Source: Minisyncoccia bacterium (GTDB taxonomy: Bacteria; Patescibacteriota; Minisyncoccia; Phycocordibacterales; UBA1006). From it: 63,455 nucleotides of DNA. The DNA lies in assembly GCA_044229075.1 (NCBI GenBank), contig JBGATS010000005.1, forward strand, positions 1-63,455, given 5' to 3'. The notes under the pieces were generated by a model. The model saw nothing but the letters and a program-made list of their open reading frames with translations. It ran no database searches and had not been told where the DNA came from. This document shows, piece by piece, positions 1-63,455 of the stretch. Numbering within the stretch: the stretch's first letter is position 1; every line of letters begins with the position of its first letter. A program made the translations under genes and the position numbers.

Positions 1-185
1 TCATTATAAATTATTATCTCGGTATTATTCCGAGGTTTCCAATTTCTAATAGCCAATTTAATTTCATCTGACGAAAAGTTATGCTTTTCATGTTGCATAC
101 TTTGTATAAAGGCGTACAACGGCAGATATGCCAATTCTTTAGGAGTAAGGTTCCTAGAAGAAATGATTTGATTAACTTTTTTCAT
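1..185 (-). CDS. Hypothetical protein, partial (runs off the left edge)
   Basis: ATG at 185-183 overlaps the TGA of the upstream ORF (ATGA coupling). The frame stays open (MKKVNQIISSRNLTPKELAY...) to base 1. Not in the ORF track. Confidence 0.6.
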   Translation of the reverse strand, partial: MKKVNQIISSRNLTPKELAYLPLYAFIQSMQHEKHNFSSDEIKLAIRNWKPRNNTEIIIYN

Positions 186-382
186 CGTTTTACTTTTAAT
201 AACTGTTCTAGAACCTCAACTCTACTTTTTAGCTCGATAGATGTTATGTTTTTTACTATTGCGTGAGTAACTTTAATAATAGCGTGTGCCTGACGTAACG
301 ATATTTTACGTGACAATATATTACTTAATGTTTCAGACAATATGACATGAACTTCTTCGAGTGAAAATGATTTTTTATTCAT
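182..382 (-). CDS. Small hypothetical protein in the methylase operon
   Basis: 66-aa ORF, co-oriented and tightly packed with its neighbours (5-bp gap upstream, 4-bp overlap downstream). Confidence 0.6.
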   Translation of the reverse strand: MNKKSFSLEEVHVILSETLSNILSRKISLRQAHAIIKVTHAIVKNITSIELKSRVEVLEQLLKVKR

Positions 383-387
383 AGTGG

Positions 388-774
388 TTATTGATTATGT
401 TCTATTAATTCAAACCATGCCCGCACTTCTTGTGCTCGACCATGCTTACTTGCATTTTTATAGAGTGCAAACACAACATTTGGCGTCATGGTTCGTGCCC
501 AGCGATATACCTCGTTCAGAACAAGTCCTTCACAAGATATTTTCTTGTTCCAGTCAGTAAGTGTTCCCAGGTCTTTTATATTGTAAGTTTTTGCAAATTC
601 GGTTTGTGTTCGTATTTGTAATAAACTCATAGTTATATCGTCGGTAATTCCAAGCTTTTCAAGAGTAGTTCTAGGCTGTCCCTTCAAAAAAGAAGGGAGT
701 GACCGCCAGAGAATATACGCATTGAATTCTTGTTTTTTATAAACATCGATATTTGATTGTGTATTCTCTGGCAT
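388..774 (-). CDS. Hypothetical HTH-like protein, possibly phage small-terminase-like
   Basis: 128 aa. QTEFAKTYNIKDLGTLTDWNKK resembles a helix-turn-helix. Lies directly downstream of two phage-type DNA methylases. Function is inferred. Confidence 0.5.
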   Translation of the reverse strand: MPENTQSNIDVYKKQEFNAYILWRSLPSFLKGQPRTTLEKLGITDDITMSLLQIRTQTEFAKTYNIKDLGTLTDWNKKISCEGLVLNEVYRWARTMTPNVVFALYKNASKHGRAQEVRAWFELIEHNQ

Positions 775-779
775 ATATA

Positions 780-1532
780 TTAATTAATTCTCACCGCTTT
801 CTTTTTTGTTAATTTTTCGACCCGCTTTATAATAATCTCAACGTATTCAGGATCCATTTCTATCCCAACACATTTTCTACCTAGTTGTTCCGCAGATAGT
901 AGTGTTGTCCCACTACCAAGAAATGGATCGTAGACATAGTCGCCATACTTCGTAACATTAGGAATTATTTTCCTGATAAGACCAAGTGGCTTCTGTGTTG
1001 GGTGGAGTTTTGATCGAGATGGTTTTGGATGAAAAATTACATTTTTCGTTTTACTACGTTCAAACTTGTGTTTTCCATGCCATCCATACGCAATAACTTC
1101 AAACTGTGAAATATAGTCTTTCATGCTCATAACAGGTTGATTCTTTAGCCAAATAAGCATTTGACTAAAAGTAATTCCCGCGGACATCATGCCTTGTTTT
1201 AACGCAAAGAACATGAGATCTGAATTAAATACATGAAAGGTATTATAGTTGTCTAAGTGAGGTATAACTGCTGAGCACCATTTCTTGGTAAAATCTGCAT
1301 ATTGCACATCTGTTTGAATTTCATCACCAATAATCTCTTTTGCTTTTGCAGCTATATGTATACCCATGTCGAACTTGTTTTTTACATAGTCGACCCCATA
1401 AGGTGGGTCAGTAATTACCGCACGCATCTTTCGACCATTAATTGCTTTTGCAACAAATAGTGGATCAAGTGAGTCTCCACATGCAATAATGTGCCCATTA
1501 ATTTCAAAAATATCATTAAGTTGTACTTTCAT
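780..1532 (-). CDS. DNA adenine/cytosine-N4 methyltransferase (N6_N4_Mtase family)
   Basis: Catalytic DPPY, HPTQKP and the SAM-binding motif DPFLGSGTT are present. Start is probably the ATG at 1532 (MKVQLNDIF), not 1577. Confidence 0.9.
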   Translation of the reverse strand: MKVQLNDIFEINGHIIACGDSLDPLFVAKAINGRKMRAVITDPPYGVDYVKNKFDMGIHIAAKAKEIIGDEIQTDVQYADFTKKWCSAVIPHLDNYNTFHVFNSDLMFFALKQGMMSAGITFSQMLIWLKNQPVMSMKDYISQFEVIAYGWHGKHKFERSKTKNVIFHPKPSRSKLHPTQKPLGLIRKIIPNVTKYGDYVYDPFLGSGTTLLSAEQLGRKCVGIEMDPEYVEIIIKRVEKLTKKKAVRIN

Positions 1533-2808
1533 AAATAAGTTCTGCTTTTTTGCTAGTAAATTGCTCCCAGCGATCAAGAATAATCGTTGCGAAAATAGGA
1601 TCTATTTCTACACCTCGCCATTTTCTGTGTAGTTGTTCGCATGCGATCAGGTCACTACCGCTACCCCCGAAACAGGAAAGTATAATATGTCCCGGAGCGG
1701 AGCATCTCCGAAGCGGACGCTCGCTCAGTGAAACAGGTTTTTGGGTCGGATGGACGTATTCTTGTACGTTATCTCGTTTTATGAGCCACAGATCAATCAT
1801 GTCGAGAATATCTTCATGTGCTTGATTGCCAGTACCGATTTCTGTATTTAATACTTCACCAAGATTGTTGATAGTATTATTTAGATATGGTTTTCCCATG
1901 GTTCCATAAAGACACACTTCGTGCATACGATTAAATGCAATCTTGTTGGTCACATTACTGTTATTTTTGACCCATAAGAGTAGTCTTTGAAATTTTATCT
2001 TCGCATTACTAAATAATCCCTGTATCATACCTATATACCGAGCGTCAGCCCAGTAAAAGAAGTGTGTACTTGGTCCGCTGTATGTTTTTGCAACCTCAAT
2101 ACTTTTTCTAAGAAATTCCTTAAAGTTTGCATCAGTTTTTAGATCATCCTTTTTAGAATAACTTCCTCCGTAGTTTTGACTACCTGTTACGCCAGAATTG
2201 TACGAGATACCTATATTGTAGGGACTATCACTAATAACCATGACTGCATGCTCGTCTCCCATTAGGGTTTTCACCATCTCTATATTTGTAGAGTCTCCTA
2301 CAAGAAGTTTATGTTCTCCAAGTTTCCAGACTTGTCCGAGTTTTACTCTTGGTTTAATTGTTTCTTGGATAGCTTTATTAAGATTAAAGTCATCCTCAAC
2401 AAGCTCTACATCATCAAACAAGAATTGAAGTTCCGCATCCTCAAATCCAACATCCAGGAGCATTGGTAGACTCATTTCTTTTAAAAGTTCGGAGTCCCAA
2501 GATCCAATATTTTTGTTTAATCTTAGGTTAAGTTCTTTTTCTTCATCAAGAGATAGTTCTCGAGAAGGTACCATACAACTTATCTTTTCCACTCCTAAGT
2601 CAGCATATATTTTAATTCGTTGCTCACCACCGATAATAGTGTTTTTTCTTGTCCCTGTATTTAAGACTACGGGGACTACGGTTCCAAATTGAGTAATAGA
2701 TCTTTCAAGATCCTCTCGCTCATTTTGTTCTAGTTTCCTCGGATTATATCCGTTTTTAATAAGTTCAGAGACTTTGCGTTCTGATACTGTCCATGTGATT
2801 TTTTGCAT
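1516..2808 (-). CDS. ParB-like N-terminal domain fused to a DNA methyltransferase
   Basis: N-terminus NGYNPRK...GTVVPVVLN...IIGGEQR is ParB/Srx-like. C-terminus has SDSPYN (DPPY variant), HPTQKPV and CFGGSGS (motif I). Confidence 0.85.
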   Translation of the reverse strand: MQKITWTVSERKVSELIKNGYNPRKLEQNEREDLERSITQFGTVVPVVLNTGTRKNTIIGGEQRIKIYADLGVEKISCMVPSRELSLDEEKELNLRLNKNIGSWDSELLKEMSLPMLLDVGFEDAELQFLFDDVELVEDDFNLNKAIQETIKPRVKLGQVWKLGEHKLLVGDSTNIEMVKTLMGDEHAVMVISDSPYNIGISYNSGVTGSQNYGGSYSKKDDLKTDANFKEFLRKSIEVAKTYSGPSTHFFYWADARYIGMIQGLFSNAKIKFQRLLLWVKNNSNVTNKIAFNRMHEVCLYGTMGKPYLNNTINNLGEVLNTEIGTGNQAHEDILDMIDLWLIKRDNVQEYVHPTQKPVSLSERPLRRCSAPGHIILSCFGGSGSDLIACEQLHRKWRGVEIDPIFATIILDRWEQFTSKKAELIYESTT

Positions 2809-2922
2809 ATGTTTAAAAATAATTAAAAAGTTAATAGGCTAAACATATCTAGCTAGTTATATGTCTATACTGTCTATTATCTATTTTTAGGAAATTAAAT
2901 ATAGACGCATAAAATAGTAGAA

Positions 2923-2963
2923 AATAACAAAACACCCTTATAAGATAAGGGTGTTTTGTTATT
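2923..2963. terminator. Perfect 19-bp inverted repeat, probable intrinsic terminator
   Basis: AATAACAAAACACCCTTAT-aag-ATAAGGGTGTTTTGTTATT, lying between the end of 2998-4197 and the start of the methylase operon. Confidence 0.65.
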
Positions 2964-2997
2964 CGTATAACTGCCATTTTATACGTTTTTTATATCT

Positions 2998-4197
2998 TTA
3001 AAAAATGTTGTTAAATATAATATATGCGTCAGTTGCTTCCAGGATTGGTTTTTTGTTTTTAGGGTGTATATTTTCAATGTTGTTTCTTTTTAAAAAACCT
3101 TGGAATGAAGTTGAATTTCTTCCGACATTCAGTCTGTAGTCTTTTCCAAATCTATTAGATTTTGGAAACTTTTTTTCAAAGTCACTTATTTTTATCCTTG
3201 TATCACCTTCAGGAAAATGTTCCACAATTCTTCTAAGTATTTTTATGTATTTAGGTTCTTTTATTTGATATGATAACTCTCCTTTATTATAATGATGAAT
3301 GCGGTTATTTTTTACAAAAAATACTTTTTTACTCACGTGTTCAATAGTTTCGCCTTGATTATTATCTTGAATATAGAAATGAATTCTTTGTAAATGGTTA
3401 GTAATATCTGTTTTTGGTATAACACTTAATTCTGCAGTTTTTTCAGTTAATATACCTACATAGTCATTGTATTCTTGTTTCGTGTGTATTTTTTCGAATA
3501 TCTTTGTATTTAAATACTCCATTGATCTTTTTTCTGAATACTCGTCTGTATTAATTTTTGGTGCAGATGGTTTTAGGTCAAATTCCTCAAAAAGGGTATT
3601 CTTTTCTTTCAAGAAATCCAATGACTGAGTAATTGATTTTGTATATCTTTTTGTATAGAAATCTTCTTTATTAACAAAATCTTCTATATCTTTAGATATA
3701 GACATTTCAACACCACTTCTTTTTCCTTGTTTAAATAAAGTCTGAACATTTTTTTCAAATCCCAGGTCTATAACTTTTTGTACAATGTCACCTAAATCCA
3801 TACTTATATCACCATAATCAATCTTAAGAGGTGATAGATTTATATCAGATGAATTACCATTTAACTTAGTCTTAATATCAAAAAAGTCCCAATTTATTTC
3901 TTTTTCATTAAAAATGCCTAATGCTTTTGTTTTTTTCTCTAAAGTTGTAGTTAGTTTCTGTATTTTATCTATAATACTTTTTTCTAGTGTATTAAGATCA
4001 TTCTTTTCAGAAAGAAAATTATTAGTCTCTACTGTTATTCCTGAAACTAATGTAGCTCCGTCTATTTTTAAGAAATTCATATAATCACAAAAACTGACTA
4101 AGAATTCACGATCTGTTTGTGATAATATAACACGCTCGTACAGTGCATGTTCTTTTTGTAAAAGAAGACTACTTTCCATATGTATCAATCCTAGCAC
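2998..4197 (-). CDS. Hypothetical protein (AT-rich, 399 aa)
   Basis: Long uninterrupted ORF with no recognised motif. The C-terminal ~90 aa might be a winged-helix domain (speculative). Confidence 0.7.
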   Translation of the reverse strand: MLGLIHMESSLLLQKEHALYERVILSQTDREFLVSFCDYMNFLKIDGATLVSGITVETNNFLSEKNDLNTLEKSIIDKIQKLTTTLEKKTKALGIFNEKEINWDFFDIKTKLNGNSSDINLSPLKIDYGDISMDLGDIVQKVIDLGFEKNVQTLFKQGKRSGVEMSISKDIEDFVNKEDFYTKRYTKSITQSLDFLKEKNTLFEEFDLKPSAPKINTDEYSEKRSMEYLNTKIFEKIHTKQEYNDYVGILTEKTAELSVIPKTDITNHLQRIHFYIQDNNQGETIEHVSKKVFFVKNNRIHHYNKGELSYQIKEPKYIKILRRIVEHFPEGDTRIKISDFEKKFPKSNRFGKDYRLNVGRNSTSFQGFLKRNNIENIHPKNKKPILEATDAYIIFNNIF

Positions 4198-4391
4198 TTT
4201 TTTATATTTTTGGCATTTTTTGGCATTTGAGGTACCGACTCACTTGCCTTAATCCACCGCTTGTATTTTTGTTAATATACCCTTATAATACTTACAATCA
4301 CGGGTACTTAACTCATGTACACCGCCAAGACAATTTAGTATCGGACACGACTCACGTGTCAAAATGTCTATTTAAGAGTTATGCTTAGAAC

Positions 4392-4850
4392 ATGTTTAAT
4401 CTATTCAAAAAACAACCAATTAAGCTCGTAAAGCACCAGTACAAAAATTTGGTTATTAAACTTCCTGTAAATTGGAAATATGAACTCGAGGAAGGGGACC
4501 TAGAAGCTTGTTTTGATCCAAAGTCTCAAAGCACTCTACGACTTCATGTAATCAAAGCTGTTTCTCAGAAAGATGAGACTTCGGAAGAGAGTATAAATTC
4601 TCTAACTGGTAGCAATCCTTATGTTATTACACTCAAAGGATATCTCTCAACCAAACCTACTTACAGTAATACAACTGAGAGTGGTAAAAATATTACACTC
4701 ATCACTTGGAAATTAATTAACATAATTGGTGATGAAAAAATAATTGCCGTCTTGACATATACAGTTTTGTCAGAGGAGAAGGATTCAAATCAAGAAAAAG
4801 GAATGATTGCCATGATTGAAAGTTCCCTGAACAATTCTGAGCTGGTATAG
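4392..4850 (+). CDS. Hypothetical protein
   Basis: 152-aa ORF followed by a bidirectional hairpin. Confidence 0.7.
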   Translation: MFNLFKKQPIKLVKHQYKNLVIKLPVNWKYELEEGDLEACFDPKSQSTLRLHVIKAVSQKDETSEESINSLTGSNPYVITLKGYLSTKPTYSNTTESGKNITLITWKLINIIGDEKIIAVLTYTVLSEEKDSNQEKGMIAMIESSLNNSELV

Positions 4851-4963
4851 TGCATATTTTAAAATATATACCCGACCCACATGCCTCGGCTTAGTCTCTG
4901 AAGTTATCCCAAACAGTGCTTACGGTGTCTCACCACTCTGGTACTGAACCCGCATGGCCCGCA

Positions 4964-4990
4964 AAAAAAGAGTCTCATTGACTCTTTTTT
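4964..4990. terminator. Bidirectional intrinsic terminator
   Basis: AAAAAAGAGTC-tcatt-GACTCTTTTTT between convergent genes. Confidence 0.7.
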
Positions 4991-5001
4991 ATATTCATAT
5001 A

Positions 5002-5406
5002 TTAATATTTTTTTAGCCATTCATTCATCTGTGAAATTTCTGCTGTTTGCGCTTTGATAATTCCTTCAGCGAATGATTTTAACTCTGGGATAACACTTGG
5101 ATCCTTGAGGAGCATGTTTGCCATATCGACAGCTCCTTGGTGATGAGGAATCATTTCGGTAATGAATGACTTTTCGAGTTCTGAACCAACCTTTCCTTGC
5201 ATATTGGCAGTCATGTCCATCATCACGCCATGCATAGAAGTATTTTGGTTCATATGAGTATCTCTCATCATAGATCCGTCTGACATCTGGTGATATCCAT
5301 TATGCATACGCATTGGACGTTTATCATTTTTACGAATGGTTACACAGATAGTTATGAGTAACAGGATTCCTAAAACAATCGAAAGCAGTTTATAATTGAT
5401 AGTCAT
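5002..5406 (-). CDS. DUF305 (CopM/ferritin-like) protein with N-terminal TM/signal and a Met/His-rich linker
   Basis: FITEMIPHHQGAVDMA and IIKAQTAEISQMNEW are the DUF305 signature. Confidence 0.85.
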   Translation of the reverse strand: MTINYKLLSIVLGILLLITICVTIRKNDKRPMRMHNGYHQMSDGSMMRDTHMNQNTSMHGVMMDMTANMQGKVGSELEKSFITEMIPHHQGAVDMANMLLKDPSVIPELKSFAEGIIKAQTAEISQMNEWLKKY

Positions 5407-5470
5407 AATAATATAGAGTTAAGAATTAGGACAAGAAATCTTGTCATATTTATAATAGCATATATGAGAA

Positions 5471-6136
5471 TTAATGTCCTAAAGTAAACCCGAACACTTT
5501 TTCTGGATATGGGAAAAGATTACGGATTGTTTCAAGAGTTCCCCCGGTAGTAGTAATATCATCAACAATAATAATGACATCATCAGTTTGTATGTTATGA
5601 ATTTTTTCGAGAGAAAATGCTCCGGTAATATTTTCAAATCGTTCAGCTCGATCAGTGATAAGGGCTTGTTTCTTGGTTTTTGTATTTTTACGTAAAAAGC
5701 TTTTTGTAACAACAGGAAGAGAGATCTTTTTTATAAGTATTTTCCGTAAAGCATCAATGATTATCTCTGTTTGATTGTATCCACGATCTAGGAACCGGGA
5801 ATAGTGTAGTGGAACAGGTACTAGAATAATTCTGGATGGCTGATGATAGGTTATAATACCCGAGAACCAACCGAGGATCATTCGAGTATGTTTTTCAAGG
5901 AGCGATTGTGCAAAAACTATATCCGGATAATTTTTTAAGTGATGAATGCATTTTGTTACTGACTCGTCTCGATATCGGTAGAGTGAAAATATCCATGGTT
6001 TCCCAAATTCTCGGGTAACCATAAAATTTTCAATACAATGGTTACAAATGTTTTTTGAAACATCCTCATTCCTACACACAACACATTGCGGAGGGAAGAA
6101 ATAGGAAAATATACTCTGGATTAACTGAGTAATCAT
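5471..6136 (-). CDS. comF: ComF family competence protein (Zn-ribbon + PRTase)
   Basis: CVVC...CNHC, VPVPLH, RGYNQTE and IIIVDDITTTGGTL. Divergent from pilM. Confidence 0.85.
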   Translation of the reverse strand: MITQLIQSIFSYFFPPQCVVCRNEDVSKNICNHCIENFMVTREFGKPWIFSLYRYRDESVTKCIHHLKNYPDIVFAQSLLEKHTRMILGWFSGIITYHQPSRIILVPVPLHYSRFLDRGYNQTEIIIDALRKILIKKISLPVVTKSFLRKNTKTKKQALITDRAERFENITGAFSLEKIHNIQTDDVIIIVDDITTTGGTLETIRNLFPYPEKVFGFTLGH

Positions 6137-6212
6137 GAATACAAGTGTATCATTTTTCTGGGTTCAATAGTAGGTATTGTTAGTTTTTTTGTTTTTATGA
6201 TAGAATAGTAAC

Positions 6213-7325
6213 ATGTTTAATGTTATTAAAAAATTATTTTCAAAACCTGACAGCGGAGTATTGTCAAGTTTTTCCTCGGGTTCATCAGGGAGTACTTGTG
6301 GAATTGATATTGGAGGTGGTTCAGTAAAAGTTGTTCAAGTAAAAGAAGAAAAAGGGAAAATTATTTTGGAAACCTATGGGGCTCTTTCACTTGCTCCATT
6401 TGCTCGTGAACCTATCGGAAAACCAGCACGTCTCTCTGATGTTGACACCGCAAAAGCAATTACCCAGCTCATCCAAGAGGCAAAAGTTACTGCAAAGAAT
6501 TTTGTCGTATCACTTCAATCAAATGCAATTTTGGTTTTTGTTATCACACTTCCACGTGCAAGTGCTCATGATTTGGGGACCATTCTTCCTAATGAGGCTC
6601 GAAAATACATTCCTGTCCCTATTACTGAGGTGGCGCTCGACTGGTTTATTATTCCTGACAAAGAAACATATGATGAAGAAGTATCAACACCGTCAACAAC
6701 AATTGAGGTTCTCGTGGTTGCAGTACGCAATGAAACATTTTCAAATTATCAATCAATTTGTACCCAAGTATCGATTCAAAATCCCATTTTTGAAATTGAA
6801 AGTTTTGCTACTATGCGATCTGTACTCTATCGAGAGATTGCGCCATTGCTCATTGTTGATGTAGGAACAGCGTTTACGAGTATGATGATTGTAGAATACG
6901 GAGTAATTAGAATTTTCCATATCGCTAATCGCGGATCTGCATTTGTTACGGAATCAATTATGAGAAGCCTGTCAGTACCATTCGAGAAAGCAGAAGAAAT
7001 GAAGTATAATGCAATAAAACACCCAGAAATTCAATCAACAATTGACGCAGCACATGAATACCTCATCGCAGAAATGAAGCGGGTCATGCTGGAGTATGAA
7101 CATGCGCATAGTCGTGTTGTTTCAAAAATTATCCTTTCCGGAGGGGGTGCGGTTGTAAATGGATTTATTACGAAGGTTGCAACAGAGACAGGGATTGAAA
7201 CAGTATTTGCAAACCCATTTGCAAAAGTAGAAGCTCCCGATTTTATGCGACCATTATTACAATCATCAGGACCGACATTCTCTGTTGCAACTGGTCTCGC
7301 ATTAAAAAATCTCTTGTCTTTTTAA
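6213..7325 (+). CDS. pilM: Type IV pilus assembly protein PilM
   Basis: GIDIGGGSVKVV, EARKYIP, VDVG and IILSGGGA (actin-like fold), ending in VATGLALK. Confidence 0.9.
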   Translation: MFNVIKKLFSKPDSGVLSSFSSGSSGSTCGIDIGGGSVKVVQVKEEKGKIILETYGALSLAPFAREPIGKPARLSDVDTAKAITQLIQEAKVTAKNFVVSLQSNAILVFVITLPRASAHDLGTILPNEARKYIPVPITEVALDWFIIPDKETYDEEVSTPSTTIEVLVVAVRNETFSNYQSICTQVSIQNPIFEIESFATMRSVLYREIAPLLIVDVGTAFTSMMIVEYGVIRIFHIANRGSAFVTESIMRSLSVPFEKAEEMKYNAIKHPEIQSTIDAAHEYLIAEMKRVMLEYEHAHSRVVSKIILSGGGAVVNGFITKVATETGIETVFANPFAKVEAPDFMRPLLQSSGPTFSVATGLALKNLLSF

Positions 7326-7355
7326 GAGACATGACGTACACTATATTATAAATAT

Positions 7356-8111
7356 ATGGAACAAGAATTTCGAACAACGTTTATCCCGAAAAAACCACTG
7401 GTACAGACACCAGTATCTTCGGGTACACCAGTATCGCGTCCAATCGGGATTGTTTTTGTGATTTCACTGATAATTTTTATTATAAGTATCATAATGGGTA
7501 CTGGAGTATTTCTTTATAAATCATATCTTGAAAAAGAAGTTGCAGATCTTGTTGTTAAACTAGAAAAATTACAAGAAAATATTGACCCGAACGCAATACG
7601 TGAGTTTTCGTTAATGGACAAACGGTTAAAGAATGCTGAGACGTTAATTAATCAACACGCAGTTATCTCTCCATTGTTTTCAGTATTACGTTTGACAACG
7701 CTTCCTACGGTTCGTTATTCAAAATTTGATGGAACATTTGGGGAAAATCGAGATCTACAGGTAACCATGTCGGGGGAATCAGATAGTTATCGATCTATTG
7801 CACTGCAATCTCAAACACTCGCAAAAAATGCAAATCTCAAGAATACTATTTTTTCTAACTTTGTAGTTACTCCGAAAGGTCGTGTTGCGTTTGATGTTTC
7901 TTTTTCTATTCCTGTGAGTGATCTATCTTTTGCAAAACACACTGATCAGGTTACTGACGCAGATAATATAATAATTCCTCCAGTTACTTCAATAATAGAT
8001 GAGCAATTACCACAAACTACTACCGGAGAAATAACTACCGAAGAAGCTGCGACTGTTAATCAATCAAGTGATACTTTTGATGGAGTAAATACTCCTCAAA
8101 AAACTCAATAA
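7356..8111 (+). CDS. PilN-like fimbrial assembly protein
   Basis: One TM segment followed by a coiled coil and a ferredoxin-like PilN region. Follows pilM. Confidence 0.65.
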   Translation: MEQEFRTTFIPKKPLVQTPVSSGTPVSRPIGIVFVISLIIFIISIIMGTGVFLYKSYLEKEVADLVVKLEKLQENIDPNAIREFSLMDKRLKNAETLINQHAVISPLFSVLRLTTLPTVRYSKFDGTFGENRDLQVTMSGESDSYRSIALQSQTLAKNANLKNTIFSNFVVTPKGRVAFDVSFSIPVSDLSFAKHTDQVTDADNIIIPPVTSIIDEQLPQTTTGEITTEEAATVNQSSDTFDGVNTPQKTQ

Positions 8112-8131
8112 TACAACATCTTTGCACACTT

Positions 8132-8683
8132 ATGAAAACCATTCTTTCTATTATCATGATTTTGGCATCAATCGGGGGATTCATTCTCTATATTGTTCCA
8201 ACGTATACGGATGCACAGGCAGTCAACCAGAAAAAGGTTGAGTATTTAGAGTTACTCGCTAATGGGCGACAATTGGAAGAACGACGTGATAAATTATTAC
8301 AAATTTATAGTAGTGTGAGCCCGGCAGATCGCGACCGACTCGAACGGATACTTCCAGCTAATCCAGATAATGTGAAACTCATTCTTGAAATCGAAGGACT
8401 TGCAAAAGCTCAGGGACTCAACCTTCAAAACGTAAAGATCAAGGAATCTTCAGAAGATCAAAAAAATCAAAATAATAGAACTACGCAACGAATAAGTCCT
8501 GACATTGGGTCACTCACATTGGAATTTACCATTGTTGGACCGTATCCTGGGTATGTGTCATTTATTAATTCACTCGAGAAAAATCTCAGAATTATGAATG
8601 TTAAAAAATCATCATTTATTGCTCCTGACGATAAATCAAATTATCAGTTTCAAACTTTGGTCGAAACGTATTGGGTAAAATAA
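8132..8683 (+). CDS. pilO: PilO-like pilus assembly protein
   Basis: N-terminal TM, coiled coil, LP..PD, GPYPGYVSFINSLEKNLRIMNV. Third gene of the pilMNO operon. Confidence 0.75.
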   Translation: MKTILSIIMILASIGGFILYIVPTYTDAQAVNQKKVEYLELLANGRQLEERRDKLLQIYSSVSPADRDRLERILPANPDNVKLILEIEGLAKAQGLNLQNVKIKESSEDQKNQNNRTTQRISPDIGSLTLEFTIVGPYPGYVSFINSLEKNLRIMNVKKSSFIAPDDKSNYQFQTLVETYWVK

Positions 8684-8696
8684 TAATAAAAATTAT

Positions 8697-9182
8697 ATGA
8701 ATAAACAAAAAATAATAATTGGTATTATTGTAATAATCCTTATTGGTTTGGGAGGATATATGTATTTATCAGGAGGAATGAGGGAAACAGAAAAATCAAC
8801 ATCAACACTGGTTTCATCCAATACTGGAGATAACCCTGTTGCGCTAGGCGACTCAAAAGTAAATTCAATTGCTACTACTACTGCAGCTCAAGGTGAGATC
8901 GCTCAATTATTAAAGAGTGTAAATCAAATAAAATTAGACACACGAATTTTGCAAGATCCTGCATTTTTGGCATTAGTTGACACCACATTATCACTTCCTG
9001 ATACAGTGGTTTCTGGGCGCATTAATCCGTTCGCACGATCAGGAACTCTTGATGCAGCAGCTCCTGTGGTGAGCCAGATGAATACAGAAACCTTAGTAGA
9101 AACCACTACGTCATCGTCTTCAGAAGTTTCTGCGACTACAACACAAAACACTGTTCCAGTATCAACAAAACTAAAAAGATAA
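8697..9182 (+). CDS. Membrane-anchored protein in the PilP position, Ser/Thr-rich tail
   Basis: N-terminal TM. The GRINPFA motif resembles the R.PF motif of PilP-like proteins. Assigned mainly by synteny. Confidence 0.55.
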   Translation: MNKQKIIIGIIVIILIGLGGYMYLSGGMRETEKSTSTLVSSNTGDNPVALGDSKVNSIATTTAAQGEIAQLLKSVNQIKLDTRILQDPAFLALVDTTLSLPDTVVSGRINPFARSGTLDAAAPVVSQMNTETLVETTTSSSSEVSATTTQNTVPVSTKLKR

Positions 9183-9210
9183 GAAAATATATTTTGTGTT
9201 GTAGTTATAC

Positions 9211-9240
9211 ATAAAAAAGATACGCGAGTATCTTTTTTAT
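9211..9240. terminator. Bidirectional intrinsic terminator
   Basis: ATAAAAAAGATAC-gcga-GTATCTTTTTTAT between the convergent pil operon and dnaE. Confidence 0.75.
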
Positions 9241-9319
9241 ATATCTTTGTTATCAATGGTACAATATTTTAAATTGTCTTGTATAATAACCATAGGATTT
9301 TTCTTAGGTTTCAATTACA

Positions 9320-12300
9320 TTATTGCAATTCTTTTATCTGATCAACCATAAACGATTTTTCTCCATCACGATCAGAAATCTTTCCTTTCAAGAGGACAAG
9401 TTTTTCTGGAACACAGAATCTACGAACGTCTACATAGGTTTTTGGAAACACAACGGTATCAATAGAATCGGTAAGATCTTTGATTCGTACAAATGCCATT
9501 TTATCATTGTTTTTCTTTGTATAGATCTCTCGAACGTCTTCGATAATTCCTGCAATAACCGTTGTCGAGCCTACTAATCCTTCTGTTTTTAATTTGAAAA
9601 TACTCGAACCTGTTTTTTCCAGACGTTCCCGAAACTCGTCTAATGGATGCCCTGATACATATTGCCCAAGGAGCTCTTTTTCCCAGGCGAGACACTGCTG
9701 CTGGGTAACGCGTGGTGCATCGTGCATAACCAGTCGGGCGGTAGGAGCATCGTCAAAGTCTGCAAAGAGCGAATCGGAACCTTTATTTGTATCTTCCATG
9801 AGCGCTTTATGAAAAGCAAGAATCTCTTCAATATTCCCCAAGAGGTACCCACGGTCTCCCTGATGACCATTTTCAGTAGGAAGGGTATCGAGTGCACCAC
9901 ACATAATGAGCGCCTCCAGGGATTTTTTATTGACGTGTTTATGGAGTACCCGTTGTAACAAATTTTCTAATGTGAGATAGCGACCGTTCGTTTTCCGTTC
10001 ATGGATGATTGCTTTTCCGATTTCATTTCCAAAGTTTTTAATACTCCCTAATCCAAATCTGATTTTATCGGTAATCACACCTTCTTCTACCACTACGGTA
10101 AAATCTGAAAATGATTCATTGATATCTGGTGGCAAGATTTTGAATCCCATCCGTTTTGCCTCGTTAATCATTTCGGTCACGGTATCGAGATTGTCAGACT
10201 CGACGGTCAGTACCGCAGTCATATATTCCGCAGGATAGTTGGTTTTCAGATATGCGGTACGATAGGCGAGCAATGCATAGACGGCACTGTGTGATTTATT
10301 GAATCCATATGCTGCAAATGTTTCAATCATGTCCCATAATTCGTGGGCTACCTCTTTTTTCATACTGTTTTCAATACAACCATCGATAAAATGTCCCTTT
10401 TGTTTTGCCATTTCCTCGGGAATTTTTTTACCTACCGCTTTACGGAATTTATCTGATTCGCCACGTGTGTAGCCTGCCAGATCGGTTGCCATGCGCATGA
10501 CATCCTCTTGGTAGACGATAATTCCATACGTGTTTTTCAAGATTGGCTCCATACGGTCATCTGCGTATTTGATCTTGCTTGGGTCATGCTTTCGTTCGAT
10601 ATAATCAGGAATGAATGCCATCGGTCCAGGTCGATACAGTGACGCCATGGCGATCAGGTCTTCTAGGTTACTTGGTTTTAATTCCTTGAGCCATTTTTGC
10701 ATACCAGGTGAACCAAACTGAAATACACTGACTGTTTCACCGCGTCCGAATAATTCATATGTTTTATCATCGTCGAGCGGAATTTTTTCTACATCAATTG
10801 TGATACCGCGAATTTTTTGGATACGATCAACTGCCTCTTTTAAAATAGTAAGGTTTCGCAATCCTAGAAAATCGAATTTTGGTAGGTTGATGATTCCTTC
10901 GCGGTCACCAGAATACATGTCGTATTGTGTGATTACCTTACCTTCACCTTTTGGGTCGTACTGAACAGGTGAAAAATCATCCACGCGTCCTGTTGGTGAA
11001 ATCACCACACCAGCAGCGTGTACTGAGATGTGTCGGACGTTACCTTCGATTTTTTTTGCCATGTCGATAATTTCTCGAACTTGGTTATCAGTATCGTATA
11101 ACTCTTTTAACTCTGCCTCATCTTCGAGTGCCCGATCCAGTGTCATGGGGAATCCTTGGGATCCCATAGGAATCATTTTTGATACACGATCACCCAATGA
11201 ATAGGGAAACGACAATGCGCGTGCAACATCACGTACGGCACCACGCGCTGCCATGGTTCCAAATGTACCGATCTGTGCAACTGCTGCGTCTCCGTATTTT
11301 CCACGTGCATACGTAATAATGTCGTCACGGCGATTATCAGCAAAGTCCATATCAATATCGGGCAATGATGGTCGATCAGGGTTCAAAAATCGTTCGAACA
11401 ATAATCCGTATTTTAATGGATCGATATTTGAAATTCCAATCAGATACGCAACCAGTGATCCTGCTGCAGATCCACGGGTTTGATTAAAAATACCCATCTC
11501 TGTCGAGTTTTTCATGAAATCCGCCACACACAAGAAATAACTTGGGTAGCCCTTGTCAGAAATTGTTTTTAATTCGTATTCAATACGTTCGCGAACACTG
11601 TCTGTTAATTCCATGTCGCGTGTTTCCAGCCCTGCGTACACCATTGCGCGCAATACCTCGTCATAGGTAGTATTTTTATCAATAGGGAAACTTGGGAAAA
11701 ACCATGATGTTGTATCAATTTCGAGATCTACCAAATCTGCAACCTTTTTGGTATTTTCGATTGCCTCTGGATAATCTGTAAAAACCTCACACGCTGTTTT
11801 TTGATTAATGAACGACCAATTACCATCCATTTTCATTCCTGATCCACCCGTATTGATTTTTAATAACGTATCATGCGCAGGTGCGTCATCCACACACAGA
11901 TAATGTGAATCCCAGGTCCCTACAATGGGCAAATCTACCTCACGTGCAATGCGGACAATGTCAGGTAGGATAGATTGATACCACGCCATATCGGGCGCCT
12001 CTGTATGATTCATGATTTCTACGAACACATGTTCGCGACCGACTGCGTCACAGTATAACTGCAACAATTCTTTTGCCTTGTCGAAATATTTTTCCCGAAC
12101 GAGCGAAACAAATTCACTGCCTGGGCAACCAGATAAAATAATCAACCCATCACCGTATTGTTTTAACAGATCTTTATCAATACGTGGTTTGTAATAGAAC
12201 CCTTCTAGGTTTGCAGCAGACACCATTTTCATCAGATGTTTATATCCAGTCAGGTTTCGGGCCAAGATTGTTAAATGATATCTCTTTGTATCAATGGTTG

Positions 12301-12550
12301 GATCACGATCAAAACGAGTACGGTTTGCAACGTACACCTCGCACCCAATAATTGGCTTGATATCATGTTTTTTACATTCCTTGTAAAAATCGATAGCTCC
12401 ATACATAGCACCGTGATCGGTCAGGGCAAGTGCAGGCATACCAAATTCCTTGGCTTTTTTTACCAAGTCTTTTACCTTTGACAGTCCGTCCAGTAATGAA
12501 TAGTGGGAATGGACGTGTAGATGGATAAAATTGTCGTGGTGGGTACACAT
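9320..12550 (-). CDS. dnaE: DNA polymerase III alpha subunit
   Basis: PHP domain HLHVHSHYSLLDG, RGSAAGS, PDIDMDF, YGFNKSHS and a C-terminal OB fold. Start is probably the ATG at 12550. Confidence 0.97.
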   Translation of the reverse strand: MCTHHDNFIHLHVHSHYSLLDGLSKVKDLVKKAKEFGMPALALTDHGAMYGAIDFYKECKKHDIKPIIGCEVYVANRTRFDRDPTIDTKRYHLTILARNLTGYKHLMKMVSAANLEGFYYKPRIDKDLLKQYGDGLIILSGCPGSEFVSLVREKYFDKAKELLQLYCDAVGREHVFVEIMNHTEAPDMAWYQSILPDIVRIAREVDLPIVGTWDSHYLCVDDAPAHDTLLKINTGGSGMKMDGNWSFINQKTACEVFTDYPEAIENTKKVADLVDLEIDTTSWFFPSFPIDKNTTYDEVLRAMVYAGLETRDMELTDSVRERIEYELKTISDKGYPSYFLCVADFMKNSTEMGIFNQTRGSAAGSLVAYLIGISNIDPLKYGLLFERFLNPDRPSLPDIDMDFADNRRDDIITYARGKYGDAAVAQIGTFGTMAARGAVRDVARALSFPYSLGDRVSKMIPMGSQGFPMTLDRALEDEAELKELYDTDNQVREIIDMAKKIEGNVRHISVHAAGVVISPTGRVDDFSPVQYDPKGEGKVITQYDMYSGDREGIINLPKFDFLGLRNLTILKEAVDRIQKIRGITIDVEKIPLDDDKTYELFGRGETVSVFQFGSPGMQKWLKELKPSNLEDLIAMASLYRPGPMAFIPDYIERKHDPSKIKYADDRMEPILKNTYGIIVYQEDVMRMATDLAGYTRGESDKFRKAVGKKIPEEMAKQKGHFIDGCIENSMKKEVAHELWDMIETFAAYGFNKSHSAVYALLAYRTAYLKTNYPAEYMTAVLTVESDNLDTVTEMINEAKRMGFKILPPDINESFSDFTVVVEEGVITDKIRFGLGSIKNFGNEIGKAIIHERKTNGRYLTLENLLQRVLHKHVNKKSLEALIMCGALDTLPTENGHQGDRGYLLGNIEEILAFHKALMEDTNKGSDSLFADFDDAPTARLVMHDAPRVTQQQCLAWEKELLGQYVSGHPLDEFRERLEKTGSSIFKLKTEGLVGSTTVIAGIIEDVREIYTKKNNDKMAFVRIKDLTDSIDTVVFPKTYVDVRRFCVPEKLVLLKGKISDRDGEKSFMVDQIKELQ

Positions 12551-12612
12551 ACTATATCTATCATACACTGAAAAACGTGTTTGCAGAAAGCGGAAAAGGA
12601 TTGTGGAAATAC

Positions 12613-12640
12613 TTGACAAATATTCTGTATATGATATAAT
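12613..12640 (+). promoter_or_regulatory. Consensus sigma70 promoter with extended -10
   Basis: TTGACA-N16-TATAAT with TG at 12632-12633, upstream of 12729-13313. Confidence 0.7.
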
Positions 12641-12728
12641 AGTACCAAGTTAGTACATTGTCAAAAAATTAGTTTGGTGACTACAGATTCTAACTATTTT
12701 GGAATTTTTAGTCACCAAATTAAATAAA

Positions 12729-13313
12729 ATGAAAAAATTAGTAAAAATAACTGTATCAGTAATTGCAATATCTTTAATAAGTTATTTCGTGTATGGATAT
12801 TACCAAGAACAAAAAGCAGAACAACAAAGAATAGAACAAGAACAAAAAGCAGAACAACAAAGAATAGAACAAGAACAAAAAGCAGAACAACAAAGAATAG
12901 AACAAGAACAAAAAATAACGAAATTATTTATATCTCAATTAAATAAAAAGAACATAAACAATCTTCCATTGAGTGAATCTTATCCTTTTAGTGAACAAAA
13001 GTATAAGATTAATAATAATTGTATATGGCAATTTTATGTAAACGATAAATTGCTACATACTTTTATAGCAGATCTTGCTAATAAAAATATTGGTAAAAAT
13101 AAATATAACAATAAAAATTCAGATCTGCTTATTGGTATTGCTTATGTTGGATGGGCTGATGCATATTGTTTATATGATTTTTCACTCGAACTTCATAGAC
13201 CAAATAAAGAAGATTTCTCTGTTGAAAAACATTACTATTATAATCTTTTTGAACCTAATACTTTTATTCTAAACAAAGAAATGATGGATAATGCTGGAAT
13301 TGTTCTTTGGTAA
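12729..13313 (+). CDS. Hypothetical membrane-anchored/secreted protein with a QEQKAEQQRIE coiled-coil repeat
   Basis: AT-rich ORF with an N-terminal hydrophobic helix and an 11-aa repeat. Start is probably the ATG at 12729. Confidence 0.7.
   Translation: MKKLVKITVSVIAISLISYFVYGYYQEQKAEQQRIEQEQKAEQQRIEQEQKAEQQRIEQEQKITKLFISQLNKKNINNLPLSESYPFSEQKYKINNNCIWQFYVNDKLLHTFIADLANKNIGKNKYNNKNSDLLIGIAYVGWADAYCLYDFSLELHRPNKEDFSVEKHYYYNLFEPNTFILNKEMMDNAGIVLW
12804..12914 (+). repeat. Perfect 33-bp tandem repeat, 3.3 copies
   Basis: Unit CAAGAACAAAAAGCAGAACAACAAAGAATAGAA three times plus a partial copy. Confidence 0.95.
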
Positions 13314-13377
13314 AATTAAAAATAACTCATTTAGAGACTACAATCCGTAGTCTCTTTTTTTATGTTAAAATAATATT

Positions 13378-14004
13378 ATGAAATCTAGTCAGAAAAAGAG
13401 AATGCAGTATATCATCGGCATCGACGAAGTCGGTCGTGGACCGATCGCAGGGCCAGTGACGGTGTGTGCGTTTGCGATCCGACAGGTTGATATTCAAAAA
13501 TTTTCACGTTTTGCAAAAAAACTCGGCATTACAGACTCAAAAAAACTTACCGAGAAAAAACGCACTGAACTTTCAAATATACTATGTACTATGCAAATTA
13601 ATGGTGAATGTGATTTTTCGATTATGATGACATCTGCACATATTATTGATCGACAGGGAATTAGTGTGGCGATTAAAATGGCTTTACAAAAATCACTTGA
13701 TGATGTGTGTACTCGACAAAAAATTTCACCAGATCAGGTTTTTGTTTTCTTGGATGGCAGTTTATACGCACCAACGGAATATGGTCATCAGGAAACTATT
13801 ATCAAGGGCGATGGATTGATTCCTGTGATTTCTGCTGCATCAATCCTTGCAAAGGTACATCGCGATCGTTATATGACTGCCACGGCAAAAAAATATCCAG
13901 GATATGCATGGGAACAAAATAAAGGATACGGAACGCGACTGCATTATCAAGGTATTAAAAAACAGGGAATTACGAAACTACATAGGAAGAGTTTTTTGGA
14001 TTGA
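13378..14004 (+). CDS. rnhB: Ribonuclease HII
   Basis: GIDEVGRGPIAGPV, DSKKL, LDG, KGD...ISAASILAKVHRD, NKGYGT. Confidence 0.95.
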   Translation: MKSSQKKRMQYIIGIDEVGRGPIAGPVTVCAFAIRQVDIQKFSRFAKKLGITDSKKLTEKKRTELSNILCTMQINGECDFSIMMTSAHIIDRQGISVAIKMALQKSLDDVCTRQKISPDQVFVFLDGSLYAPTEYGHQETIIKGDGLIPVISAASILAKVHRDRYMTATAKKYPGYAWEQNKGYGTRLHYQGIKKQGITKLHRKSFLD

Positions 14005-14044
14005 TTAGTTGCATTTTTAGTTGATTATGATATACTCGTCGCAT

Positions 14045-14248
14045 ATGGTTATCCGAATGCGTCACACAAAATCACATACCGCGAATCGTCGTAGTCACCA
14101 CGCCCTTGCAACACCTAGTCATGTTACTGACCAAAAGACTGGAAGTGTACACTTGCGTCACCGTGTTGATATGAAAACTGGTATGTATAAAGGTAAAAAA
14201 ATTATTGATGTTGTCGCAAAAGTTGCGAAAAAACAATCAAATGCATAA
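14045..14248 (+). CDS. rpmF: 50S ribosomal protein L32
   Basis: MVIRMRHTKSHTANRRSHHAL...HLRHRV...GMYKGK, a zinc-free L32 form. Confidence 0.85.
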   Translation: MVIRMRHTKSHTANRRSHHALATPSHVTDQKTGSVHLRHRVDMKTGMYKGKKIIDVVAKVAKKQSNA

Positions 14249-14300
14249 TTTTTTACTATTGATTTAACTATTTATTCATTTTAGCTCTTTCCTTTACAAT

Positions 14301-15206
14301 ATGTCACATCGTCATGTTTCTCGTTCACTTTGTATTCAGGCATTGTTTGTCTGGGATTTCAATGGTTACCATACCGAAACACTACCCGAAATTATCGAGT
14401 ATGTTATTCGTGAGTTTGGAGCAGGAATTGATGATGCGACGTTTATCCAGGAAACTATCCAGGGGGTCGTTGCAAAACGACCTCTTTTGGACGAAATTAT
14501 CCAAAAAGCTGCCCCAGAATGGCCAGTAGAAAAGATCGGGTTAGTTGATCGTAATGTATTACGACTTGGTCTGTATGAATTGCTTTTTGGTGATCAATCT
14601 CAGATTCCACCAAAGGTAGCATTGAACGAGGCTATCGAACTTGGTAAAGCATTTGGTGGTGAAAACACTGGAAAATTTGTTAACGGCGTGCTGGGTGCTG
14701 TGTACAAGGAAATGGGCGAACCAGGTAAAGATCAAATCAGTAAGAAAAAGAAATTCGACCACACTGTTAATCCTGCTGATATTCCTGTCGAGGAAAAAGG
14801 TGGTGCCGTTGTATTTTCTCGCGATACTGAAGGAGTAATCCGATTTGCGATGGTGCACGACGTATTCGGGTATTGGACCTTATCAAAAGGTGGAATTGAA
14901 TTAGGAGAAACCCCCGAAGAGGGAACCATCCGCGAGGTACAAGAAGAAATTGGATTAAAGGTGGCTATTATTGAAAAACTGGGCGAGAATGAATATGTTG
15001 CACATCATCCAGAAAAAGGGAAGATTCGTAAACATGTGCATTATTTCCTCGCAGAGGCACCTTATCAGGATCTCGTTTTGACTCAGGACAGTGGCGGACT
15101 CGATAATGCGAAATGGTTCGAATTATCAGACATTTCTGATCTCATGATGTACGATGATGTGACAAAATTAATGGCAAGTGCAATTGAAAAAGTGATTGGT
15201 ATATAA
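14301..15206 (+). CDS. nusB: Transcription antitermination factor NusB fused to a NUDIX hydrolase
   Basis: NusB motifs DRNVLRLGLYEL, VALNEAIELGK and FVNGVLG. C-terminal perfect Nudix box GGIELGETPEEGTIREVQEEIG. Confidence 0.9.
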   Translation: MSHRHVSRSLCIQALFVWDFNGYHTETLPEIIEYVIREFGAGIDDATFIQETIQGVVAKRPLLDEIIQKAAPEWPVEKIGLVDRNVLRLGLYELLFGDQSQIPPKVALNEAIELGKAFGGENTGKFVNGVLGAVYKEMGEPGKDQISKKKKFDHTVNPADIPVEEKGGAVVFSRDTEGVIRFAMVHDVFGYWTLSKGGIELGETPEEGTIREVQEEIGLKVAIIEKLGENEYVAHHPEKGKIRKHVHYFLAEAPYQDLVLTQDSGGLDNAKWFELSDISDLMMYDDVTKLMASAIEKVIGI

Positions 15207-15282
15207 TCATACAGCATTTCTTTTCTCATAATTTTTTCTTCGGAGATTTCCATGATAACAACTGAGGATTATTATAAAACAT

Positions 15283-15975
15283 ATGAAAGATTTTACATTA
15301 CTTGAAAATAATTTAGGTATTACCTTTGAAAATAAAGACTTGTTGCAACAGGCGTTTATTCATCGTTCCTATATTAACGAACATGTCGGCACCAAGCTTA
15401 CCCACAACGAACGGTTGGAATTTCTGGGTGATGCAGTAATGGAGCTCGTAGTGACTGATTATCTGTATGAATTTTTTCCTTCGAAACCTGAAGGAGAACT
15501 CACCGCGTATCGTGCGTCATTGGTAAACACAATTACGATTTCTGATACTGCACGAGAACTTGGGTTCGATGAATTTCTGATCCTTTCCAAGGGAGAGGCG
15601 CGTGATACAGGAAAGGCTCGATCCTACATCCTGGCGAATACTTATGAGGCATTCATTGGTGCACTGTATCTGGATCAGGGATATCCTGCAGCGCGTAGTT
15701 TTATTCATACAACACTCATCAAAAAACTCGATCATATTATTCAGAACAGTCTCTGGCGTGATGCAAAATCATACGTTCAAGAAAAATCACAAGAAATCGA
15801 ATCAGTGACACCATCATATAAAGTACTCCATCAGGTTGGCCCAGATCATGATAAAGTATTCACGATTGGAATCTATTTCGGAGATACGTTAATCGCCGAG
15901 GGCAAGGGAAGTTCAAAACAAGAAGCCGAAACGGATGCAGCACGGAATGCGCTGGAAAAGAAGGGGTGGAATTAA
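15283..15975 (+). CDS. rnc: Ribonuclease III
   Basis: HNERLEFLGDAV signature plus a dsRBD (DAKSYVQE...GKGSSKQEAE). Confidence 0.97.
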   Translation: MKDFTLLENNLGITFENKDLLQQAFIHRSYINEHVGTKLTHNERLEFLGDAVMELVVTDYLYEFFPSKPEGELTAYRASLVNTITISDTARELGFDEFLILSKGEARDTGKARSYILANTYEAFIGALYLDQGYPAARSFIHTTLIKKLDHIIQNSLWRDAKSYVQEKSQEIESVTPSYKVLHQVGPDHDKVFTIGIYFGDTLIAEGKGSSKQEAETDAARNALEKKGWN

Positions 15976-16368
15976 AACACTGAGAAGATCAATTCTCAGT
16001 GTTTTAATATATTTAGGAGGGTTTTCTTGTTTGTATTATGAAAGATTTTATAGTGCATATGTAATATATCTCTTGGTGTACTCAAGAGGATTTTTATTCC
16101 CAACATCTCGATGCTCTGCATTAGGGTTTTTCATTTGACTAATATTAATTTTTATATTTTGTTTTATATTTTACTTATATTTTATTTTGTATTCATATAT
16201 ACTGAAGAGTACCTTATACCAGTGAGTAGGCTGAATATAAGATTTATTAGTAACTTTTTTATAATCATTTGTTTATTTAGGACATAGTCAGATTATTGTA
16301 AAAAATTTTTGTTATGATTATTTTAAAAAAAAACAAAAAGTTCCCATATATTTTTTCAATGTGTCTCA

Positions 16369-19300
16369 TTGATCGTATTGGGCATTGTAATGGGTAATAG
16401 TGGAATTGCTGCATTAATAGGTTTTATTCCGTTAACAGAAGCATCATTCACTCAGAATAATTCAGCAGGAACATGGAAAGTTGATTTTAATAATAATCAA
16501 CAAGGACTTGCTCCTGATGGTGCTCCATTACGAGAGAATATTACCATCGATACTTCTGCTGGTATTGCAAAAATAACCCCTACTTTCTCATCTGGGTATT
16601 TTAATACTGTTGCAGTCTCTCCAAATTCTTTTTCTGCCTGGGACAGGATAGTCGTTGATGCTGTATATGCTACTATTTCTGATATCCATATTTCACTCTA
16701 TACGTGTACAAATACTCCTATTCTAGGATTTCAAAATATGCTCTTAGGAGTTGATGGATCTATTAACATTTCAGGACTTCCTGTTAGTAATACGTGTATT
16801 AAGGCACGAGCGGATTTAACTGATAGTGGTGGTCCTCGCCCAATAATAAACGATATTAAAATAACTTGGGTCCCGCTTCCTGTGTTTCTTTTAAGTCATA
16901 GCGCAAATACGACGCGCCCAGTCGGTGATGGTGTTGTATATTCTATTAATTACTCTATCTCATATGTTGATGATAGTGGTGTTATAGTATGGGTCCCGCT
17001 CCCACGTTCATCAAATGGAACAGTTACCAACTATACGACGTCCTACGGAGTTACACCTGACCCATCATTTGTTTCTGCTTCCAGTGGCGGGCAATATTCA
17101 GCAACAGCAATAACTGTGGCAGGAGTGTCTATACCTGCACATTCAGTATATTGGAATTTAGGTTCAGTTCCTGCCGGCCGTTCAGGAACATTAACGTACG
17201 AACTATCGACTCAAAATAATTGGCAACAAGGAATACAATATCACTCACAAGCGTTTATTGATTCACTAGCAGCTAATCAAGTTGTTTCTGATAGTGACCT
17301 CATTACGGCTGGTAATCAACCAGTACTAACAACACTTACCGCAACCCCACTTCCCTCAATAGAAAAAGAAGCATTAGGGGTTATTCGTATTGGAGATGAA
17401 AAATTTGTTGCTAATTTTGGTTCTTATACTAATACGGTTACCTATCGTATTAAAATAAAAAACGGGAATGCACAGAGTGCTCGTGAATCAATTTGGAACC
17501 CAAGTATTACAGATGATCTTTCAAATATTTATACACGACTTTCCACGGTATGTGGTATTACAGTTCCTTCATCTCGAGTTACTCCAAACAATGGTGGTAT
17601 AAAGATAGGGAATACTATTGTGTGGGATACGCCAACAGGTGACTTAACTCATTTGTCTGCAAACCAGGAAAAAATTGTTACATATACTATTGACTACACA
17701 GGATGCCCACCCGACCCATCGCGTACGTATATAAATACTGCGACCCTCTCTGCTGATAATATTGTTGCTATTACAGATCAGGAAATTATAAAAATGGGAG
17801 TTCCAACAGGTCCTAGTGGTGTATTTTCTAAAAATGGACCTGATATGAATTATGGTGCTGTTAAATATCATAACGATAGTTATAATTACACATTGAGCGC
17901 CTCTAATGATGGTTCTGTGGTTATTGGAGATATTATTATGGCGGATAAAATTGACCCACTTCTTGATCTTGTTTCTGTGTCTACTACTTCAGGGTCAGGG
18001 GCTATTACCTACTATAATACAGGAGGGGCAGGAAACCCTGTAACAACTCCGCCAGTATATACCATTGTTCCAGGGGTTGGGATTACTGGTGTTGGATGGA
18101 CCACTACTAAACCGTTGAGTGGTACCAATTGGATAATAACGTATATTCCATGTGTCGATTCAGCGTTATTCCCGGCACCCTCTGGTAACACGCAATGTTA
18201 CCAAAAACCAAATCAAGTTATTAGTACAATTACAGTACAACTAAAACAACCTGTCGCAGCTTGTTTAGAGTACACCGTACCTAATACTGGTGCCTTTTGG
18301 ATTCATGCAGTGTCTCCCTCACCTACAAACAATACAATTAATCCTACAGCACCCCTTAATTTTACTGACGGACTTGTCACAAAAGTCCTCCCTCGCCTAG
18401 CCTCATTTTCTACGGAAAGTGAATTGACTGCCCCGAACACAGCCCATGTTACTGATGAGATTACTTATACTCTACAAATAAAAAACACAGGCGTAGATAC
18501 CGCGTATAATGTTTCTGCAAATATACAGATTCCGACAGCAACCGTAAATGGTATTTCTGGTGTTCCGTTTGATTTTGTAAATTCTATCGGAGGAACATTG
18601 ATAGCAACAGGATTACCTAATACAGCAACAATTCAGCTCGGCACAATCCCCGAAAGTATTACAAAAAACGTACTTATCACACTCCGACCACCAAAAGGAA
18701 TTTCAAATCTACAAATTGCAACCATGAATGTAACAATTTCTGCAAGTGATGATAATAATTGTAAACCAATTACTACATCTCTTTCAAAATCAGTGACTGT
18801 TACATCAGAGCCGTTACTTACTATTACAAAAAATCGGAAAGAATCACTCATACCGTCTGGTGGCGATATTCATTACGCTATAAATTTTGAAAGTACTGGA
18901 AATGCACCGACCACTAGTTCTTATATTGTTGATTTTATTCCAACAAATACTATTTTTAAATATGCATACACCACAGGAACAGATTCTTCGGGGGCAACAT
19001 TTAATTGTCCTGCATGTAAGATACTTTTTTCTGACTCTCTTCCATCACTACCACCCGGTACGTCTCCCTTCGACGTACTCACGCTAAACGATATTACGCA
19101 ATCATTTAGCTTGGGAACAGAAATTTCTCCAGGTGTATGGACGTCACCATTTGGTTCAATGACGCATTGGGTAGCTTATTTACTTGATGATCCAGCAATA
19201 AGTACTCCTATGGTTGTTACCGGTCGTACAGGTACCGTTGGACTTACACTTACTAATGATTTTGATGGAGTTGGACCAGGGGTAATTGGATCGCCTGTTA

Positions 19301-22300
19301 GTGACGTAATTACTAACGAAGCAGCAGTTTTTACAAATGAACTTCTTCAAGCAATTGGGAACCAGGTCCAAACTACAATTGCTCCTGCACCTGGGCTCTT
19401 TCTCGAAAAACGTGCTGATACTCAAACTATTGCAGGGGGACAGTCATTTAACTGGCTTGTTGATTTGTATAACGATGGTTCAGGACCTGATTCTGTAGTT
19501 ACATTAACTGATACTATGGATCCATTGGGCGGAACGCTCCAAGGGGTGTATTTCACGTGGAATCCTGTAGCCATTGGTAATGGTGCGCCAGCAGGAGAAG
19601 TCAATATTACAGCAAATCCAAATGTCACACTTTCTGCAGCTCCAAGTGGTGTTATCACAACAACAATGGATCTCACAGGATATCGTGGTGGAAACCTTAA
19701 CCCACTCGAAGGGGGAATACTTCGTTTCGAAGTTCTCACGGCGACAGGAATTACAACAGGAATGAATTTTGTAAACGATATTTCAGGCACGTACACTGCT
19801 GGCGCTATTACAGAGACTGCTACAGCAAGTCATCGTGTACCTGTTGCCAATCCTGATCTCTGGATACGAAAAATTGTTGATAATCAATCACCTCTACCAG
19901 GAACTCAGGTAGCATTTACACTTACTCTTTCTAATGAGGGGAACCACAATGCTCCCAATGTGTCTGTTTCTGATACATTACCATTAGGTATGTGTTTTGT
20001 TCCTGGGTCAACGAGCCTCATCTCTCCATTGTCTGCTGGATACAGTATTTCAGCACCGATCGTGACAGGCAACTGTACGACAATACCTCATGTGCTCACG
20101 TGGAACAATACTCTTGTGACACCACTTGGTACTACTATACTACCTGCAAATTCTCCTGATATTAGTTTCTCATATCGGGCAACGGTTTCAGCTGGAGTAT
20201 CTTCAGGGACAACACTTACTAACGGTGCAACAACATCAACGACATTAACAGAAGACACAGTATATATGAATGCGTCGAACCAAAGTGTGACAACACCACT
20301 CCCTGATCCATATGTACGTAAATCTGCACCACCAACAGCTATTCCTGGTGATCCATTAACCTATATAGTTACGTATGGTAATGAATCAGTACAGCCTGTA
20401 ACCAATACCTACATCATCGATACACTACCAGATTTCGATACTGATGGAACAGCCGACATCACCCTTGTGTCTATTTCTGGAACAGGTGGTGAATCATTCT
20501 ACTATCATAGTGCTCCAGTATCGGTAACACCGCCAGTATTCGACCCTGCATCACCACTCACAGGTGGGTGGACAGCTGCACCTGGTCCCGTGGTTTCATA
20601 CATTGCTATCCGTAAAACAAATCTCGCTGGACTCGAGGGTCCACGCACTGTCACAGTGAGCGCAACACTCATTGATCCTGATACAGGATTACCTGTACCT
20701 ACAGGTATCAGTCTCGTGAATAGAGTAACTATTACTGGTGCAGGTGATAGTGATAGTACAGATAACACAGCCAGTACAGAAACTCGCACTCCTGGCTTTG
20801 ATTTAACGATCACAAAAACAGGAACACGTACAGGTGCTGTTCCTGGACTTGCTCCTGGAGGATCAAATACCTATACACTCACATTCCAAAACCAAGGAAC
20901 GGTATCAGTTTGTGATGTTCATGTACATGACACATTGGGGAGTAATCTTTCTTTTGTAGGGACAGGACATAATTTTACATCAATTGCCCTGACCGATATC
21001 GATGGGAACACTATCACACCGAGAGACCCTCTCGGAACATTGATTCTTACACCAGGGAATCCGACCGTTACCATTGCCGGTAATGTATTAACAGCAGATC
21101 TGGGATCTGGTCTGTGTATACCGCCAGGCGCGAAACAAAGCTTTGAAGTCTATGCAAAAACTGCTCCCACAACGACCGATGGAACTATCGTTACTAATAC
21201 TGCCGAAGTCTACACAACAGGTTCAGGCGTAGAACAAATTCTCGAAAACAATACAGCCACTGTCCAAACATCTGTATGGCGTGCTGATGTCGTTGCGACG
21301 AAAACAGGTGCTGTGACCCCAAGTGGATCAACAACTCTTGCAAATCCAGGTGAAACAATTGCCTATACCATAGAATACGACAATATCGGTAATGCTGATG
21401 CTGAGAATACCATCCTCACGGATACTATACCGTCAGAGGTGTGTTTCGTCTTGGGTAGTATCTCTGCAATTCCTGGAACAACAACACAGTATTCAAATGA
21501 TAATGGAACAACATGGACATATATCCCAGTGGGTGCTCCTGGAGCACAGGATTGTAATGTAAAGAATTTTAGAATTCTCTGGAATACACCACTACCTGCC
21601 CCTGCAAGTTTTGACGGAGAGGGCACCCGTACTGACTTCATGGACATTGGTTTGACAAATACAAGAGAAACAATGGTTTCAGGAAACGAAGTTATTCAAC
21701 TGGCTGACGCTCCACCGTTTCAAATAGTTTCTCCACAACCAGCAACTACTCACACCCCACTAGGTCAACAGGTTACCACGTTCGGTGATTTTAATAATGA
21801 TAGTAAAATGGATGTTGTTGTCAGTAATTCGTTCTCTCTTCCAACTACAGGGTACCGAGCTTTGTTATTTCTTGGTAATGGCGATGGAACATTTTTACCA
21901 GGTCTACCTATTGATACCGTAACAAATCGTGTTGATGTTGATAACGGCGATTTTAATGGTGATGGAAACCTTGATTTGGTATTTTCAGGGTGTTCAGGAG
22001 GTACTTCGTGTTTATCAGGTCCTGGTGCAACATCTGCGCGATATTATTATGGTAATGGTGATGGAACATTTGGTTCCGGGAACGTATTACCCGGTACTGC
22101 AACGGGGCGTGCGGTTTCTGTTGCTGATATGAATAATGATGGGCGATTAGACATTGTCTTAACTAGTAATACACGAGTTTATCTTAATAATGGATCTGGA
22201 TTTACTCTTGCGTATACAAATGTGTATTCGGGAAGCGAACTTGATATTAATGATATTGATGGTGACGGGGATAATGATATCGTAGTTGTATCCCTAAACT

Positions 22301-25300
22301 CAGGCACAGGTATTATCTATTATAATAATGGAGCTGGAAATGCTTTTACATTGTATACATTACCTGCCACATCTGCAACTAGGTCTGTACCTCAATTAGT
22401 AGACCTTGATCATGATAATGATCTAGATATAGTTTTGTCAGACTCATCAGTGTCGCCTGGAAATAATTGTTATTTTATTAATAATAATGATGGAACCTTT
22501 CAATCATGTGTTGCGTATAGTAATACATCAATTCGTGCAGGTACTATTGCCGACTTTAATCAGGATGGATACAATGATTATCTTTCGTCAATTCAAAGTA
22601 GTACAACCAGTCGTCTCTTTCTAGGAGAATCCGGCTCTATCCCAATCTCTGCATCTTCACACACAACAATTACTTGGCCAAGTGTTAATAATGGTATTCA
22701 AAATTGGAGATATAATCAAAAGGATATCAATGGAGATGGGAAAATCGATGTTGTTGTTCCAAATAATACAACAGGAATCTCGGTGGCACTTAATCGATTT
22801 AATGAATATGTTGCCTCTGGGTCATATACAACTACAATTGTTGCACCCACAGCAGTCACATCATGGAACAAACTCCTCCTAAATGCTGATGTTCCGACCG
22901 ATACAGCACTGACATATACAATCCTCCCATCATCATGTACAGGAACACCGTACGTCAATGCCCAACCAGCACCACAGGGATATGTGGATATTTCACACAT
23001 ACCCAACACTGTGACATCACTGTGTCTACGTATGAATTTTGCAACAACAAATGTAAGCAAGACACCGGTACTCGACGCATGGAAAGCAACCTACACATCA
23101 CCGATAAAACCAAAATTCACCTACAATGCAGTGGTGAAAACATCACCACAATTAGGTGTGATACCAAACAGTGTACAAATCAGTACAACAACCATTGAAA
23201 TCAATACAGGGAATAACGATGCGATCAAAGAACATCAGCTCATTACATCTGACGTCTCTGTAAAGAAAACAGTGACAAAAACAGCAGCACTAGCAAGTGA
23301 TACATTAACCTATACATTAACATACAAAAACGAAGGACCAAGTACTGCAAATGCAGTCGTTTTGACCGACACTCTCTCATCACTCGTTACAGCACCATCG
23401 AGCATCGTTGTCTCTGCGACCTCTGGACCCGCACCTGTATGTACTCACAGTGCTGGAGTCATTATCTGTGATAACGATGGAAATCCACTGACACCATCGA
23501 CATGGAATCTCGCAGTGAATGATACAGGGACCATTACGATTACTGTCGATATTCTCGGTACCGTGTCTGCTGGTGATATTGTGACGAATACTACAGCTAT
23601 TACAACACTAACCTATCAAATCATAACTACGAATGATTCGGACACGGTGAACACAGTGATTGGGTCATATCCGAACCTCTTCATAGAGAAAACCGGCCCA
23701 ACACGAGCCAATGTTGATAGAGATATCATCTACACCATCGAGTATGGTAATAACGGGAACACACTAGCTCCTGATGTTACTCTTACAGATACTTTTGATA
23801 GCAACACAACCTTTGTTTCAGCGGTATCTACTGACGGAACCATGCCAGCATGTAACAGTACAGCAACGACGATCACATGTGGTGGCGCAGGATATAGTCT
23901 ACCAGTAGGGGCAAGTCACACACTCACAGTGACACTTCACGTGAACAATGATTTTAACCTACTCATTAATGAAGAAATCATTGACAACGATGTAGCCATT
24001 ACTACAAGTATTCCTGAATCAAGTATTTCTGATAATGCTTCTACGTACGATATCCCTGTGTACCCATTTGCACTATCAAGCATCTCTGGATATGTGTATA
24101 TCGATGCCAATGGCAGCATAACAAAAGATCCTGTGGAAACAGCACTACCAGGAATTACCCTTAACTTGGTAGGGACGGATATTTATGGTGCTGCAGTATC
24201 ATTGTCGACCGTGACGAATGCATCAGGACAGTATATCTTTTCAGGACTTAACCCTGGAACCTATACCGTCACACAGACTCAGCCAGGAGGATATGATTCT
24301 ACAGGGGCATCTGCCGGTACAAATCTCGTCCCAGCAGGGAACAATGGAACAGTGTCTGGCCCTAACATGATTGCATCAATCACCGTTGGAGAGGGTCATA
24401 CATCGCTTGAAAACAATTTTGGTGAAGCATCAGGTACAATAGGTAATCAAGTCTTTTACGATCAAAATACAAATGGTACGTTCGATCTAGGCGATACAGG
24501 ACTTGCTGGTGTACGTATTCTTTTGATTACTGATACGAATAATAATGGACTTCAAGATACAGGTGAATCAGTACGTGTTGCCTACACTGATGCAGTAGGA
24601 AACTATCAATTCACGAATCTTCCATTTGGAAATTATATTACAAAAGTTTCTGATACAGCAGGTGTTCTCAGCAGTTATACACCCGTGTCAGGAATCTCAA
24701 CGGGCGGATTAGATAATGATGCAAAAAATGTTTCAGGATATACGATGAATCTCTCTGGGACAAATCCATCAGTACAGAGTGCTGATTTCGGATATACACT
24801 GACACCATTTACACCGGGAACTCCTGGAACGATTGGAACAAAAGTCTTCTCTGACTTTAATGGTAACGGTATCCTCGACGGTCTTGATACAGGTATACCA
24901 AACGTATCTGTTGATTTGTATCGTGATAACGATAGTTCAGGGACAGTAACATTTGGCGACACATTCCTCGGTAGACTCTTTACCGATGGATCAGGGGACT
25001 ATCTCTTTGGTGGACTCACTCTCGACCGCAGGTATGTCGTCCGTGTATCAGATACACTTGGTGATCTTGCTGGATATATCAATACACTCGGTACTCCACA
25101 TACAGATAACCATGGACAAAACCCTCTCGCATATCCTGTCTACCTACAAACAGGAGTGAATGAATTTACGATTATAGCAGACTTCTCATACCAGCCACCG
25201 TACCCAGATCTTAAGATTACAAAATCACATGTCGGCCTCAATGTACAAGGGAGTACGGCAACATACAACATTGTAGTAGAAAACAAATCCACTGCATCAG

Positions 25301-28300
25301 GCAATGCAACATCACCTATTCGTGTAACAGATACGCTCGTTTCAGATCTGACGTATGTCTCTACATCAGGAACGAATTGGGATTGTAGTGCAACGGTTGC
25401 ACCACTTGTCGACTGTACCTATACAGGAGCATATCCAGTAGTACCAGGAACCGTATTACCAACCCTTACGATTACAGCAACGATTTCAGGAACTGCTGTA
25501 CCACCCCTTACGAACACAGCAAGTGTTTCAACACCTCTTGAGCTTCCTCATGTACTTCTTGATAATACTGCAAGTGATCCTGTAACCTATGTTGCAGCAT
25601 CAGCTGATGGTGTGATCGGTACGACGATATGGATTGACGAGGATCGTGATGGAGAGCGTGACGTGTCTGAACCAGGACTTTCTGGTATTATTGTCAGACT
25701 ATACAGCGATCTAGACGGCAATGGGTTACCTGATGATACGAATAGCGATATGGTTATTGATATAAATGACGAAGTTGCCACCGCTCAGATAACAGATTCA
25801 AATGGAGAATATCTCTTTTCTGGCCTTGACCGTGATGACTTGGTGAATGGATATTATGACTATCTCGTAACTGTTGATACTGTGGGTATCCCTCCTGGAT
25901 ATACACATACGACAGGAACAGTTGCGACTGACAATTTCTCTCAAGTGGAGACAAATTATCCAGTACGACTTTCAAATATTAATCCATCGAATATTACAGC
26001 AGATTTCGGGTATGCACCGACAATGCCTGACCTTGCAATTACAAAAACTCATAGTGGCACAGTACATCAAGGAGATACAGTAACATTTACGATAGCAGTA
26101 TCAAATGTTTCTGGTGCGGGTGATGTTCCCGTAACGAACGATATTGTCGTAACGGATACTATGCCTATAGGGATGACACTCATTCCATCAGCAACAGTAA
26201 GTGCAACGAATGCTATCAGTAGTTCATGGAATTGTAGTACTTCGACAGCTACATTGCTTCGATGTATTTCAAATGCAGGACTTGTAGGTGGTGCATCACT
26301 TCCAAATATTGCTGCCGTTATTGAAGTCAATCCTGTGTCAGTACCGACAAGTATTACAAACACTGCTACCGTATCAACAGTTCGTGAAACAGGGCCATCA
26401 GCAATCCTTGCGAACAACACAGTCAATGACACAGTAGATGTTGTATTAACAAATACAGGAAGTATTGGAAATCTCGTATGGGATGATCATAATGGAAACG
26501 GTCATTATGATATAGGGGAAGACCCTATTGGTGGAGTTCATATATACCTCTACCGTGATGTCAACGAAGACGGACTGGTTGATGCAGGAGATATTCTCAT
26601 TGATACACAAATCACCAGTACAACTGTAGGAAGTATTGGAACTTATCAGTTCGTTAATCTGGAAAGAGATCTCGGCCTCGGTTATTATCCATATATTGTA
26701 CGAGTAGAAACAACTGATATTACTGCGATTAATACACTCTATACACAGACGATCGGTATACCAGGAACAGATAACGAATCTCAGGTTCAGGACTATCGTG
26801 TAACACTCAACAGTACTAATATATCTGACCAAACAGCAGATTTTGGATTTAAATTACCTCCTGATCTCACACTGGTAAAAACTATCAGTGGGACGAGCAC
26901 TGCCTATGTTGGTCAATCAATGACATTTCTTCTCGAAGTTACCAATATTGGAGGGGGTACAACCAATGGATCCGATATTATCGTGACTGATACATTGCCT
27001 AGCAACCTCAGTTTTGTGAGCACTGGTACGAGCCCAGAATGTAATGCAGTAGGTCAAGTCGTAACTTGTACACTCACTGGTATCCCTGCGGTACTTGCTC
27101 GTTTAACAGGATCACACACCTTTACCATTGTCACCAGAGCAAATGCAACAGGACCTGTTGCAAACTCTGCGACAGTTACAAGCGGTGGAATATCAGGAAG
27201 TGTTTCATCACTTGCGAGCGTGGGAACAATTCCTCCTACAACGCTTTCAATTACCAAAACAGGAACACCTCTTTCAGGACTTATAGGTACTGCAGTTACT
27301 TTTACCGTAACTATTGAGAACACTGGACTTGGAAATACTGTAGGAACATATTCTGTAGCTGATACTCTGGCTACAGGACTTGTCTTTGATGCAGCAGATT
27401 CTGATACACGATGTACCGCTGTAGGACAAGTAGTCACCTGTGCTGATACAGCAGTACTTGCTCCAGGAGCATCTACATCATTTGATATCAAAGCAACTAT
27501 TGCAGCTGCTGGGTCATATGAAAACACCGCAACAGTTTCTGGTGGCAGTGCAATAAGTGCAACTTCAAATACTGTTACCGTTGTCCGTACAGCTCAACCA
27601 AGTGGAGGCGGTGGCGGGGGTGGTGGAGTTATCGGAACATGGTGCCCATCAGGTCAAACATGGAATGGAAGTCTTTGTGTAACAACACCTAAACCTGTAA
27701 CACCAGTACTTACACCCACTGTACCGAAGTCTCCAAGTAGTGTACTGAGCATATCTACATCACTACGCAAATCACGTCTCGGTCTCCTTTGGCAGACAGG
27801 GTCAGATACATTCGGTTCATGTGGGTATCCAGTTCTTACGACACCAATTAAGCTTGGAAAAACAAACAAGGTTTCCGACGTGAAATTCCTCGAACAATTC
27901 CTTAATACATATGAAAATGAAAAACTTACAGTGAATGGTATATATGAACAAGAAGATTTTGAAGCGGTAATACGATGGCAAGAAAAATATGCATCTGCAG
28001 TACTTGCCCCTTGGGGTGTAGTAAAAGGTACTGGATATGTGTACAAAACAAGTCTTGCCCAAATTGCACGTCAGTACAAAACAGTATGTACTAGCGATGA
28101 CACGGCGAAACCTAAAACAGATCTTCCAAAGGATGTACCCGTTCCAGTTGTTGCTGATATTGAAATCACAAGTACTCCAACCAATATCACAGGTACTCGT
28201 ATCAGAATTCCAGCTATTGGACTCGACAAGATTGTATACACAACGGGAACGTTAAAACAAGTAAAAGACAACATTTGGCATTCGCCAGATACAGAAATGC

Positions 28301-28617
28301 CTCATGAGGGTGGAAATACTGTCTTTGTAGGACACCGTTACGTAAACCTCGTTCGTGATGCGAAGGGGAATGTTGTCCAAATCCCACCAAAACCAGGAGT
28401 CTTCTTTGAATTACCAAGTGTTCCTGTAGGTTCCGATATCTACGCGACAGATTCTGGTCGTGAATATCATTACCGTGTGACACAAAGTTTCGAAGTAAAG
28501 CCCGATGAAATTTGGGTAGAGGATGAAACAACAAATCCGACACTTACACTTTATACCTGTACGCCACTGTATACTCATAACAAACGTCATGTAATACGTG
28601 CAGAATTAGTGAAATAA
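16369..28617 (+). CDS. Giant (4082 aa) surface adhesin: DUF11-like and SdrD-B-like repeats, FG-GAP propeller, PG-binding-like domain, C-terminal sortase domain
   Basis: About 16 DLxITKT...YTLT.N...TNTA modules, 5 G.IG..V..D.N modules, 7 DFN.DG..D repeats (about 21775-22790), a poly-Gly linker, VKFLEQFLN...VIRWQEKY (PGBD-like), then RIRIPAIG...GHR...TLYTCTP...KRH (sortase). Confidence 0.9.
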   Translation: MIVLGIVMGNSGIAALIGFIPLTEASFTQNNSAGTWKVDFNNNQQGLAPDGAPLRENITIDTSAGIAKITPTFSSGYFNTVAVSPNSFSAWDRIVVDAVYATISDIHISLYTCTNTPILGFQNMLLGVDGSINISGLPVSNTCIKARADLTDSGGPRPIINDIKITWVPLPVFLLSHSANTTRPVGDGVVYSINYSISYVDDSGVIVWVPLPRSSNGTVTNYTTSYGVTPDPSFVSASSGGQYSATAITVAGVSIPAHSVYWNLGSVPAGRSGTLTYELSTQNNWQQGIQYHSQAFIDSLAANQVVSDSDLITAGNQPVLTTLTATPLPSIEKEALGVIRIGDEKFVANFGSYTNTVTYRIKIKNGNAQSARESIWNPSITDDLSNIYTRLSTVCGITVPSSRVTPNNGGIKIGNTIVWDTPTGDLTHLSANQEKIVTYTIDYTGCPPDPSRTYINTATLSADNIVAITDQEIIKMGVPTGPSGVFSKNGPDMNYGAVKYHNDSYNYTLSASNDGSVVIGDIIMADKIDPLLDLVSVSTTSGSGAITYYNTGGAGNPVTTPPVYTIVPGVGITGVGWTTTKPLSGTNWIITYIPCVDSALFPAPSGNTQCYQKPNQVISTITVQLKQPVAACLEYTVPNTGAFWIHAVSPSPTNNTINPTAPLNFTDGLVTKVLPRLASFSTESELTAPNTAHVTDEITYTLQIKNTGVDTAYNVSANIQIPTATVNGISGVPFDFVNSIGGTLIATGLPNTATIQLGTIPESITKNVLITLRPPKGISNLQIATMNVTISASDDNNCKPITTSLSKSVTVTSEPLLTITKNRKESLIPSGGDIHYAINFESTGNAPTTSSYIVDFIPTNTIFKYAYTTGTDSSGATFNCPACKILFSDSLPSLPPGTSPFDVLTLNDITQSFSLGTEISPGVWTSPFGSMTHWVAYLLDDPAISTPMVVTGRTGTVGLTLTNDFDGVGPGVIGSPVSDVITNEAAVFTNELLQAIGNQVQTTIAPAPGLFLEKRADTQTIAGGQSFNWLVDLYNDGSGPDSVVTLTDTMDPLGGTLQGVYFTWNPVAIGNGAPAGEVNITANPNVTLSAAPSGVITTTMDLTGYRGGNLNPLEGGILRFEVLTATGITTGMNFVNDISGTYTAGAITETATASHRVPVANPDLWIRKIVDNQSPLPGTQVAFTLTLSNEGNHNAPNVSVSDTLPLGMCFVPGSTSLISPLSAGYSISAPIVTGNCTTIPHVLTWNNTLVTPLGTTILPANSPDISFSYRATVSAGVSSGTTLTNGATTSTTLTEDTVYMNASNQSVTTPLPDPYVRKSAPPTAIPGDPLTYIVTYGNESVQPVTNTYIIDTLPDFDTDGTADITLVSISGTGGESFYYHSAPVSVTPPVFDPASPLTGGWTAAPGPVVSYIAIRKTNLAGLEGPRTVTVSATLIDPDTGLPVPTGISLVNRVTITGAGDSDSTDNTASTETRTPGFDLTITKTGTRTGAVPGLAPGGSNTYTLTFQNQGTVSVCDVHVHDTLGSNLSFVGTGHNFTSIALTDIDGNTITPRDPLGTLILTPGNPTVTIAGNVLTADLGSGLCIPPGAKQSFEVYAKTAPTTTDGTIVTNTAEVYTTGSGVEQILENNTATVQTSVWRADVVATKTGAVTPSGSTTLANPGETIAYTIEYDNIGNADAENTILTDTIPSEVCFVLGSISAIPGTTTQYSNDNGTTWTYIPVGAPGAQDCNVKNFRILWNTPLPAPASFDGEGTRTDFMDIGLTNTRETMVSGNEVIQLADAPPFQIVSPQPATTHTPLGQQVTTFGDFNNDSKMDVVVSNSFSLPTTGYRALLFLGNGDGTFLPGLPIDTVTNRVDVDNGDFNGDGNLDLVFSGCSGGTSCLSGPGATSARYYYGNGDGTFGSGNVLPGTATGRAVSVADMNNDGRLDIVLTSNTRVYLNNGSGFTLAYTNVYSGSELDINDIDGDGDNDIVVVSLNSGTGIIYYNNGAGNAFTLYTLPATSATRSVPQLVDLDHDNDLDIVLSDSSVSPGNNCYFINNNDGTFQSCVAYSNTSIRAGTIADFNQDGYNDYLSSIQSSTTSRLFLGESGSIPISASSHTTITWPSVNNGIQNWRYNQKDINGDGKIDVVVPNNTTGISVALNRFNEYVASGSYTTTIVAPTAVTSWNKLLLNADVPTDTALTYTILPSSCTGTPYVNAQPAPQGYVDISHIPNTVTSLCLRMNFATTNVSKTPVLDAWKATYTSPIKPKFTYNAVVKTSPQLGVIPNSVQISTTTIEINTGNNDAIKEHQLITSDVSVKKTVTKTAALASDTLTYTLTYKNEGPSTANAVVLTDTLSSLVTAPSSIVVSATSGPAPVCTHSAGVIICDNDGNPLTPSTWNLAVNDTGTITITVDILGTVSAGDIVTNTTAITTLTYQIITTNDSDTVNTVIGSYPNLFIEKTGPTRANVDRDIIYTIEYGNNGNTLAPDVTLTDTFDSNTTFVSAVSTDGTMPACNSTATTITCGGAGYSLPVGASHTLTVTLHVNNDFNLLINEEIIDNDVAITTSIPESSISDNASTYDIPVYPFALSSISGYVYIDANGSITKDPVETALPGITLNLVGTDIYGAAVSLSTVTNASGQYIFSGLNPGTYTVTQTQPGGYDSTGASAGTNLVPAGNNGTVSGPNMIASITVGEGHTSLENNFGEASGTIGNQVFYDQNTNGTFDLGDTGLAGVRILLITDTNNNGLQDTGESVRVAYTDAVGNYQFTNLPFGNYITKVSDTAGVLSSYTPVSGISTGGLDNDAKNVSGYTMNLSGTNPSVQSADFGYTLTPFTPGTPGTIGTKVFSDFNGNGILDGLDTGIPNVSVDLYRDNDSSGTVTFGDTFLGRLFTDGSGDYLFGGLTLDRRYVVRVSDTLGDLAGYINTLGTPHTDNHGQNPLAYPVYLQTGVNEFTIIADFSYQPPYPDLKITKSHVGLNVQGSTATYNIVVENKSTASGNATSPIRVTDTLVSDLTYVSTSGTNWDCSATVAPLVDCTYTGAYPVVPGTVLPTLTITATISGTAVPPLTNTASVSTPLELPHVLLDNTASDPVTYVAASADGVIGTTIWIDEDRDGERDVSEPGLSGIIVRLYSDLDGNGLPDDTNSDMVIDINDEVATAQITDSNGEYLFSGLDRDDLVNGYYDYLVTVDTVGIPPGYTHTTGTVATDNFSQVETNYPVRLSNINPSNITADFGYAPTMPDLAITKTHSGTVHQGDTVTFTIAVSNVSGAGDVPVTNDIVVTDTMPIGMTLIPSATVSATNAISSSWNCSTSTATLLRCISNAGLVGGASLPNIAAVIEVNPVSVPTSITNTATVSTVRETGPSAILANNTVNDTVDVVLTNTGSIGNLVWDDHNGNGHYDIGEDPIGGVHIYLYRDVNEDGLVDAGDILIDTQITSTTVGSIGTYQFVNLERDLGLGYYPYIVRVETTDITAINTLYTQTIGIPGTDNESQVQDYRVTLNSTNISDQTADFGFKLPPDLTLVKTISGTSTAYVGQSMTFLLEVTNIGGGTTNGSDIIVTDTLPSNLSFVSTGTSPECNAVGQVVTCTLTGIPAVLARLTGSHTFTIVTRANATGPVANSATVTSGGISGSVSSLASVGTIPPTTLSITKTGTPLSGLIGTAVTFTVTIENTGLGNTVGTYSVADTLATGLVFDAADSDTRCTAVGQVVTCADTAVLAPGASTSFDIKATIAAAGSYENTATVSGGSAISATSNTVTVVRTAQPSGGGGGGGGVIGTWCPSGQTWNGSLCVTTPKPVTPVLTPTVPKSPSSVLSISTSLRKSRLGLLWQTGSDTFGSCGYPVLTTPIKLGKTNKVSDVKFLEQFLNTYENEKLTVNGIYEQEDFEAVIRWQEKYASAVLAPWGVVKGTGYVYKTSLAQIARQYKTVCTSDDTAKPKTDLPKDVPVPVVADIEITSTPTNITGTRIRIPAIGLDKIVYTTGTLKQVKDNIWHSPDTEMPHEGGNTVFVGHRYVNLVRDAKGNVVQIPPKPGVFFELPSVPVGSDIYATDSGREYHYRVTQSFEVKPDEIWVEDETTNPTLTLYTCTPLYTHNKRHVIRAELVK

Positions 28618-28745
28618 AAATCACCCTACGGGTGTTTTTTATTTCAAGGAGATTGCAAGCTTTTTGATACTTGAGAAGCTATTGCTTTTTATTGACAAAT
28701 ATGGTATTATGAAACAAAAAATTGTTTCACAAAAAATATAAAAAA

Positions 28746-29273
28746 ATGGTAAAAAGTATTAAAAAAATTCAATCATTCAAAGAATTTTTTAGAGTTCCGC
28801 ATGGAACCGAATTAAAAAATTTTTTACGAAGAATGGTAATTCTTCTACGAGATCATCCCAACCTGGGATATCAGGTTTTACAAGATTGCCAATTAATTAT
28901 TAACAATCTAGTTGCAGAGTACCGAGAAGAAAAGCCGTTTCTTGGGAAAAATCAATTCATTGCTGTTATAGGCAATATGGCAATTCCAGAAGATGTTGCA
29001 CGGGAAATTGCTCGGGAACTGGGATTAACAAAAAGTAATATGAGATTTTTCACTGGGTATAAGTTATCCAATGAAGATATTAATACAATTTCGGCAGACA
29101 ATTGCTTAGTAGTCATTATGGGACCAATACCTCATAAAACTATTGGAAATTTTGAACAGACTTTCCAATACAAAATTATAAAAGCAAAAACTAAATCAAA
29201 AGAATTAAAAATTACAAAAGATTCTTTCAGAGAAAGTTTATACGGAGCCTTGGAAAAAATAAAAAATAATTAA
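28746..29273 (+). CDS. Hypothetical protein (AT-rich cassette)
   Basis: Open ORF flanked by hairpins. The C-terminal alpha/beta region contains GPIPHK and ELKITKDSF; family not assigned. Confidence 0.7.
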   Translation: MVKSIKKIQSFKEFFRVPHGTELKNFLRRMVILLRDHPNLGYQVLQDCQLIINNLVAEYREEKPFLGKNQFIAVIGNMAIPEDVAREIARELGLTKSNMRFFTGYKLSNEDINTISADNCLVVIMGPIPHKTIGNFEQTFQYKIIKAKTKSKELKITKDSFRESLYGALEKIKNN

Positions 29274-29324
29274 AATAATAAAGTATCAGAGATCTGATAC
29301 TTTTTTTATTTTCCATTTTCTGGT

Positions 29325-30422
29325 ATGGTGCACATAATGTGGTTTTTCAGTTTTATTCACTATATCATTACGCAACCTGGTCGAGGGAAACAGGTTTTTA
29401 TTGGTGTGTCTGGTGGCGTTGATTCGTCTGTTTCGGCATTACTCTTGAAACTCTATGGGTATACGGTAACCGGAGTTTTTATTCGTACGTGGCAACCTGA
29501 TTGGATTGTGTGCACCTGGCGAGAGGAACGACGTGATGCGATGCGGGTGTGTGCCCACCTGGAAATTCCTTTTCTTGAGCTGGATTTATCGGATCAATAT
29601 AAGAAAGGTGTTGCTGATTACATGATTGCCGAGTATCGAGCAGGGAGAACGCCGAACCCTGATGTAATGTGTAATCGAGAGGTGAAATTCGGTGGTTTTT
29701 TACCATGGGCGATTCAGAAGGGTGCAACATATATTGCAACAGGTCATTACGCGCAGAATAGTAACGATCAATTACTAAAAGGGGTTGATCCGGCAAAAGA
29801 CCAATCGTATTTTCTGTGGACGTTAACTCAAAAACAACTTTCTTCTATTTTATTCCCGGTTGGTGGGTTTCCAAAAAAAGTCACCAGAAGGTTAGCGCGA
29901 TGGTTTATGATTCCTACTGCACAAAAAAAGGATTCCCAAGGAATTTGTTTTATTGGTGAAATTGATATGAAAGATTTTTTACGACAATATATTCAGGAAT
30001 CGCCAGGGGAAGTAGTAGATGAGTCTGGTAAAGTAATTGGGGGTCATTACGGAGTGTTGTTTTATACGTTAGGGGAGCGGCATGGATTTTCCTTGATACA
30101 TCAGGGTACATATACAAAACCATACTATGTCATTGGAAAAGATTTGGAGCGTAATCAATTGATTGTTTCGCAAACAATACACCCAAGACCGAAATCACGA
30201 CGGGTCGTTTTGTCTGAATGTGTTTGGCGACAGCCTTTGGAACAGAAACTTTATACTGCACAAATTCGCTATCACGGGACATTTCAATCATGTAGTATTT
30301 CGTTTCATGATGGAGAATATAGTATAGAGTTTGCTATTGATGACCCAACATTGGCACCAGGTCAATCAGTTGTTATCTATGATAGGGAAGTCTGTATTGG
30401 AGGCGGTATTGTTACAGGATAA
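29325..30422 (+). CDS. mnmA: tRNA-specific 2-thiouridylase MnmA
   Basis: SGGVDS, PNPDVMCN, ATGHYA, KDQSYFL, KKDSQGICF, PGQSVV. Confidence 0.96.
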   Translation: MVHIMWFFSFIHYIITQPGRGKQVFIGVSGGVDSSVSALLLKLYGYTVTGVFIRTWQPDWIVCTWREERRDAMRVCAHLEIPFLELDLSDQYKKGVADYMIAEYRAGRTPNPDVMCNREVKFGGFLPWAIQKGATYIATGHYAQNSNDQLLKGVDPAKDQSYFLWTLTQKQLSSILFPVGGFPKKVTRRLARWFMIPTAQKKDSQGICFIGEIDMKDFLRQYIQESPGEVVDESGKVIGGHYGVLFYTLGERHGFSLIHQGTYTKPYYVIGKDLERNQLIVSQTIHPRPKSRRVVLSECVWRQPLEQKLYTAQIRYHGTFQSCSISFHDGEYSIEFAIDDPTLAPGQSVVIYDREVCIGGGIVTG

Positions 30423-30830
30423 TACCAGTGAGTTTTTCAGCGGTAGGTTTTCCAAGAACCAGAAAGGCCGCCTTGCGGCGACCAATCTGGAAAACGTTTG
30501 TTGATATCGTAAAGATTTCTTTTTTGAAGTCCTCACTCACACTAGTAGTATATCATATCCAATAATAAAGTCAAGCTTTTTCAGAGACGGGGAAGTTTGT
30601 ATCTGTGGATAACTTTTGAGACTTGTTTTTTCACAGTTTTTACCGTATACTTGTAATTGCGAACCCGATGTCCGCCGCACAGGTGGCCGACGGCTAGCAC
30701 TCACATAAAACGTTTGTTTGGAGTCCGCACCCGTTGGCCTCTTGTGCGAATCAAACAAGTAAAAATGCCCATAGGATGGGTATTTTACTTGTTGTTTTTT
30801 ATGAATTGTGCTATATTTTTCTCGTTCTAT

Positions 30831-30903
30831 CGAGATGTGGTGTAACGGCTAACATGCCTGCTTTGGGAGCAGGTGACTCAGGGTTCGAATCCCTGCATCT
30901 CGA
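30831..30903 (+). tRNA. tRNA-Pro(TGG)
   Basis: Acceptor CGAGATG/CATCTCG, anticodon arm CCTGC-TTTGGGA-GCAGG, T-loop GGTTCGAATCC. CCA not encoded. Confidence 0.95.
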
Positions 30904-30946
30904 CACTCCAAGTTCTGCTACTTTTTGTAAAGAAATTTGGATATAT

Positions 30947-31019
30947 GGTGGCCATGGTGTAACGGTTAACACAGCGGGTTGTGGTTCCGCTAATTCGGGT
31001 TCGATTCCCGATGGTCACC
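30947..31019 (+). tRNA. tRNA-His(GTG)
   Basis: G-1 plus GTGGCCA/TGGTCAC, C73, anticodon arm GCGGG-TTGTGGT-TCCGC, GGTTCGATTCC. Confidence 0.95.
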
Positions 31020-31215
31020 CAAGTTTATTCTATCTTTTTAGTAAATTCTTTTCATTTAGAAAAAAATAGAGTATACTATGTATAGAATTAGAGAATCTCG
31101 ATTATTTCTAGATACCCATATAGTTTTTTGTTTAATATAAAATGGTATTATTCGAGTATTCTGATAATATCGCGAGTTTGACGTTGCTATAAAAAAATGC
31201 CGAGAGGCGGTTTTT

Positions 31216-31244
31216 TTGACAAGAAATATGTAATATGATAAAAT
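31216..31244 (+). promoter_or_regulatory. sigma70 promoter
   Basis: TTGACA-N17-TAAAAT with extended TG, upstream of 31259. Confidence 0.6.
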
Positions 31245-31258
31245 AAAAAAAAGAAATC

Positions 31259-31675
31259 ATGAATATACAAAATTTAATAAAAGAATCTAAATCGTATAGA
31301 TTTGGAAAAGGAAGAAAATTGATAAAACCATTTGGCTCATTTGATGAAATTTGGTTACTGTTGAACAATATTGAATTTGAAGCAGTTATCGATGCAGATG
31401 AAAATTTCAATTTTTTTATTAGAAAAAAATTGTTCTGGATTTTAGATTTGAATCACGATGCGACTACGCAATTAAAGTTTAAAGAAGTATCTCAAACAGA
31501 GCAAAATACTCGGCTGGTAGCTATTGCTGATCAGGTATTACTTACTTATTTTGAAGAAGACTTAAATTATCTCTTTTTAGAAGGTATAACTTACCGAAAA
31601 GATCCATATAATTCTCTTTCTTCGTATCGAATCAATTCTGCGCGTGGAACAAGTCAAAATGCTTCCCAAAATTAA
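31259..31675 (+). CDS. Hypothetical protein (AT-rich cassette)
   Basis: 138-aa ORF with its own promoter; no motif recognised. Confidence 0.65.
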   Translation: MNIQNLIKESKSYRFGKGRKLIKPFGSFDEIWLLLNNIEFEAVIDADENFNFFIRKKLFWILDLNHDATTQLKFKEVSQTEQNTRLVAIADQVLLTYFEEDLNYLFLEGITYRKDPYNSLSSYRINSARGTSQNASQN

Positions 31676-31776
31676 AGTATTTATTTAACTAGCTTCTTGA
31701 AAAAGAGGCAGTTTTTTTATTACAGGAATATGCTTTGTTTCGACAGGTTTCCTCTAATATGGTAAAATGGGTAATC

Positions 31777-33951
31777 ATGAAGATTTTCCACCAAAACAAA
31801 CTTGTTTTAAAAAGCGAATACCAACCATCAGGTGATCAACCTGGTGCTATTGTTGCGCTCACAGAGGGAATTAAAAAGGGAATGCAAAAACAGACACTGT
31901 TGGGTGCGACAGGAACTGGAAAGACGTTTACCATGGCAAATGTGATTGAAAAAATTCAAAAACCAACACTTGTGATTGCGCACAATAAAACTCTTGCTGC
32001 ACAACTTGCGCAGGAATTTGAAACATTTTTTCCTGATGCTGCTGTTCACTATTTTGTTTCCTATTACGATTATTATCAGCCAGAGGCCTATATGCCAATC
32101 ACTGATACCTATATCGAGAAAGATGCCCAAATCAACGAGGAAATTGATCGACTGCGACATGCTTCAACTCAGGCACTGTTGACGCGGAGTGATGTAATTA
32201 TTGTTGCGTCGGTTTCGTGTATTTATGGTTTGGGAAGTCCAGAAGAATATGCAGCTATGAACGTAGGACTTCAGCTTGATCAGAATATTTCAAAACGAGA
32301 TTTGATGGAACAATTGGTGCGAGTCCACTATTCGAGAACGACTGCTGATCTGACATCAGGGCAATTTCGAGCAGTTGGAAACCGAGTAGATGTCATGCCA
32401 GTTTCAGAAAAATATATGATATCGATCGTATTTTCAGGGAATCAAATTGGATTGATTCAAGTTATTGATCCAATAACATCAACAATTTTGGAAACTCCAG
32501 AACATGTGTTTCTATTCCCAGCAAAACACTTTCTCACCGAAGGTGAGAAAAAAGAAAAAGCAATAAAAGCTATTGAAAAAGAAATGAAAGATCAAGTAAA
32601 GAAATTTGAAAAAGAAGGGAAATTATTGGAAGCAGAACGTATCAAACGACGTACCCAGAACGATCTTGCGATGATGCGAGAGATTGGATATTGCAGTGGA
32701 ATTGAAAACTATTCACGACCATTGTCAGGTAAAGGACCAGGCGAACCGCCTGAAACATTGATTTCGTATTTTCCGCATGACAAGGATGGAAAGCCAGAAT
32801 TTTTAACAATGATTGATGAATCGCACGTGACCTTGCCGCAATTGCACGGAATGTATGCAGGTGATGCGTCACGTAAAAAGACACTGATAGAGTTTGGATT
32901 TCGATTGCCGTCAGCAGCAGATAACAGACCATTAAAATACGATGAATTTGAAAAACGGATTGGGCAAGTGGTGTATGTTTCTGCGACACCAGGGAAAATA
33001 GAATTGGAGACATCAGAACAAGTTGCAGAACAAATTATTCGACCAACAGGGTTGGTTGATCCGGTGGTTGAGGTGAGACCAGTGACTGCGAGTGGGCCAT
33101 TACGAGAGATATCTCCTCGTTTATCGTCTTCGAAAATTCCCTCGTCTGACGACTCGGTTTCGCCGCGAAGCGGCTTGATCTCATCCTCAAAACGAGGAGA
33201 TATTTCTCGTAATTTTGTATATCCAGGTCAAATCCAAGACTTCATCAAGGAAACAGAAACTGAAATCAAAAAAGGAGGCCGTGTGATTGCAACTACTCTT
33301 ACCAAGAAAATGGCAGAAGACTTGTCAGAATATCTGAAGGAACGTAAGATAAAGGCAGAATATCTGCACAGTGAAATTAAAACGATTGATCGAATTCAAA
33401 TTATTTCACAATTTAGAAAAGGAGATTTTGATTGTTTGGTTGGAGTAAACTTGCTCCGCGAAGGACTTGATATGCCCGAAGTTTCTTTCATTGGAATCTT
33501 GGATGCAGACAAGGAAGGATTTTTGCGGTCAGAAACAGCATTGATTCAAACTATTGGACGTGCAGCACGTAACGTAGATGGTCGCGTAATTTTATATGCA
33601 GACAATATAACAGGATCCATGGAACGTGCGATTAGTGAAACTCAACGCCGTCGAGATAAACAAATTGCATATAATACCAAACATGGTATTACGCCGATGT
33701 CTATTAAAAAAACTATCCGAGATATTACCGAAGGAATGCTGTCGGATCATGAAAAAGCGGTATCGGCAAGTCTTGCGATTGATGCACAATTGTTTGCAGA
33801 TAATCCAAAAGAATTGATCAAGATAAAGGAAGTACAGATGAACGACGCCGTTGCCGAACTCGATTTTGAAACTGCTGCTATTTTGCGAGACGAAATTCAG
33901 ATTATTAAGGAAAAAATTGGAGTCGCAAAAAAGAAATCTCGGAAAAGATAA
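31777..33951 (+). CDS. uvrB: Excinuclease ABC subunit B, carrying an in-frame palindromic insertion
   Basis: GATGTGKT, YYDYYQPEAY, DESH, SATP, RPTG, NLLREGLD, QTIGRAARN and a UVR domain. About 38 extra aa after DPVVEVRPV. Confidence 0.96.
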   Translation: MKIFHQNKLVLKSEYQPSGDQPGAIVALTEGIKKGMQKQTLLGATGTGKTFTMANVIEKIQKPTLVIAHNKTLAAQLAQEFETFFPDAAVHYFVSYYDYYQPEAYMPITDTYIEKDAQINEEIDRLRHASTQALLTRSDVIIVASVSCIYGLGSPEEYAAMNVGLQLDQNISKRDLMEQLVRVHYSRTTADLTSGQFRAVGNRVDVMPVSEKYMISIVFSGNQIGLIQVIDPITSTILETPEHVFLFPAKHFLTEGEKKEKAIKAIEKEMKDQVKKFEKEGKLLEAERIKRRTQNDLAMMREIGYCSGIENYSRPLSGKGPGEPPETLISYFPHDKDGKPEFLTMIDESHVTLPQLHGMYAGDASRKKTLIEFGFRLPSAADNRPLKYDEFEKRIGQVVYVSATPGKIELETSEQVAEQIIRPTGLVDPVVEVRPVTASGPLREISPRLSSSKIPSSDDSVSPRSGLISSSKRGDISRNFVYPGQIQDFIKETETEIKKGGRVIATTLTKKMAEDLSEYLKERKIKAEYLHSEIKTIDRIQIISQFRKGDFDCLVGVNLLREGLDMPEVSFIGILDADKEGFLRSETALIQTIGRAARNVDGRVILYADNITGSMERAISETQRRRDKQIAYNTKHGITPMSIKKTIRDITEGMLSDHEKAVSASLAIDAQLFADNPKELIKIKEVQMNDAVAELDFETAAILRDEIQIIKEKIGVAKKKSRKR
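33099..33213. mobile_element. MITE-like/palindromic element inserted in frame in uvrB
   Basis: 24-bp terminal inverted repeats (33099-33122 and 33190-33213) matching at 23/24, with an internal GCCGC-GAA-GCGGC hairpin. Confidence 0.7.
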
Positions 33952-34200
33952 TACATAACCAAGGGTTATTTCGAGAATTGGTAATTACTCTAAGTATTTT
34001 CAAAAATAAAAAACTCCTCACGAAAAAGAGAGGAGTCCCTCGCCGGGGAGTAGCCGGCCGAGGACCTACAGTATATCATATTCCTTCGAATGTATGCAAG
34101 AGAGTGCAAGATGTATTTTGGCTAATAGGTACTTGATAATAACGAATGTTCCAGAGAATTACTGGAAAAAAAGGCCCTACTGTGATAGTATTATCATACT

Positions 34201-35607
34201 ATGGAACAAAAAGATCTCATGGAAAAAATTGTATCATTATGCAAACGCCGCGGATTTATTTATCAAGGATCCGAGATTTATGGTGGGTTGGCTGGAACAT
34301 TTGATTATGGACCGCTTGGCGTATTGCTCAAGAAAAATATCGAGAATCTGTGGTGGAAACGATTTGTCCTCGACCGAGAAGACATGTATGGAATCGACGC
34401 ATCAATTTTAATGAACCAGGAAGTTTGGAAAGCATCAGGGCATGTGGGTGGTTTTTCTGATCCGTTGGTAGAAGATTTGGAAACAAAAAAACGCTACCGT
34501 GCTGATCATCTATTGGAGGCAAATACTATCGACCCACGCGGTATGACAATTGCTGATATGGATCGGGTTATCAAGGAACAGGGAATCAAAAGTCCTGAGG
34601 GAAATCCACTTGGTGACGTGCGTCAATTTAATATGATGTTTCAGACCAATATTGGCGCAACCACTGATGAATCATCAATTTCATATTTACGACCAGAGAC
34701 AGCACAGGGAATGTTTGTAAATTTCAAAAATGTGATGGATTCGTTCCATCCAAAATTACCGTTTGGTATGGCACAAATTGGAAAAGCATTCCGTAATGAA
34801 ATCGCACCACGAGACTTCATCTTCCGCGTGCGTGAACTTGAACAAATGGAAATTGAATATTTTGTAGACCCAAGAAATCAAGAATCAGTGATGCAACTGT
34901 TTGACCAATTATTTGATGATCAAATAAAATTCTTACAGGACGACCTCGGATTTACTCCTTCAAAAATTCATAAGATTGAAATCGACGCCAATGATCGTGC
35001 ACACTATTCATCACGCAGTGTTGATACAGAATTTGATTTTCCATTTGGACAGAAAGAATTACTAGGTCTAGCATATCGAACTGATTATGATTTGCAGGCA
35101 CACACGAATGCCAGCGGTGTTGATCTATCGTATTTTGACGAAGAAACAAAAGAACGACTGGTGCCACACTGTATCGAGCCGACATTTGGATTGGGACGAT
35201 TAATACTGGCAGCACTTTCTGATGCATATCACGAGGATGATCTGGGTGGTGAAACACGGAGTGTTTTGAAACTGTCACCAAAGATTGCACCCTATATTTG
35301 TGCAGTCTCACCATTACTCAAAAACAAACCAGAACTACAGAACAAGGCACGCGAAGTATTTAGTATGTTGAAAAAACAATTCGGTCGCGTTGTGTATGAT
35401 GACAATGGAAATGTCGGAAAGCGTTATCGACGACAGGATGAAATTGGAACACCTTGGTGCATTGTGGTAGATTTCGATACCACTGGAACAGGTGATAGTA
35501 TCAATCCAGAATGGAAAGATATGGTGACAGTACGTGATCGTGATACAGGGGAACAAACACGTGTTGCTATTAGTGACCTTGTTAATTACTTTCAAGAAAG
35601 AATTTAA
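34201..35607 (+). CDS. glyQS: Glycine--tRNA ligase (homodimeric GlyRS1 type)
   Basis: SLCKRRGF, YLRPETAQG, GKAFRNEI, IEPTFGLGR, GKRYRRQDEIGTP. Confidence 0.96.
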   Translation: MEQKDLMEKIVSLCKRRGFIYQGSEIYGGLAGTFDYGPLGVLLKKNIENLWWKRFVLDREDMYGIDASILMNQEVWKASGHVGGFSDPLVEDLETKKRYRADHLLEANTIDPRGMTIADMDRVIKEQGIKSPEGNPLGDVRQFNMMFQTNIGATTDESSISYLRPETAQGMFVNFKNVMDSFHPKLPFGMAQIGKAFRNEIAPRDFIFRVRELEQMEIEYFVDPRNQESVMQLFDQLFDDQIKFLQDDLGFTPSKIHKIEIDANDRAHYSSRSVDTEFDFPFGQKELLGLAYRTDYDLQAHTNASGVDLSYFDEETKERLVPHCIEPTFGLGRLILAALSDAYHEDDLGGETRSVLKLSPKIAPYICAVSPLLKNKPELQNKAREVFSMLKKQFGRVVYDDNGNVGKRYRRQDEIGTPWCIVVDFDTTGTGDSINPEWKDMVTVRDRDTGEQTRVAISDLVNYFQERI

Positions 35608-35646
35608 AAACTACCAGAAATGGTGGTTTTTTGATATAATAAAAAA

Positions 35647-36375
35647 ATGAAACTTGGTTTTGAAAAATTTAACAGAAGAGAATCCGTGAAAGAAAACCTT
35701 GATTATGAAGTTGTTATTAATGATACTTCATATCAAATACACCTTTTAAAGAGTGGAAAATATTCATATGAAATAACTTTTTCGGCTGAAAATACTGGAC
35801 TCATCACTAATAAGGGAATTAAGCAATTTTACTCATTAGTAGAAGAAATTAAAAAAATTATTGAAAATTTACAAAAAACTGAAATAATAAAGGAAATTAC
35901 TTTTTGTGCTTCAGCTGAGTATAGGAACTTGGATACTATGTTAGAAATACAAAAAAAGATGCAGGAAAAGTTTAAAACAGACAATCATTGTTTCGACGGG
36001 TTCTCATTTGAAGACGATCAGGAAAAGATATTCATTGACAATAAAACTCTTTTTTTTGGTCTTAAATTATATCATTCAAAACTAGAGCGAGTATTAGGAA
36101 AAACAAGGAAGGAGGTGAAAAATGAAATCAATATTGAGGAAATAGTAGACAATGTATCTGAAGTTGAACATTATTTTTCAAACAGTATATGTTTAAATCA
36201 ACTACTTAAATATATAAAAATTTCTCTACCAGAAGAATTGTTATTTCAAATAAATAGTGATTTTGATAACAAGAAAGCTGAGCAAAGAAACTCCCTTTAT
36301 AAAAGGGTTCTTGAAAGAAGTTTCCCAAATTTAAAGTATGAATTTGACGGTAAGCAGTTTAAAATATTTTTTTGA
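35647..36375 (+). CDS. Hypothetical protein (AT-rich cassette)
   Basis: 242-aa ORF, very AT-rich, no motif recognised. Confidence 0.7.
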   Translation: MKLGFEKFNRRESVKENLDYEVVINDTSYQIHLLKSGKYSYEITFSAENTGLITNKGIKQFYSLVEEIKKIIENLQKTEIIKEITFCASAEYRNLDTMLEIQKKMQEKFKTDNHCFDGFSFEDDQEKIFIDNKTLFFGLKLYHSKLERVLGKTRKEVKNEINIEEIVDNVSEVEHYFSNSICLNQLLKYIKISLPEELLFQINSDFDNKKAEQRNSLYKRVLERSFPNLKYEFDGKQFKIFF

Positions 36376-36434
36376 CATTTTTATTATATTATGTAATATA
36401 AGAGAAAATTTATAATCTTTAAAAACTTAATAAC

Positions 36435-37550
36435 ATGAATATAAAACAATTTATTCCAGGATCATTACCTGATCACTTTATCCAGCAATTGATAAATGAA
36501 CGTTTTATTAAAAATGCACTTTCTGAGAATGTAAAGCCAAGTTCTCTTGATTTGCAGATTGATGTGAAAACACTTGTCGAGGTGCCGTGTGCATTTTTAC
36601 CATCAAAAAATAAATCAACTGTTGCACAGACTTTGGAATATTTAGGTGCAAAAAATATCTATCAATCTGGTAAAACAATCATCCAGGTTGGAAAGGTGTA
36701 CGTTGCACGTGTTGTGGAATCAATTAATTTATCACAAACACGTGGAATTTTTGCCAGAGCTAATCCGAAATCATCAACTGGACGCAGCGACATTCACGCA
36801 CAGTTACTTGCAGATTTTGTTCCTGCATATGATACTATTCCACAAAAATGGTCTGGAAATTTATATGTCTTGTTACGACCAAAATCATTTTCTGTCGAAT
36901 TTCCTGATGATATTGTGTCATTGAATCAAATCAGATTTTTTCAGGATGAACGAGTATTAATTTCAGATGAATCACTGCGTCAGGTCATCGGAACGGGAAT
37001 TATTAAAAATACTCATCGCGACATACCATTGCAATTCAGTGATATTATTCGTGGGAATAATCGTATTGAACTTTCTCTTGATTTGCGTGATTTAGGTGAA
37101 GTACCTGGATATATCGCAAAGGTTGGTGTGTCAAAACCATTGGTCTGGAAAAAACATGCAAATGATTGGCAAGATTTTTTTGAGCCACTACCAAAGATTT
37201 TAGATAACAAGGCAATGATTTTTGAGAAAGATCGATTTTATATTCTATCAAGTAGAGAATCAGTACGTATACCACGTGAATATGCGTGTGAAATGGTTTC
37301 GTTTGATGATACGTTGGGCGAATTTCGTTCTCATTATGCTGGTTTTATTGATAACGGTTGGGGACAGAACAGTCATAGGCCATTAACGCTCGAATTGCGC
37401 ACCAATGAAGACATGTATATGTATCACGGACAACCGGTAGCACATATTGTACTTGATCAAATGTGTGCACCTGTAGAAAAATCGTATGACGAAATCGATT
37501 CTAATTATACAGATCAAGTAACAGCCCGATTAGGAAAATTTTTTAAATAG
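36435..37550 (+). CDS. dcd: dCTP deaminase, long two-domain form
   Basis: PSSLDL, ANPKSSTGRSD and FRSHYAGFIDNGWG, with duplicated dUTPase-like domains. Confidence 0.85.
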   Translation: MNIKQFIPGSLPDHFIQQLINERFIKNALSENVKPSSLDLQIDVKTLVEVPCAFLPSKNKSTVAQTLEYLGAKNIYQSGKTIIQVGKVYVARVVESINLSQTRGIFARANPKSSTGRSDIHAQLLADFVPAYDTIPQKWSGNLYVLLRPKSFSVEFPDDIVSLNQIRFFQDERVLISDESLRQVIGTGIIKNTHRDIPLQFSDIIRGNNRIELSLDLRDLGEVPGYIAKVGVSKPLVWKKHANDWQDFFEPLPKILDNKAMIFEKDRFYILSSRESVRIPREYACEMVSFDDTLGEFRSHYAGFIDNGWGQNSHRPLTLELRTNEDMYMYHGQPVAHIVLDQMCAPVEKSYDEIDSNYTDQVTARLGKFFK

Positions 37551-37665
37551 TACAATATAATATATTTTCACGATATAAAAATTTCTCATCGCAAAGCTTT
37601 CAATTCTCTATATTGGGGGCTTTTTATTTAAGTGGGAATAAAGAGTTGAACTCACAAGCTACTTC

Positions 37666-37693
37666 TTGACTCAAAACAAAAAAAGAGTATAGT
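37666..37693 (+). promoter_or_regulatory. Probable rpoBC promoter
   Basis: TTGACT-N16-TATAGT about 150 bp upstream of rpoB. Confidence 0.45.
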
Positions 37694-37843
37694 AACTACC
37701 AATACCGAGACATGAATGAGTTCCAGCGGGTAGATTACTAACGCCTCATTACGAATAGGAAGCCGCTCTGATATCAGGGATGGTTTTTATTCGTTTTGGA
37801 TAAACAATACTACATTGTTTATAATTTTGTTCGCATAATTCTT

Positions 37844-40800
37844 ATGTCAAAAAATCAAAAAGAACAAGGTATCGTTCAGGGACCATTCCCAAAAAAGGTT
37901 TTCAGTAAATATCGAAAACCATTAGTAGAGGTGCCAAACCTCATTGAAAACCAGTTAGTTTCTTACCAAAAATTTCTTGAACATGACCTTGGTCGTGTAA
38001 TCAAGGAATATTCACCAGTGCTCGATTATTCTGAAAAGAAATTTGAATTTTCTATCACTGGCATTCGTCTCATTCGACCTGACCATGATGAACATTTCGC
38101 AAAAGAGAACAAACTCACGTTCGAGGGTCAATTGAAAGCCCAAGTAAAAATTCACAACAAAGTATTAGGTGCAGTAAAAGACCAAGAAATTTCCTTGGCA
38201 CAAATTCCGCTCATTACTCCGAATGGTACCTTCATTATTAACGGTGTAGAACGAGTAATTGTTCCACAGTTAATGCGAAGTCCCGGAGTATCGTTTACTG
38301 ACAACCTCACGCGTAAGGGGAGATTTTTCGGTGCAAAAATTATTCCCGCACGAGGTGTGTGGATTGAACTTGAATCTGATGGAGACAATGCAGTATTCGT
38401 TCGTATTGATAAAAAAAGAAAATTCTATGTAACCACATTATTGCGTGCAATTGGTCCAGATTCTGATGAAGAAATTATGAATTTGTTCACCAACGAAGAT
38501 GCAAAAAATTATATTGAGTACTGTCTTTCAAAAGACACAACAAAAACAAAAGGGGAAGCTTTTGTAGATATTTATAAAAAATTGCGAGACGGAGAATCTG
38601 CGCCTGCAGATAGTGCAAAGGAGTTTTTCCAGTCAGTTATGTCTCCAGAACGATATGATTTATCAAAAGTTGGACGCTATTTTTTCAATAAACGATTTAA
38701 TAAAAGTCTCAGCGAGACTGATCTTGCAGTACAACAATTAACGGTAGATGATGTAGTAACGATTGTTGAACATATTATCACATTAAACAATACGCCACGA
38801 GCAAAGGTAGATGATATTGATCACCTGGGATCACGTCGTGTGCGTTTTGTGGGTGAATTAGTGGAACTCGCAGTTCGTAAAGGTATGGCACGTGTTAAAA
38901 GAAACACCCAAGACAAAATGTCGACGATTGATGTAAACACCTTGTTACCGATTCAATTTATTAACCAACGACCACTCCAGGCAGCGATCAGTGAATTCTT
39001 TACCCAGAATCAATTGTCGCAGTTTATTTCTCAGGAAAACCTCCTTACCGAGGTAGACCACCTTCGACGTGTTTCTGCACTTGGTCCAGGTGGGCTTACT
39101 CGTGAACGAGCAGGATTCGAAGTTCGAGACCTCCACCCATCTCACTACGGACGTCTTTGTCCTATCCGAACTCCAGAAGGACCAAACATTGGGTTGATTC
39201 TTCAGCTTTCTATGTATGCACGAATCAATGAATTTGGAATGATCGAAACCCCATACATGGCTGTTGAGAACGGAAAAATTACCAACAAAATTGATTACTT
39301 GAACGCGCTGGAGGAAGAAAAATACGTTATTGCCCACGCAGGAATGGTGAATGAAAAAGGAATGATCAGCCATGAAGTTGTCGAGGCGCGTATTCATGGT
39401 GGCCCAGGATATGCAACTCCACAACAGGTACAATATGTTGACGTTGCTATTAATCAAGCATTCTCTGTAGGAGCTTCATTGATTCCATTTCTCGAACATG
39501 ATGACGCAAAACGAACATTGATGGGATCAAACATGCAGACACAGGCAATGCCATGTGTGGTACCTATGGCACCATTGGTTGCAACAGGAATTGAGGATCG
39601 GGTAGCGCTTGATACTGGGAGACTCTGTCTTGCAGCAGAGGATGGAGAAATAACCTATGTAGATGGAAGAAAAATTGAAGTAAAAAACGCTAAAGGAAAA
39701 ACAATCACCTATCCAATGACTGTATATACACGAACTAACCAGAGTACTATTTACCATCAGCGACCCATTGTTTCTGTTGGACAAAAGGTAGTCATGGGAC
39801 AAGTATTGGCAGATGGTGCAACCACGGAAAACGGGCAACTTGCGATTGGGCAAAATGTTCGTGTTGCGTTCATGTGTTGGAATGGTGCAAACTTTGAAGA
39901 TGCGATTATTGTGTCAGAACGATTGGTAAAGAAAAATGTATTTACCAGTATTCATATTGACGAATATGACTGTGTTGTTCGTGATACAAAACTTGGTGAA
40001 GAACAAACAACGCGTGATATCCCGAACGTTGGTGAAGTGCGATTAAAAGACCTTGACGATGAAGGAATTGTTCGTATCGGTGCAGAGGTTCGTGAAGGAG
40101 ATATCTTGGTAGGAAAAATCACTCCAAAAGGTGAAGTAGAACTCACACCAGAAGAACGATTGTTGCGCAGTATTTTTGGTGAAAAAGTTCGTGATGTAAA
40201 AGACACCTCACTCCGCATGGAGAAAGGAGGAAAGGGACGCATTATTGGTGTGAAGGTATTTTCTCGAGACAAGGGTGATAATTTGGAATCAGGGGTACTA
40301 AAGAGAATTTATATCCAAATCGCGCAGCTTCGCAATATTCAAATGGGAGACAAGCTTGCTGGACGACACGGAAACAAGGGAGTAGTCTCTGTTGTTCTTC
40401 CCGAGGAAGACATGCCATACAGTGCTGACGGTCAGCCAATTGATATTGTGTTGACACCTCTCGGAGTACCATCTCGTATGAACTTGGGGCAAATTTTGGA
40501 AATGCACCTTGGGCTCGCTGCAAATACGTTAGGATATCAAGCAATTGTTCCGCCATTTGCTGGAGCAACTCCAGAAGAAATCAAGGATGAATTAGTACAA
40601 GCAGGATTTTCACAAACAGGAAAAATGCCATTATTTGACGGACACACCGGAGAACAGTTTGATCAAGATGTTGCAGTCGGATATATGTATATGTTGAAAC
40701 TTTCTCACATGGTGGAAGATAAACTCCACGCACGTTCGGTTGGTCCATACAGTTTAATCACTCAGCAACCACTGGGTGGAAAGGCACAAGGTGGTGGACA

Positions 40801-41125
40801 GCGTTTCGGGGAAATGGAAGTGTGGGCATTGGAAGGATATGGTGCTTCACACACGCTCCGAGAAATGCTCACCGTAAAATCAGATGATATTTTGGGACGA
40901 ACACAAGCTTTCGATGCGATTATCAAAGGTGAAAGTATCAAAAAACCAAATGTTCCTGCATCATTTCAGGTAATGTTGAACTACTTACGTGGTCTTTCAC
41001 TCGATATTTCTATTCGAGATGCAAACACCGGAAAAGAAAAAGGAGCTTCATCAGGTCCTGTGAATAAGGTCGAGATCAATTATGATTTAGATGAATTAGT
41101 CGAAGAAGACGACTTTAACGCATAA
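37844..41125 (+). CDS. rpoB: RNA polymerase beta subunit
   Basis: FIINGVERV, TPEGPNIG, MGSNMQ, GDKLAGRHGNKG, GGQRFGEMEVWALE. Start is probably the ATG at 37844. Confidence 0.98.
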   Translation: MSKNQKEQGIVQGPFPKKVFSKYRKPLVEVPNLIENQLVSYQKFLEHDLGRVIKEYSPVLDYSEKKFEFSITGIRLIRPDHDEHFAKENKLTFEGQLKAQVKIHNKVLGAVKDQEISLAQIPLITPNGTFIINGVERVIVPQLMRSPGVSFTDNLTRKGRFFGAKIIPARGVWIELESDGDNAVFVRIDKKRKFYVTTLLRAIGPDSDEEIMNLFTNEDAKNYIEYCLSKDTTKTKGEAFVDIYKKLRDGESAPADSAKEFFQSVMSPERYDLSKVGRYFFNKRFNKSLSETDLAVQQLTVDDVVTIVEHIITLNNTPRAKVDDIDHLGSRRVRFVGELVELAVRKGMARVKRNTQDKMSTIDVNTLLPIQFINQRPLQAAISEFFTQNQLSQFISQENLLTEVDHLRRVSALGPGGLTRERAGFEVRDLHPSHYGRLCPIRTPEGPNIGLILQLSMYARINEFGMIETPYMAVENGKITNKIDYLNALEEEKYVIAHAGMVNEKGMISHEVVEARIHGGPGYATPQQVQYVDVAINQAFSVGASLIPFLEHDDAKRTLMGSNMQTQAMPCVVPMAPLVATGIEDRVALDTGRLCLAAEDGEITYVDGRKIEVKNAKGKTITYPMTVYTRTNQSTIYHQRPIVSVGQKVVMGQVLADGATTENGQLAIGQNVRVAFMCWNGANFEDAIIVSERLVKKNVFTSIHIDEYDCVVRDTKLGEEQTTRDIPNVGEVRLKDLDDEGIVRIGAEVREGDILVGKITPKGEVELTPEERLLRSIFGEKVRDVKDTSLRMEKGGKGRIIGVKVFSRDKGDNLESGVLKRIYIQIAQLRNIQMGDKLAGRHGNKGVVSVVLPEEDMPYSADGQPIDIVLTPLGVPSRMNLGQILEMHLGLAANTLGYQAIVPPFAGATPEEIKDELVQAGFSQTGKMPLFDGHTGEQFDQDVAVGYMYMLKLSHMVEDKLHARSVGPYSLITQQPLGGKAQGGGQRFGEMEVWALEGYGASHTLREMLTVKSDDILGRTQAFDAIIKGESIKKPNVPASFQVMLNYLRGLSLDISIRDANTGKEKGASSGPVNKVEINYDLDELVEEDDFNA

Positions 41126-41134
41126 TCCTTATTT

Positions 41135-44100
41135 ATGAAAAATACTGAACACCACGTAATGTATACACCAGATACTATTTCACTCTCGCTGGCATCGCCA
41201 GAGCGTATTCGTGATTGGTCATATGGTGAAATTCAAAAACCAGAAACGATTAACTATCGAACTGGCCGATCTGAACGCGGCGGTCTCTTTGACGAACGAG
41301 TATTCGGACCAGAAAAAGATTATGAATGTTATTGTGGAAAATATAAGAGAATTCGTTATGCAGGGATTATTTGTGAAAAATGTGGGGTAGAGGTTACTCG
41401 ATCCATTGTTCGTCGTGAACGAATGGGACATATTGAACTCGCAAGTCCTGTTGCGCATATTTGGTTTTTACGAGCTGCGCCATCACGACTTTCCTTACTC
41501 TTGGATGTACCACTCGCAAACTTGGAAAAAGTTGTGTACTTTGCTGGATACATTATTACCGACGTCCACGAAACAGAACGACAAAAAGTTCTCAAGGATC
41601 TCGAACATGAATTCAAGATTCGCATGAAAACATTGGAGAACGATTCAGAAAAAGATGCAATGCAAGAGCTCTTTACGAATACGAAAAAAGAAATCCTCGA
41701 AATTGTTCCGCATCGGGTTCTTTCAGAAATAGAATATCATCGGTTTTCTGTTCGGTACGGAACTATTTTTGAGGCAGGTATCGGAGGAGAGGCGGTATAC
41801 GAAATTTTGTCAAAACTTGATCTTAAAAAAATGGAGGCAGAGCTTGAAAAAATTATTGAAAAGAAAGCAGAAACAGCAACTCGAGAAAAAATTGAAAAAC
41901 GTCTCCAGTTAGTACGATCATTTCTTGTTTCTGGGCAACGACCAGAATGGATGTTCCTCAAAGCAATTCCAGTTATTCCACCTGCACTTCGTCCGATGGT
42001 GCCATTGGAAGGTGGACGATTTGCAACTTCTGATGTGAACGATCTCTATCGTCGAGTAATCAATCGTAACAATCGTTTGAAAAAATTGAAAGAAATTGGT
42101 GCTCCTGATGTTATTTTGCGAAACGAAAAACGAATCCTTCAGGAAGCTGTTGATTCATTGATTGATAACACTATTCGTAAGAGTTCTGGATCAGTTGCAA
42201 TGAACCAATCACAAAAACGTCAATTGAAATCACTTGCAGATTACTTAAAAGGAAAACAAGGAATTTTCCGACAGAATTTACTCGGAAAACGAGTAGATTA
42301 TTCTGGGCGATCAGTAATCGTTGTTGGACCAAATTTGAAATTGAACCAATGTGGAATTCCAAAATATATGGCACTGGAATTATTCCGACCATTCGTTATT
42401 GGAGAAATCATGAAACGAGAGTTGGCGTATAACATTCGCGGAGCTGGAAAATTAATCGAAGAAGGAATTCCGGAAGTTTGGGAAATTTTGGAACAAGTAA
42501 TTCAAGGGAAATATGTACTCTTGAACCGTGCGCCAACATTGCACCGATTATCTATTCAGGCATTCCATCCAGTACTCATCGAAGGAAAGGCGATCCAGGT
42601 GCACCCGCTCGTATGTTCTGCGTTTAACGCCGACTTTGACGGTGACCAGATGGCAGTTCACGTACCACTATCACAGGCTGCACAGATCGAAGCTCGGGAA
42701 CTTATTGCTTCAAATAAAAACTTATTAAAACCACAATCAGGAGAACCAGTAGTTGCACCATCACAGGACATTGTTTTGGGAGTGTATTGGTTGACAAAAA
42801 TTGTTGCAGGAAAACCAGGAGAAGGAAAGTATTTTACAGGACCAAAGGAAGCATTGCTCGCACATAGTTATGGATTGGTAGATTTACGTGCAAAGATTTT
42901 TGTTGCACCAGGGTCATCACCACGATATCAATCGTTTGATGGAAAAATGATGGAAACATCAGTTGGGCGAATTTTATTTAATAAAATTCTTCCTGATAAC
43001 TATCTTTTTATTAATGATATTGTGAATAAAAAAGGCCTTTCAAAAATCGTTGAAACAATGATTAATGATTATGGTATTGATGCAACACCACCGATTCTCG
43101 ACGCTATTAAATCTTTTGGATACAAATATGCAACGCAGTCAGGAACGAGTATGGGTATTGACGATGCGCTTGTTCCAGAAACAAAAGGAGCTATTATTGC
43201 AGAAGGAAGAGAGTCAGAACGAAAAATTATTGATCAATATCTTGATGGACTTATCTCTGACGAAGAACGTTATATAAAACTCATTGAATTATGGGAAGGT
43301 GTTATGCGAAAGGTTGAAAAAGAAATTCAAGCAAACTTTGGTTCATCAGAATCAATTTCTGACATGGCGGTATCAGGTGCCCGAGGAAGTATTGGTCAGC
43401 TTACCCAGATGGCTGGTATGAAAGGAGTAATTGTAAACACACAAGGGCGACCGATTGAATTTCCAGTAGTATCATCGTATAAAGACGGTCTTTCACCAAT
43501 CGAATATTTCATTACGAATCACGGATCCCGAAAGGGGCTTGCCGATATTGCATTGAACACAGCAACGTCTGGATACCTCACTCGAAAACTGATCATGTCT
43601 GCTCAGGATGTAGTAATTACAGAAATTGATTGTGGTGCAAAAAAAGGATTAGTATTACGAGAGGAAACCGTTGATGGAATTGTAAAACCAATTACCAAAC
43701 ACCTGTTTGGACGTGTACTTGCAGAAACATTGAAAGATGATCAAGGAGAAATCCTCTTTAAAAAAGGTCACCTCATTACAAAAAATGATATGGCGGTGGT
43801 AGAAAAACGACATATTGTTGAAGCAGTCGTTCGATCTCCACTTACCTGTGATACGGTGTACGGACTTTGTCAGCATTGTTATGGCCTTGATCTCGGACGT
43901 AACCATTTGGTAAAATTCGGTGAAGCAGTAGGAATTGTTTCCGCTCAGGCAATTGGAGAACCAGGAACACAGTTGACATTGCGTGCAACTCACTCGGGAG
44001 GAGTAGTGGGAGCTGATATTACTGCGGGACTTCCTCGAGTAATTCAATTATTGGAATGTAGTACTGCAAAATTCCCAGCCGTGATTAGTTATGTTGACGG

Positions 44101-44788
44101 GGAAGTTGTTGATATTCGTGTTGATGGAGATACAAAAATTATTCAAGTACTCGCCGATCCAAGTTCTGTGAAAAACGGTGAAAAAAATCACGAGTACACC
44201 ATTACTATTCCTCGATCAGTTGTTGTGAAAAAAGGGTCACGAGTTCGTAAGGGTGACTTGCTCACTGATGGTGCTGCAGATGTTCATGAAATTCATGACA
44301 TTGCAGGATTCGATCGCGTTCAAGAATATATTATTACTGAAATTTCTCGAGTATACGAATTGAACAGTCTTTTCCTTGCACGAAAACACTTGGAAATTAT
44401 TGTTCGACAAATGTTATCACGAAGAAAGGTTATTGTACCAAACGGTACACGATTCACCACAGGACAGGTAATTGAAAATGTTGAGTTTGTAAAAGAAAAT
44501 GAACGAGCTGTCGCGGCAGGGGAAATTCCTGCAACTGCAAAGGTGATGCTCATTGGAATTTCACAGGTATCACTTACCTCTAAATCATGGCTTTCTGCGG
44601 CTGCGTTCGAACGAACAACTACAACCGTGGTTCATAAAGCTATCCAAGGAGGAATGGACGAATTCCGTGGACTTACAGAAAACGTAATGATTGGAAACTT
44701 GATTCCTGCGGGAACGGGGCTCAGTGAAGATTTTATCCCAGAAGTTTCTCTATTGAAAAAACAAGAAGATGCATTAGCAGAACATTAA
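41135..44788 (+). CDS. rpoC: RNA polymerase beta' subunit
   Basis: CYCGKYK...CEKCGVE, NADFDGDQMAVH, GEPGTQLT. Confidence 0.98.
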   Translation: MKNTEHHVMYTPDTISLSLASPERIRDWSYGEIQKPETINYRTGRSERGGLFDERVFGPEKDYECYCGKYKRIRYAGIICEKCGVEVTRSIVRRERMGHIELASPVAHIWFLRAAPSRLSLLLDVPLANLEKVVYFAGYIITDVHETERQKVLKDLEHEFKIRMKTLENDSEKDAMQELFTNTKKEILEIVPHRVLSEIEYHRFSVRYGTIFEAGIGGEAVYEILSKLDLKKMEAELEKIIEKKAETATREKIEKRLQLVRSFLVSGQRPEWMFLKAIPVIPPALRPMVPLEGGRFATSDVNDLYRRVINRNNRLKKLKEIGAPDVILRNEKRILQEAVDSLIDNTIRKSSGSVAMNQSQKRQLKSLADYLKGKQGIFRQNLLGKRVDYSGRSVIVVGPNLKLNQCGIPKYMALELFRPFVIGEIMKRELAYNIRGAGKLIEEGIPEVWEILEQVIQGKYVLLNRAPTLHRLSIQAFHPVLIEGKAIQVHPLVCSAFNADFDGDQMAVHVPLSQAAQIEARELIASNKNLLKPQSGEPVVAPSQDIVLGVYWLTKIVAGKPGEGKYFTGPKEALLAHSYGLVDLRAKIFVAPGSSPRYQSFDGKMMETSVGRILFNKILPDNYLFINDIVNKKGLSKIVETMINDYGIDATPPILDAIKSFGYKYATQSGTSMGIDDALVPETKGAIIAEGRESERKIIDQYLDGLISDEERYIKLIELWEGVMRKVEKEIQANFGSSESISDMAVSGARGSIGQLTQMAGMKGVIVNTQGRPIEFPVVSSYKDGLSPIEYFITNHGSRKGLADIALNTATSGYLTRKLIMSAQDVVITEIDCGAKKGLVLREETVDGIVKPITKHLFGRVLAETLKDDQGEILFKKGHLITKNDMAVVEKRHIVEAVVRSPLTCDTVYGLCQHCYGLDLGRNHLVKFGEAVGIVSAQAIGEPGTQLTLRATHSGGVVGADITAGLPRVIQLLECSTAKFPAVISYVDGEVVDIRVDGDTKIIQVLADPSSVKNGEKNHEYTITIPRSVVVKKGSRVRKGDLLTDGAADVHEIHDIAGFDRVQEYIITEISRVYELNSLFLARKHLEIIVRQMLSRRKVIVPNGTRFTTGQVIENVEFVKENERAVAAGEIPATAKVMLIGISQVSLTSKSWLSAAAFERTTTTVVHKAIQGGMDEFRGLTENVMIGNLIPAGTGLSEDFIPEVSLLKKQEDALAEH

Positions 44789-44839
44789 TTACGAGAGAGC
44801 GTCTTTGTTGTATAACCAGGGCGTTCTTTCCCGTTTTCT

Positions 44840-46558
44840 ATGAATACCGTTAAAAACTTGATTCGAGAAAAAATGCATATCGAGGAAGTAATGGGTTCCT
44901 ATATTACGTTAATTCCTGCTGGGAAAAATTATAAAGCATGCTGTCCTTTTCATGTAGAGAAAACACCTAGTCTCCAGGTTAATACCGAAAAACAGATGTT
45001 TTACTGTTTTGGGTGTAAAAAGGGAGGAGATGTATTCACCTTTATCCAAGAGATTGAACATGTTGATTTTAAAGAAGCCCTCAAAATCTTATCAGAAAAA
45101 TCAGGAATCCCTCTGGATTACTCAGAACAATTTTCAAAAGAGGTTGCCCAGAAAAAAACATTAATTACCATTCATGAAATGGCGACTCGGTTTTATCAAC
45201 TGTGTCTTTCTCGGGATACACATGCTCGTGATTACATAGTAAAACGCGGAATTACTCCTGTGTCGATAAAGGTATGGCGTATTGGATATGCTCCGGATGA
45301 TTTTCAGGCGTTAGTGACAACACTTATCAAGAAAGGATTTTCAGAAGAAGACCTAATCGCATCAGGGTTAGTAGGAAAATCGTCTCGAGGATTATATGAT
45401 CGATTTCGTGGAAGAATCATGTTTCCCATAACAGATCATCAAGGAAACACCATTGCCTTTTCTGGGAGATTGTTGCCCGGCACTCGCGAAGGAGCACGGT
45501 CAGATGTCGGAAAATATATTAATTCCCCTGAAACATTGATCTACCACAAATCACAAGCACTCTTTGGGTTTTCACTTGCAAAAGAAACAATACGTACTAA
45601 AAAAGAGGTTATCATTGTAGAGGGTCAAATGGATGCAATTCTCTCGCATCAGGTTGGGCATCCGGAAACGGTTGCCCTATCAGGAACTGCTGCTACTGAT
45701 CATCATATGGAAGTGTTAGTGCGGTTTGCTGATAGGATTATTATCGCTACAGACGGTGATCGTGCAGGAATTGCATCTGCTCATAAAATTGCACTTTCCG
45801 CATATCGGTTTGATCGAGAGGTTGGGTTACTCATCCTCCCAGATGGTATGGATCCTGCTGATATGATTACTACACATCCAGAATCGTGGGATACTCTTAT
45901 TTCACAACAGCAGGATTATATTGATTTCCACGGAATGATTACAAAAAATCATACATTGCGAGAAAAAATTATTGAAACAGAACAGTACCTTTTTCCAGTT
46001 ATTGCAGAAATAATGAATCATGTACGACGGGATGGGATGCTCCAAAAAATTGCACATCATCTCCAGGTTTCTGTGGAAAGTATCCGAAACGAATTTCAAA
46101 AATATCTCAGTAATACCAAGTCGATCGGTGGTTATCAGGATTATGATAATCACATTATACCATCAGAAATTAATTCTCTGGAAAATACAAATGATCGATT
46201 GTATCAGGAACTTGCTGGGATACGTCAAGTATTCCCACAAGAAACTATGTTTTGGTTTGATGATCATCCAGAAATAAAAGCTATAATAGCTACGAATCAG
46301 TATCCTGTATCACAAGAGCAACTTTCCGTGATACAATCAACCTATAACCATCTCGACCCAACAGACCAAACAGCTTGGCGAATACGACTTGATACTATAC
46401 GATATAGAATTTCATTGAATATATTAGATACAGAAATTGTAAAGACTCGAAACCAATTAATTCAAGAAGAAAACTCAGAACATATTGCACAGGTACAGAA
46501 ACAACTTCTTGAGCTTCAATCGAAAAAAGAAGCGTTGATACGTCAATTAGCAGAATAA
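44840..46558 (+). CDS. dnaG: DNA primase
   Basis: CPFH.EKTPS...CFGC zinc finger, [28 protein letters not shown] and DGDRAG. Confidence 0.96.
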
Positions 46559-46572
46559 TCTTTGTATGTACT

Positions 46573-47916
46573 ATGGCACAAAAAAAATCTCAAAAAAATA
46601 CTGCTAAGAAAAATACTCACACAGCACGTGTGACGAAAAAGGTGGTAGTAAAAAAGCCAGTAAAAGAGGTAGAAAAAAAGATGAGTCAAAAGAAGGGAAC
46701 ACCAATGACAAAAAAAATAGTTTCAAAAAAACTACCATCAAAAAAAATAGCAACAAAAACAGTTCCTAAAAAAGTAATTTCTTCCAAAAAAGCTACCACG
46801 AAAATACCACCACAACCAGTACGAGGTGTTACCAGAGAAGAAATCGAAGAGCGCCTCCAACTCCTCGTTGAAAAAGGAAAAAAACGAAGATTTGTTACGT
46901 ATGAAGAAATATTGAAATCGTTTCCAGATGTTGAAGACGACATTCTTTTTCTGGATGAACTCTATGTAAAATTGGCTGACGCAGGTGTTGATGTATTAGA
47001 GAGTGGGAATTTACTCTCAGTAGACATGCCACAATCACCAATTCTCGAAGAGTTGGTAGGGCGACGGTATGAGCGTGAACGCAGCACCTACGACTCTATT
47101 CAGATGTATTTGAAAGAGATTGGAAAATATCCACTCATCCGTGCAGCTGAAGAAAAAGAACTTGCGCGCCGTATTGCAGCAGGGGATGAAGAAGCAAAAA
47201 ACTTGCTTGCACAGGCTAACTTGCGACTCGTAGTTTCTGTAGCAAAAAAATATTCCTCAAAAAGTTCTGATCTCACACTCCTTGACCTCATTCAAGAGGG
47301 GAATATTGGGCTCTATAAAGCAGTCGAGAAATTTGATTGGACCAAAGGATTCAAGTTCAGTACCTATGCGATGTGGTGGATTCGTCAATCCATTACCCGT
47401 GCTCTGGCAGACCAGTCACGTACGATTCGTATTCCTGTACACATGGTAGAGACCATTTCAAAGTTTCGACAGGTAACGCGCCGTATGGAACAGGATCTCG
47501 GGCGAACACCGCTTCCCGAGGAAATTGCCCTGGAAATGGGGCTCGATGTTGAAAAGATTCACATGATTAACAAAATTAATCAGTCGACAATGTCGCTCGA
47601 AGACACGGTGGGTTCTGGTGATGACGATAAATCTACCCGCGGGGAATTCATTGCTGATGAAAAAATTCTTTCACCTGATCGAGAAGCATCAAAGAGAATC
47701 TTACAAGATCAAATTCGCGAAATTCTCGACGACCTTTCTGATAAAGAGCGAAAGATTATTGAAATGCGCTACGGGTTGGTAGACGGAATTAATCATACCC
47801 TGGAAGAGGTAGGTAAAGAATTCGGGGTTACCCGGGAGCGTATTCGTCAGATTGAAGCAAAAGTTCATGATAAAATGCGTGGTAATGATAAAATTATGAA
47901 ACTAAAAGATTATTAA
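46573..47916 (+). CDS. rpoD: Primary sigma factor RpoD with a Lys-rich N-terminal extension
   Basis: [60 protein letters not shown]. Confidence 0.96.
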
Positions 47917-47926
47917 TCTATTCATT

Positions 47927-48151
47927 ATGAAAAAACAACGATTCATGGAAATGATCTATTCATGGTCCTTCCTGATTACCTGTCTCGCAGGGATTCAGTG
48001 GGGAATGATTGGAATTGGAGGTTTTCTTAACAAGAATTTGAATATGGTCAGTATTCTTGCCAAAGGAAATACTACAATCGAATATGGAACGTATTGTGTT
48101 ATCGGAATAATTACTATTATTTTTATCGCAATTTCCAGTATACAAGACTGA
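47927..48151 (+). CDS. Small two-TM membrane protein (DUF378-like)
   Basis: LAGIQWGMIGIG...NLNMVS...YCVIGI resembles DUF378. Confidence 0.55.
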   Translation: MKKQRFMEMIYSWSFLITCLAGIQWGMIGIGGFLNKNLNMVSILAKGNTTIEYGTYCVIGIITIIFIAISSIQD

Positions 48152-48173
48152 TAAACGAATTTTAGATCTTCAC

Positions 48174-48202
48174 AAAAACAACCTTCCCAGAAGGTTGTTT
48201 TT
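48174..48202. terminator. Intrinsic terminator
   Basis: AAAAACAACCTTC-cca-GAAGGTTGTTTTT after the dnaG-rpoD-DUF378 run. Confidence 0.7.
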
Positions 48203-49459
48203 GTGATAGAATCATGGTTATCTATGATTGAAACAGCACATCTTGTGTTTATCTATGTCTCATTATTTTTGAGTCTCTATTTTCAAATATTTCTTCTTCT
48301 TACCTATTTTGGATGGTCTAAAAAGGATACCTATTCAGGTTTTTCAGAAGAATCCCTTCCATCAGTGTCAATTATGGTGCCGTGCTGGAACGAGGAGTCT
48401 ACCGTGGTAAAAACCGTGCATTCATTGCTTGATTTGGATTATCCGAAAGACAAACTGTTCGTAGTAGTCATTGATGATGGTTCGACTGATACAACATGGC
48501 AGGTTGTGCAACAATTCGCAGACCATCCGCAAGTACGATTATTCCATAAAGATAATGAGGGAAGCAAATATGCTGCATTGAATTATGGGTTGGATCGTAT
48601 TTCAACTGACATCGTAGGATGTCTCGATGCTGATTCACGAGTTGATGATCAAGCACTTCGTCATTCGATTTTACCATTCTCTGATCCAGAAATAATGTGT
48701 GTGGTACCATCCATGGTAATTGATCAGCCGAAAACACTCATGCAGTATATGCAGAAACCAGAATATGAAATTGGTATTTATTTGCGTAAGGTATTTTCTG
48801 CGCTCAATGCGCTCTATATTGCGCCCGGTCCGTTTACTATTTTACGTAGGTCAGTGTTTGACAAAATTGGGTATTATATCGAGGCTCACCATACCGAAGA
48901 TCTCGAAATCGCATTGCGTATGCAGGTTCACGGTATGAAAATAGTTCACGCACCAGATTCTATTGTATACACCCATGGACCAAAAACATGGCCAGCATTA
49001 TTGAAACAACGCATTCGCTGGACCTATGGAGGTATGAAAAATATTCTTTCCGAATATGGACACATTCTGTTGAAAAAACGGTATGGCAATCTGGGAGCGT
49101 TTATTTTGCCATTTTCCATGGTTTCTATCATTACTGCGATCATTTCATTTCCATTGATTATGTGGAGCGCAATGAAAGGAATTTATAATCTTGCAGTAGA
49201 ATTGTTTGTTACTGGATTTGATTTTTCAGCACCCAGATTCGACTTATTTTTTACCAGTACTCATTCATATACCTACCTTGCATTTTTACTCTTAATAATA
49301 ACAATGTTTATCGTGTATGTCAGCCGTAGGAGTATTCTGCGTACGCGGTTACTTACCTTCGACTTACTCACGTTTGTTATTTATCCATTTTTTGCATCAT
49401 GGTGGACCATTCGATCTACCTATAACTTTCTTACTTCCAAGAAAAATTCTTGGCGATAA
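48203..49459 (+). CDS. Processive family-2 glycosyltransferase
   Basis: VPCWNEE, DDGSTD, DAD, TEDL and QRIRW, with N- and C-terminal TM helices. Confidence 0.9.
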   Translation: MIESWLSMIETAHLVFIYVSLFLSLYFQIFLLLTYFGWSKKDTYSGFSEESLPSVSIMVPCWNEESTVVKTVHSLLDLDYPKDKLFVVVIDDGSTDTTWQVVQQFADHPQVRLFHKDNEGSKYAALNYGLDRISTDIVGCLDADSRVDDQALRHSILPFSDPEIMCVVPSMVIDQPKTLMQYMQKPEYEIGIYLRKVFSALNALYIAPGPFTILRRSVFDKIGYYIEAHHTEDLEIALRMQVHGMKIVHAPDSIVYTHGPKTWPALLKQRIRWTYGGMKNILSEYGHILLKKRYGNLGAFILPFSMVSIITAIISFPLIMWSAMKGIYNLAVELFVTGFDFSAPRFDLFFTSTHSYTYLAFLLLIITMFIVYVSRRSILRTRLLTFDLLTFVIYPFFASWWTIRSTYNFLTSKKNSWR

Positions 49460-49464
49460 AATAT

Positions 49465-50181
49465 ATGAAACAATCTACTTTTGAATGGTTTAAATACGTG
49501 GTCACCTTTGTGATTACTGCCGGAATTTTTATCACGGTGTTTTATGTGACCAAAATAATGAGTGAACGAAAACTCACTGAAATTCGATCGATTCAGGACA
49601 AGATTTCTATTGACCTCCTGTCTTCTGAAACACAGTTTTCACTCTTGAAACGGTCAACCTGTACACAGGATGGTAATTCGCTACTCGCCCCAGAGATTGG
49701 TAGTCTGGGAGAACGACTCGCTTTTATGGAAAGTCAGCTGGGGACCGACAATGCACAGGTGATTGGTTTGAAAAAATACTACTCATTACTCCAGATCAAG
49801 GATTATTTGCTGGGACTCGAGTTATCACAAAAATGTGATTTCAAGCCAATTTATATTCTGTATTTTTATAAAAATGAATGCACCGATTGTGAAAAGCAGG
49901 GCTACGTATTAACCGCGCTCCGTGAAAAATATCCAGAATTACGCGTGTATTCTTTCGACACAGAACTCGATCTGTCTGCTATTGCCACCCTGAAAACACT
50001 GTATAAAGTTTCTGATACACTGCCGGTGGTGGTAATTAACGAAAAGCCATATACCGGATTTCAGTCTATTGAGACAGTTGAAAAGCTGATTCCAGAACTC
50101 AAGAAAAGTTTGGAAACAAGTAATACAACAGATAAAACAGTTGATACAAAAACCACGAACAAGACCAAAAAACCTGAATAG
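49465..50181 (+). CDS. Membrane-anchored protein with a C-terminal thioredoxin-like CxxC domain
   Basis: N-terminal TM; YFYKNECTDC...LPVVVIN. Confidence 0.6.
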   Translation: MKQSTFEWFKYVVTFVITAGIFITVFYVTKIMSERKLTEIRSIQDKISIDLLSSETQFSLLKRSTCTQDGNSLLAPEIGSLGERLAFMESQLGTDNAQVIGLKKYYSLLQIKDYLLGLELSQKCDFKPIYILYFYKNECTDCEKQGYVLTALREKYPELRVYSFDTELDLSAIATLKTLYKVSDTLPVVVINEKPYTGFQSIETVEKLIPELKKSLETSNTTDKTVDTKTTNKTKKPE

Positions 50182-50234
50182 GGAATTAAAAAATACCTTT
50201 ATTTTATAAGGGTATTTTTATTGATGAAAAGAGA

Positions 50235-50263
50235 TTGACAAATAGTAGCTAATATGATATACT
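50235..50263 (+). promoter_or_regulatory. sigma70 promoter
   Basis: TTGACA-N17-TATACT with extended TG, upstream of the broken ORF at 50307. Confidence 0.6.
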
Positions 50264-50306
50264 TCTGAGTGAAAATATTCCTTAACAAATTAAAAAACAA
50301 ACAATA

Positions 50307-50654
50307 ATGAAACAAATAAATATGAAAGAAAGTTTAATGTTTTATTGCAAAAGACATTTAACCAATAATACCTCAATATTCTTAAGAATTAAAAATGATT
50401 TACTCTTATAAGAAATAGAGAATTTCATTGATAAAAATTTAGAAAAAGGAAATAGTCTTATTGGTTTACTTTATTATTTTTACGAAAAACAATGTGGTTT
50501 TATTACATGGGACAAAAAACCTGGAATAAGAAATTTTGCAGGTTTGCAATTTCTAATATATAAAACCAAAGATGAAAAAAGAGGGGAAAGATTGGTAAAT
50601 GCTTTCAAATCTTATTTTAAATTTGTCAAACATTTTGACAAAACAGAAATATAA
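50307..50654 (+). pseudogene. Hypothetical gene interrupted by an in-frame TAA
   Basis: ATG at 50307, TAA at 50409-50411 (codon 35); the same frame stays open for another 80 codons to TAA at 50652-50654. Confidence 0.6.
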
Positions 50655-50707
50655 AAAAAGGCGACTGTACTATCAAAATTAATTATTCACAAATAAAAAA
50701 AAAGAAA

Positions 50708-51000
50708 ATGACAAAAAAAGCAAAAAATCTTAACAGTAACTTAGGTTTTACATCTAATTTTGAATTAGATGTAGAAAAAATTGAAAATGGATACAGGCTA
50801 TCATTTTCAACCGGCTTTCAATGCGAAGCTCGGTTGTTAAAAAAAAAGGAGATGTAAATATTTATGTTTACAACTCAAAATATGGGGGTGTAAACCATCT
50901 TCACGAGAGAATAGATGGTGATACTATCTATTTTCAAACAGTCCAAGATGGATTGAACCCAGGCGGTTCAACCTTCCAATTGGAAGTTGAGAAAGAGTAA
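50708..51000 (+). pseudogene. Hypothetical gene frameshifted at an A9 run
   Basis: ATG at 50708 and A9 at 50839-50847. One extra A would join the 5' part to an open frame ending at TAA 50998-51000 (about 97 aa). Confidence 0.5.
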
Positions 51001-51073
51001 ACAAAAAGTATAGAGTCCCTCTGGGCCACCTGTAACAAGGTGCTTTTTTATTTCAATTTTTTTTATAGCGGTA

Positions 51074-51110
51074 AAGAAAAAACCTTGCACAGGATGCAAG
51101 GTTTTTTCTT
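51074..51110. terminator. 16-bp hairpin terminator downstream of tRNA-Thr
   Basis: AAGAAAAAACCTTGCA-cagga-TGCAAGGTTTTTTCTT abutting the tRNA CCA end. Confidence 0.75.
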
Positions 51111-51186
51111 TGGAGCCGGCAGAGGGATTCGAACCCACGACCTACGGTTTACAAAACCGTTGCTCTACCAACTGAGCTATGCCGGC
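51111..51186 (-). tRNA. tRNA-Thr(TGT)
   Basis: Reverse complement GCCGGCATAGCTCAGTTGGTAGAGCAACGGTTTTGTAAACCGT...GGTTCGAATCC...GCCGGCTCCA. Confidence 0.96.
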
Positions 51187-51232
51187 ATAATAACCATTTC
51201 GGTTATTTATTATTCTACAGATTAACATATAC

Positions 51233-51411
51233 AACGGTTTTTACAAAACCGCTCGGAATGAATTTGGTCATTCCTCGCCTCCACCAACTGAGCTATATTG
51301 GCACAATAATTATCAATTATTGAACATATCAGATAGTTAGTATAATACTACCGTCTTACCAAAACTGGTCAAAATGGATTTGGTCATTCCTCGCCTCCAC
51401 CAACTGAGCTA
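51233..51411 (-). repeat. Two degenerate tRNA-Thr 5' fragments sharing a perfect 34-bp direct repeat
   Basis: ATTTGGTCATTCCTCGCCTCCACCAACTGAGCTA at 51262-51295 and 51378-51411. CCAACTGAGCTA is also in the intact tRNA (51168-51179). Confidence 0.85.
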
Positions 51412-51448
51412 ACCACGAATGGCTATGCCCCAGATCAGAAAGAGAATA

Positions 51449-51784
51449 CTATTTTTTTAGACTCTCTTGGGTGAGATGGGAAAGATTTGATTTCTTTTTC
51501 AGAATACCTTTTGAGGTGTGGTGTTCGTAGAGTAACTCGCGAACTTTTTGTTTTACGGTAGTATGGATAGAGATATCGCGCGTAATATGGCGATACCAAT
51601 ATACCAGATGCACTACAATAAACTTTAAAAAATTGCGAATCCACGAACGTAACGACATCGAAAAGTATTCTATCCAACGATCTGTATCAATGAGATAACG
51701 ATTACCTGTTGATCGTATTGGTGATCGATACAGGATGATTCCCATACCGAGCAACGCACATATCATTGCAAGTAAAAAATACAT
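51449..51784 (-). CDS. Small membrane hypothetical protein
   Basis: 111 aa with an N-terminal TM and a basic C-terminus; co-oriented after tsf. Confidence 0.65.
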   Translation of the reverse strand: MYFLLAMICALLGMGIILYRSPIRSTGNRYLIDTDRWIEYFSMSLRSWIRNFLKFIVVHLVYWYRHITRDISIHTTVKQKVRELLYEHHTSKGILKKKSNLSHLTQESLKK

Positions 51785-51836
51785 AGACCATCAGAGTATA
51801 GCATATTCCAGAAAAAAGAAAATACCCCGGCCATTG

Positions 51837-52424
51837 TTATACTGAAAATCGAGAGAATTTTCCAATTTCAATTTTTTCACCTGTTTTTTGGATCAATTGA
51901 TTGATCAGTTGTTCGATGGTTACGTCTGGGTTTTTTACAAACGGTTGATTGAGGAGTGTTTTCTCTGCAAAGAAATCATTGAGTTTTCCTTGGAGGATTT
52001 TTTCCTTGATTTCTGCAGGCTTATCAGTTTTTGCAATTTCCTCGTTAAAGAATGCCGTTGCTTTTTCAAGTGACGCCTCGTCAATATCTGTTGATCGAGT
52101 AAATTCTGGAGCCATTGCGGTAATATGCATCGCGAGGTCGTTTGCTGCATCTACGAATTCTGGGTTTTGTGCTACGAAATCTGTTTCACAAAAGAGTTCT
52201 ACGAGCGCCCCCATTTTTTTATTAGAGTGTACATATGATCCAACAATTCCTGCACCCAATGTTCGTTCTGATTTTTTTGAAGCTGCACTTGCAGAATTTT
52301 TTCGTAAAATCATACGAGCTTTTTCCATGTCGCCACCCGCTTCTTCTAATGCTTTTTTACATTGCATAACAGAAACGCCGGTTTCATCGCGTAACGCTTT
52401 TACATCATCAGTTGTGATAGTCAT
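51837..52424 (-). CDS. tsf: Elongation factor Ts (short form)
   Basis: VKALRDETGVSVMQCKKAL, ELFCETDFVA, LLNQPFVK. Start is the ATG at 52424. Confidence 0.96.
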   Translation of the reverse strand: MTITTDDVKALRDETGVSVMQCKKALEEAGGDMEKARMILRKNSASAASKKSERTLGAGIVGSYVHSNKKMGALVELFCETDFVAQNPEFVDAANDLAMHITAMAPEFTRSTDIDEASLEKATAFFNEEIAKTDKPAEIKEKILQGKLNDFFAEKTLLNQPFVKNPDVTIEQLINQLIQKTGEKIEIGKFSRFSV

Positions 52425-52464
52425 AAAGAGAGATAGATTATAATGAATAAAGAACAAGAAATAA

Positions 52465-53133
52465 TTATGCAGTTTTTAGAGCTGTTGCAAATTGTTTCAA
52501 GAAAAAGTCTACACTTTTTCGACTGTTGTCGTTTGCCATAACTGGGTAATCCAGTGTACTCACATCATTATCAGTATTGGCAATGGCAATAACAGGAACT
52601 CCCATCATACGTGATTCAGTAACTGCGTTCACTTCTTCTCGTGCATCAATAACGATTACCGCTGCAGGGATTCCCTTGAGCGAAGAGAGTCCACCGAATC
52701 GACGATTCAATTTTTCAATTTTTCGTTCAATGAGTAATTTTTCTTTTTTGGTACTGTAGGTCAGTGTTCCTTCTTCTGATTTTCCAGAGAGGTCATCCAA
52801 CGTAGTTACGCGACTTTTGATTTGTTTCCAGTTGGTCAATGTTCCACCGATCCATCGTTCATCGACATACGGCATATTCATTGATTCTGCAGTTATTTTT
52901 ACGAGATCTCGTAATTCTGGTTTTGTTCCAACAAAGATAACCTGTCGACCAGTTGCTGCGATTGATTTTAGTAATTCTTCAACTTTTGCAAGTTGCGCTT
53001 CTGTTTTTTCGAGATCAATAATATCAGTTCGATTTTTTGATCCATAAATATATTGTTTGGTAGTAGGGTGACGACGAGTACGACTGTATCCGTAGTGAGC
53101 ACCTACTTCAAACATGTCCTGAATTCTAGACAT
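52465..53133 (-). CDS. rpsB: 30S ribosomal protein S2
   Basis: GAHYG, IFVGTK, RWIGGTLTNW, ANTDND..PVMAND. Confidence 0.96.
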   Translation of the reverse strand: MSRIQDMFEVGAHYGYSRTRRHPTTKQYIYGSKNRTDIIDLEKTEAQLAKVEELLKSIAATGRQVIFVGTKPELRDLVKITAESMNMPYVDERWIGGTLTNWKQIKSRVTTLDDLSGKSEEGTLTYSTKKEKLLIERKIEKLNRRFGGLSSLKGIPAAVIVIDAREEVNAVTESRMMGVPVIAIANTDNDVSTLDYPVMANDNSRKSVDFFLKQFATALKTA

Positions 53134-53290
53134 AGTTAAAGATTAACACGAATGCACAAGAGGTGGGTTAGTAATAAAACCTCTCGTTTCAGCAGGTGAC
53201 GCCTGCAGGAACAGTTGCAATTTTCTTACAAGTTCGGAATTTTTATATCCATTCCGACGACTGTTCTGACACTGTGTGACCAGGAAAATA
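53134..53290 (-). promoter_or_regulatory. Possible structured rpsB 5' leader (S2 autoregulation)
   Basis: The minus strand upstream of rpsB has hairpins GCAGG-cgtca-CCTGC and ACGAGAGG...CCTCTTGT. Structured rpsB leaders are known in other bacteria; homology not verified. Confidence 0.3.
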
Positions 53291-53342
53291 TAGCATATTT
53301 TGATGAAAAGGCAAGGATTTTTTAGATAAATAGGGTAAGACA

Positions 53343-53370
53343 TTGACAATATGGCTGCATATGATATAAT
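53343..53370 (+). promoter_or_regulatory. Consensus sigma70 promoter of the second DGR-type target gene
   Basis: TTGACA-N16-TATAAT with extended TG. Confidence 0.75.
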
Positions 53371-53437
53371 AAAGTCAGTAGGAATTCTTGCTACTTTCAG
53401 CATTTGTTGAAAGACGTACCTTTTAAATAAATACAAA

Positions 53438-54157
53438 ATGGCTACTTACGAAAAAGTCGTTGGACTGTTAGGTGCAAACCTTGCGTCCTTTTTGGAGCTT
53501 GCGAAAAAGCTCTTGATTGATTGGGCAATCGAACCCAAAAAACTGTTGCATTTGTTTCAGAACATCCGCAAAGAAGACTTAATCGGTCTGGTTGACGGAA
53601 CACATGAAATAAAAGCAAAGACAGTTGAAGTTAAACCCGAAGCTGTACCAGGCGAAAAGTTCGACTTGTTGCTTGACCTTGGTGTTATCACTGTACCAGA
53701 TGATTTTGTTCACTCAACTCATTTGGCTACATTTAGTAAGAACAACCGTAAAAAGTTTTATTACTACCGTGACGACATTACTGACAAGAATTTCAACAAG
53801 GCAACCGTTCAATTAGTACCGGGTCGCAAGCTTCGCGTAAAAGCATTTAAGCAAACAGTTTCTGGCTACACCACCTCTGAAGAACGTATGGCGTTCCTTA
53901 AAACACAAAACAACATCTTCACAGGTGCAGTAGGCGCATCCTTAGTTTTCGAACAGAAACGTGACCTATTACCGAAAGGCAAACCGTACTCCTCCTTTGA
54001 TGAAAAGGAAGCTCTGTTGAAAGACTCTTGCGACATGCACGGCGTGCCGGTCGTGTACGCTCGCACTGATGGCGGCTTCTGGTTCGGCCTCGAAGGCTTC
54101 GAGTGTGACTGGTATGTCGACGGCTGTTTGCTTTGCTTCTGCGACGAAGAACTTTGA
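53438..54157 (+). CDS. DGR-type variable (target) protein whose VR does not match the local TR
   Basis: C-terminus HGVPVVYARTDGGFWFGLEGFECDWYVDGCLLCFCD resembles CPR DGR target C-termini as I recall them. 54031-54140 is 60% GC with only 12 A in 110 nt and is rich in NNC codons. A hairpin follows. Confidence 0.75.
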   Translation: MATYEKVVGLLGANLASFLELAKKLLIDWAIEPKKLLHLFQNIRKEDLIGLVDGTHEIKAKTVEVKPEAVPGEKFDLLLDLGVITVPDDFVHSTHLATFSKNNRKKFYYYRDDITDKNFNKATVQLVPGRKLRVKAFKQTVSGYTTSEERMAFLKTQNNIFTGAVGASLVFEQKRDLLPKGKPYSSFDEKEALLKDSCDMHGVPVVYARTDGGFWFGLEGFECDWYVDGCLLCFCDEEL

Positions 54158-54198
54158 CTCTTAAAAAATTGAATAAGGCTGTTAGACCCTTAGATTTT

Positions 54199-54232
54199 CG
54201 GCTTTGCTAAAGCAAAGCCGTTTTTTTTTTTT
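54199..54232 (+). terminator. GC hairpin plus T-tract after the second target gene
   Basis: CGGCTTTGCT-aa-AGCAAAGCCG followed by T12. Confidence 0.75.
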
Positions 54233-54269
54233 GCAAAAATCACTCATTTCCTGTACCATGTAATTATCT

Positions 54270-55508
54270 ATGAAACAGTCACAATTATTTACCAAAACAC
54301 GAAAGGAAGCCCCAGCAGACGAGGTTGCAAAAAACGCTCAACTCTTGATCAAGGCTGGGTTTATTTATAAAGAAATGGCTGGCGTATATACCATGTTACC
54401 ATTAAGTGTTCGTGTATTAAATAATATTGCTAACATTATACGTTCAGAAATGAACGCAGTTGGAGGTGTTGAAATGCAATCAACCGCATTACAAACAAAA
54501 GAAGTTTGGGATAAAACTCGTTGGAGTGATGAAATTGTAGATAATTGGTTTAAAACAACGTTGAAAAATGGAACAGAACTTGGACTTGCATTTACTCACG
54601 AGGAACCGCAAACCTCGATGATGAAAAATTTCATCCATTCATATAAAGATTTACCAGTATATCCGTATGATATTCGTAGTGTGTTCCGAAATGAAATGCG
54701 TGCGAAATCAGGAATAATCCGTGGGCGTGAGTTTTTTTGGAAAGCGCTCTATTCATTTTCTAAAGACAAGGCAGAGCATGACGCTTTTTATGAAAAAATA
54801 TCTCAAGCGTACAAAAATGTCTTTGAACAAGTAGGACTTGGTGAAAAAACTTATTTTACATTTGCGTCAGGTGGAACGTTTTCAAAATATTCGCACGAAT
54901 TTCAAACAATCTGTGATGCAGGCGAAGATATTATTTATGTGAGTCGCGAAAAAAATCTTGCTGTAAACAAAGAGGTTTATAATGATGAAGTTTTGGCAGA
55001 TCTTGGTTTACATAAAGCAGATCTGGTAGAGGAAAAAGCAGTAGAGGTTGGAAACATTTTTTCGCTCGGACATAAATTTTCAGAACCTTTGGAATTGGTA
55101 TATACTGATGCAGAAGGTAAGCCGCAAACAGTTTATATGGGTTCCTATGGAATTGGTATTTCACGATTGGTGGGTGTTATTGTAGAATTGTTATCTGACG
55201 AAAAAGGAATCATCTGGCCAGAATCAGTGGCGCCATTTGCAGTCCACTTGATACAGATTGGAAATGTGAGTGATCAGGCAGAAAACTTATATGCAGATTT
55301 AATAAGTAAAGGGATCGAGGTATTGCTCGACGATCGTGATGTATCAGTAGGTTCAAAATTTGCAGATGCAGATCTGATCGGAATTCCACATCGCGTGGTG
55401 ATTTCAGAAAAATCACTGGAAAAAGGTGGATTGGAATATAAAAAACGAAATGAATTAGAGGGTAAAATTATTACTGATAGTGATTTATTTGAAATTTTGA
55501 AGAAATAA
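54270..55508 (+). CDS. proS: Proline--tRNA ligase (short form without the editing insertion)
   Basis: MKQSQLF, FTHEE, FRNEMRAKSGIIRGREF, MGSYGIGISR and an anticodon-binding domain. Confidence 0.95.
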   Translation: MKQSQLFTKTRKEAPADEVAKNAQLLIKAGFIYKEMAGVYTMLPLSVRVLNNIANIIRSEMNAVGGVEMQSTALQTKEVWDKTRWSDEIVDNWFKTTLKNGTELGLAFTHEEPQTSMMKNFIHSYKDLPVYPYDIRSVFRNEMRAKSGIIRGREFFWKALYSFSKDKAEHDAFYEKISQAYKNVFEQVGLGEKTYFTFASGGTFSKYSHEFQTICDAGEDIIYVSREKNLAVNKEVYNDEVLADLGLHKADLVEEKAVEVGNIFSLGHKFSEPLELVYTDAEGKPQTVYMGSYGIGISRLVGVIVELLSDEKGIIWPESVAPFAVHLIQIGNVSDQAENLYADLISKGIEVLLDDRDVSVGSKFADADLIGIPHRVVISEKSLEKGGLEYKKRNELEGKIITDSDLFEILKK

Positions 55509-55556
55509 AAAAAAGCGAATGCAATGCAGACGCTTTTTGTTTTTATAACATTTGGT

Positions 55557-55886
55557 TTAGTTATAAATTTTATAATTATTTAAAATAGTCTGTTCGACTA
55601 AATTATTTTCTTTAATAAAATTTGTAACTTCTTCCAATGTTACTAATGCTTCGCAAAGGGCATAATGACCAATTGCTTTTTCTGTAGGTTCTGTCATCCA
55701 TAGTCTTACAAAAACTTTTTCTCCAGATTGCTTTTGTTGTACGCCTATGAAAGGTTTTTCACTTTTAATTATTTCAAATTTTTCCTTTACCAATTTAAGG
55801 TCTTTTCTGTAATCAATTTCATAAGCGTTTAATCTTTGTTCATAAAGCAAATAAAGCATTGTTTGAATTTTTTCTTGCTCAGTCAT
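55557..55886 (-). CDS. Hypothetical protein (AT-rich cassette)
   Basis: 109-aa ORF with its own minus-strand promoter TTGACA(55974-55969)-N17-TATATT. Confidence 0.65.
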   Translation of the reverse strand: MTEQEKIQTMLYLLYEQRLNAYEIDYRKDLKLVKEKFEIIKSEKPFIGVQQKQSGEKVFVRLWMTEPTEKAIGHYALCEALVTLEEVTNFIKENNLVEQTILNNYKIYN

Positions 55887-56018
55887 TTTTAATATTTTAT
55901 TAAGTTTTAATATTTTATTAAGTGTGAATTACACTCTTATAAAGTAATATATCATATTAAATATTTATTGTCAACAACTTCCGCAAAAGTCGCTTCCATG
56001 CTATAGTCCGTACATCTT

Positions 56019-57065
56019 ATGTTCAAAAACCTCTATAACAAATTTTCAAACGATATCGGAATCGATCTGGGAACAGCAAATACGCTGGTATATTTGCGCG
56101 GACAGGGAATTATCATTAACGAACCATCTATTGTGGCACTCAATACTAAAACAGGACGTATTGTTGCGGTCGGTATAGAGGCAAAGCAAATGCTCGGCCG
56201 TACGCCAACCCATATCAAAGCAATTCATCCAATCGTTGATGGAGTGATTTCAGATTTTGAAGTGACCGAGGAAATGTTGGCATACCTGATTGGAAAGGCT
56301 GAAAAACTCTCACCGAAAACATTCAAACCACGTGTGGTTATTGGGGTGCCTTCGGGAATTACGAATGTAGAACATCGTGCGGTATATGATGCTGCGATTT
56401 CTGCAGGAGCTCGTGAGGTATATATTATCGAGGAACCTATGGCAGGTGCGATTGGGATAGAACTTCCCGTACTCGACCCTGTTGGATGTATGGTGGTTGA
56501 TATTGGTGGAGGAACAACCGATATCGCAGTGATGTCGTTGGGTGGAATTGTACAGTCAAAATCGATCAAGCTTGCAGGTGATAAAATGAATCAGGATGTG
56601 ATTGATTATCTGAGAAATGCATATAAAATTTTGGTAGGAGAAAAAACTGCAGAAGATATAAAAATTGCTGTTGGTGCTGCACAGGCATCTGGTGAACGAC
56701 GATCGGTGACTGTTCGCGGGCGTGATCTGATCTCTGGTCTTCCTCGAGAAATTGTGGTTACGGATCATGATATTTTTCAAGCAATTCGCGCATCATTAGA
56801 TGTTATCGTTGACGGTGTACGCGAAGTTCTCGAAACGACTCCACCAGAAATTGTTGCTGATGTGATTAATCGTGGAATTTTTGTTACCGGAGGTGGAGCA
56901 TTAATTGTTGGAATAGACGAGGTTCTCTCGAAAAATTTCAAGGTTCCGGTACATATTCCGAATGAGCCACTCTCTGCGGTTGCTCGGGGATGTGGTGTTG
57001 TCCTGGAAGACTTGGAACACTATGGGCAAGTTCTCGTAAAAGAAGATTATGGCGTTACCTTTTAA
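56019..57065 (+). CDS. mreB: Rod shape-determining protein MreB
   Basis: IGIDLGTANT, EEPMAGAIG, VDIGGGTTD, GEKTAEDIK, TGGGAL. Confidence 0.97.
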   Translation: MFKNLYNKFSNDIGIDLGTANTLVYLRGQGIIINEPSIVALNTKTGRIVAVGIEAKQMLGRTPTHIKAIHPIVDGVISDFEVTEEMLAYLIGKAEKLSPKTFKPRVVIGVPSGITNVEHRAVYDAAISAGAREVYIIEEPMAGAIGIELPVLDPVGCMVVDIGGGTTDIAVMSLGGIVQSKSIKLAGDKMNQDVIDYLRNAYKILVGEKTAEDIKIAVGAAQASGERRSVTVRGRDLISGLPREIVVTDHDIFQAIRASLDVIVDGVREVLETTPPEIVADVINRGIFVTGGGALIVGIDEVLSKNFKVPVHIPNEPLSAVARGCGVVLEDLEHYGQVLVKEDYGVTF

Positions 57066-57822
57066 TCAATCTCGAACAAACAAAAACTCTGGAAAGAAAC
57101 TCTTTTTCAGAATTTTTTTTGTAGGCATATTTGTATTCATGGGGATTGTTTTTGGGAGAACAATCCTTCGCGGTATGTCGGCAGTACGACAATCTACCGA
57201 GGAAATACTCGCCTATACTACGAACTTGGCAACCCCAAAAAAAATATTAATTGCGCAGATAGAAACATTACGAGACCAAGAACAACAATTACAATCACAG
57301 GTTGCCCACCTGCAATTAATCGAGGATGAAAACACATCATTGCGCACCCTTTTGGACTATCCAAAATCTACCCATACCATGATCACTGCGCGAGTCATCG
57401 CAAGACCCTCACAAAACCTCTATGATCGTATTATGATTGATCGGGGGACTCGTGACGGAGTTGTTGTTGGAGATAGGATTATTGCCGGTGAAAATGGGGT
57501 TATTGCAATAGTAGATCAAGTAACAGAAACAACAGCGCAGGGAACATTGATCTCGGGAAGTTTTTGGAAAGGAGATGCAGTAATTGCACGATTGGGTATT
57601 ACGGTTCCTGTGGTTGGTAAAGGATCTGGGAATTTCGAACTACACGTGCCGCGGGATTTGGATGTGCGTGATGGTGATGTGATGACGCTACCAGGTTCAC
57701 CAGAATTTATTTTTGGAATGATCAAGTCGGTAACATTCGATGAACGCGATCCGTATCAGACAGTGCTTGCCCGAACGCCGGTAAATGTGCAGGAATTGAA
57801 GTTTGTGCGGGTGGTGAAATAG
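57049..57822 (+). CDS. mreC: Rod shape-determining protein MreC
   Basis: TM, coiled coil, ENTSLRTLL, IDRGTRDGV, GKGSG; overlaps the end of mreB. Confidence 0.9.
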   Translation: MALPFNQSRTNKNSGKKLFFRIFFVGIFVFMGIVFGRTILRGMSAVRQSTEEILAYTTNLATPKKILIAQIETLRDQEQQLQSQVAHLQLIEDENTSLRTLLDYPKSTHTMITARVIARPSQNLYDRIMIDRGTRDGVVVGDRIIAGENGVIAIVDQVTETTAQGTLISGSFWKGDAVIARLGITVPVVGKGSGNFELHVPRDLDVRDGDVMTLPGSPEFIFGMIKSVTFDERDPYQTVLARTPVNVQELKFVRVVK

Positions 57823-57891
57823 CTCAGCAGATGATTTTGTAAAATAAGAACCACCTGACAAAAGGGTGGTTTTGTGATATATATAAAAAAT

Positions 57892-59649
57892 ATGATAAAT
57901 CCAAATCCTGCAAAAATAGAAGATCTTCTGAGGTTGTCAGCAAAATATGAAGTTCCAAGGTATCAAAGACAATATACTTGGGGAAAATCAGAAGCTTTAG
58001 AATTTCTTGATGATTTAAAAAGTTTTGGAAATGAGAATTCCCAAGGAAGCTTGTTTTTAGGTACGGTTATTTTTGATGTTTCTGAGCTAAATAATTCTAT
58101 TATTAAAATAGTTGACGGACAACAAAGAATTACAACAATCTTAATTCTTTTAATTGCATGTAGAGAAGTTGCGAAAAGGATTAATTCTGTATCTTTTGCT
58201 CAGGAAATACAAAATAAAATTACGTTTATATCAAGAACTGGAGAATCTGTTGGTCCAAGATTAATAACATCTGAATCCATTAAAGATATTTTTAGTTATA
58301 TTTCTAAATCTGATTGGGGTGGAGTCTTTGTTGATAAGTTAAATAATAGAAGTATTAAAAGACAAGTTAATAAAATAAAACCAATTTATGATTTCTTTTT
58401 TAAAGAAATTCAAAATTTCAATCATAATGAACTAGAGAGGTTTATTAATGCTGTTTACGATTCTTATGTTGTAAGAATTGATATTGAAAATGAATTAGAA
58501 GCATTTAGTATTTTTGAAAGAACAAATGCGAGAGGGGTTGATCTTGAAGCTTCTGATTTACTTAAAAATTATCTATTCCAATCAGGTATTGAGGGATTGG
58601 ATGAAACATGGTCTCAAATAATTGAGAATTCAGGAGGAACAATCTTGAGAATGTTAAAGTATTTTTATGTTTCCAAAAAGGGTTATGTTAGTAAGTCGAA
58701 TTTGTATAAAGCTATAAAAAGTTATTCAACAGAAATAGGGCCATTAAATCTTGTTAATGAGATTGATGAATTTTCTAGATTCTATTCAATAATAAGATCT
58801 GGCGAGATAAGTCAACTCCAAGATTATTTAAAATTAATAGGCTATATTACACTACCTCAAGATCAAGAAAAGATTCAAAAATTATTTAGCAGTATTGAAG
58901 CTCTAAGATTGTTTAAAGTAACACAGGTATACCCTTTAATTTATTCTGCACTAAAGTCTTTCATCAAAAATGGTCATGATAATAATACAGATTCAAAGAA
59001 ATTAATTAATTTCTTTGAAAAATTAGAAAAATATCATTTCGTTAATAATGCAATATGTGAAAGGGTTGGAAATGAGGTTGAAAAGTTATATTCTGATTAT
59101 TGTAAATTTTTCTCAGAAACAAATAATTTTATTGGAACCTTAAATGAACTAACTGTAAGCCTGTCTGAAAAAATTGCATTAAAAGATGAGTTCGTTTCAA
59201 GATTTAGTGACATTTCATATTCTTCAGATTCAATAGCTTTAATATCTTATATATTTGATCGTTTGAATAATTACGGTGTTTTTCCAGCGTCTTGGATCAA
59301 AATATTTAATCCAAGTGAGAAAGTTACGAGAAGAGCTCATAATATTGAACATATTTTCCCGCAGAATCCAGTAGGTGGTATTAATTCAGATATTTCTGAC
59401 TATATTGATAATATTGGTAATTTGATTGTAATTAGCTTTAGAACCAATTCTAGTCTAGGAAACCTCTTACCTGAAGAGAAAGTTAAAAAGCTTGAAAATG
59501 AATTATTTCCACAAATTCAAAATCTAGATTATGTTAGAAAATTTATTGAAAAATATAAAGAATTTTCACCTAATTGGAATAAAGATATTATCTTAAAAAG
59601 ATCTGAAGATTTAGCAGTTGAGTCTTATGATAATGTTTGGAAGTTTTAG
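57892..59649 (+). CDS. DUF262 + DUF1524/HNH protein (GmrSD-family modification-dependent restriction enzyme)
   Basis: VPRYQRQYTW, IVDGQQRITT, FERTNARG (DUF262); IEHIFPQ and IGNL...NSSLGN (HNH). Markedly AT-rich. Start is probably the ATG at 57892. Confidence 0.85.
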   Translation: MINPNPAKIEDLLRLSAKYEVPRYQRQYTWGKSEALEFLDDLKSFGNENSQGSLFLGTVIFDVSELNNSIIKIVDGQQRITTILILLIACREVAKRINSVSFAQEIQNKITFISRTGESVGPRLITSESIKDIFSYISKSDWGGVFVDKLNNRSIKRQVNKIKPIYDFFFKEIQNFNHNELERFINAVYDSYVVRIDIENELEAFSIFERTNARGVDLEASDLLKNYLFQSGIEGLDETWSQIIENSGGTILRMLKYFYVSKKGYVSKSNLYKAIKSYSTEIGPLNLVNEIDEFSRFYSIIRSGEISQLQDYLKLIGYITLPQDQEKIQKLFSSIEALRLFKVTQVYPLIYSALKSFIKNGHDNNTDSKKLINFFEKLEKYHFVNNAICERVGNEVEKLYSDYCKFFSETNNFIGTLNELTVSLSEKIALKDEFVSRFSDISYSSDSIALISYIFDRLNNYGVFPASWIKIFNPSEKVTRRAHNIEHIFPQNPVGGINSDISDYIDNIGNLIVISFRTNSSLGNLLPEEKVKKLENELFPQIQNLDYVRKFIEKYKEFSPNWNKDIILKRSEDLAVESYDNVWKF

Positions 59650-59687
59650 TAAAATAAAAAACCATTTGAAATGGTTTTTTATTTTAC
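59649..59687. terminator. Perfect 18-bp inverted repeat terminator
   Basis: GTAAAATAAAAAACCATT-tga-AATGGTTTTTTATTTTAC. Confidence 0.75.
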
Positions 59688-59717
59688 AATTCTATATTCC
59701 TGAGTACTATATATTTT

Positions 59718-60962
59718 ATGTCACCATTCAATTTCAACATCCTCAAAAAACTCCCTGGAACACTCGCGCGCGTAGGGGAAATCCATACACCACACGGGGT
59801 GATACAGACGCCGTGTTTTGTGACTGTGGGGACAAAGGCGACCGTGAAGGCGCTCACTCCAGAAATGATTCACGGCCTGGGTGCACAGGTTGTTCTCGCC
59901 AACACGTATCATTTATACCTGCAACCTGGTGATGATATTGTTGCGTTGCATGGTGGGTTTCCACGTATGATGAATTGGACTGGTCCAACGATGACCGACA
60001 GTGGTGGATTCCAAGTATTTTCACTCGGCACTGCATTTGATCAAAAGGTAGGGAAACTCGCGAACACAGAACAGATTATTCGTGAACAGATTAACGAGGA
60101 AACCGGAGAGCGAAAGAATAAAACTTCCAACATGGTAACAATTGATGAAGAAGGAGTAACCTTTCGTTCTATCAAGGATGGATCATCGCATCGATTTACA
60201 CCAGAACGATCTATGGAGATTCAATGGAATCTGGGTGCTGATATGATTTTTGCATTTGACGAATGTACGTCACCACTTGCGCCCTATGATTATCAGGTCG
60301 AGGCAATGAATCGTACTCATCGATGGGCATTACGATGTCTGGATCGTCATAATCAACTTGATCATGAAAAACGTCAAGCTCTCTTTGCGGTGGTACAGGG
60401 TGGACGATTTGCCGATCTGCGTAAACAGTCTGCAGAAATTCTTGCAAACATGAAAAACGAACAAGGTGATGAATTCGACGGGTTCGGCATTGGCGGGTCA
60501 TTTGAAAAAGAAGACTTGGGATCTGCGGTAAAATGGGTGAATGAAATTTTACCCGAAGGCAAACCTCGTCACCTGCTGGGAATCGGGGAACCGATTGATT
60601 TGTTCCTGGGTGTAGAAAATGGATGCGATACGTTCGACTGTGTTTCCCCAACACGTATTGCGCGTCATGGACAATTCCATACGATCAATGGAAAAAGAAA
60701 TATCAAGAATGCACGATTCAAAACTGATATGGGGAAACTGGATGCATCGTGTATGTGTTATGCATGTAATCATTATACACCAAGTTATATTCACCACCTG
60801 ATCCGATCAGGGGAAATTCTGGGGGCGACGTTACTGTCGATTCATAACTTATTTTTTATCAACAAACTCGTGGCAGATATTCGCGAGTCGCTGGTGACAG
60901 AAAATTTCTTCTCGTTCAAGGAATCGTTTTTGGGGCAGTATTATGGTGCTAACTCAAAATAG
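59718..60962 (+). CDS. tgt: tRNA-guanine transglycosylase
   Basis: TPHGVIQTP, LANTYHL, TDSGGFQVFSL, VQGG, PRHLLGIG, FDCVSPTR, CMCYAC zinc site, HNL. Confidence 0.96.
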   Translation: MSPFNFNILKKLPGTLARVGEIHTPHGVIQTPCFVTVGTKATVKALTPEMIHGLGAQVVLANTYHLYLQPGDDIVALHGGFPRMMNWTGPTMTDSGGFQVFSLGTAFDQKVGKLANTEQIIREQINEETGERKNKTSNMVTIDEEGVTFRSIKDGSSHRFTPERSMEIQWNLGADMIFAFDECTSPLAPYDYQVEAMNRTHRWALRCLDRHNQLDHEKRQALFAVVQGGRFADLRKQSAEILANMKNEQGDEFDGFGIGGSFEKEDLGSAVKWVNEILPEGKPRHLLGIGEPIDLFLGVENGCDTFDCVSPTRIARHGQFHTINGKRNIKNARFKTDMGKLDASCMCYACNHYTPSYIHHLIRSGEILGATLLSIHNLFFINKLVADIRESLVTENFFSFKESFLGQYYGANSK

Positions 60963-60967
60963 AATAC

Positions 60968-60995
60968 TCGACAAATATTCATATTCTGCTATAAT
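60968..60995 (+). promoter_or_regulatory. sigma70 promoter of the DGR target gene
   Basis: TCGACA-N16-TATAAT with extended TG. Confidence 0.55.
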
Positions 60996-61036
60996 AGAAC
61001 AGAATATTCAAAAACAATTAAATTAAATAAGAAAAT

Positions 61037-61672
61037 ATGAAATTTCCAAAAGTAACACAATTGGCAGCAAGCACTGCAGATCAAGAACTAAAAGCGGAAC
61101 TTGATCAATTGCTTAAACTTGCAGCAGACGTAGTCGCAAAAATCATTGAAGTCATTGGTAAGATTTTCATCAAAACAAATACCGTTATCAATGGCACACA
61201 ACTTGCCGAAGGCAGTAGTACTATTGAACGTCAATTGGAAAACTTCAAAGAAGTTGCCAAAGCACGTGGCATCACGAATGTTTGGACTGGTGATAACATC
61301 ACCAGATGGTTCCCAAACGAAAAGGTTTCAAAAACCATTGCTGGGCCCAGCCGATTATTACGTTTTATGAAAAGTATTACACACGCAAAAATCATTGACG
61401 GCTGCAAGCAGTTAAATGCTTACCAGGAATATGATTTGAGTGATGGAATCGAGCGTGCAACTGCATTGGTAGTTGCGGGTGAATTAGATAAAAAAGATAA
61501 TACAGGCATTATTATTTATCTGACAAACTGCAAAGACGGCACTCCGTGCAGGCTGGGCGTGTGGCGTTACGGTGACGGTGAGTTGCGCCTCGGTGTTAGC
61601 AAGGTCAATCCAGACTATGAGTGGAACGCTGGTTACGGTGTTCTGTGCAGCAACGAAAACTTGGATGTATAA
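61037..61672 (+). CDS. DGR target (variable) protein
   Basis: The 3' end contains the VR matching the TR at 61971. VR-encoded CRLGVWRYGDGELRLGVSKVNPDYEWNAGYGVLCS is consistent with a C-type-lectin-like DGR display fold (fold inferred). Confidence 0.92.
   Translation: MKFPKVTQLAASTADQELKAELDQLLKLAADVVAKIIEVIGKIFIKTNTVINGTQLAEGSSTIERQLENFKEVAKARGITNVWTGDNITRWFPNEKVSKTIAGPSRLLRFMKSITHAKIIDGCKQLNAYQEYDLSDGIERATALVVAGELDKKDNTGIIIYLTNCKDGTPCRLGVWRYGDGELRLGVSKVNPDYEWNAGYGVLCSNENLDV
61545..61654 (+). repeat. DGR variable repeat (VR)
   Basis: 97/110 identical to the TR; all 13 differences are at TR adenines (8 A>G, 3 A>T, 2 A>C). Confidence 0.97.
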
Positions 61673-61684
61673 TCCTTTGTATTG

Positions 61685-61728
61685 GACCCTTTGTAGCTTT
61701 GATTCTTGAATCTCGGCTGCAAAGGGTC
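61685..61728. other. Post-VR hairpin/cruciform (candidate retrohoming recognition element)
   Basis: GACCCTTTGTAGC...GCTGCAAAGGGTC (12/13) enclosing the inner palindrome GATTC-tt-GAATC, 30 bp after the VR. Confidence 0.65.
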
Positions 61729-61735
61729 TTATTTT

Positions 61736-61744
61736 TGTTATAAT
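61736..61744 (+). promoter_or_regulatory. Extended -10 promoter, candidate start of the TR/DGR RNA
   Basis: TG-T-TATAAT right after the post-VR hairpin, about 225 nt upstream of the TR. Confidence 0.5.
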
Positions 61745-61970
61745 GAATGTACGAATGAATACGAAATCGGCTACGGCTTGTTTCTTCATCGTAGGAGTTG
61801 TCACGAACGGAATGTAAACAGGGTTTCTATTTACAGTGTTTCAAGACAAAGCTTGATATAAAAAATTTTTGTTGGTGGATGGAATTAGAGAATTTTAATG
61901 ATTCCGAATAAGATACAGTCATTTTCGTGTATACGAAAGACAGTGACAAGGACGGTTTCATCCACAAGAT

Positions 61971-62080
61971 CGTGCAGGCTGAACGTGTGGCGTAACGATG
62001 ACGGTAAGTTGAACCTCAATGTTAACAAGGTCAATCCAGACAATGAGTGGAACGCTGGTAACGGTGTTCTGTGCAGAAAC
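61971..62080 (+). repeat. DGR template repeat (TR)
   Basis: AAC/AAT-rich copy of the VR (32 A in 110 nt) lying between the target gene and avd/RT. Confidence 0.97.
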
Positions 62081-62089
62081 ACAAATTTT

Positions 62090-62114
62090 CTCTCCTATTT
62101 TTTATATAGGAGAG
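62090..62114. other. Hairpin immediately 3' of the TR, overlapping the avd stop
   Basis: CTCTCCTAT-N7-ATAGGAGAG followed by TTTTT. Confidence 0.55.
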
Positions 62115-62458
62115 TTTTTCGTTTCCAGTGTTTTTTCAATTCCTTTTTTCCATCCGCCCAACATTCGTCCAATTTCGTCCAGATCAGCAGAGATTTTTAT
62201 ATACTGATTGTTTGCCATGATTTTTCCTTCCCATGCGACAGATAGTAGAAACTTTACCATATCCAATTGTCCTGTTGCACGCACGATGGTATTTATTTTC
62301 TCAGTTGGGTTTTGATATGTCGCTTGATACACATAGGCAAGCATGTTCAAGAAATGTTGATCGATATTATTGCCCAGTGTGTATCGTGATGTTTTCGGAA
62401 AATTTTTCAAAATCTCCATCCATGCAATATAAGCGATTTTAGATTTTGGTAAAATCAC
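62102..62458 (-). CDS. avd: DGR accessory variability determinant (Avd-like four-helix bundle)
   Basis: FPKTSRYTLGNNID...LDMVKFLLSVAWE...LDEIGRMLGGW is the bAvd/four-helix-bundle signature; located between TR and RT on the opposite strand. Confidence 0.88.
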   Translation of the reverse strand: MILPKSKIAYIAWMEILKNFPKTSRYTLGNNIDQHFLNMLAYVYQATYQNPTEKINTIVRATGQLDMVKFLLSVAWEGKIMANNQYIKISADLDEIGRMLGGWKKGIEKTLETKNSPI

Positions 62459-62471
62459 TGGTAATTTCGCC

Positions 62472-62482
62472 GGGGGGGGGGG
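62472..62482. repeat. G11 homopolymer between the avd and RT starts
   Basis: Eleven consecutive G in a low-GC region. Confidence 0.9.
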
Positions 62483-62495
62483 TACTATTATTGGA

Positions 62496-63455
62496 ATGAA
62501 AAAAATTTTGAGTCATGTATACCAAGATATCATATCAATGGAAAATTTGCTTGCCGCATGGCAGGAATTTAAAAATGGAAAACGCAGTAAGCCAGATGTT
62601 GCAGAATTTGAGCGAAATTTAATGGATAACCTATTTGATCTACAGGAACAATTATTGAATTATTCATATCAACACAGCGGATATAAAGCGTTCAGAATTA
62701 ACGACCCAAAACCTCGTGACATTCATAAAGCATTAGTGCGTGATCGGTTAATGCACCATACTATCTATCGGCAATTCTATTGGTTTTTTGATCGAACATT
62801 TATTTACGACTCGTATTCATGCAGAATTGGTAAGGGAACTCATAAAGCAATCAATCGTTTCAAGGAATTTTCCAGAAAATGTTCGCGTAATAATACTCGG
62901 ACTTGTTGGGTTCTGAAATGCGATATCAAAAAATTCTTTGCAAGTATTGATCATGAAATACTCAAGCAGATTTTGCGGAGCCATATTGATGACAGTGATA
63001 CGATTGGATTATTGGAAAATATTATTGATAGTTTTTGTACAAGTGGCAACCCACATAGTGGTTTGCCACTTGGTAATCTGACTTCTCAATTGCTCGTAAA
63101 TATTTACATGAACAAGTTTGATCAATTTGTAAAACATCAACTGAAACAAAAATACTATATTCGGTATGCAGATGATTTCGTATTTCTTGCAGAGAGTAAA
63201 AATGAATTAGAGAAATTATTGCCGTTGATACGGAAATTTTTATGGAAATCGTTACGACTAGAATTACACCCTGAAAAGGTGTTCATCAGAACAGTTGCAT
63301 CAGGGGTAGACTTTTTAGGGTGGGTACATTTTGAGAAGCATAGAGTATTGCGGATGAGTACAAAACGTCGTATGATTCGTAATTTAAAGGACACTCAAGA
63401 ACTAGAGTCCATAATAGCATATAGAGGGATGTTGTCTCATGGGAATACGTGGAAA
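62496..63455 (+). CDS. DGR reverse transcriptase, partial (runs off the right edge)
   Basis: Open frame from ATG 62496 (MKKILSHVYQDIISMENLLAAW) with KPRDIHKA..RDR, SYSCRIGKGTH, CDIKKFFASIDH, GLPLGNLTSQ (63060), YADD (63165-63176) and GVDFLGW. Absent from the ORF track because no stop lies in the window. Confidence 0.96.
   Translation, partial: MKKILSHVYQDIISMENLLAAWQEFKNGKRSKPDVAEFERNLMDNLFDLQEQLLNYSYQHSGYKAFRINDPKPRDIHKALVRDRLMHHTIYRQFYWFFDRTFIYDSYSCRIGKGTHKAINRFKEFSRKCSRNNTRTCWVLKCDIKKFFASIDHEILKQILRSHIDDSDTIGLLENIIDSFCTSGNPHSGLPLGNLTSQLLVNIYMNKFDQFVKHQLKQKYYIRYADDFVFLAESKNELEKLLPLIRKFLWKSLRLELHPEKVFIRTVASGVDFLGWVHFEKHRVLRMSTKRRMIRNLKDTQELESIIAYRGMLSHGNTWK

Follow-up and report, generated by a model that had tools for sequence, protein, structure and literature searches.

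The giant adhesin gene carried by the window (the whole stretch of 63,455 nucleotides that was analysed) ends in a C-terminal cassette made, in order, of a run of eight glycines (Gly8), a Cys-loop, a Pro-rich spacer, a PG_binding_1-type (PGB) domain, a linker and a sortase. This adhesin-sortase fusion is genuine, transcribed and conserved, and is not an assembly artefact. The reading that we favour, with a probability of about 0.55 and on the basis of sequence comparisons and structural models, is that the cassette would be a sortase docked in the cell wall and serving covalent anchoring at the producer's own wall. Compared with the usual pair of an adhesin and a separate sortase, what is new is a rare variant in which the sortase is tethered by a PGB domain instead of a membrane helix and is built into the adhesin itself. 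Full-text searches of the literature returned no report in which the catalytic domain of a sortase is fused to an adhesin or a PG-binding domain.

The adhesin gene and the integrity of the fusion

From its sequence, the gene product can be identified as a fibrillar adhesin that a Patescibacteria bacterium exports through the Sec pathway (Table 1). A profile search with the whole protein assigned to the stalk nine DUF11/CLIPPER domains (E 2e-81), five SdrD_B domains, DUF7507, CARDB and FG-GAP. CLIPPER is an isopeptide-bonded stalk domain (bioRxiv 10.1101/2025.04.25.650565). The protein combines the signal peptide, the tandem stalk domains and the terminal anchor by which a fibrillar adhesin with a CLIPPER (DUF11) stalk is recognised. 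All the related loci belong to Patescibacteria, which places the organism in this lineage and agrees with the CPR origin proposed in the initial annotation.

The sole TM-like segment detected by a segment scan of the 4082-aa protein covers aa 1-25. Since no such segment follows aa 25, no TM helix lies beside the sortase domain, and the C-terminal LPXTG-like motif, TM helix and basic tail of a sorting signal are absent from the window protein, as had been noticed from the DNA at first. Its C-terminus reads RAELVK, directly before the stop. At the other end, the position of the signal-peptidase site and the mature N-terminus are kept in P0157 and P0158 (TEA|SF, AEA|SF and SYA|SY among the three homologues), and conservation among these three proteins begins exactly at the predicted mature N-terminus; we infer that the signal peptide of the adhesin is cleaved at TEA|SF. 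As read from the TTG start, this signal peptide lacks a basic n-region. An out-of-frame ATG and an A9 tract lie upstream, and a 1-nt change would give the signal peptide a basic n-region; the tract, a putative site of phase variation, is covered solely by the contig of the source sample, where A9 is unchanged.

Table 1. Features of the adhesin gene and of its surroundings in the window (coordinates in nucleotides).
Feature	Position	Strand	Remarks
Upstream out-of-frame ATG and A9 tract	16314..16368	+	ATG at 16314; A9 at 16325-16333
Giant fibrillar-adhesin gene	16369..28617	+	4082 aa; TTG start; stop 28615-28617
N-terminal hydrophobic signal peptide, aa 1-26	16369..16446	+	Signal-peptidase site predicted
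FG-GAP beta-propeller region within the stalk	21775..22790 (approximate)	+	FG-GAP_3 in 4 stretches (E 4e-23); FG-GAP at aa 1913-1938
Gly8 run, aa 3746-3753	27604..27627	+	Preceded by RTAQPS
Small Cys-Cys loop, C3759 to C3770	27643..27678	+	Predicted beta-hairpin
Divergent PG_binding_1-type domain, aa ~3807-3921	27787..28131	+	Bracketed by C3818 and C3907; from family, profile and model
Pro/Thr-rich linker between PGB domain and sortase	28132..28200	+	Predicted disordered
Sortase catalytic domain, aa 3945-4081 (137 aa)	28201..28611	+	Pfam, NCBIfam, AlphaFold2, Foldseek
His3989 (GHRY)	28333-28335	+	Catalytic
Clade-specific insertion of 12-13 aa, right after the catalytic His	28348..28383	+	Modelled as beta-hairpin
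Cys4064 (TLYTCTP)	28558-28560	+	Catalytic
Arg4073	28585-28587	+	Catalytic
Intrinsic-terminator-like hairpin and T-run	28622..28644	+	Hairpin 28622-28634; directly 3' of the stop codon

The organism occurs in activated-sludge and wastewater samples (runs X1-X20). The region 27000-28750 is covered by independent contigs that display substitutions only and zero gaps. Two of them are DNA contigs, X5 (8.2 kb, from another wastewater sample) and X11 (1.3 kb), while X2 and X3 come from metatranscriptomes, and none of the 22 coding substitutions found among these contigs creates a stop. Furthermore, an orthologue carried by the JGI contig L040 is colinear with the window protein over aa 1-4082. Their identity increases from 56% to 73% and then to 79% from the N- to the C-terminus, the C-terminal cassette being the best-conserved part of the two proteins.

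The initial annotation had considered that a stop or a frameshift might part the sortase from the adhesin. In that case, the fusion would be an artefact of assembly or annotation, a sequencing error having merged a separate sortase gene with the adhesin. The L040 orthologue could be taken in this sense, as gene calling split it into three (2761, 974 and 335 aa), the last of which holds the sortase. However, the same contig also splits many housekeeping genes (e.g., IF-2 and ClpB), so that its frame breaks look like indel errors, and one of the breaks in the adhesin falls in a G-rich polyG tract. In addition, the 335-aa piece has no start-proximal TM helix, a terminator hairpin follows the adhesin stop in the window, and gap-free contigs over the region are available for the window's species from four other runs. 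As no stop or frameshift is seen between aa ~3700 and 3945, such an error is ruled out, its residual probability being negligible.

The sortase domain and the cassette that carries it

The initial annotation had read, in frame at the end of the protein, a sortase with His3989, Cys4064 and Arg4073 behind a PG-binding-like domain and Gly8, and had proposed a profile scan and a structure prediction for it. Both bear this reading out, residue positions included. The Pfam Sortase profile (PF04203, corresponding to MEROPS C60) matches aa 3945-4081 over its full length (1-125/125) with 80.6-85 bits against a cutoff of 26.6 (E 4.5e-24 with the C-terminal piece and 1.1e-22 with the whole protein), and the NCBIfam model sortase_fam (TIGR01076) scores 42.2 against a cutoff of 39.35. 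None of the NCBIfam models for classes A-F reaches its cutoff, the best being class E (39.8 bits vs 160), with 35-37 bits for classes C and D (cutoffs 160-165). AlphaFold2 models the domain as a sortase barrel (pLDDT ~85-98), and all 50 matches listed by Foldseek in the PDB are sortases (e.g., 2kw8, TMt 0.71, rmsd 2.0 A; 5hu4, TMt 0.77). The His, Cys and Arg residues align with those of stand-alone sortases and, like the TLxTC motif, they are invariant in the four members (4/4) of the PGB-sortase clade despite only 33-42% identity between lineages. The full-length Pfam match, the invariant triad and the confidently modelled fold make catalytic competence plausible, and the domain is probably an active enzyme.

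The stand-alone sortases of Patescibacteria and, further off, those of class E (LAXTG), A, C and D of monoderms share with the window sortase the fold, the His-Cys-Arg triad and TLxTC. All its stand-alone relatives carry an N-terminal membrane helix, whereas a PG_binding_1-type domain takes this place in the window sortase, which also differs by its C-terminal location in a 4,082-aa adhesin, by its insertion and by its phylogenetic position. The window sortase shows 28-37% identity to sortases of Saccharibacteria and Paceibacterota. The PGB-linked sortases form their own clade (UFBoot/SH-aLRT 99/98) with a long stem. The four proteins found (P0001, P0005, P0009 and P0016) share an insertion of 12-13 aa that does not occur in any stand-alone relative, nor in the giant P0004 described below. 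Clade support, long stem and a shared insertion near the catalytic His argue for a selected new function.

These fusions are rare. Scans relying on short degenerate patterns, which are not exhaustive, found no PGB-sortase fusion in 37 loci from GTDB genomes or in 80 loci from metagenomes, and a sortase fills the slot after the first PGB copy in 1 of the 117 PGB-bearing ORFs of the loci examined. The architecture is nevertheless not a one-off, given the existence of an orthologue and of a small PGB-sortase clade.

The PG-binding-like domain of the initial annotation appears to hold up as a divergent one, judging from its homologues and the family profile. PF01471 gives no direct match at E<0.1 to the domain of the window; it recognises those of P0009 (31.8 bits) and P0016 (25.2 bits) against a cutoff of 23, and the family profile matches solved PG-binding domains (5tv7, 6.5e-5; 7rum, 1.6e-3). 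AlphaFold2 proposes a helical domain (pLDDT 87-98) whose fold matches to PG-binding domains of phage endolysins are weak (E>0.01). Profiles and models thus point to a real but divergent domain, the binding of peptidoglycan being putative.

A module of this type is present in 139 of 153 proteins (the window protein, the hits of the first search and the top 150), almost always at the extreme C-terminus. In one to three copies, it ends surface proteins of Patescibacteria ranging from 90 to 6,588 aa, and in more than 100 unrelated surface proteins it is the terminal module, mostly not followed by anything else. It probably represents a common C-terminal wall anchor of the surface proteins of Patescibacteria. 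The domain of the window is homologous to these anchors (40-60% identity) and has the same position and the same upstream context of polyG and Cys-module. However, further PGB copies or nothing follow the first copy in the anchors, whereas a sortase does so in the window protein.

Among 123 family proteins, 43 have a polyG run of at least four residues ahead of the PGB anchor. Most of these 43 lack a sortase, and polyG was consequently rejected as a sortase-specific feature; it is found in all the PGB-sortase proteins whose sequence spans that region. The residues before Gly8 are RTAQPS in the window and RTAPPS in four other runs. In the AlphaFold2 models, the RTAQPS-Gly8 segment (pLDDT 32-39) and the linkers are disordered.

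Proposed anchoring at the producer's own wall

According to the favoured reading, the signal peptide would be cleaved and the PGB domain would dock the C-terminus in the producer's own wall, while the conserved N-terminal region would project outward from the cell. The sortase would then work within the wall layer, away from the membrane. Its location at the cell-proximal end rather than at the tip is suggested by the conserved signal-peptidase site and by the use of PGB as a generic C-terminal anchor.

The cassette would stand in for the LAKTG-TM-basic sorting signal of homologous giants. P0158, which shows 41% identity over the N-terminal 700 aa, terminates in LAKTG, a TM helix and KRREDSK, and P0004, a metagenomic CLIPPER giant of 2,568 aa (loci L038 and L039), ends with LAKTG, a TM helix, a basic loop, a second TM helix and a sortase; the cassette therefore occupies the usual position of a sorting signal. 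As these two proteins carry LAKTG signals at the same position, the self-anchoring envisaged in the initial annotation is a reasonable reading. P0004 resembles the window protein as a giant CLIPPER/SdrD_B adhesin with its own sortase at the extreme C-terminus. However, its canonical sorting signal and its two TM helices make it a substrate joined head to tail with a membrane sortase, and this sortase groups with the stand-alone enzymes, whereas the cassette of the window protein has neither TM helix nor canonical motif. The Patescibacteria lineage also possesses a classical sortase system, with stand-alone, TM-anchored sortases adjoined by proteins that carry TPSTG, IPDTG or LVNTG ahead of a TM helix with a basic tail. 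A conserved cassette, its location at the anchor end, its equivalence to a sorting signal and the classical sortases of the lineage together favour anchoring at the producer's own wall.

In the sub-mechanism that we prefer, the sortase would act in cis or on adjacent copies of the adhesin, at or close to the conserved [S/T]-polyGly junction. The stalk would thereby become attached to the wall through an amide bond, while the PGB-sortase fragment would stay bound to the wall. In another variant, compatible with the same data, the sortase would act in trans, its substrates being classical xPxTG/LAxTG-TM proteins of the producing cell.

Several observations weaken anchoring at the producer's wall. 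No conserved LPXTG/LAXTG-like donor motif lies between stalk and sortase: a regex scan of the window protein returned none in this interval, and the five LPXTG-like strings of the protein (1.7 expected) are confined to the FG-GAP/stalk region. The sequence at the junction is AQPSG/APPSG in the window adhesin, VENSG in P0009 and TGTTG in P0016. The polyG run may be a mere hinge, since it is also common in sortase-less PGB proteins, and AlphaFold2 docks nothing in the active site, an outcome of little informative value given the disorder of the segment. Finally, it is hard to see how a sortase residing in the wall would reach lipid II, which normally serves as the sortase nucleophile. As no pilin-type donor motif separates stalk and sortase, the self-polymerisation put forward in the initial annotation is left unsupported.

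A minor possibility is that the cassette forms a self-contained anchor independent of the membrane. It would cleave its own or a neighbouring chain at the conserved [S/T]-Gly(5-9) junction, used as a non-canonical sorting site without TM segment, and would transfer the stalk straight to mature peptidoglycan. As such a chemistry would require neither membrane nor lipid II, it could in principle also act on the wall of a host cell.

Two known systems present partial likenesses to the cassette. L,D-transpeptidases of the YkuD family with PG_binding_1 include the enzymes by which Braun lipoprotein is linked to peptidoglycan in E. coli. They also associate a PG-binding domain with a Cys-transpeptidase in the wall compartment and can join a protein to peptidoglycan, but their fold is unrelated, their acyl donor is the peptidoglycan stem peptide and the enzyme is not fused to its protein substrate. 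Engineered self-cleaving sortase-LPXTG tags indicate that a sortase can process a motif in its own polypeptide. These tags are artificial and use canonical LPXTG, whereas the natural cassette has no conserved motif of this kind.

To our knowledge, every sortase characterised so far is tethered to the membrane, is distinct from its substrates and takes lipid II or pilin lysines as nucleophile. If the cassette is active, sortase chemistry would be known to work outside the membrane context, and CPR bacteria, a group with a very poorly known surface biology, would gain a means of securing very long adhesins on a thin wall. A compact self-ligating module could also become available to protein engineers. 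If it is merely a trans-acting housekeeping sortase carried on an adhesin, it would be an unusual but modest variant of domain architecture.

Other possible roles of the cassette

The sortase domain could have another role than transpeptidation, either as a hydrolase involved in shedding or processing of the adhesin or as a non-catalytic structural or binding module left by a gene fusion. The lack of a recognisable donor motif in cis, the long branch of the clade, the insertion beside the active site and the distance of all class A-F models from their cutoffs would fit such a role. Moreover, pseudo-sortases exist in the lineage, as exemplified by the first domain of P0048, in which Ser replaces the catalytic Cys. 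This role is unlikely, however, considering the triad and the TLxTC motif kept throughout so divergent a clade and the cassette being the most conserved part between orthologues.

It was initially suggested that the adhesin could be covalently linked to the host peptidoglycan or surface proteins. The N-terminus would then stay in the epibiont membrane as a signal anchor and the distal PGB-sortase would bind host peptidoglycan and covalently couple the adhesin to the wall or surface proteins of the host. Cultivated Patescibacteria live as epibionts (PMC11623550). The putative ligand of the PGB domain could be host peptidoglycan, the sortase end has no membrane tether, and the missing basic n-region leaves some doubt about signal-peptide processing. 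Against this stand the A-x-A-type cleavage site conserved in the three homologues, with conservation beginning at the mature N-terminus, the anchor-like use of the same module at the end of so many unrelated surface proteins, the wall-sorting signals that homologues bear at that end, and the lack of an acyl-donor motif for ligation to a host amine. Coupling to the host is thus quite improbable: the link to host peptidoglycan is unsupported and is disfavoured by the topology deduced from the signal-peptidase site and the C-terminal PGB anchor.

Hardly credible, finally, is an effector of the polymorphic-toxin type, in which the giant filament would deliver a C-terminal peptidoglycan-targeting enzyme into the wall of a competitor or host, even if the architecture of the adhesin, with its long repeat region, its PG-binding domain and an enzyme at the C-terminus, resembles that of such systems. 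Polymorphic toxins associate a variable C-terminal toxin with a conserved N-terminal body and an adjacent immunity gene, and we know of no sortase acting as a toxin. Here, conservation is highest at the C-terminus of the adhesin, where a toxin would be most variable, and no downstream gene is common to the window and the L040 locus, hence no candidate for immunity, and this role was rejected; in addition, the PGB module alone ends most members of the family.

A sortase domain at the end of a giant adhesin

In the fibrillar adhesin, Pfam recognizes nine stretches of DUF11, now named CLIPPER (E 1.9e-81), five SdrD_B domains, DUF7507/CLIPPER_2, CARDB and an FG-GAP propeller. CLIPPER is described as a stalk domain with isopeptide bonds (bioRxiv 10.1101/2025.04.25.650565). 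The sole TM-like segment covers aa 1-25 and the last residues are RAELVK, followed by a terminator; the protein thus lacks an LPXTG-TM-basic tail. The rest of the window carries housekeeping genes (dnaE, rnc, mnmA, uvrB, rpoBC, dnaG, rpoD), and no second sortase or peptidoglycan-binding (PGB) domain was found elsewhere in its 63,455 nt.

Coordinates of the genes and signals discussed
Feature	Contig	Positions	Strand	Description
Giant adhesin ORF	window	16369-28617	+	4,082 aa, TTG start, single uninterrupted frame
Terminator	window	28622-28644		hairpin and T-run, 3' of the giant ORF
P0004	L038	6001-13707		2,568-aa CLIPPER protein
Small LVNTG/TPSTG/IPDTG-TM-basic protein	L001	10523-11287
Small LVNTG/TPSTG/IPDTG-TM-basic protein	L010	4681-5166
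Small LVNTG/TPSTG/IPDTG-TM-basic protein	L031	9316-9927

The sortase domain (aa 3945-4081) matches the full Pfam profile (positions 1-125 of 125; 80.6 bits for a cutoff of 26.6 with the whole protein; E 4.5e-24 with the C-terminal piece alone) and exceeds the cutoff of the generic NCBIfam sortase model. None of the NCBIfam models for classes A to F comes near its cutoff, the highest score being that of class E (39.8 vs 160). In two AlphaFold2 runs this part is modelled with a pLDDT of about 85-98, and each of the 50 Foldseek matches listed from the PDB is a class A, C, D or E sortase, the top ones being SrtA of B. anthracis (2kw8, TMt 0.71, rmsd 2.0 Å) and of L. monocytogenes (5hu4, TMt 0.77). 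The initial annotation, which had described a C-terminal sortase with the residues His3989, Cys4064 and Arg4073, a Gly8 run, a preceding PGB-like domain and no sorting signal, is borne out on each of these points; the Gly8 run lies at aa 3746-3753. No membrane helix adjoins the window sortase; a putative PGB domain does so instead.

Conservation and rarity of the fusion

The sortase domain is in frame with the adhesin, conserved and transcribed, and its triad is intact. The last 1.75 kb of the gene occurs in many wastewater and activated-sludge runs. Two contigs from other runs, X5 (8.2 kb, another study) and X11 (1.3 kb), run across stalk, PGB and sortase and differ there by 19-24 substitutions, with zero gaps; most of this region also lies within two metatranscriptome contigs (X2, X3). 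No stop or frameshift separating adhesin from sortase was found in these four contigs, and the 22 coding substitutions (9 synonymous, 13 non-synonymous) create no stop. Furthermore, an orthologue on the JGI contig L040 (Ga0558120_00501, 241 kb) is colinear over aa 1-4082. Identity between the two is 56% over aa 1-2746, 73% over aa 2794-3730 and 79% over aa 3756-4082, so that the C-terminal cassette (Gly8, Cys-loop, PGB, linker and sortase) is the best-conserved part. These gap-free independent contigs, the stop-free substitutions and the colinear orthologue exclude an assembly artefact. The L040 orthologue is annotated as three genes; its breaks look like indel errors, since IF-2 and ClpB are also each broken into several called genes and one break lies in the G-rich polyG tract. 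L040 is full of apparent frameshift errors, which makes its gene predictions unreliable.

The combination of PGB and sortase is rare. Among the matches listed, only four proteins carry both: the window protein, P0005 (which represents the C-terminal part of the L040 orthologue), P0009 (615 aa) and P0016 (703 aa). Likewise, of 117 PGB-bearing ORFs in 120 fetched loci, the L040 orthologue alone also encodes a sortase. P0009 and P0016 are orthologues made of a signal peptide, an Ig-like passenger, Gly5-9 with basic residues, a PGB and a sortase. Their genes (L122, L124) adjoin ruvA, are convergent with it and are syntenic in two different samples, which suggests a conserved, single-copy gene in this lineage. 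The four PGB-linked sortases group together as one clade (UFBoot/SH-aLRT 99/98) when 36 sortase domains are compared in a maximum-likelihood tree; this clade has a long stem and is placed among stand-alone Patescibacteria sortases. Immediately behind the catalytic His, its members share a 12-13-aa insertion, for which the model shows a beta-hairpin and which is missing in every stand-alone relative; the latter are 185-253 aa long and all have an N-terminal TM helix. Another protein, P0048 (369 aa), has tandem sortase domains: in the first, Ser replaces the catalytic Cys (TLFTST), whereas the second is intact (TLFTCTP).

A full-text literature search returned no report of an adhesin or a PG-binding domain joined with a sortase catalytic domain. 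The architecture appears new; it combines a known enzyme with a known anchoring system, and the four proteins listed with it make up a small separate clade within Patescibacteria.

A probable anchor and a sortase in the place of a sorting signal

The last 331 aa were searched exhaustively with HMMER (E<=1e-3), which gave 4,686 proteins. Of the 153 analysed (the window protein, first-search matches and the best 150 of the 4,686), 139 match aa ~3807-3921 and not the sortase. Among the matches listed, the proteins that carry this region range from 90 to 6,588 aa and are unrelated in their N-terminal parts; it is present in one to three tandem copies, which nearly always make up the very C-terminal end. 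Pfam does not recognize the window copy directly; P0009 and P0016 pass the PF01471 cutoff, P0002 and P0003 bear a precomputed PF01471 annotation, and the family profile matches solved peptidoglycan-binding domains (5tv7, 6.5e-5; 7rum, 1.6e-3). Given a cleaner alignment, AlphaFold2 models it as helical (pLDDT 87-98), with weak fold matches to PG-binding parts of phage endolysins. It is best regarded as a putative divergent PG_binding_1 domain and is probably the generic anchor of the lineage. The related genomic loci that bear a name are all from Patescibacteria (Saccharibacteria, Paceibacterota, Nomurabacteria, Dojkabacteria). A run of at least four glycines lies upstream of the anchor in 43 of 123 PGB-family proteins, usually as S-G(5-11)-S-[RK][RK], frequently with a small Cys module behind it. 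In P0002-P0153, this is a Cys-bracketed CxDPxAxNY...CxY element, then GEVLGA.

P0004, an adhesin with seven CLIPPER domains, ends in LAKTG, TM, basic loop, TM and sortase; here a substrate and its membrane sortase are naturally joined head to tail. It occurs in two assemblies (one JGI, one Logan), JGI labelling it merely as a sortase-family protein; its sortase lacks the insertion and falls outside the PGB-sortase clade. P0158 (4,157 aa) has the same CLIPPER/SdrD_B build as the window protein (41% identity over the N-terminal 700 aa) but ends in a textbook sorting signal (LAKTG, TM helix, KRREDSK). Near stand-alone Saccharibacteria sortases, small proteins end in TPSTG, IPDTG or LVNTG, a TM helix and basic residues, and are probably their cognate substrates. 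All this indicates that the lineage runs an ordinary sortase system, and in the window protein the PGB-sortase cassette occupies the exact position of its relatives' sorting signal.

Topology and possible roles of the sortase

Three homologues differ inside their signal peptides and conservation begins exactly past a small-x-Ala site (TEA|SFTQNN, AEA|SFAQNN, SYA|SYLQND), as expected if the signal peptide is cleaved. Together with the generic C-terminal anchor, this would place the sortase at the end nearest the cell, within the wall of the producer. In the window, an out-of-frame ATG at 16314 runs through an A9 tract (16325-16333) upstream of the giant ORF. A 1-nt change there would join both into MIILKK(K)TKSS...TEA|SF, a signal peptide whose n-region is basic, as in the orthologue P0157; A9 is unchanged in the source-sample contig, the only one spanning 16314-16371.

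The cassette would serve to attach the protein covalently at the wall of the producer itself. We favour a sortase that acts on the chain to which it belongs, or on adjacent copies of the protein, close to the [S/T]-polyGly junction, the one sequence feature common to all PGB-sortases whose sequence spans it. At codon 3743 (window 27596), four of four other runs (two RNA, two DNA) have C for A (Gln3743 to Pro), so that RTAQPS before Gly8 becomes RTAPPS; APPSG conforms to the relaxed xPx[S/T]G pattern that is in use nearby in this phylum, whereas the window allele AQPSG does not. The case is weak, since P0009 (VENSG) and P0016 (TGTTG) have no proline, polyG is common in PGB proteins devoid of sortase and nothing docked in the active site with AlphaFold2. 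About equally possible, the sortase may act in trans on classical substrates.

Both the topology and the missing donor motif speak against ligation of the adhesin to the host wall, which was also envisaged initially. A domain that only hydrolyses, or is not catalytic at all, fits poorly with the invariant triad and strong conservation. A polymorphic toxin is contradicted by the C-terminus, which is conserved, and by the downstream genes, none of which is.

Follow-up and report, generated by a model that had tools for sequence, protein, structure and literature searches.

A gene for 239 amino acids in the DNA analyzed here, a single stretch of 63,455 nt that we call the window, is most probably an orphaned DGR target: its cognate TR/Avd/RT cassette appears to have been lost, and its VR (VR2) is most likely a frozen, drifting fossil. 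Because the cassette is missing behind the gene, VR2 looks like a frozen region and not like evidence of a second working system. The original prediction had offered a frozen orphan target as its fall-back, and this is now the best-supported reading, given the absent cassette, the changes in VR2 at non-adenine positions, and the constancy of VR2 across studies.

The sequence features of the VR2 gene are confirmed and lie far beyond chance. The gene (53438–54157, + strand) occupies a site that is syntenic with one of its closest relatives (L003), between rpsB and a Pro-tRNA-synthetase-like gene. It was described as a stand-alone gene with its own consensus promoter about 7 kb from a DGR, and both points hold. 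A sigma-70-type promoter (53343–53370, + strand) has TTGACA and TATAAT at a spacing of 16 nt, with 12/12 hexamer matches and a TG extension, and 6.9 kb separate the end of the gene from the start, at 61037, of the target gene of the downstream DGR (DGR1). VR2 itself is 121 nt long (54024–54144, + strand), is homologous to the TR of the relatives, and stands in register with the TRs of L001, L003, and L085. The ORF ends in CLLCFCDEEL. Beyond VR2 follow a post-VR flank with three CTTNG motifs (54145–54198, + strand), a terminator hairpin with a 9-bp stem (54199–54220, + strand), and a T12 run (54221–54232), in agreement with the CLLCFCD ending and hairpin noted beforehand. The composition of the last ~110 nt, given beforehand as about 60% GC and 11% A with a run of NNC codons, is equally borne out: positions 54040–54150 have a GC fraction of 0.604 and an A fraction of 0.117 (0.42 and 0.32 in the remaining gene), and NNC codons make up 24/41 codons of the VR part (59%) vs. 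49/195 in the gene body (25%). When all 63,345 segments of 111 nt in the window are compared, GC ≥ 0.60 occurs nowhere else than in the VR2 part, which is also the only place with A ≤ 0.12 on the + strand. As a separate observation, T on the + strand is at or below 12% only at 12779–12943 and 46603–46763 of the window.

Judged by its sequence, the VR2 gene is a genuine former DGR target and a member of a Patescibacteria family of ~230 aa. We found 368 homologues of about this length, all in Patescibacteria/Paceibacterota-type MAGs and metagenomes, while searches with the protein returned no Pfam family and no PDB sequence match. In the family alignment, residues ~70–195 of the protein body are well conserved, and the C terminus mixes an invariant scaffold (DADGxHRVPxVxAxSDGDFxFxLGxFExxWxxDxxLLCFCD) with fully variable positions, the hypervariable columns lying between the scaffold residues. 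The three closest homologues (85–86% identity) differ from the window protein almost exclusively in the C-terminal VR part. Hypervariability in orthologues, which the original prediction had set as its own test, is present at exactly the VR2 codons, in the family alignment as well as in contigs of relatives. The protein is laid out as an N-terminal helical part (residues 1–55), a linker, and an alpha/beta domain (70–236), and in a confident AF2 (AlphaFold) model (pLDDT 86.7) the VR falls on the final three beta strands of that domain. A fold search with this model against PDB and BFVD gave nothing at E ≤ 0.001. Weak matches to C-type lectin folds (5ao5_B, 5mgs_D, 8tnn_C, and a Ranid herpesvirus CTL, each with a probability of at most 0.35) agree with the proposal that CPR targets probably carry unrecognized C-Lec variants (PMC8144416).

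The closest relatives carry the cassette that the window lacks. L001, L003, and L085 share 92–93% nucleotide identity with the window gene ahead of the VR, and in each of them a TR, an Avd gene on the opposite strand, a poly-G tract, and an RT gene lie directly downstream of the target. Each TR lies about 470 nt downstream and differs from its own VR exclusively at TR adenines (19 mismatches in L001 and 12 each in L003 and L085, 0 elsewhere), which upholds the claim that VR2 is a DGR-type target belonging to a TR family other than that of DGR1 (TR1). The same target-TR-Avd-RT order recurs in the outgroups L005 and L008, at 47–61% identity. In L003 the correspondence with the window extends to both sides: upstream lie rpsB/tsf, as in the window, followed by the orthologue, the same hairpin, and a T7 run; the TR lies 471 nt 3′ of the VR and is succeeded by an antisense avd region, a G9 tract, and a gene for a 346-aa RT; and the promoter-like sequence found after T12 in the window recurs behind the RT and a T8 run. 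In L001 and L085 the target-TR-avd order is the same but the upstream context is unlike that of the window, and the homology of these two and of contigs X13 and X14 to the window starts at the −35 box (window 53341–53343). This shared homology edge and the differing upstream contexts suggest that the segment spanning promoter to RT acts as a transferable module. Upstream of the L001 target (~8710) are YidD, a methylase, and a terminase-like gene, where the window and L003 have rpsB/tsf; the matching edge in L085 is at ~135.

Contigs from other sequencing runs delimit the hypervariable core of VR2. In four such runs, contigs of L001-like strains align to the window through position 54028 and again from 54134, with 105 unalignable nt between, and enter the cassette after the flank. 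These breaks in alignment set the core at exactly 54029–54133 (+ strand). A search with the RT of the relatives returned a 90% match from another sample, in a different genomic context, and no match from the run that holds the window organism.

At the syntenic site, the window lacks the ~1.77-kb cassette from one T-run to the other. Its hairpin leads straight into T12 and GCAAAAATCACTCATTTCCTGTACCATG, and the equivalent flanks in L003 enclose a 1,763-nt TR-avd-RT segment between T7 (4024–4030) and T8 (5794–5801). The T-run after the VR2 terminator hairpin is thus the empty-site junction, at which the relatives have TR-Avd-RT. Since the cassette is present in 3/3 close relatives and in both outgroups used (L005 and L008), a single deletion in the window lineage is the parsimonious reading. 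A tree of the four close sequences leaves their branching order unresolved, and we infer that the event was a loss rather than a gain. The gene beyond the junction also differs between the two genomes: window positions 54270–55508 encode a 412-aa class II synthetase (tRNA-synt_2b plus HGTP_anticodon), and the L003 counterpart (5839–7284) is a 481-aa ProRS with an archaeal/eukaryote-type ProRS-C_1 domain, with conserved promoter-like sequence ahead of both genes. This difference may reflect non-orthologous displacement between close relatives.

VR2 carries the footprint of past adenine mutagenesis together with changes of another kind. Over 112–121 nt, it shows 17–21 differences from the TRs of the relatives at TR adenines and 17–18 at non-adenines. 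Where the TR has AAC or AAT codons, the window has ATG, GTC, TAC, CGC, TGG, GGC, GGC, TGT, TAT, and GGC, which we read as the mark left by adenine mutagenesis in VR2. At the non-adenine sites shared by the L001 and L003 TRs, VR2 differs at 14/85 and the VRs of L001 and L003 at none; 6.8 differences would be expected from the divergence of the gene body ahead of the VR (8%; P = 0.008). Four near-invariant residues (at least 90% conserved in the family) are altered in the window protein (W194L, G199D, S210T, and G219E), and none of the near-invariant residues is altered in the C-terminal part of the three closest orthologues. We infer that the non-adenine changes arose after the cassette was lost. 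Alternatively, a TR that had itself diverged could have passed on the excess while the cassette was still present, and 14 non-adenine mismatches to the nearest foreign TR lie inside the family range for linked VRs (1–17).

We found no template from which VR2 could still be copied in the DNA searched. A scan of the 63-kb window for an adenine-only template yielded none, with a best match at the level of noise (23 non-adenine mismatches); a very A-rich segment at 12790–12858 was flagged in the same scan. The run containing the organism (depth ~11) has VR2 on one clean Logan contig, and no second VR2-like contig is present at ≥80% identity. VR1, the VR of DGR1, likewise assembles cleanly there, and using TR1 as the query in the same run and procedure recovered VR1. 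Because this positive control worked, a TR2 of the usual 83–88% identity should have been detected. Two further studies contain contigs of 232–235 nt that match VR2 plus flanks without a single difference, so VR2 is identical across three independent studies at the contig level, where rare variants would be missed. In cassette-bearing relatives from other runs, the VR core is completely different from VR2. The proposal that the genome holds, or held, a second TR therefore stands in its past tense, supported by the TR-Avd-RT downstream of the relatives' targets, and finds no support in its present tense, as no such TR was found in the window or, at ≥80% identity, in the contigs of the run.

Targets without a local template are common in this family. 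We surveyed 80 loci from species-representative GTDB genomes, among which 71 were assessable and 7 could not be judged. A local TR (0–3 non-adenine mismatches) with an RT downstream is present at 36 GTDB loci, and 35/71 assessable loci are TR-less despite at least 2.5 kb of downstream sequence. Three genomes combine linked and TR-less loci; among these, one TR-less copy is a perfect trans target and two are not (11 and 16 non-adenine mismatches). In the trans case, L066 and L030 lie on separate contigs of one genome, and the L066 VR differs from the L030 TR at 10 adenines and 0 non-adenines. Live remote targets and orphans thus both occur in the family, and the window copy resembles the orphans rather than the live remote targets. 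We also considered whether lack of a local TR generally goes with greater degeneration in the family; comparison with linked members gave no support for this (Mann–Whitney P = 0.54), and the idea was rejected. In several relatives (loci L005, L009, L028, and L053), two tandem paralogous targets stand beside one TR, and both VRs have 0–1 non-adenine mismatches to it.

The neighboring DGR1 is real and belongs to a different lineage. Its target gene (61037–61672, + strand) contains VR1 at 61547–61655, which differs from TR1 (61973–62081, + strand) by 14 mismatches, all at TR adenines. Downstream are an Avd gene (62102–62458, − strand; PF22296 bAvd, E = 4e-17) and an RT gene cut by the contig end (62496–63455, + strand; PF00078 (RVT_1), E = 3.9e-25). 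This RT (RT1) has 57% identity to the RT of the L003 cassette (BLASTP, 178/313 identities), far from the 92–93% of the target genes, which indicates that DGR1 is not a relocated copy of the relatives' cassette. VR2 and TR1 have no alignable similarity, so DGR1 cannot rewrite VR2; the earlier statement that VR2 does not align to the local TR is correct for TR1 and for the rest of the window. Direct homology between the DGR1 target and the VR2 protein is nonsignificant (E = 5.9).

The two lineages nonetheless have several features in common. Both DGR1 and the relatives' cassette have the same gene order, a poly-G tract before the RT, and a post-TR hairpin of the form ...TTTCTCC-loop-GGAGTTTT. 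The poly-G tract lies between the start of avd and the start of the RT gene in both lineages and varies in length (G11 at 62464–62474 in the window, G9 at ~4792–4800 in L003, G11 at ~10370–10380 in L001). In addition, CTTNG motifs are enriched behind VRs family-wide, at 3.24 per 70 nt vs. 0.30 in random windows (P = 7e-71) and 0.14 after TRs. VR1 is followed by four (61655–61724) and VR2 by three (54145–54212); the motifs are often 8–15 nt apart and occur after linked and TR-less targets alike (loci L005–L084). Such common features explain the weak 3′ similarities between VR1 and VR2 noted at the outset, which are real in this broader sense. The CTTNG array is a candidate cis recognition element for DGR targets in CPR, and we know of no earlier description of it.

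Several other explanations of VR2 have to be weighed against loss of the cassette. VR2 might be a live remote target, diversified in trans by a TR2 elsewhere in the genome together with its own RT or with RT1/Avd1. The family contains at least one such trans target (L066/L030), half of its loci lack a local TR, VR2 retains post-VR CTTNG motifs and the hairpin, and the post-TR hairpin is common to DGR1 and the cassette of the relatives. We nevertheless consider this reading unlikely, given that no TR2-like contig at ≥80% identity exists in a run of depth 11 in which the positive control worked, that VR2 is identical in three studies, and that its scaffold residues are altered. The same evidence weighs against the original proposal of two coexisting DGRs or of one RT/Avd pair serving two templates in trans, as does the empty syntenic site; moreover, the window contains no TR2-like sequence, and 17–18 non-adenine differences separate VR2 from the TRs of the relatives. 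Rewriting by DGR1 itself, through its own TR1, Avd, and RT, has next to no probability: its proximity (6.9 kb) and the shared CTTNG motifs might suggest it, yet with nothing alignable between TR1 and VR2 there is no homology for cDNA integration, and it is to the TRs of the other cassette lineage that VR2 aligns in register.

The empty site itself can be questioned in two ways. The organism might possess the cassette, and the assembly might have passed over it in joining two contig ends at the T-run. For the run containing the organism, two contigs of the independent Logan assembly abut at 54219|54221, base 54220 is in neither, and the join is that of the window's own assembly, so that no independent contig spans the junction base. 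Such an artefact is quite improbable all the same, because neither contig end enters cassette sequence or leaves a loose end, the two depths are equal (11.2 and 11.4), and the right-hand contig begins with T12 instead of the RT 3′ end and T8 found in the relatives; a cassette would also bring a TR ~83–85% identical to VR2, and none is present in that run. The one-base gap at 54220, between the hairpin and T12, may stem from an assembly bubble or from errors that cluster behind the hairpin. Still less probable, in our estimate, is that the gene was never a DGR target in the window lineage and that the relatives gained the cassette later, the composition having come from a non-diversified ancestor. 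The unresolved tree of the four close sequences would permit this order of events, whereas the outgroups at 47–61% identity have the same target-TR-Avd-RT order, no relative has the window's residues at the AAC codons of the TR, a pattern that mutagenic homing would produce, and the contig has no second stretch as GC-rich and A-poor.

Under the favored explanation, loss of the cassette, the ancestor would have carried the TR, an antisense avd, the poly-G tract, and the RT gene directly behind the terminator of the target, and mutagenic retrohoming from this cassette, specific for adenines, would have rewritten the final ~105 nt of the gene. In the window lineage, the ~1.77-kb cassette would then have been deleted between the two T-runs, and the ORF would have stayed in place with its promoter, post-VR flank, and terminator. 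Since then VR2 would have been frozen in its last state, changing by ordinary point mutation, also at scaffold positions, where a TR would keep restoring the sequence. The gene is probably still expressed, yielding a binding protein of fixed specificity. A broader joint reading, which we advance as speculation and think rather doubtful, is that TR-avd-RT forms a self-contained 1.8-kb module with T-runs at its ends, which comes and goes behind resident targets, that the CTTNG array marks recipients across the CPR DGR clade, and that VR2 is “parked” and might be reactivated by a regained template or by RT1/Avd1 with a compatible TR elsewhere in the genome.

An orphaned VR2 involves no new mechanism. 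What it offers is a natural before/after pair of DGR loss, the same gene at 92–93% identity with and without a 1.8-kb cassette at the same site, and with it a view of a VR after the loss of its template, frozen, with its adenine footprint kept and its scaffold positions beginning to change. It also calls for caution, in that A-poor, GC-rich C termini in CPR genomes cannot be counted as active targets or as additional DGRs. With about half of the family loci lacking a local TR, orphaned or trans-served targets may form a large class that RT-centered surveys miss; targets not adjoining an RT were undetectable in the survey of Roux et al. 2021 (PMC8144416). The CTTNG array, for its part, is a candidate, open to testing, for the element by which CPR DGRs recognize their targets.

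Known systems resemble the window gene in part. In the DGR of Bordetella phage BPP-1 (mtd VR, TR, avd, brt), adenine-specific transfer from TR to VR takes place into the 3′ end of a binding-protein gene, and a hairpin lies downstream of the VR. The VR2 family resembles it in adenine-specific transfer into a gene 3′ end, and VR2 too is followed by a hairpin. The cassettes described here differ from BPP-1 in having avd antisense between TR and RT and a poly-G tract before the RT, and their post-VR flank carries CTTNG repeats; the window in addition is devoid of all machinery for VR2. Remote targets have been described alongside TvpA in Treponema denticola by Wu et al. 2018 (PMC5758913), and by definition show only A-to-N differences from a TR in the same genome (PMC5758913). 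Like the VR2 gene, those targets lie kilobases from the nearest RT; unlike VR2, which is 17–18 non-adenine differences away from the closest known TRs, they have a matching TR. CPR DGRs were reportedly treated by Paul et al. in 2017. They constitute “DGR clade 2” of Roux et al. 2021, in which cellular DGRs are restricted to CPR, the targets are short and without a recognizable domain or transmembrane segment, and the VR is C-terminal in a presumed novel variant of the C-type lectin (PMC8144416). The cassettes of the relatives fit this clade, and the window departs from it in presenting the target alone, without its cassette.

Follow-up and report, generated by a model that had tools for sequence, protein, structure and literature searches.

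The window, the whole 63,455-nt contig analysed here from a Minisyncoccia bacterium, carries at its end (positions 61,037 to 63,455) what we take, with a probability of about 85%, to be a genuine and recently active diversity-generating retroelement (DGR), whose reverse transcriptase (RT) can be read up to the contig end and whose present function is putative. Judged by its sequence, the element is a DGR: it combines adenine-specific divergence between a template repeat (TR) and a variable repeat (VR) at the 3′ end of an open reading frame (ORF) with an Avd protein, an RT of the DGR clade, an IMH/IMH* boundary and a downstream hairpin. Its layout, target-TR-(avd)-RT, is the B3 architecture “TR-(avd)-RT” described for CPR DGRs by Wu et al. 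2018 (PMC5758913), and the element therefore belongs to a known CPR DGR type. Gene order, orientation and host phylum agree with the B3 elements and with DGR clade 2 of the CPR/Patescibacteria (Roux et al. 2021, PMC8144416), whose targets likewise lack transmembrane segments and known domains; nothing differs in kind, the present target family being absent from Pfam. As a DGR, this is one more verified, recently active case beside the thousands of CPR DGRs already catalogued.

Adenine-specific divergence between the template and variable repeats

The target gene, the two repeats and the elements that border them are as follows.
61037..61672, + strand: target gene, 211 aa; N-terminal helices and an alpha/beta domain, of which the last two to three strands and a loop are diversified
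61545..61650, + strand: VR, codons 170-205; 12 mutagenised positions between 61556 and 61634
61651..61662, + strand: IMH-like boundary CAACGAAAACTT; codes for the conserved SNEN, the same in every related VR, complementary to leader 61863-61874
61685..61728, + strand: hairpin with 21-bp arms, then a T-run; conserved, terminates the target gene
61971..62076, + strand: TR, transferable core; 29 adenines, RNA unitig coverage over 61777-62041
62077..62088, + strand: IMH*-like TR tail AAACACAAATTT; differs from the VR IMH, constant across related elements

The VR at 61545-61654 and the TR at 61971-62080, offset by 426 nt, align without a gap over 110 nt with 13 mismatches. All 13 fall on TR adenines (8 A>G, 3 A>T and 2 A>C), of which there are 32 in the 110 nt (hypergeometric p for adenine-only mismatches = 1.3 × 10^-8). 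This is the alignment that the first-pass annotation had described, and its list of ten amino-acid changes agrees exactly with our codon comparison (N174G, N178Y, D179G, K182E, N184R, N186G, N188S, N194Y, N200Y and R205S). The VR occupies the 3′ end of the gene, codons 170-205 of 211, and the mutagenised zone of the TR contains nine AAY codons, with adenines in codon positions 1-2. Within the window, the TR has no second VR.

One of the 13 mismatches is of another kind. The 62077 A/61651 C mismatch (R205S), counted as mutagenesis in the first-pass annotation, is the same in all seven related elements, and we therefore assign it to a fixed IMH/IMH* boundary, leaving 12 mutagenic mismatches; the whole difference between CAACGAAAACTT in the VR and AAACACAAATTT in the TR is constant in these seven elements. 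Adenine specificity in the transferable core is then 12/12. The earlier count of 32 TR adenines holds, but they are not all open to transfer, as the core contains 29 of them. VR/TR mismatches are also adenine-specific in each of the seven related elements (p from 5 × 10^-5 to 2.5 × 10^-14) and in four distant elements of the same layout, which brings the related elements to 11.

The hairpin noted earlier behind the VR is present at 61685-61728, with 18 pairs in the consensus that are 100% paired, three of them with compensatory change, and it is retained even behind orphan members of the target family. It is probably the equivalent of the stem-loop that follows the IMH in the BPP-1 DGR.

The avd and reverse transcriptase genes

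Three features lie to the right of the repeats.
62102..62458, − strand: avd, 118 aa from GTG 62458; matches Avd profiles, runs towards the TR and away from the RT gene
62472..62482, no strand: G11 tract; sits in the 37 nt that separate the start of avd from that of the RT gene, the two genes being divergent; the sister strain has G12 here
62496..63455, + strand: DGR RT, 320 aa; ORF open at the contig end

The proposed Avd-like gene proved to lie on the minus strand. Its product scores 63 bits against PF22296 (cut-off 40) and 74 bits against NF033474 (cut-off 80), matches PHROG 3206, “Avd protein of DGR”, with E = 5.5 × 10^-18, and is full-length against both Avd profiles when read from GTG 62458. 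Upstream of avd, the minus strand has an ATG at 62516 that neither G11 nor G12 brings into the avd frame; among five related loci examined it is out of frame in four and in frame only in L005. Were this ATG the true start, the G11/G12 tract may silence avd.

The RT contains the YADD noted previously together with a DGR-type LGNLTSQ (pattern [ILV]GxxxSQ in motif 4, and YxDD), and all motifs are intact up to residue 320. The ORF runs off the end of the contig because the window is the whole contig; judged against L005, about 17 C-terminal residues are missing. The segment 62900-63455 stands at 2.7-fold depth, perhaps owing to additional DGR copies or to strains that co-occur. The description of the element as “intact-looking” thus holds for the presence of all parts and for the RT motifs through residue 320, but it needs qualification for the RT, which is cut by the contig end, and for the G11 tract between avd and RT. 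By its motifs and its profile and PDB scores, the RT is a member of the DGR clade. It scores 364 bits against PHROG 1423, and its best PDB match is 8ub7 (133 bits), recognised as bRT by residues I181, Q187, D215 and D216, whereas group II intron and retron-type RTs reach 59 bits or less. Grouping with the latter had been named at the outset as the outcome that would speak against a DGR, and the scores point the other way. Relatives of the RT number at least 8000 clusters, the best-matching of which are 61-71% identical; the few best matches that bear a source name come from Patescibacteria.

Transfer between strains and alternatives to a recently active element

A sister strain, L001 (sample SRR30545107), is about 96% identical to this one. 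Two substitutions in its TR (62005 T>C and 62050 G>T) reappear in its own VR, at 61579 and 61624, and the remaining 12 VR differences between the two strains all lie at TR-A positions. Divergence between the strains is about 13% in the VR vs about 0.8% in the rest of the target gene (about 4 of 508 nt outside the VR). The comparison of the two strains shows that TR-to-VR transfer took place after they split, and it bears out the earlier statement that the element is or recently was active. The pair amounts to a clean natural experiment: strains 4% apart, with TR substitutions copied into the VR. Logan contigs matched to the VR were mostly copies of the TR, and unitig breaks at the VR borders in three runs (X3, X6 and X8) hint at VR polymorphism.

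We weighed two readings under which the element would not be an active DGR. The pair of repeats might be an ordinary duplication under gene conversion, next to the RT of a group II intron or retron, and the NCBIfam model that best matches the RT is indeed a group II intron RT, at 149 bits and far under its cut-off of 300. This reading is exceedingly improbable: the mismatches fall exclusively on one copy's adenines in 11 independent elements, Avd adjoins, and among solved structures the closest relative of the RT is, by a wide margin, bRT. Rfam, searched on the window, returned nothing besides tRNAs, and thus neither an intron RNA nor a retron RNA family. We consider group II intron or retron identity refuted by the adenine-only mismatches, the bRT match and the related elements.

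Harder to dismiss is a recently inactivated relic, in which the VR would record past activity while the RT is damaged beyond the contig end or avd starts out of frame. The open-ended RT ORF and the out-of-frame ATG at 62516 speak for it, as do two related elements with damaged RTs, one truncated at about 183 aa (L019) and one that has lost about 41 aa by deletion (L005), whose VRs are still adenine-diversified. Nevertheless, we judge a relic unlikely here, given that Avd is full-length against both profiles from its GTG, that the RT motifs are intact as far as the sequence extends, that the VR of a strain only some 4% away repeats the changes in its TR and that leader and TR RNA are present in metatranscriptomes.

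A conserved, structured leader upstream of the template repeat

Between the target gene and the TR, and immediately after the TR, we recognise the following features.
61736..61744, + strand: extended -10-like box TGTTATAAT; putative TR-RNA promoter, proposed from sequence and unitig starts
61751..61854, + strand: 5′ leader domain of the TR RNA; consensus helices 2-6, with 13 compensatory pairs in helices 5 and 6
61863..61874, + strand: primer-like strand AAAUUUUUGUUG; pairs with the TR IMH* at 62077-62088, and better with the VR IMH at 61651-61662
61875..61886, + strand: stop-like duplex strand b GUGGAUGGAAUU; pairs with 61954-61965 (12 pairs, 5 compensatory)
61890..61913, + strand: short stem-loop at 61890-61904, then a conserved unpaired A-rich stretch CGAAUAAGA, from the consensus structure
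61914..61945, + strand: stem-loop SL2, which closes the module; 12 pairs, 2 compensatory
61954..61965, + strand: stop-like duplex strand a, directly upstream of the TR
62090..62114, + strand: 9-bp hairpin and T-run; terminates the TR RNA, with the convergent avd stop codon inside

The 225 nt upstream of the TR are conserved, supported by covariation and covered by metatranscriptome unitigs. Conservation of the leader reaches about 80%, although identity among the target proteins is only about 60%. In a model built on 7 close and 4 distant loci, its structure derived from those same sequences, 98.4% of cells in the consensus are paired vs 43-51% in slid controls, with 30 compensatory pairs vs 6-11. 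A candidate pairing of leader GTGTTTC (61836-61842) with GAAACAC of the TR tail was rejected because it shows no covariation. A 24-nt leader pattern had zero matches in viral contigs and three in JGI metagenome contigs, all by chance.

Unitigs from three metatranscriptome runs, belonging to two studies, extend over 61755-62041, with starts at 61755, 61777 and 61840; Logan RNA contigs are strandless, and DNA contamination of the RNA runs is possible. In these three runs there was no RNA unitig for avd or RT, and none past 62041. One unitig, in X8, covers 61091-61540 of the target gene.

The stop-like duplex was found by RNAduplex in 10 of 10 loci, with a different sequence in each. The primer-like strand follows a rule of position: the place where the leader 12-mer pairs best lies exactly one base past the last VR/TR identity in 8 of 10 loci, with the best match in the VR in seven of these and in the TR in L023. 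The 3′ NUUG of the leader covaries with CAAN of the VR, and the TR does not follow; this primer-strand/VR covariation is seen in L010, L021 and L023. Since the first VR-specific bases (CAAN) track the leader NUUG and not the TR, two roles suggest themselves for the RNA primer: it would lead the cDNA to its target, or it would itself be copied into the VR boundary. The rule fits poorly in L022 and L024, and the primer duplex is AT-rich, contains just two covarying pairs and is not the RNAduplex optimum in most loci, so that a register-specific test is needed to single it out.

A proposed mechanism and the order of the template RNA

In the mechanism that we propose, transcription beginning near 61751 and stopping at the terminator hairpin (62090-62114) would yield an independent non-coding RNA of about 360 nt that contains the TR. 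RT and Avd would copy the TR into cDNA with random bases opposite adenines, priming at or beside G61874 and copying from G62076 leftwards. The RNA primer, still on the cDNA, would pair with the VR IMH at 61651-61662 and thereby select the target, and the cDNA would replace 61545-61650 of the target gene. As many as about 20 codons (nine AAY), located on two beta-strands and a loop of a small soluble protein, could be rewritten in this way, which would make about 5 × 10^15 variants possible.

Much of this parallels the BPP-1 DGR (mtd-VR / avd / TR / Sp / brt). In both, the target gene carries near its 3′ end a VR that differs from the TR adenine-specifically, with an IMH/IMH* boundary and, behind the VR, a hairpin; the two Avd proteins are homologues, and the RTs align over 290 residues with conserved catalytic Asp and IGxxxSQ motif. 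In pairing, the primer strand fits IMH better than IMH*, a published criterion (Naorem et al. 2017, PMC5703328) with which our BPP-1 control agrees, and a 12-bp duplex abuts the 5′ end of the TR, followed by a stem-loop and adenosines. In contrast to BPP-1, avd here lies on the opposite strand between TR and RT, the element is chromosomal and not in a phage, and in place of a phage tail fibre the target is a soluble 211-aa protein in which no C-type-lectin sequence or fold is recognised. A terminator directly behind the TR closes the TR RNA here, and the module of primer and stop strands apparently lies 5′ of the TR, whereas BPP-1 uses a 3′ spacer.

The evidence inclines us, by a little, to read the TR RNA as the Bordetella phage DGR RNA in circularly permuted order, its primer strand and stop duplex placed 5′ of the TR. 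The alternative is an RNA of conventional order, primed 3′ of the TR in read-through antisense to avd, with the upstream region serving as promoter or leader and as one strand of the stop duplex. Handa et al., in a survey of 207 DGRs that includes CPR DGRs, reported upstream/downstream pairing around TRs and placed Avd-binding stem-loops just downstream of them; a 9-bp hairpin does come after the TR here, possibly corresponding to their stem-loop, and the primer-like duplex has few covarying pairs. Against this order, the post-TR hairpin is followed by a T-run and has the convergent avd stop codon inside, and RNA unitigs end by 62041. The strand complementary to the VR IMH, which is the published signature of a primer, lies upstream at 61863-61874 and covaries in the three loci named above, and both strands of the 12-bp duplex that abuts the TR are upstream of it. 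We therefore regard the conventional order as a serious but rather doubtful alternative to the permuted RNA.

A partial literature search found no prior description of a permuted arrangement of the template RNA. If it is correct, the priming and stop elements known from BPP-1 structures would be modular and reorderable, and complementarity of the primer to IMH would hold as a general rule, one that could help to find priming sites in uncultured DGRs and to design retargetable mutagenesis tools. A wider reading, which we hold slightly less likely than not, is that in the large Patescibacteria DGR lineage with TR-(avd)-RT order the RNA would be permuted in this way, with primer strand, cPRT-stop strand, stem-loop and adenosines 5′ of the TR and a terminator behind IMH*, and that the present target family would be an intracellular scaffold of neither recognisable CLec nor Ig type.

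The target protein and its family

The target has 12 close homologues, and its relatives form about 118 representative clusters with the VR motif CRLxVWRxDxGxLxLxVxxVxPDxEWxAGxGVL-SNEN. The protein itself has no Pfam, NCBIfam or PHROG match, Pfam gave no hit among 60 family members, and a PDB profile search with the alignment of these 60 sequences gave none either. A second candidate target in the window, at 53438-54157, was rejected as a relative of the family, as hhalign shows no C-terminal homology.

The choice between a CLec and an Ig fold had been posed for the target, and neither was recovered, nor was a match to FGE-sulfatase or DUF1566. The AF2 model (pLDDT 89.7) is an alpha/beta structure with six helices. 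Foldseek returned no significant match to it (best E-value 0.02, TM-scores of 0.41 or less); the weak matches include several animal and viral CTLDs, no Ig fold appeared, and the DGR variable proteins (Mtd, TvpA, AvpA and TaqVP) are absent from the matches listed. A model of residues 78-211 alone had a pLDDT of 68 vs 90 for the full length and gave an uninformative fold search; because the domain is modelled less well by itself, we conclude that the N-terminal part belongs to the fold. The target resembles the CTLD variable proteins (Mtd, TvpA, AvpA and TaqVP) in its C-terminal VR on beta-strands and a loop, in the placing of AAY codons at exposed, alternating positions and in its element order, beta-alpha-alpha-beta-beta-beta-beta, but differs from them in having no significant sequence, PDB profile or fold match.

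The absence of an obvious signal peptide, remarked on in the first-pass annotation, extends to the family: 125 of 129 sequences have neither a signal peptide nor a transmembrane segment, the other four containing a hydrophobic segment of transmembrane strength. Whether targets of CPR DGRs act in the cytoplasm is a question already raised by Roux et al. 2021 (PMC8144416). We think it probable that this target serves as a variable binding protein within the cell, its cytoplasmic location being read solely from the absent export signals. Small, soluble and well modelled, it makes a tractable case for the intracellular role of CPR DGR targets.

The repeat pair and recent activity

The contig (63,455 nt, 38% GC) carries a target gene whose variable repeat (VR, 61545-61654) aligns without gaps to a template repeat (TR, 61971-62080) 426 nt apart; the window was searched for further copies of this repeat, and none was found besides VR and TR. 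The first-pass annotation had described 13 mismatches over these 110 nt, all at TR adenines. Realignment returned the same result, with 13 of 13 differences falling on the 32 adenines of the TR (hypergeometric p = 1.3e-8), and the accompanying list of amino-acid changes was matched exactly once the repeats were read in the target frame. Nine of TR codons 174-200 are AAY, and the 28 adenines of codons 171-200 would permit ~5e15 protein variants.

Protein-coding genes of the element
61037-61672, plus strand: target gene, 211-aa ORF
62102-62458, minus strand: avd, matching PF22296 at 63.1 bits (cut-off 40)
62496 onward, plus strand: reverse transcriptase (RT) by homology; the ORF leaves the contig end at residue 320

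Although all 13 mismatches do lie at TR adenines, one of them is not mutagenic. The final four differences in the 118-nt alignment fall at positions 107, 111, 112 and 116 (61651, 61655, 61656 and 61660), with CAACGAAAACTT in the VR and AAACACAAATTT in the TR. All four are identical in three of seven elements (those of the window, its sister strain L001 and L016), and two further elements repeat the differences at 107, 111 and 112 in register. Because these differences recur across elements, they represent the distinction between IMH, the fixed boundary at the VR end, and IMH*, its differing counterpart at the TR end, rather than mutagenesis, and this includes the 13th mismatch (R205S, 61651). 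The IMH DNA element imposes the conserved SNEN peptide at the C-terminus.

Behind the VR, a hairpin with 21-nt arms (61685-61728) leads into a T-run. It hardly varies among the seven elements (18 pairs, 100% paired, with pairing kept through compensatory changes), and it also stands behind family members that have no diversity-generating retroelement (DGR) beside them (L002, L008/L011 and L020); thus it belongs to the target gene itself. Its terminator-like character is certain, and its position makes it the probable counterpart of the post-IMH stem-loop of BPP-1, the Bordetella phage with the reference DGR. The orphan genes themselves (L002 6001-7952, L008 5821-6456 and L020 1443-1955) have no TR, avd or RT nearby but keep the IMH-like SNEN-coding sequence and the downstream hairpin. 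Since they retain the IMH, service in trans is possible, and their sequences make them candidates that could be diversified in this way.

Eleven close homologues of the target (55-91% identity) lie on contigs that resolve into seven distinct elements (window, L001, L016/17, L005-7, L010, L018 and L019) with the layout target(+)-TR-avd(-)-RT(+); in L018, neither avd nor RT was present 3' of the TR within that contig. VR/TR differences were adenine-specific in all seven (p from 5e-5 to 2.5e-14). Four distant elements (L021-L024), picked by RT similarity alone (63-66% identity), have the same layout and the same adenine bias. The TR-(avd)-RT architecture is known as 'B3' (Wu et al. 2018, PMC5758913), and DGRs of CPR bacteria form a clade of their own (Wu et al. 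2018, PMC5758913; Roux et al. 2021, PMC8144416).

The sister strain L001 is ~96% identical to the window. Its TR differs from the window TR by two non-adenine substitutions (62005 T>C and 62050 G>T), and its VR bears the same two at the matching sites 61579 and 61624, the other 12 VR differences between the strains all being at TR-A positions. In the 508 nt of target gene outside the VR, the strains differ at ~four sites and by one codon deletion. As read from these sequences, the comparison shows that TR-to-VR transfer occurred after the two strains split, and for recent activity no stronger evidence than this was obtainable here. Unitigs, which are assembled contigs and not raw reads, end at the VR borders in several samples (61540, 61556 and 61568), which is only suggestive as a sign of VR variation. 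The earlier statement that the element is or recently was active is borne out as to recent activity: the element is a genuine DGR, belongs to a known and abundant CPR type, and was recently active.

Two relatives have damaged RTs: that of L005 (7449-8345) has an internal deletion of ~41 aa and that of L019 (4645-5181) is cut at ~183 aa. Both nevertheless show 14-20 adenine-specific VR differences; the elements may be in decay, or another RT copy may serve their targets. Adjoining the DGR, the interval between mreC and the target gene holds a GmrSD type IV restriction gene in the window (57874-59649) and four other genes in L001 (2667-4630: Ser_hydrolase, two unknowns with a faint zeta-toxin match and a 48-aa ORF); the interval is a small swappable islet.

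Avd and reverse transcriptase

The DGR assignment made earlier agrees with the adenine-specific repeats and with both Avd and the RT. The avd ORF scored 74.4 bits against NF033474, below the cut-off of 80, and matched PHROG 3206 ('Avd protein of DGR') with E = 5.5e-18. For the RT, the closest solved structure by a wide margin was 8ub7 (133.5 bits); group II intron and 'retron-type' RTs reached at most 59 bits. In alignment with the window RT, 8ub7 places I181/Q187 in IGSLTSQ and D215/D216 in YMDD, which are the residues described for the Bordetella phage RT (bRT), so 8ub7 is bRT. The window RT carries LGNLTSQ, YADD and the upstream catalytic Asp. Its family comprises at least 8000 clusters at E <= 1e-30; the best clusters are 61-71% identical, and the few of these with a source name are each from Patescibacteria. 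The element had been called intact-looking, and Avd, an RT with YADD and the hairpin are indeed present, but avd is on the minus strand and the RT lacks its last ~17 residues at the assembly end.

The 3' ~550 nt of the RT (62907-63455) had 2.3-2.7 times the depth of flanking unitigs in a source-like run and in a second sample (Logan assemblies), which explains the assembly break and suggests further near-identical RT copies in the genome or community. Contigs of several relatives likewise stop inside the RT. Together with the raised depth, near-identical RT 3' halves therefore seem common to several loci or co-occurring strains.

A G11 tract (62472-62482) occupies the 37-nt gap between the divergent starts of avd (GTG 62458) and RT (ATG 62496); it is G12 in L001 and L016, G7 in L005 and long in L019. 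Read from GTG 62458, Avd is full-length against Avd profiles. An ATG at 62516 on the minus strand would read through the tract and is out of frame with avd in four of five related loci examined, being in frame only in L005. The tract may act as a slipped-strand switch or may simply be a shared 5'-UTR element.

Structure and transcription of the template RNA

The ~300 nt between the target stop codon and the TR are ~80% conserved, whereas the target proteins are only ~60% identical. RNAalifold gave a structure for this leader, the RNA region 5' of the TR, with 30 compensatory pairs. In an independent count over only seven sequences, the same ones from which the structure was derived, 98.4% of cells were paired over the whole structure versus 43-51% in slid controls, and 30 pairs were changed on both sides versus 6-11; for the core only, the values were 98.9% versus 40-47% and 10 versus 0-2.

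Features of the putative template RNA
61736-61744: extended -10-like box
61751-61854: 5' domain of the RNA
61863-61874: primer-like strand, AAAUUUUUGUUG
61875-61886: stop-like strand, GUGGAUGGAAUU, partner 61954-61965
61890-61904: 5-bp stem-loop
61905-61913: invariant unpaired stretch, CGAAUAAGA
61914-61945: second stem-loop
61954-61965: partner strand of the stop-like duplex, abutting the TR
61971-62076: TR
62077-62088: IMH*
62090-62114: 9-bp hairpin and T-run, overlapping the convergent avd stop codon

Unitigs from three metatranscriptome runs (two studies), assembled as strandless contigs, support transcription of the leader and TR. Run X8 covers 61777-62041 and also the target body (61091-61540); X24 (61840-61972) and X25 (61755-61924) cover nothing else of the locus, and coverage of avd and RT was absent from all three. 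The X24 unitig runs into Illumina adapter two bases after 61972, the TR 5' edge, and so records a recurrent fragment end exactly at that edge; it may reflect processing, an RT stop product or chance.

A 115-aa ORF (61898-62245) spans the TR. Deposited gene calls include 'proteins' of this kind (P0075 and P0106), which appear in profile searches as false members of the target family.

Position of the putative primer strand

RNAduplex found a 12-bp duplex adjoining the TR in 10 of 10 loci, formed by unrelated sequences (dG -12 to -24 kcal/mol). In BPP-1, cDNA synthesis is halted by a duplex at that position along with a stem-loop and two adenosines; the duplex comes right after the priming nucleotide, on one and the same strand (Handa et al.). 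For the 12-mer at 61863-61874, the register of best pairing with the TR tail coincided with the end of VR/TR identity in 10 of 11 loci. In eight of ten loci, a shuffle test put the start of its best match (to the VR in seven, to the TR in L023) exactly one base past the point where VR/TR identity stops. Of its 12 bases, 10-11 form Watson-Crick pairs with the VR IMH, with one additional G-U, versus 8-10 with the TR IMH* (shuffle p of ~0.001 in each close locus). Its 3' tetranucleotide covaries across loci with the first VR-specific bases; the TR of L010, L021 and L023 keeps AAAC or TAAC.

Leader 3' end and first VR-specific bases
Window group: GUUG, CAAC
L010, L019: AUUG, CAAU
L021, L023, L024: CUUG, CAAG

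As a control, positions 47-56 of the BPP-1 spacer 3' of its TR (Sp), the primer strand defined by experiment, paired 10/10 with VR 118-127 and only 6+1 with TR 118-127. An RNA primer is complementary to more of IMH than of IMH*, and this difference accounts for directionality (Naorem et al. 2017, PMC5703328); by this criterion, the preference of the 12-mer for IMH places the primer strand upstream of the TR.

By analogy, we consider the odds slightly favorable (probability about 0.55) that the template RNA is a circular permutation of the BPP-1 RNA. Its primer strand, stop strand b, stem-loop and A-rich stretch would follow the BPP-1 order, a hairpin would join this 5' module to stop strand a and the TR, and the 3' end would come right after IMH*. 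Such an RNA would explain the antisense avd immediately after the TR. The main competing explanation is that conventional priming elements lie 3' of the TR, in a read-through transcript antisense to avd, and the survey of Handa et al. is in keeping with it, since it describes stem-loops 3' of TRs and, in CPR DGRs, pairing between upstream and downstream sequences. However, the 12-mer with better IMH pairing, which is the published primer signature, is upstream of the TR. The element resembles BPP-1 in its 12-bp duplex at the TR 5' edge and in a primer strand better paired with IMH than IMH*, and differs in having that strand, by the pairing criterion, upstream of the TR. The permuted order is not mentioned in the Handa et al. 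survey, and a search of limited reach found no description of it in the DGR literature. The added interest of the element is a probably permuted template RNA combined with a small soluble target of unassigned fold.

The target protein

Neither the target protein nor 60 members of its family matched Pfam, NCBIfam or PHROG, and a profile search over 1.84 billion representatives recovered only 118 clusters, small proteins throughout. A TM-like hydrophobic segment was present in only 4 of 129 family sequences, and one was lipoprotein-like. Targets of CPR DGRs typically have no membrane or known domains, and whether they are genuinely non-membrane was left open (Roux et al. 2021, PMC8144416); the present family illustrates this question in a small and clean form.

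A confident AlphaFold2 model (pLDDT 89.7, pTM 0.84) has two N-terminal helices followed by an alpha/beta domain. The VR falls on the loop 190-200 and on the closing strands 169-177, 183-189 and 201-205; truncating the protein gave a poorer model than the full length did. Along the strands, the diversified residues (174; 184, 186 and 188) alternate, which in the model puts them on one face of the sheet. Foldseek against PDB and BFVD returned nothing significant (best E = 0.02, TM <= 0.41) and no DGR variable protein, and several C-type-lectin domains recur among the weak matches. Of the C-type-lectin (CLec) and Ig folds raised earlier, the target therefore does not demonstrably have either; it may have a very divergent CLec-like topology.

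Elsewhere in the window, a gene at 53438-54157 encodes a 239-aa protein whose first ~62 residues are 66% identical to P0046 and P0073, distant members of the target family. No TR for it was found within the window. Its C-terminal domain differs from theirs and ends ...GGFWFGLEGFECDWYVDGCLLCFCDEEL, and the sequence comparison suggests a common N-terminal module on different diversified domains.

Follow-up and report, generated by a model that had tools for sequence, protein, structure and literature searches.

A conserved, structured leader RNA precedes the template repeat of a diversity-generating retroelement in a Minisyncoccia bacterium

A stretch of 63,455 nucleotides (nt) from a Minisyncoccia bacterium (the window) and related loci were examined around the template repeat (TR) of a diversity-generating retroelement (DGR). 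As judged by comparative sequence analysis, the leader preceding the TR is a conserved, previously undescribed structured RNA, with five predicted helices and a predicted long-range helix that clamps the TR. The best reading, to which a probability of roughly 0.7 is given, is that the TR is made as a separate, self-contained noncoding RNA of ~370 nt (~61751 to 62120, + strand) whose elements follow an order resembling that of the Bordetella phage DGR RNA after circular permutation. The structured leader RNA is new, and the gene order in which it is found was already known.

The locus comprises, in order, a target gene (+), the TR (+), avd (−), and a reverse transcriptase (RT) gene (+), in agreement with the earlier note, all of whose listed features were recovered at their coordinates. 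The target gene (61037 to 61672, +) is an open reading frame of 211 amino acids (aa) whose product had no match in Pfam. Its C-terminal end carries the variable repeat (VR; ~61545 to 61655, +, from the VR/TR alignment), which aligned without gaps to the TR (61971 to 62081, +), with the two repeats offset by 426 nt. Each of the internal VR/TR mismatches (14/14) was at a TR adenine, as expected of a DGR. The avd gene (accessory variability determinant; 62102 to 62458, −) encodes 118 aa from a GTG start and matched the Pfam family bAvd (PF22296; E = 4e-17) above the curated cut-off, as expected of a DGR Avd. The RT gene (62496 to 63455, +) matched Pfam RVT_1 (E = 4e-25) and is cut by the contig end, with the remaining 8 to 9 codons found on contig C9 or C5. 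The best solved relative of this RT in the PDB was the Bordetella phage DGR RT (8ub7; E = 9e-38), with RTs of group II introns and retrons well behind. On the basis of the A-specific TR/VR pair, the DGR-clade RT next to the TR, and Avd, the locus is a working DGR of the published CPR layout.

In a DNA run from another wastewater sample (X2), the VR differed from that of the window at ~14 sites, nearly all opposite TR adenines, and the VR flanks were ~98 to 99% identical. A-to-N diversification of the VR is ongoing, as measured by variation between samples rather than among reads within a sample. Directly 3′ of the VR lies an array of CTTTG/CTTGA-like repeats with a spacing of ~8 nt (61673 to 61712, +). 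Across 42 loci, these motifs had a modal spacing of 8 nt and averaged 3.1 per 90 nt after the VR, versus 0.21 after the TR and 0.49 in shuffles, and the array is a candidate target-side recognition element. A 13-bp hairpin with a T-rich run was also read from the sequence 3′ of the target gene (61685 to 61737, +; 61685 to 61697 with 61716 to 61728). GC-rich hairpins with T runs were found at the same place in relatives, and this hairpin is likely the target-gene terminator, a VR-side inverted repeat, or both.

The order that the earlier note called inverted is already published as Architecture B3, TR-(avd)-RT with a reverse-strand avd, which represents 90% of CPR DGRs (Wu et al. 2018, PMC5758913); CPR cassettes of this architecture fall within DGR clade 2 of Roux et al. 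2021 (PMC8144416). The gene order found here does not differ from the one in these surveys, whose descriptions do not extend to RNA structure, promoters, or terminators near the TR. Published conservation analysis has been confined to the 40 nt before and the 100 nt after the TR. The B3 layout was present in 29/29 close loci, with avd divergent from RT in 29/29 relatives, and in 15/20 more distant loci; in the other 5/20, no Avd homologue was detected by tblastn. A VR-leader-TR unit ended upstream of the RT in 17/20 distant loci.

An extended −10 box (TGTTATAAT; 61736 to 61744, +), the putative promoter of the TR RNA, aligned with TGnTAnnnT-type boxes in 24 related loci. Between this box and the TR are 226 nt (61745 to 61970), so that the promoter-like box and long noncoding leader described in the earlier note were both present. 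The note had also pointed to covariation across relatives as a check on this RNA, and a conserved, covarying structure was found, 5′ of the TR. Hairpin P1 (61763 to 61784, +; GAAAU-C-GGC-UACG-GCU-U-GUUUC) has a UACG tetraloop and was 99.5% paired, with compensatory change at 7/8 pairs (columns 33 to 41 with 46 to 54 of alignment A1). Hairpin domain P2 (61805 to 61842, +), placed by a constrained fold, has the stem and tetraloop design of P1; the corresponding helices (2 to 4 in A1) were 82 to 97% paired, and the window's own P2 departs from the consensus in having a divergent GUUU loop. Within the A/U-rich linker that follows, 61862 to 61873 (+) is predicted to pair with 62078 to 62089 (+), the TR 3′ end and its flank, as the 5′ and 3′ strands of the long-range helix. 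P3 (61875 to 61886 with 61954 to 61965, +) encloses P4 (61890 to 61893 with 61901 to 61904, +), a conserved, single-stranded AAUAAGAUACAG segment, and P5 (61918 to 61922 with 61937 to 61941, +). Across 50 sequences, the 61875 to 61965 region was 95.6% paired, with compensatory change at 20/21 pairs. Since the 3′ strand of P3 abuts the TR and the 3′ flank pairs with the linker, the TR is predicted to form a loop that P3 and the long-range helix clamp from either side. TR/VR homology began a median of 0.5 nt past P3 and ended a median of 4 nt inside the long-range helix.

Pairing was tested in a sequence-only MAFFT alignment of 24 loci, with slid partners as controls. The 57 proposed pairs were 91.3% paired (42 to 49% in slid controls) and had a covariation score of 0.707 (0.13 to 0.16 in slid controls), which was reached by 0/500 shuffles; double-sided, compensatory changes were found in 47/57 pairs. 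The long-range helix alone was 81% paired, versus 41 to 55% when slid, with compensatory changes in 9/14 pairs, and the duplex energy of cognate strands was −6.6 kcal/mol, versus −4.0 kcal/mol for noncognate strands (0/20000 permutations). RNAalifold on the full alignment recovered neither the long-range helix nor the terminator, the arms of which do not share one register in the MAFFT alignment. Explicit column pairs were used to assess the long-range helix, and the 3′ hairpin was assessed in each sequence separately. Several G-U pairs were near invariant, for example in 22 to 23 of 24 loci at three positions, so only the + strand fits an RNA.

A covariance model (R1) built on the leader matched the window at 61856 to 61971 (85.4 bits, E = 2e-16). 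Matches were found in 119/401 genomes of the order, and 101 of these 119 also contained a DGR RT (odds ratio, 32; p = 2e-41). Among 150 listed matches, 104 preceded a same-strand RT by 343 to 658 nt (median, 541 nt). The RT-less leader copies that were inspected were decayed cassettes or target-linked TR modules. Complete target-leader-TR-hairpin modules lacking any avd or RT within 2.5 kb were found adjoining unrelated genes; these stand-alone modules kept the hairpin and U-tract, and their TR/VR mismatches were A specific (9/9, 19/19, and 18/18). Among the most distant DGRs, the covariance model weakly matched some and missed others, including the second DGR of this genome (contig C3); this most distant group was not reached by nhmmer with a leader profile. 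The leader of the second DGR shares the design described here, as judged by eye only. A scan of the window against Rfam 15 returned no family at E ≤ 1 except a chance RsaA match inside the RT, and no family was found in a scan of leaders from 12 relatives.

Just past the TR is a 9-bp hairpin with a 7-nt loop (62090 to 62098 with 62106 to 62114, +), directly followed by TTTTTCGTTT; hairpin and U5 together span 62090 to 62119. As the earlier note had observed, this hairpin and T-tract overlie the end of avd, with the stop codon (62102 to 62104) in the loop. It was the sole + strand terminator-like site within 60900 to 63455. The same hairpin and T-tract followed the TR in 24/24 close relatives (folding z-scores, −1.8 to −7.2), which exceeds what chance would give, and, analyzed per sequence, TTTT after the hairpin was invariant (24/24 loci). 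A GC-containing stem and then a U-tract, the sequence features of an intrinsic (Rho-independent) terminator, were found in 24/24 loci. Hairpin and T-tract were kept in all three avd reading frames (0, 1, and 2), such that one stretch of conserved nucleotides encodes KQNSP, NKTP, or TKNSP, depending on the Avd frame. The hairpin lacks a U-rich tail on the minus strand. It probably forms the 3′ end of the TR RNA, in the manner of an intrinsic terminator, and, by analogy, is possibly also an Avd-binding stem-loop.

Expression of the leader and TR was observed in three metatranscriptome runs, with contigs at 61777 to 62041 (X8), 61840 to 61972 (X24), and 61755 to 61924 (X25). The contig starting at 61755 is from an independent study; the other two runs are oligo-dT libraries of one sample, and none of the RNA contigs carries strand information. 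No RNA contig covered 61541 to 61754, avd, or RT in the three runs, in which a depth of 0 is not proof of absence. None extended past 62041, with contigs breaking at the TR/VR repeat.

The 37-nt gap between avd and RT contains a G11 simple-sequence repeat (62472 to 62482, +), which was one G longer in run X2. Among 45 loci, the gap contained G7 to G13 in 29 and (GA)n in 7. Upstream of the G-tract is a conserved TGGTAAAA(G/T) extended −10-like box that, from its sequence, could drive transcription of RT. A poly-C tract inside avd was considered and rejected, as a conserved GTG/TTG start (V/L-L-x-K-x-K-x-x-Y-x-x-W) lies downstream of the tract. The distance from ATG 62516 to GTG 62458 is 58 nt, and the upstream ATG would be in frame only with C10 or C13.

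The shortness of this gap bears on a rather improbable alternative, in which the leader is functional, the 3′ hairpin is purely an Avd stem-loop, TR and RT are cotranscribed, and the avd antisense is a passive linker. Putative Avd-binding stem-loops, commonly of 9 bp, are found just downstream of the TR in 207/278 DGRs, including those of CPR (Handa et al., bioRxiv 10.1101/2023.10.23.563531), and a simple scan for promoters gave none for RT on the + strand, although the −10-like box could supply one. An invariant U-tract abutting the stem is explained neither by Avd binding nor by avd coding, however, and stand-alone modules retain both hairpin and U-tract beside unrelated genes. The lack of RNA contigs downstream of the hairpin in the three runs also argues against cotranscription.

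Still less likely is the model of the earlier note, which had the TR transcript pass the hairpin, the avd-antisense spacer prime cDNA synthesis, and complementarity between TR RNA and avd mRNA act in regulation. The spacer of BPP-1, the Bordetella phage element, is 3′ of its TR, and the TR-to-RT interval here is occupied by opposite-strand avd. With no minus-strand U-tract after the hairpin, avd mRNA may enter TR antisense, and a convergent overlap of at least 13 to 18 nt is real. Identity at avd third-codon positions was flat and near background, however (0.29 to 0.45, versus 0.26 expected at random), which indicates no synonymous-site constraint in avd. In addition, the conserved hairpin and TTTT directly follow the TR in all loci, A-specific TR/VR differences occur in modules with no downstream avd, no RNA contigs covered avd, and the strong covarying structure is on the 5′ side instead. 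A functional avd-antisense spacer was therefore not supported, and a 3′ spacer of the BPP-1 type was not found in an interval that is opposite-strand avd, lacks synonymous conservation, and is dispensable in stand-alone modules. The proposed dual-use constraint holds where the hairpin overlaps the avd 3′ end (~13 to 37 nt). Of the two observations that the note had named as contrary to its model, one applies, as the 62090 hairpin is probably where the RNA terminates; the other, an absence of conserved structure, does not, as such structure exists upstream of the TR.

That the leader is outside the retroelement RNA altogether, as a 5′ or 3′ untranslated regulatory element, small RNA, or peptide gene merely neighboring DGRs, is highly improbable: it is compatible with leader matches in 18 genomes with no RT match and with an association that is genomic, and it is opposed by the fixed distance and strand relative to RT, the bracketing of the TR within a few nucleotides by P3 and the long-range helix, the nature of the RT-less copies, and the pattern of compensatory changes, on which peptide coding was rejected.

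Under the preferred reading, that of a self-contained TR RNA, transcription would start from the RNA's own extended −10 promoter. The transcript would contain P1 and P2 with UACG-type loops, the A/U-rich linker, a 12-bp P3 enclosing P4, P5, and the single-stranded segment, and then the TR. These would be followed by a short 3′ flank pairing back to the linker and by the hairpin and U-tract overlapping the convergent end of avd. The BPP-1 DGR RNA consists of the avd 3′ end, TR, and Sp, and acts within a bRT-Avd ribonucleoprotein (RNP) (Handa et al. 2018, PMC6182149; bioRxiv 10.1101/2023.10.23.563531). By order and position, the long-range helix would correspond to the phage template:primer duplex, at which cDNA synthesis starts, with 61862 to 61873 proposed as the primer-side strand and 62078 to 62089 as the template-side strand of the initiation duplex. 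P3 may likewise correspond to the phage "stop" duplex, which immediately precedes the TR, and the 3′ hairpin to the phage Avd-binding stem-loop. The BPP-1 RNA is bound by RT and Avd and is cis-primed from the 2′-OH of an adenosine in its spacer; the junction of the long-range helix here has G/U in place of this A.

In both RNAs, the TR is flanked by one duplex immediately 5′ of it and by another that includes its 3′ end, and a stem-loop of ~9 to 11 bp comes directly after it. Past the stop-type strand, both have a small stem-loop, then a conserved single strand rich in A, then another stem-loop, and both elements have homologous RTs and an Avd. In contrast to BPP-1, the partner strands of the TR duplexes come from the 5′ leader rather than a 3′ spacer, the accessory RNA (~220 nt) is 5′ rather than 3′ of the TR, two extra 5′ hairpins are present, and the RNA seems to end ~40 nt past the TR. 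The two RNAs share no sequence similarity. Their elements match in order only after circular permutation; the same cyclic order with the ends moved suggests a circularly permuted RNA.

Structured RNAs beside RT genes, termed RT-10 and other RT-n motifs, were found by comparative genomics; RT-10 is the BPP-1 TR-RT spacer, and roles for further motifs in other DGRs were put forward as speculation (Weinberg et al. 2017, PMC5737381). The leader is likewise a structured RNA next to an RT gene and differs in that neither the window nor the 12 relatives had an Rfam 15 match (E ≤ 0.1 to 1). Retron msr-msd noncoding RNAs are self-contained template RNAs, separable from the RT, in which a long-range helix closes the reverse-transcribed part and 2′-OH cis-priming occurs at the helix junction. 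The element described here, unlike a retron, has a bRT-like RT, an Avd, no msr/msd organization, and a product for A-mutagenic homing into the VR; retron identity was rejected on RT similarity, with 8ub7 as the best match.

A broader proposal, held tentatively and with somewhat less than even confidence, is that B3 DGRs of CPR use a circularly permuted DGR RNA in which the primer strand, stop duplex, and RT/Avd-binding elements are 5′ of the TR and the end is at a terminator/Avd-binding hairpin. Such an RNA would be an autonomous gene of ~370 nt that could be duplicated, located far from RT and avd, and served in trans, and the conserved, hypermutable poly-G/(GA)n tract between avd and RT may switch this pair on or off.

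CPR/Patescibacteria hold one of the largest DGR clades, and knowledge of the mechanism is confined to a phage element that is laid out differently. A defined TR RNA would explain how the layout with inverted avd can work, and the model predicts the start and stop sites of cDNA synthesis. The covariance model locates TRs, including remote and orphan ones, independently of RT. As a compact template cassette that would act in trans, the RNA might be tried in DGR-based tools for targeted mutagenesis, and the generality of the BPP-1 RNP mechanism would be directly testable in a distant lineage.

A complete DGR occupied the final 2.4 kb of the window, one entire contig (C11, 63,455 nt) of a 13-contig, 721-kb genome. 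ORFs, Pfam matches (bAvd and RVT_1), and alignment of the template repeat (TR) with the variable repeat (VR) bore out the order and strands given in the earlier note: target, TR, reverse-strand avd, and reverse transcriptase (RT). The target ORF (61037-61672, +) ended in the VR (~61545-61655, +), which aligned without gaps to the TR (61971-62081, +), with 14/14 internal mismatches on TR adenines. The avd ORF (62102-62458, -) matched bAvd (E = 4e-17), and the RT (from 62496, +) matched RVT_1, its closest solved relative being Bordetella phage DGR RT 8ub7 (E = 9e-38). The RT ORF was cut by the end of the window; the final 140 nt recurred without differences at the beginning of contigs C9 and C5, both of which completed it (L004, C9:1-6000; L005, C5:1-6000), with differing last 8 to 9 codons. 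Beyond the RT end, C9 looks by eye like the 5' end of a 23S rRNA gene. Depth in a source-like DNA run (X1) was 31 over 62907-63455 versus 11 elsewhere (~3x), and the 3' half of the RT is therefore a repeat or common to several strains or cassettes. Two genes upstream of the DGR, adjoining tRNA-guanine transglycosylase, was a gene for a GmrSD-type restriction endonuclease (57874-59649; GmrSD_N, E = 2e-32; GmrSD_C, E = 4e-13).

This gene order is already known as Architecture B3, TR-(avd)-RT, in which parentheses denote the reverse strand (Wu et al. 2018, PMC5758913). A homologous RT was found in 143/401 sampled genomes of the same order. In all 29 close loci fetched, avd was divergent from the RT, and the succession of VR, ~270- to 375-nt spacer, TR, and avd(-) was recognizable in 25 of the 29. 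More distant DGRs (RT 44 to 55% identical) also had this layout, as did a second complete DGR in the same genome (L035, contig C3:2962-4993), with VR at 2962-3096, TR at 3464-3598 (18/19 mismatches at A), avd at 3626-3970 (-), and an RT from 3995 that was 44 to 47% identical to that of the window.

This locus brings to light a structured TR RNA that is widespread, previously undescribed, and a variant of the known DGR RNA; its leader is structured, linked to DGRs, and expressed. An extended -10 box read from the sequence (TGTTATAAT, 61736-61744, +) and a 226-nt noncoding leader preceding the TR were present much as the earlier note had described (~225 nt). The covariation analysis across relatives that it called for yielded conserved helices in the leader and around the TR in 24 loci. 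Conserved blocks were visible in a sequence-only MAFFT alignment of the putative RNA of these loci, from the -10 box to the T-tract. RNAalifold predicted P1 (61763-61784) and P2 (~61805-61842), hairpins of one design with UACG-type loops, and P3 (61875-61886 with 61954-61965), a 12-bp helix whose 3' strand ends at the TR and which encloses P4 (61890-61893 with 61901-61904) and P5 (61918-61922 with 61937-61941). To these was added a long-range helix joining the A/U-rich linker immediately 5' of P3 to the segment immediately 3' of the TR (61862-61873 with 62078-62089). In the sequence-only alignment, the 57 proposed pairs were 91.3% paired versus 42 to 49% with slid partners, with a covariation score of 0.707 versus 0.13 to 0.16 and changes on both sides in 47 pairs; 0/500 shuffles reached any of these measures. 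The long-range helix by itself was 81% paired versus 41 to 55% (score, 0.33 versus 0.07 to 0.15), and cognate linker/flank duplexes were more stable than noncognate ones (-6.6 versus -4.0 kcal/mol; 0/20,000 permutations). Near-invariant G-U pairs place the RNA on the + strand. TR/VR homology started a median of 0.5 nt past P3 and stopped a median of 4 nt within the long-range helix; thus, the TR is a loop clamped between two helices. No Rfam 15 family matched the leader of the window or of 12 relatives, and no description of this RNA was found in the literature.

A covariance model built on the linker and P3 to P5 (R1) matched 119/401 genomes. RNA and RT occurred together in 101 genomes, RT only in 42, RNA only in 18, and neither in 240 (odds ratio, 32; P = 2e-41). 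Among the matches listed, 104/150 lay 343 to 658 nt (median, 541) upstream of a same-strand RT. In 50 model-aligned sequences, 95.6% of cells were paired and 20/21 pairs were compensatory, the alignment itself being structure fitted. R1 did not match the second DGR on C3, which had a leader of its own with, as judged by eye, the same hairpin motif, plus a terminator hairpin capped by GTAA.

The 9-bp hairpin and T-tract described in the earlier note were present (62090-62119, +; hairpin, 62090-62114), with the avd stop inside the hairpin loop. A 7- to 11-bp hairpin abutting an invariant TTTT directly followed the TR in 24/24 close loci; on the minus strand, no U-tract followed the hairpin. The avd frame through the hairpin varied among loci (0, 1, or 2), the position of the stop ranged from 37 nt short of the tract, on the side of the hairpin, to 24 nt past it, and the Avd tails KQNSP, NKTP, and TKNSP were identical nucleotides in different reading frames; these three results show that the constraint acts on nucleic acid rather than on Avd protein. 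The hairpin belongs with the TR unit rather than with avd. The idea that the antisense of the avd 3' end serves as the TR 3' spacer found no support past a short dual-use overlap. Third-codon-position identity was flat over the avd body (0.29 to 0.45 versus 0.26 expected at random), and nothing there pointed to a conserved RNA antisense to avd. R1 matches without a nearby RT included three complete modules of target, leader, TR, and hairpin/T-tract, whose surroundings to 2.5 kb contained neither avd nor RT and whose TR/VR mismatches were A-specific (L056, 9/9; L065, 19/19; L061, 18/18). The hairpin and T-tract thus persist where avd is absent, and avd-antisense sequence is unnecessary in cis. 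The RT/avd pair of the L065 genome was ~60 kb distant; judged by eye on its N-terminal residues, the gene after this module looks like MurC.

Contigs from the locus were found in three metatranscriptome runs, as assembled, strandless contigs rather than reads. Run X8 contained the target gene (61091-61540) and, separately, leader plus TR (61777-62041); X24, from the same sample, covered 61840-61972; and X25, an rRNA-depleted run from an independent study, covered 61755-61924, its 5' end lying 11 nt past the -10 box. No RNA contigs covered 61541-61754, avd, or RT in these runs, even at lowered stringency. DNA runs covered the whole locus evenly, which makes DNA carry-over an unlikely source of the RNA contigs.

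A ~98 to 99% identical strain in a different wastewater sample (DNA run X2) differed in the VR (61545-61655) at ~14 sites, almost all opposite TR adenines, and two of these covaried with changes in the TR of that strain (62005 and 62050); such sequence differences are evidence of DGR activity in nature. A CTTTG/CTTGA-like motif array followed the VR (61673-61712; dominant spacing, 8 nt, in 42 loci), averaging 3.1 motifs per 90 nt after the VR, where the region following the TR averaged 0.21 and shuffled sequence 0.49; like the IMH of the phage system, it marks the VR side and not the TR side. The 37-nt gap separating the avd and RT starts contained a G11 run (62472-62482), outside the conserved avd start and one G longer in X2. 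G7 to G13 occupied this gap in 29/45 related loci (from L006-L054), always with G on the RT-sense strand, (GA)9-16 replaced it in 7/45, and the most distant group had no tract. This tract is a conserved hypermutable repeat that may act as a phase-variable switch or provide the RT with a purine-rich leader/RBS element.

In the DGR RNA of Bordetella phage BPP-1, an upstream segment is followed by the TR, whose 3' end supplies the template strand for the primer duplex, an Avd-binding stem-loop, a primer strand ending in priming A56, two nucleotides, a stop strand paired with the upstream segment, a small stem-loop, unpaired adenosines and the single-stranded "thumb ring," and an RT-binding stem-loop (Handa et al., bioRxiv 10.1101/2023.10.23.563531). 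The window RNA runs P1, P2, linker (pairing with the TR 3' flank), P3 5' strand, P4, conserved A-rich single strand, P5, P3 3' strand (the segment immediately upstream of the TR), TR, flank, hairpin, and U-tract. The cyclic order is identical, with the ends moved and two additional 5' hairpins in the window RNA. From this shared order with moved ends, we propose that the window TR RNA may be a circularly permuted DGR RNA, the elements being mapped by order and position; cDNA priming would occur where the long-range helix meets P3, and synthesis would arrest at P3. The survey by Handa et al., which included CPR, took in no more than 40 nt before and 100 nt after each TR (bioRxiv 10.1101/2023.10.23.563531) and so would count the hairpin as an Avd-binding stem-loop and miss the leader.

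Other R1 matches without a nearby RT were decayed cassettes or relics. Relic loci included L055 (genome G093), L059 (G385, of the same family as the window's genome), L066 (G145), L057, L058, L060, L062, and L064. In some, the leader preceded TR-like sequence whose mismatches were not at A, and the hairpin was missing; others were cassettes with truncated or frameshifted RT/avd. R1 could serve to chart orphan TRs and the decay of DGRs.
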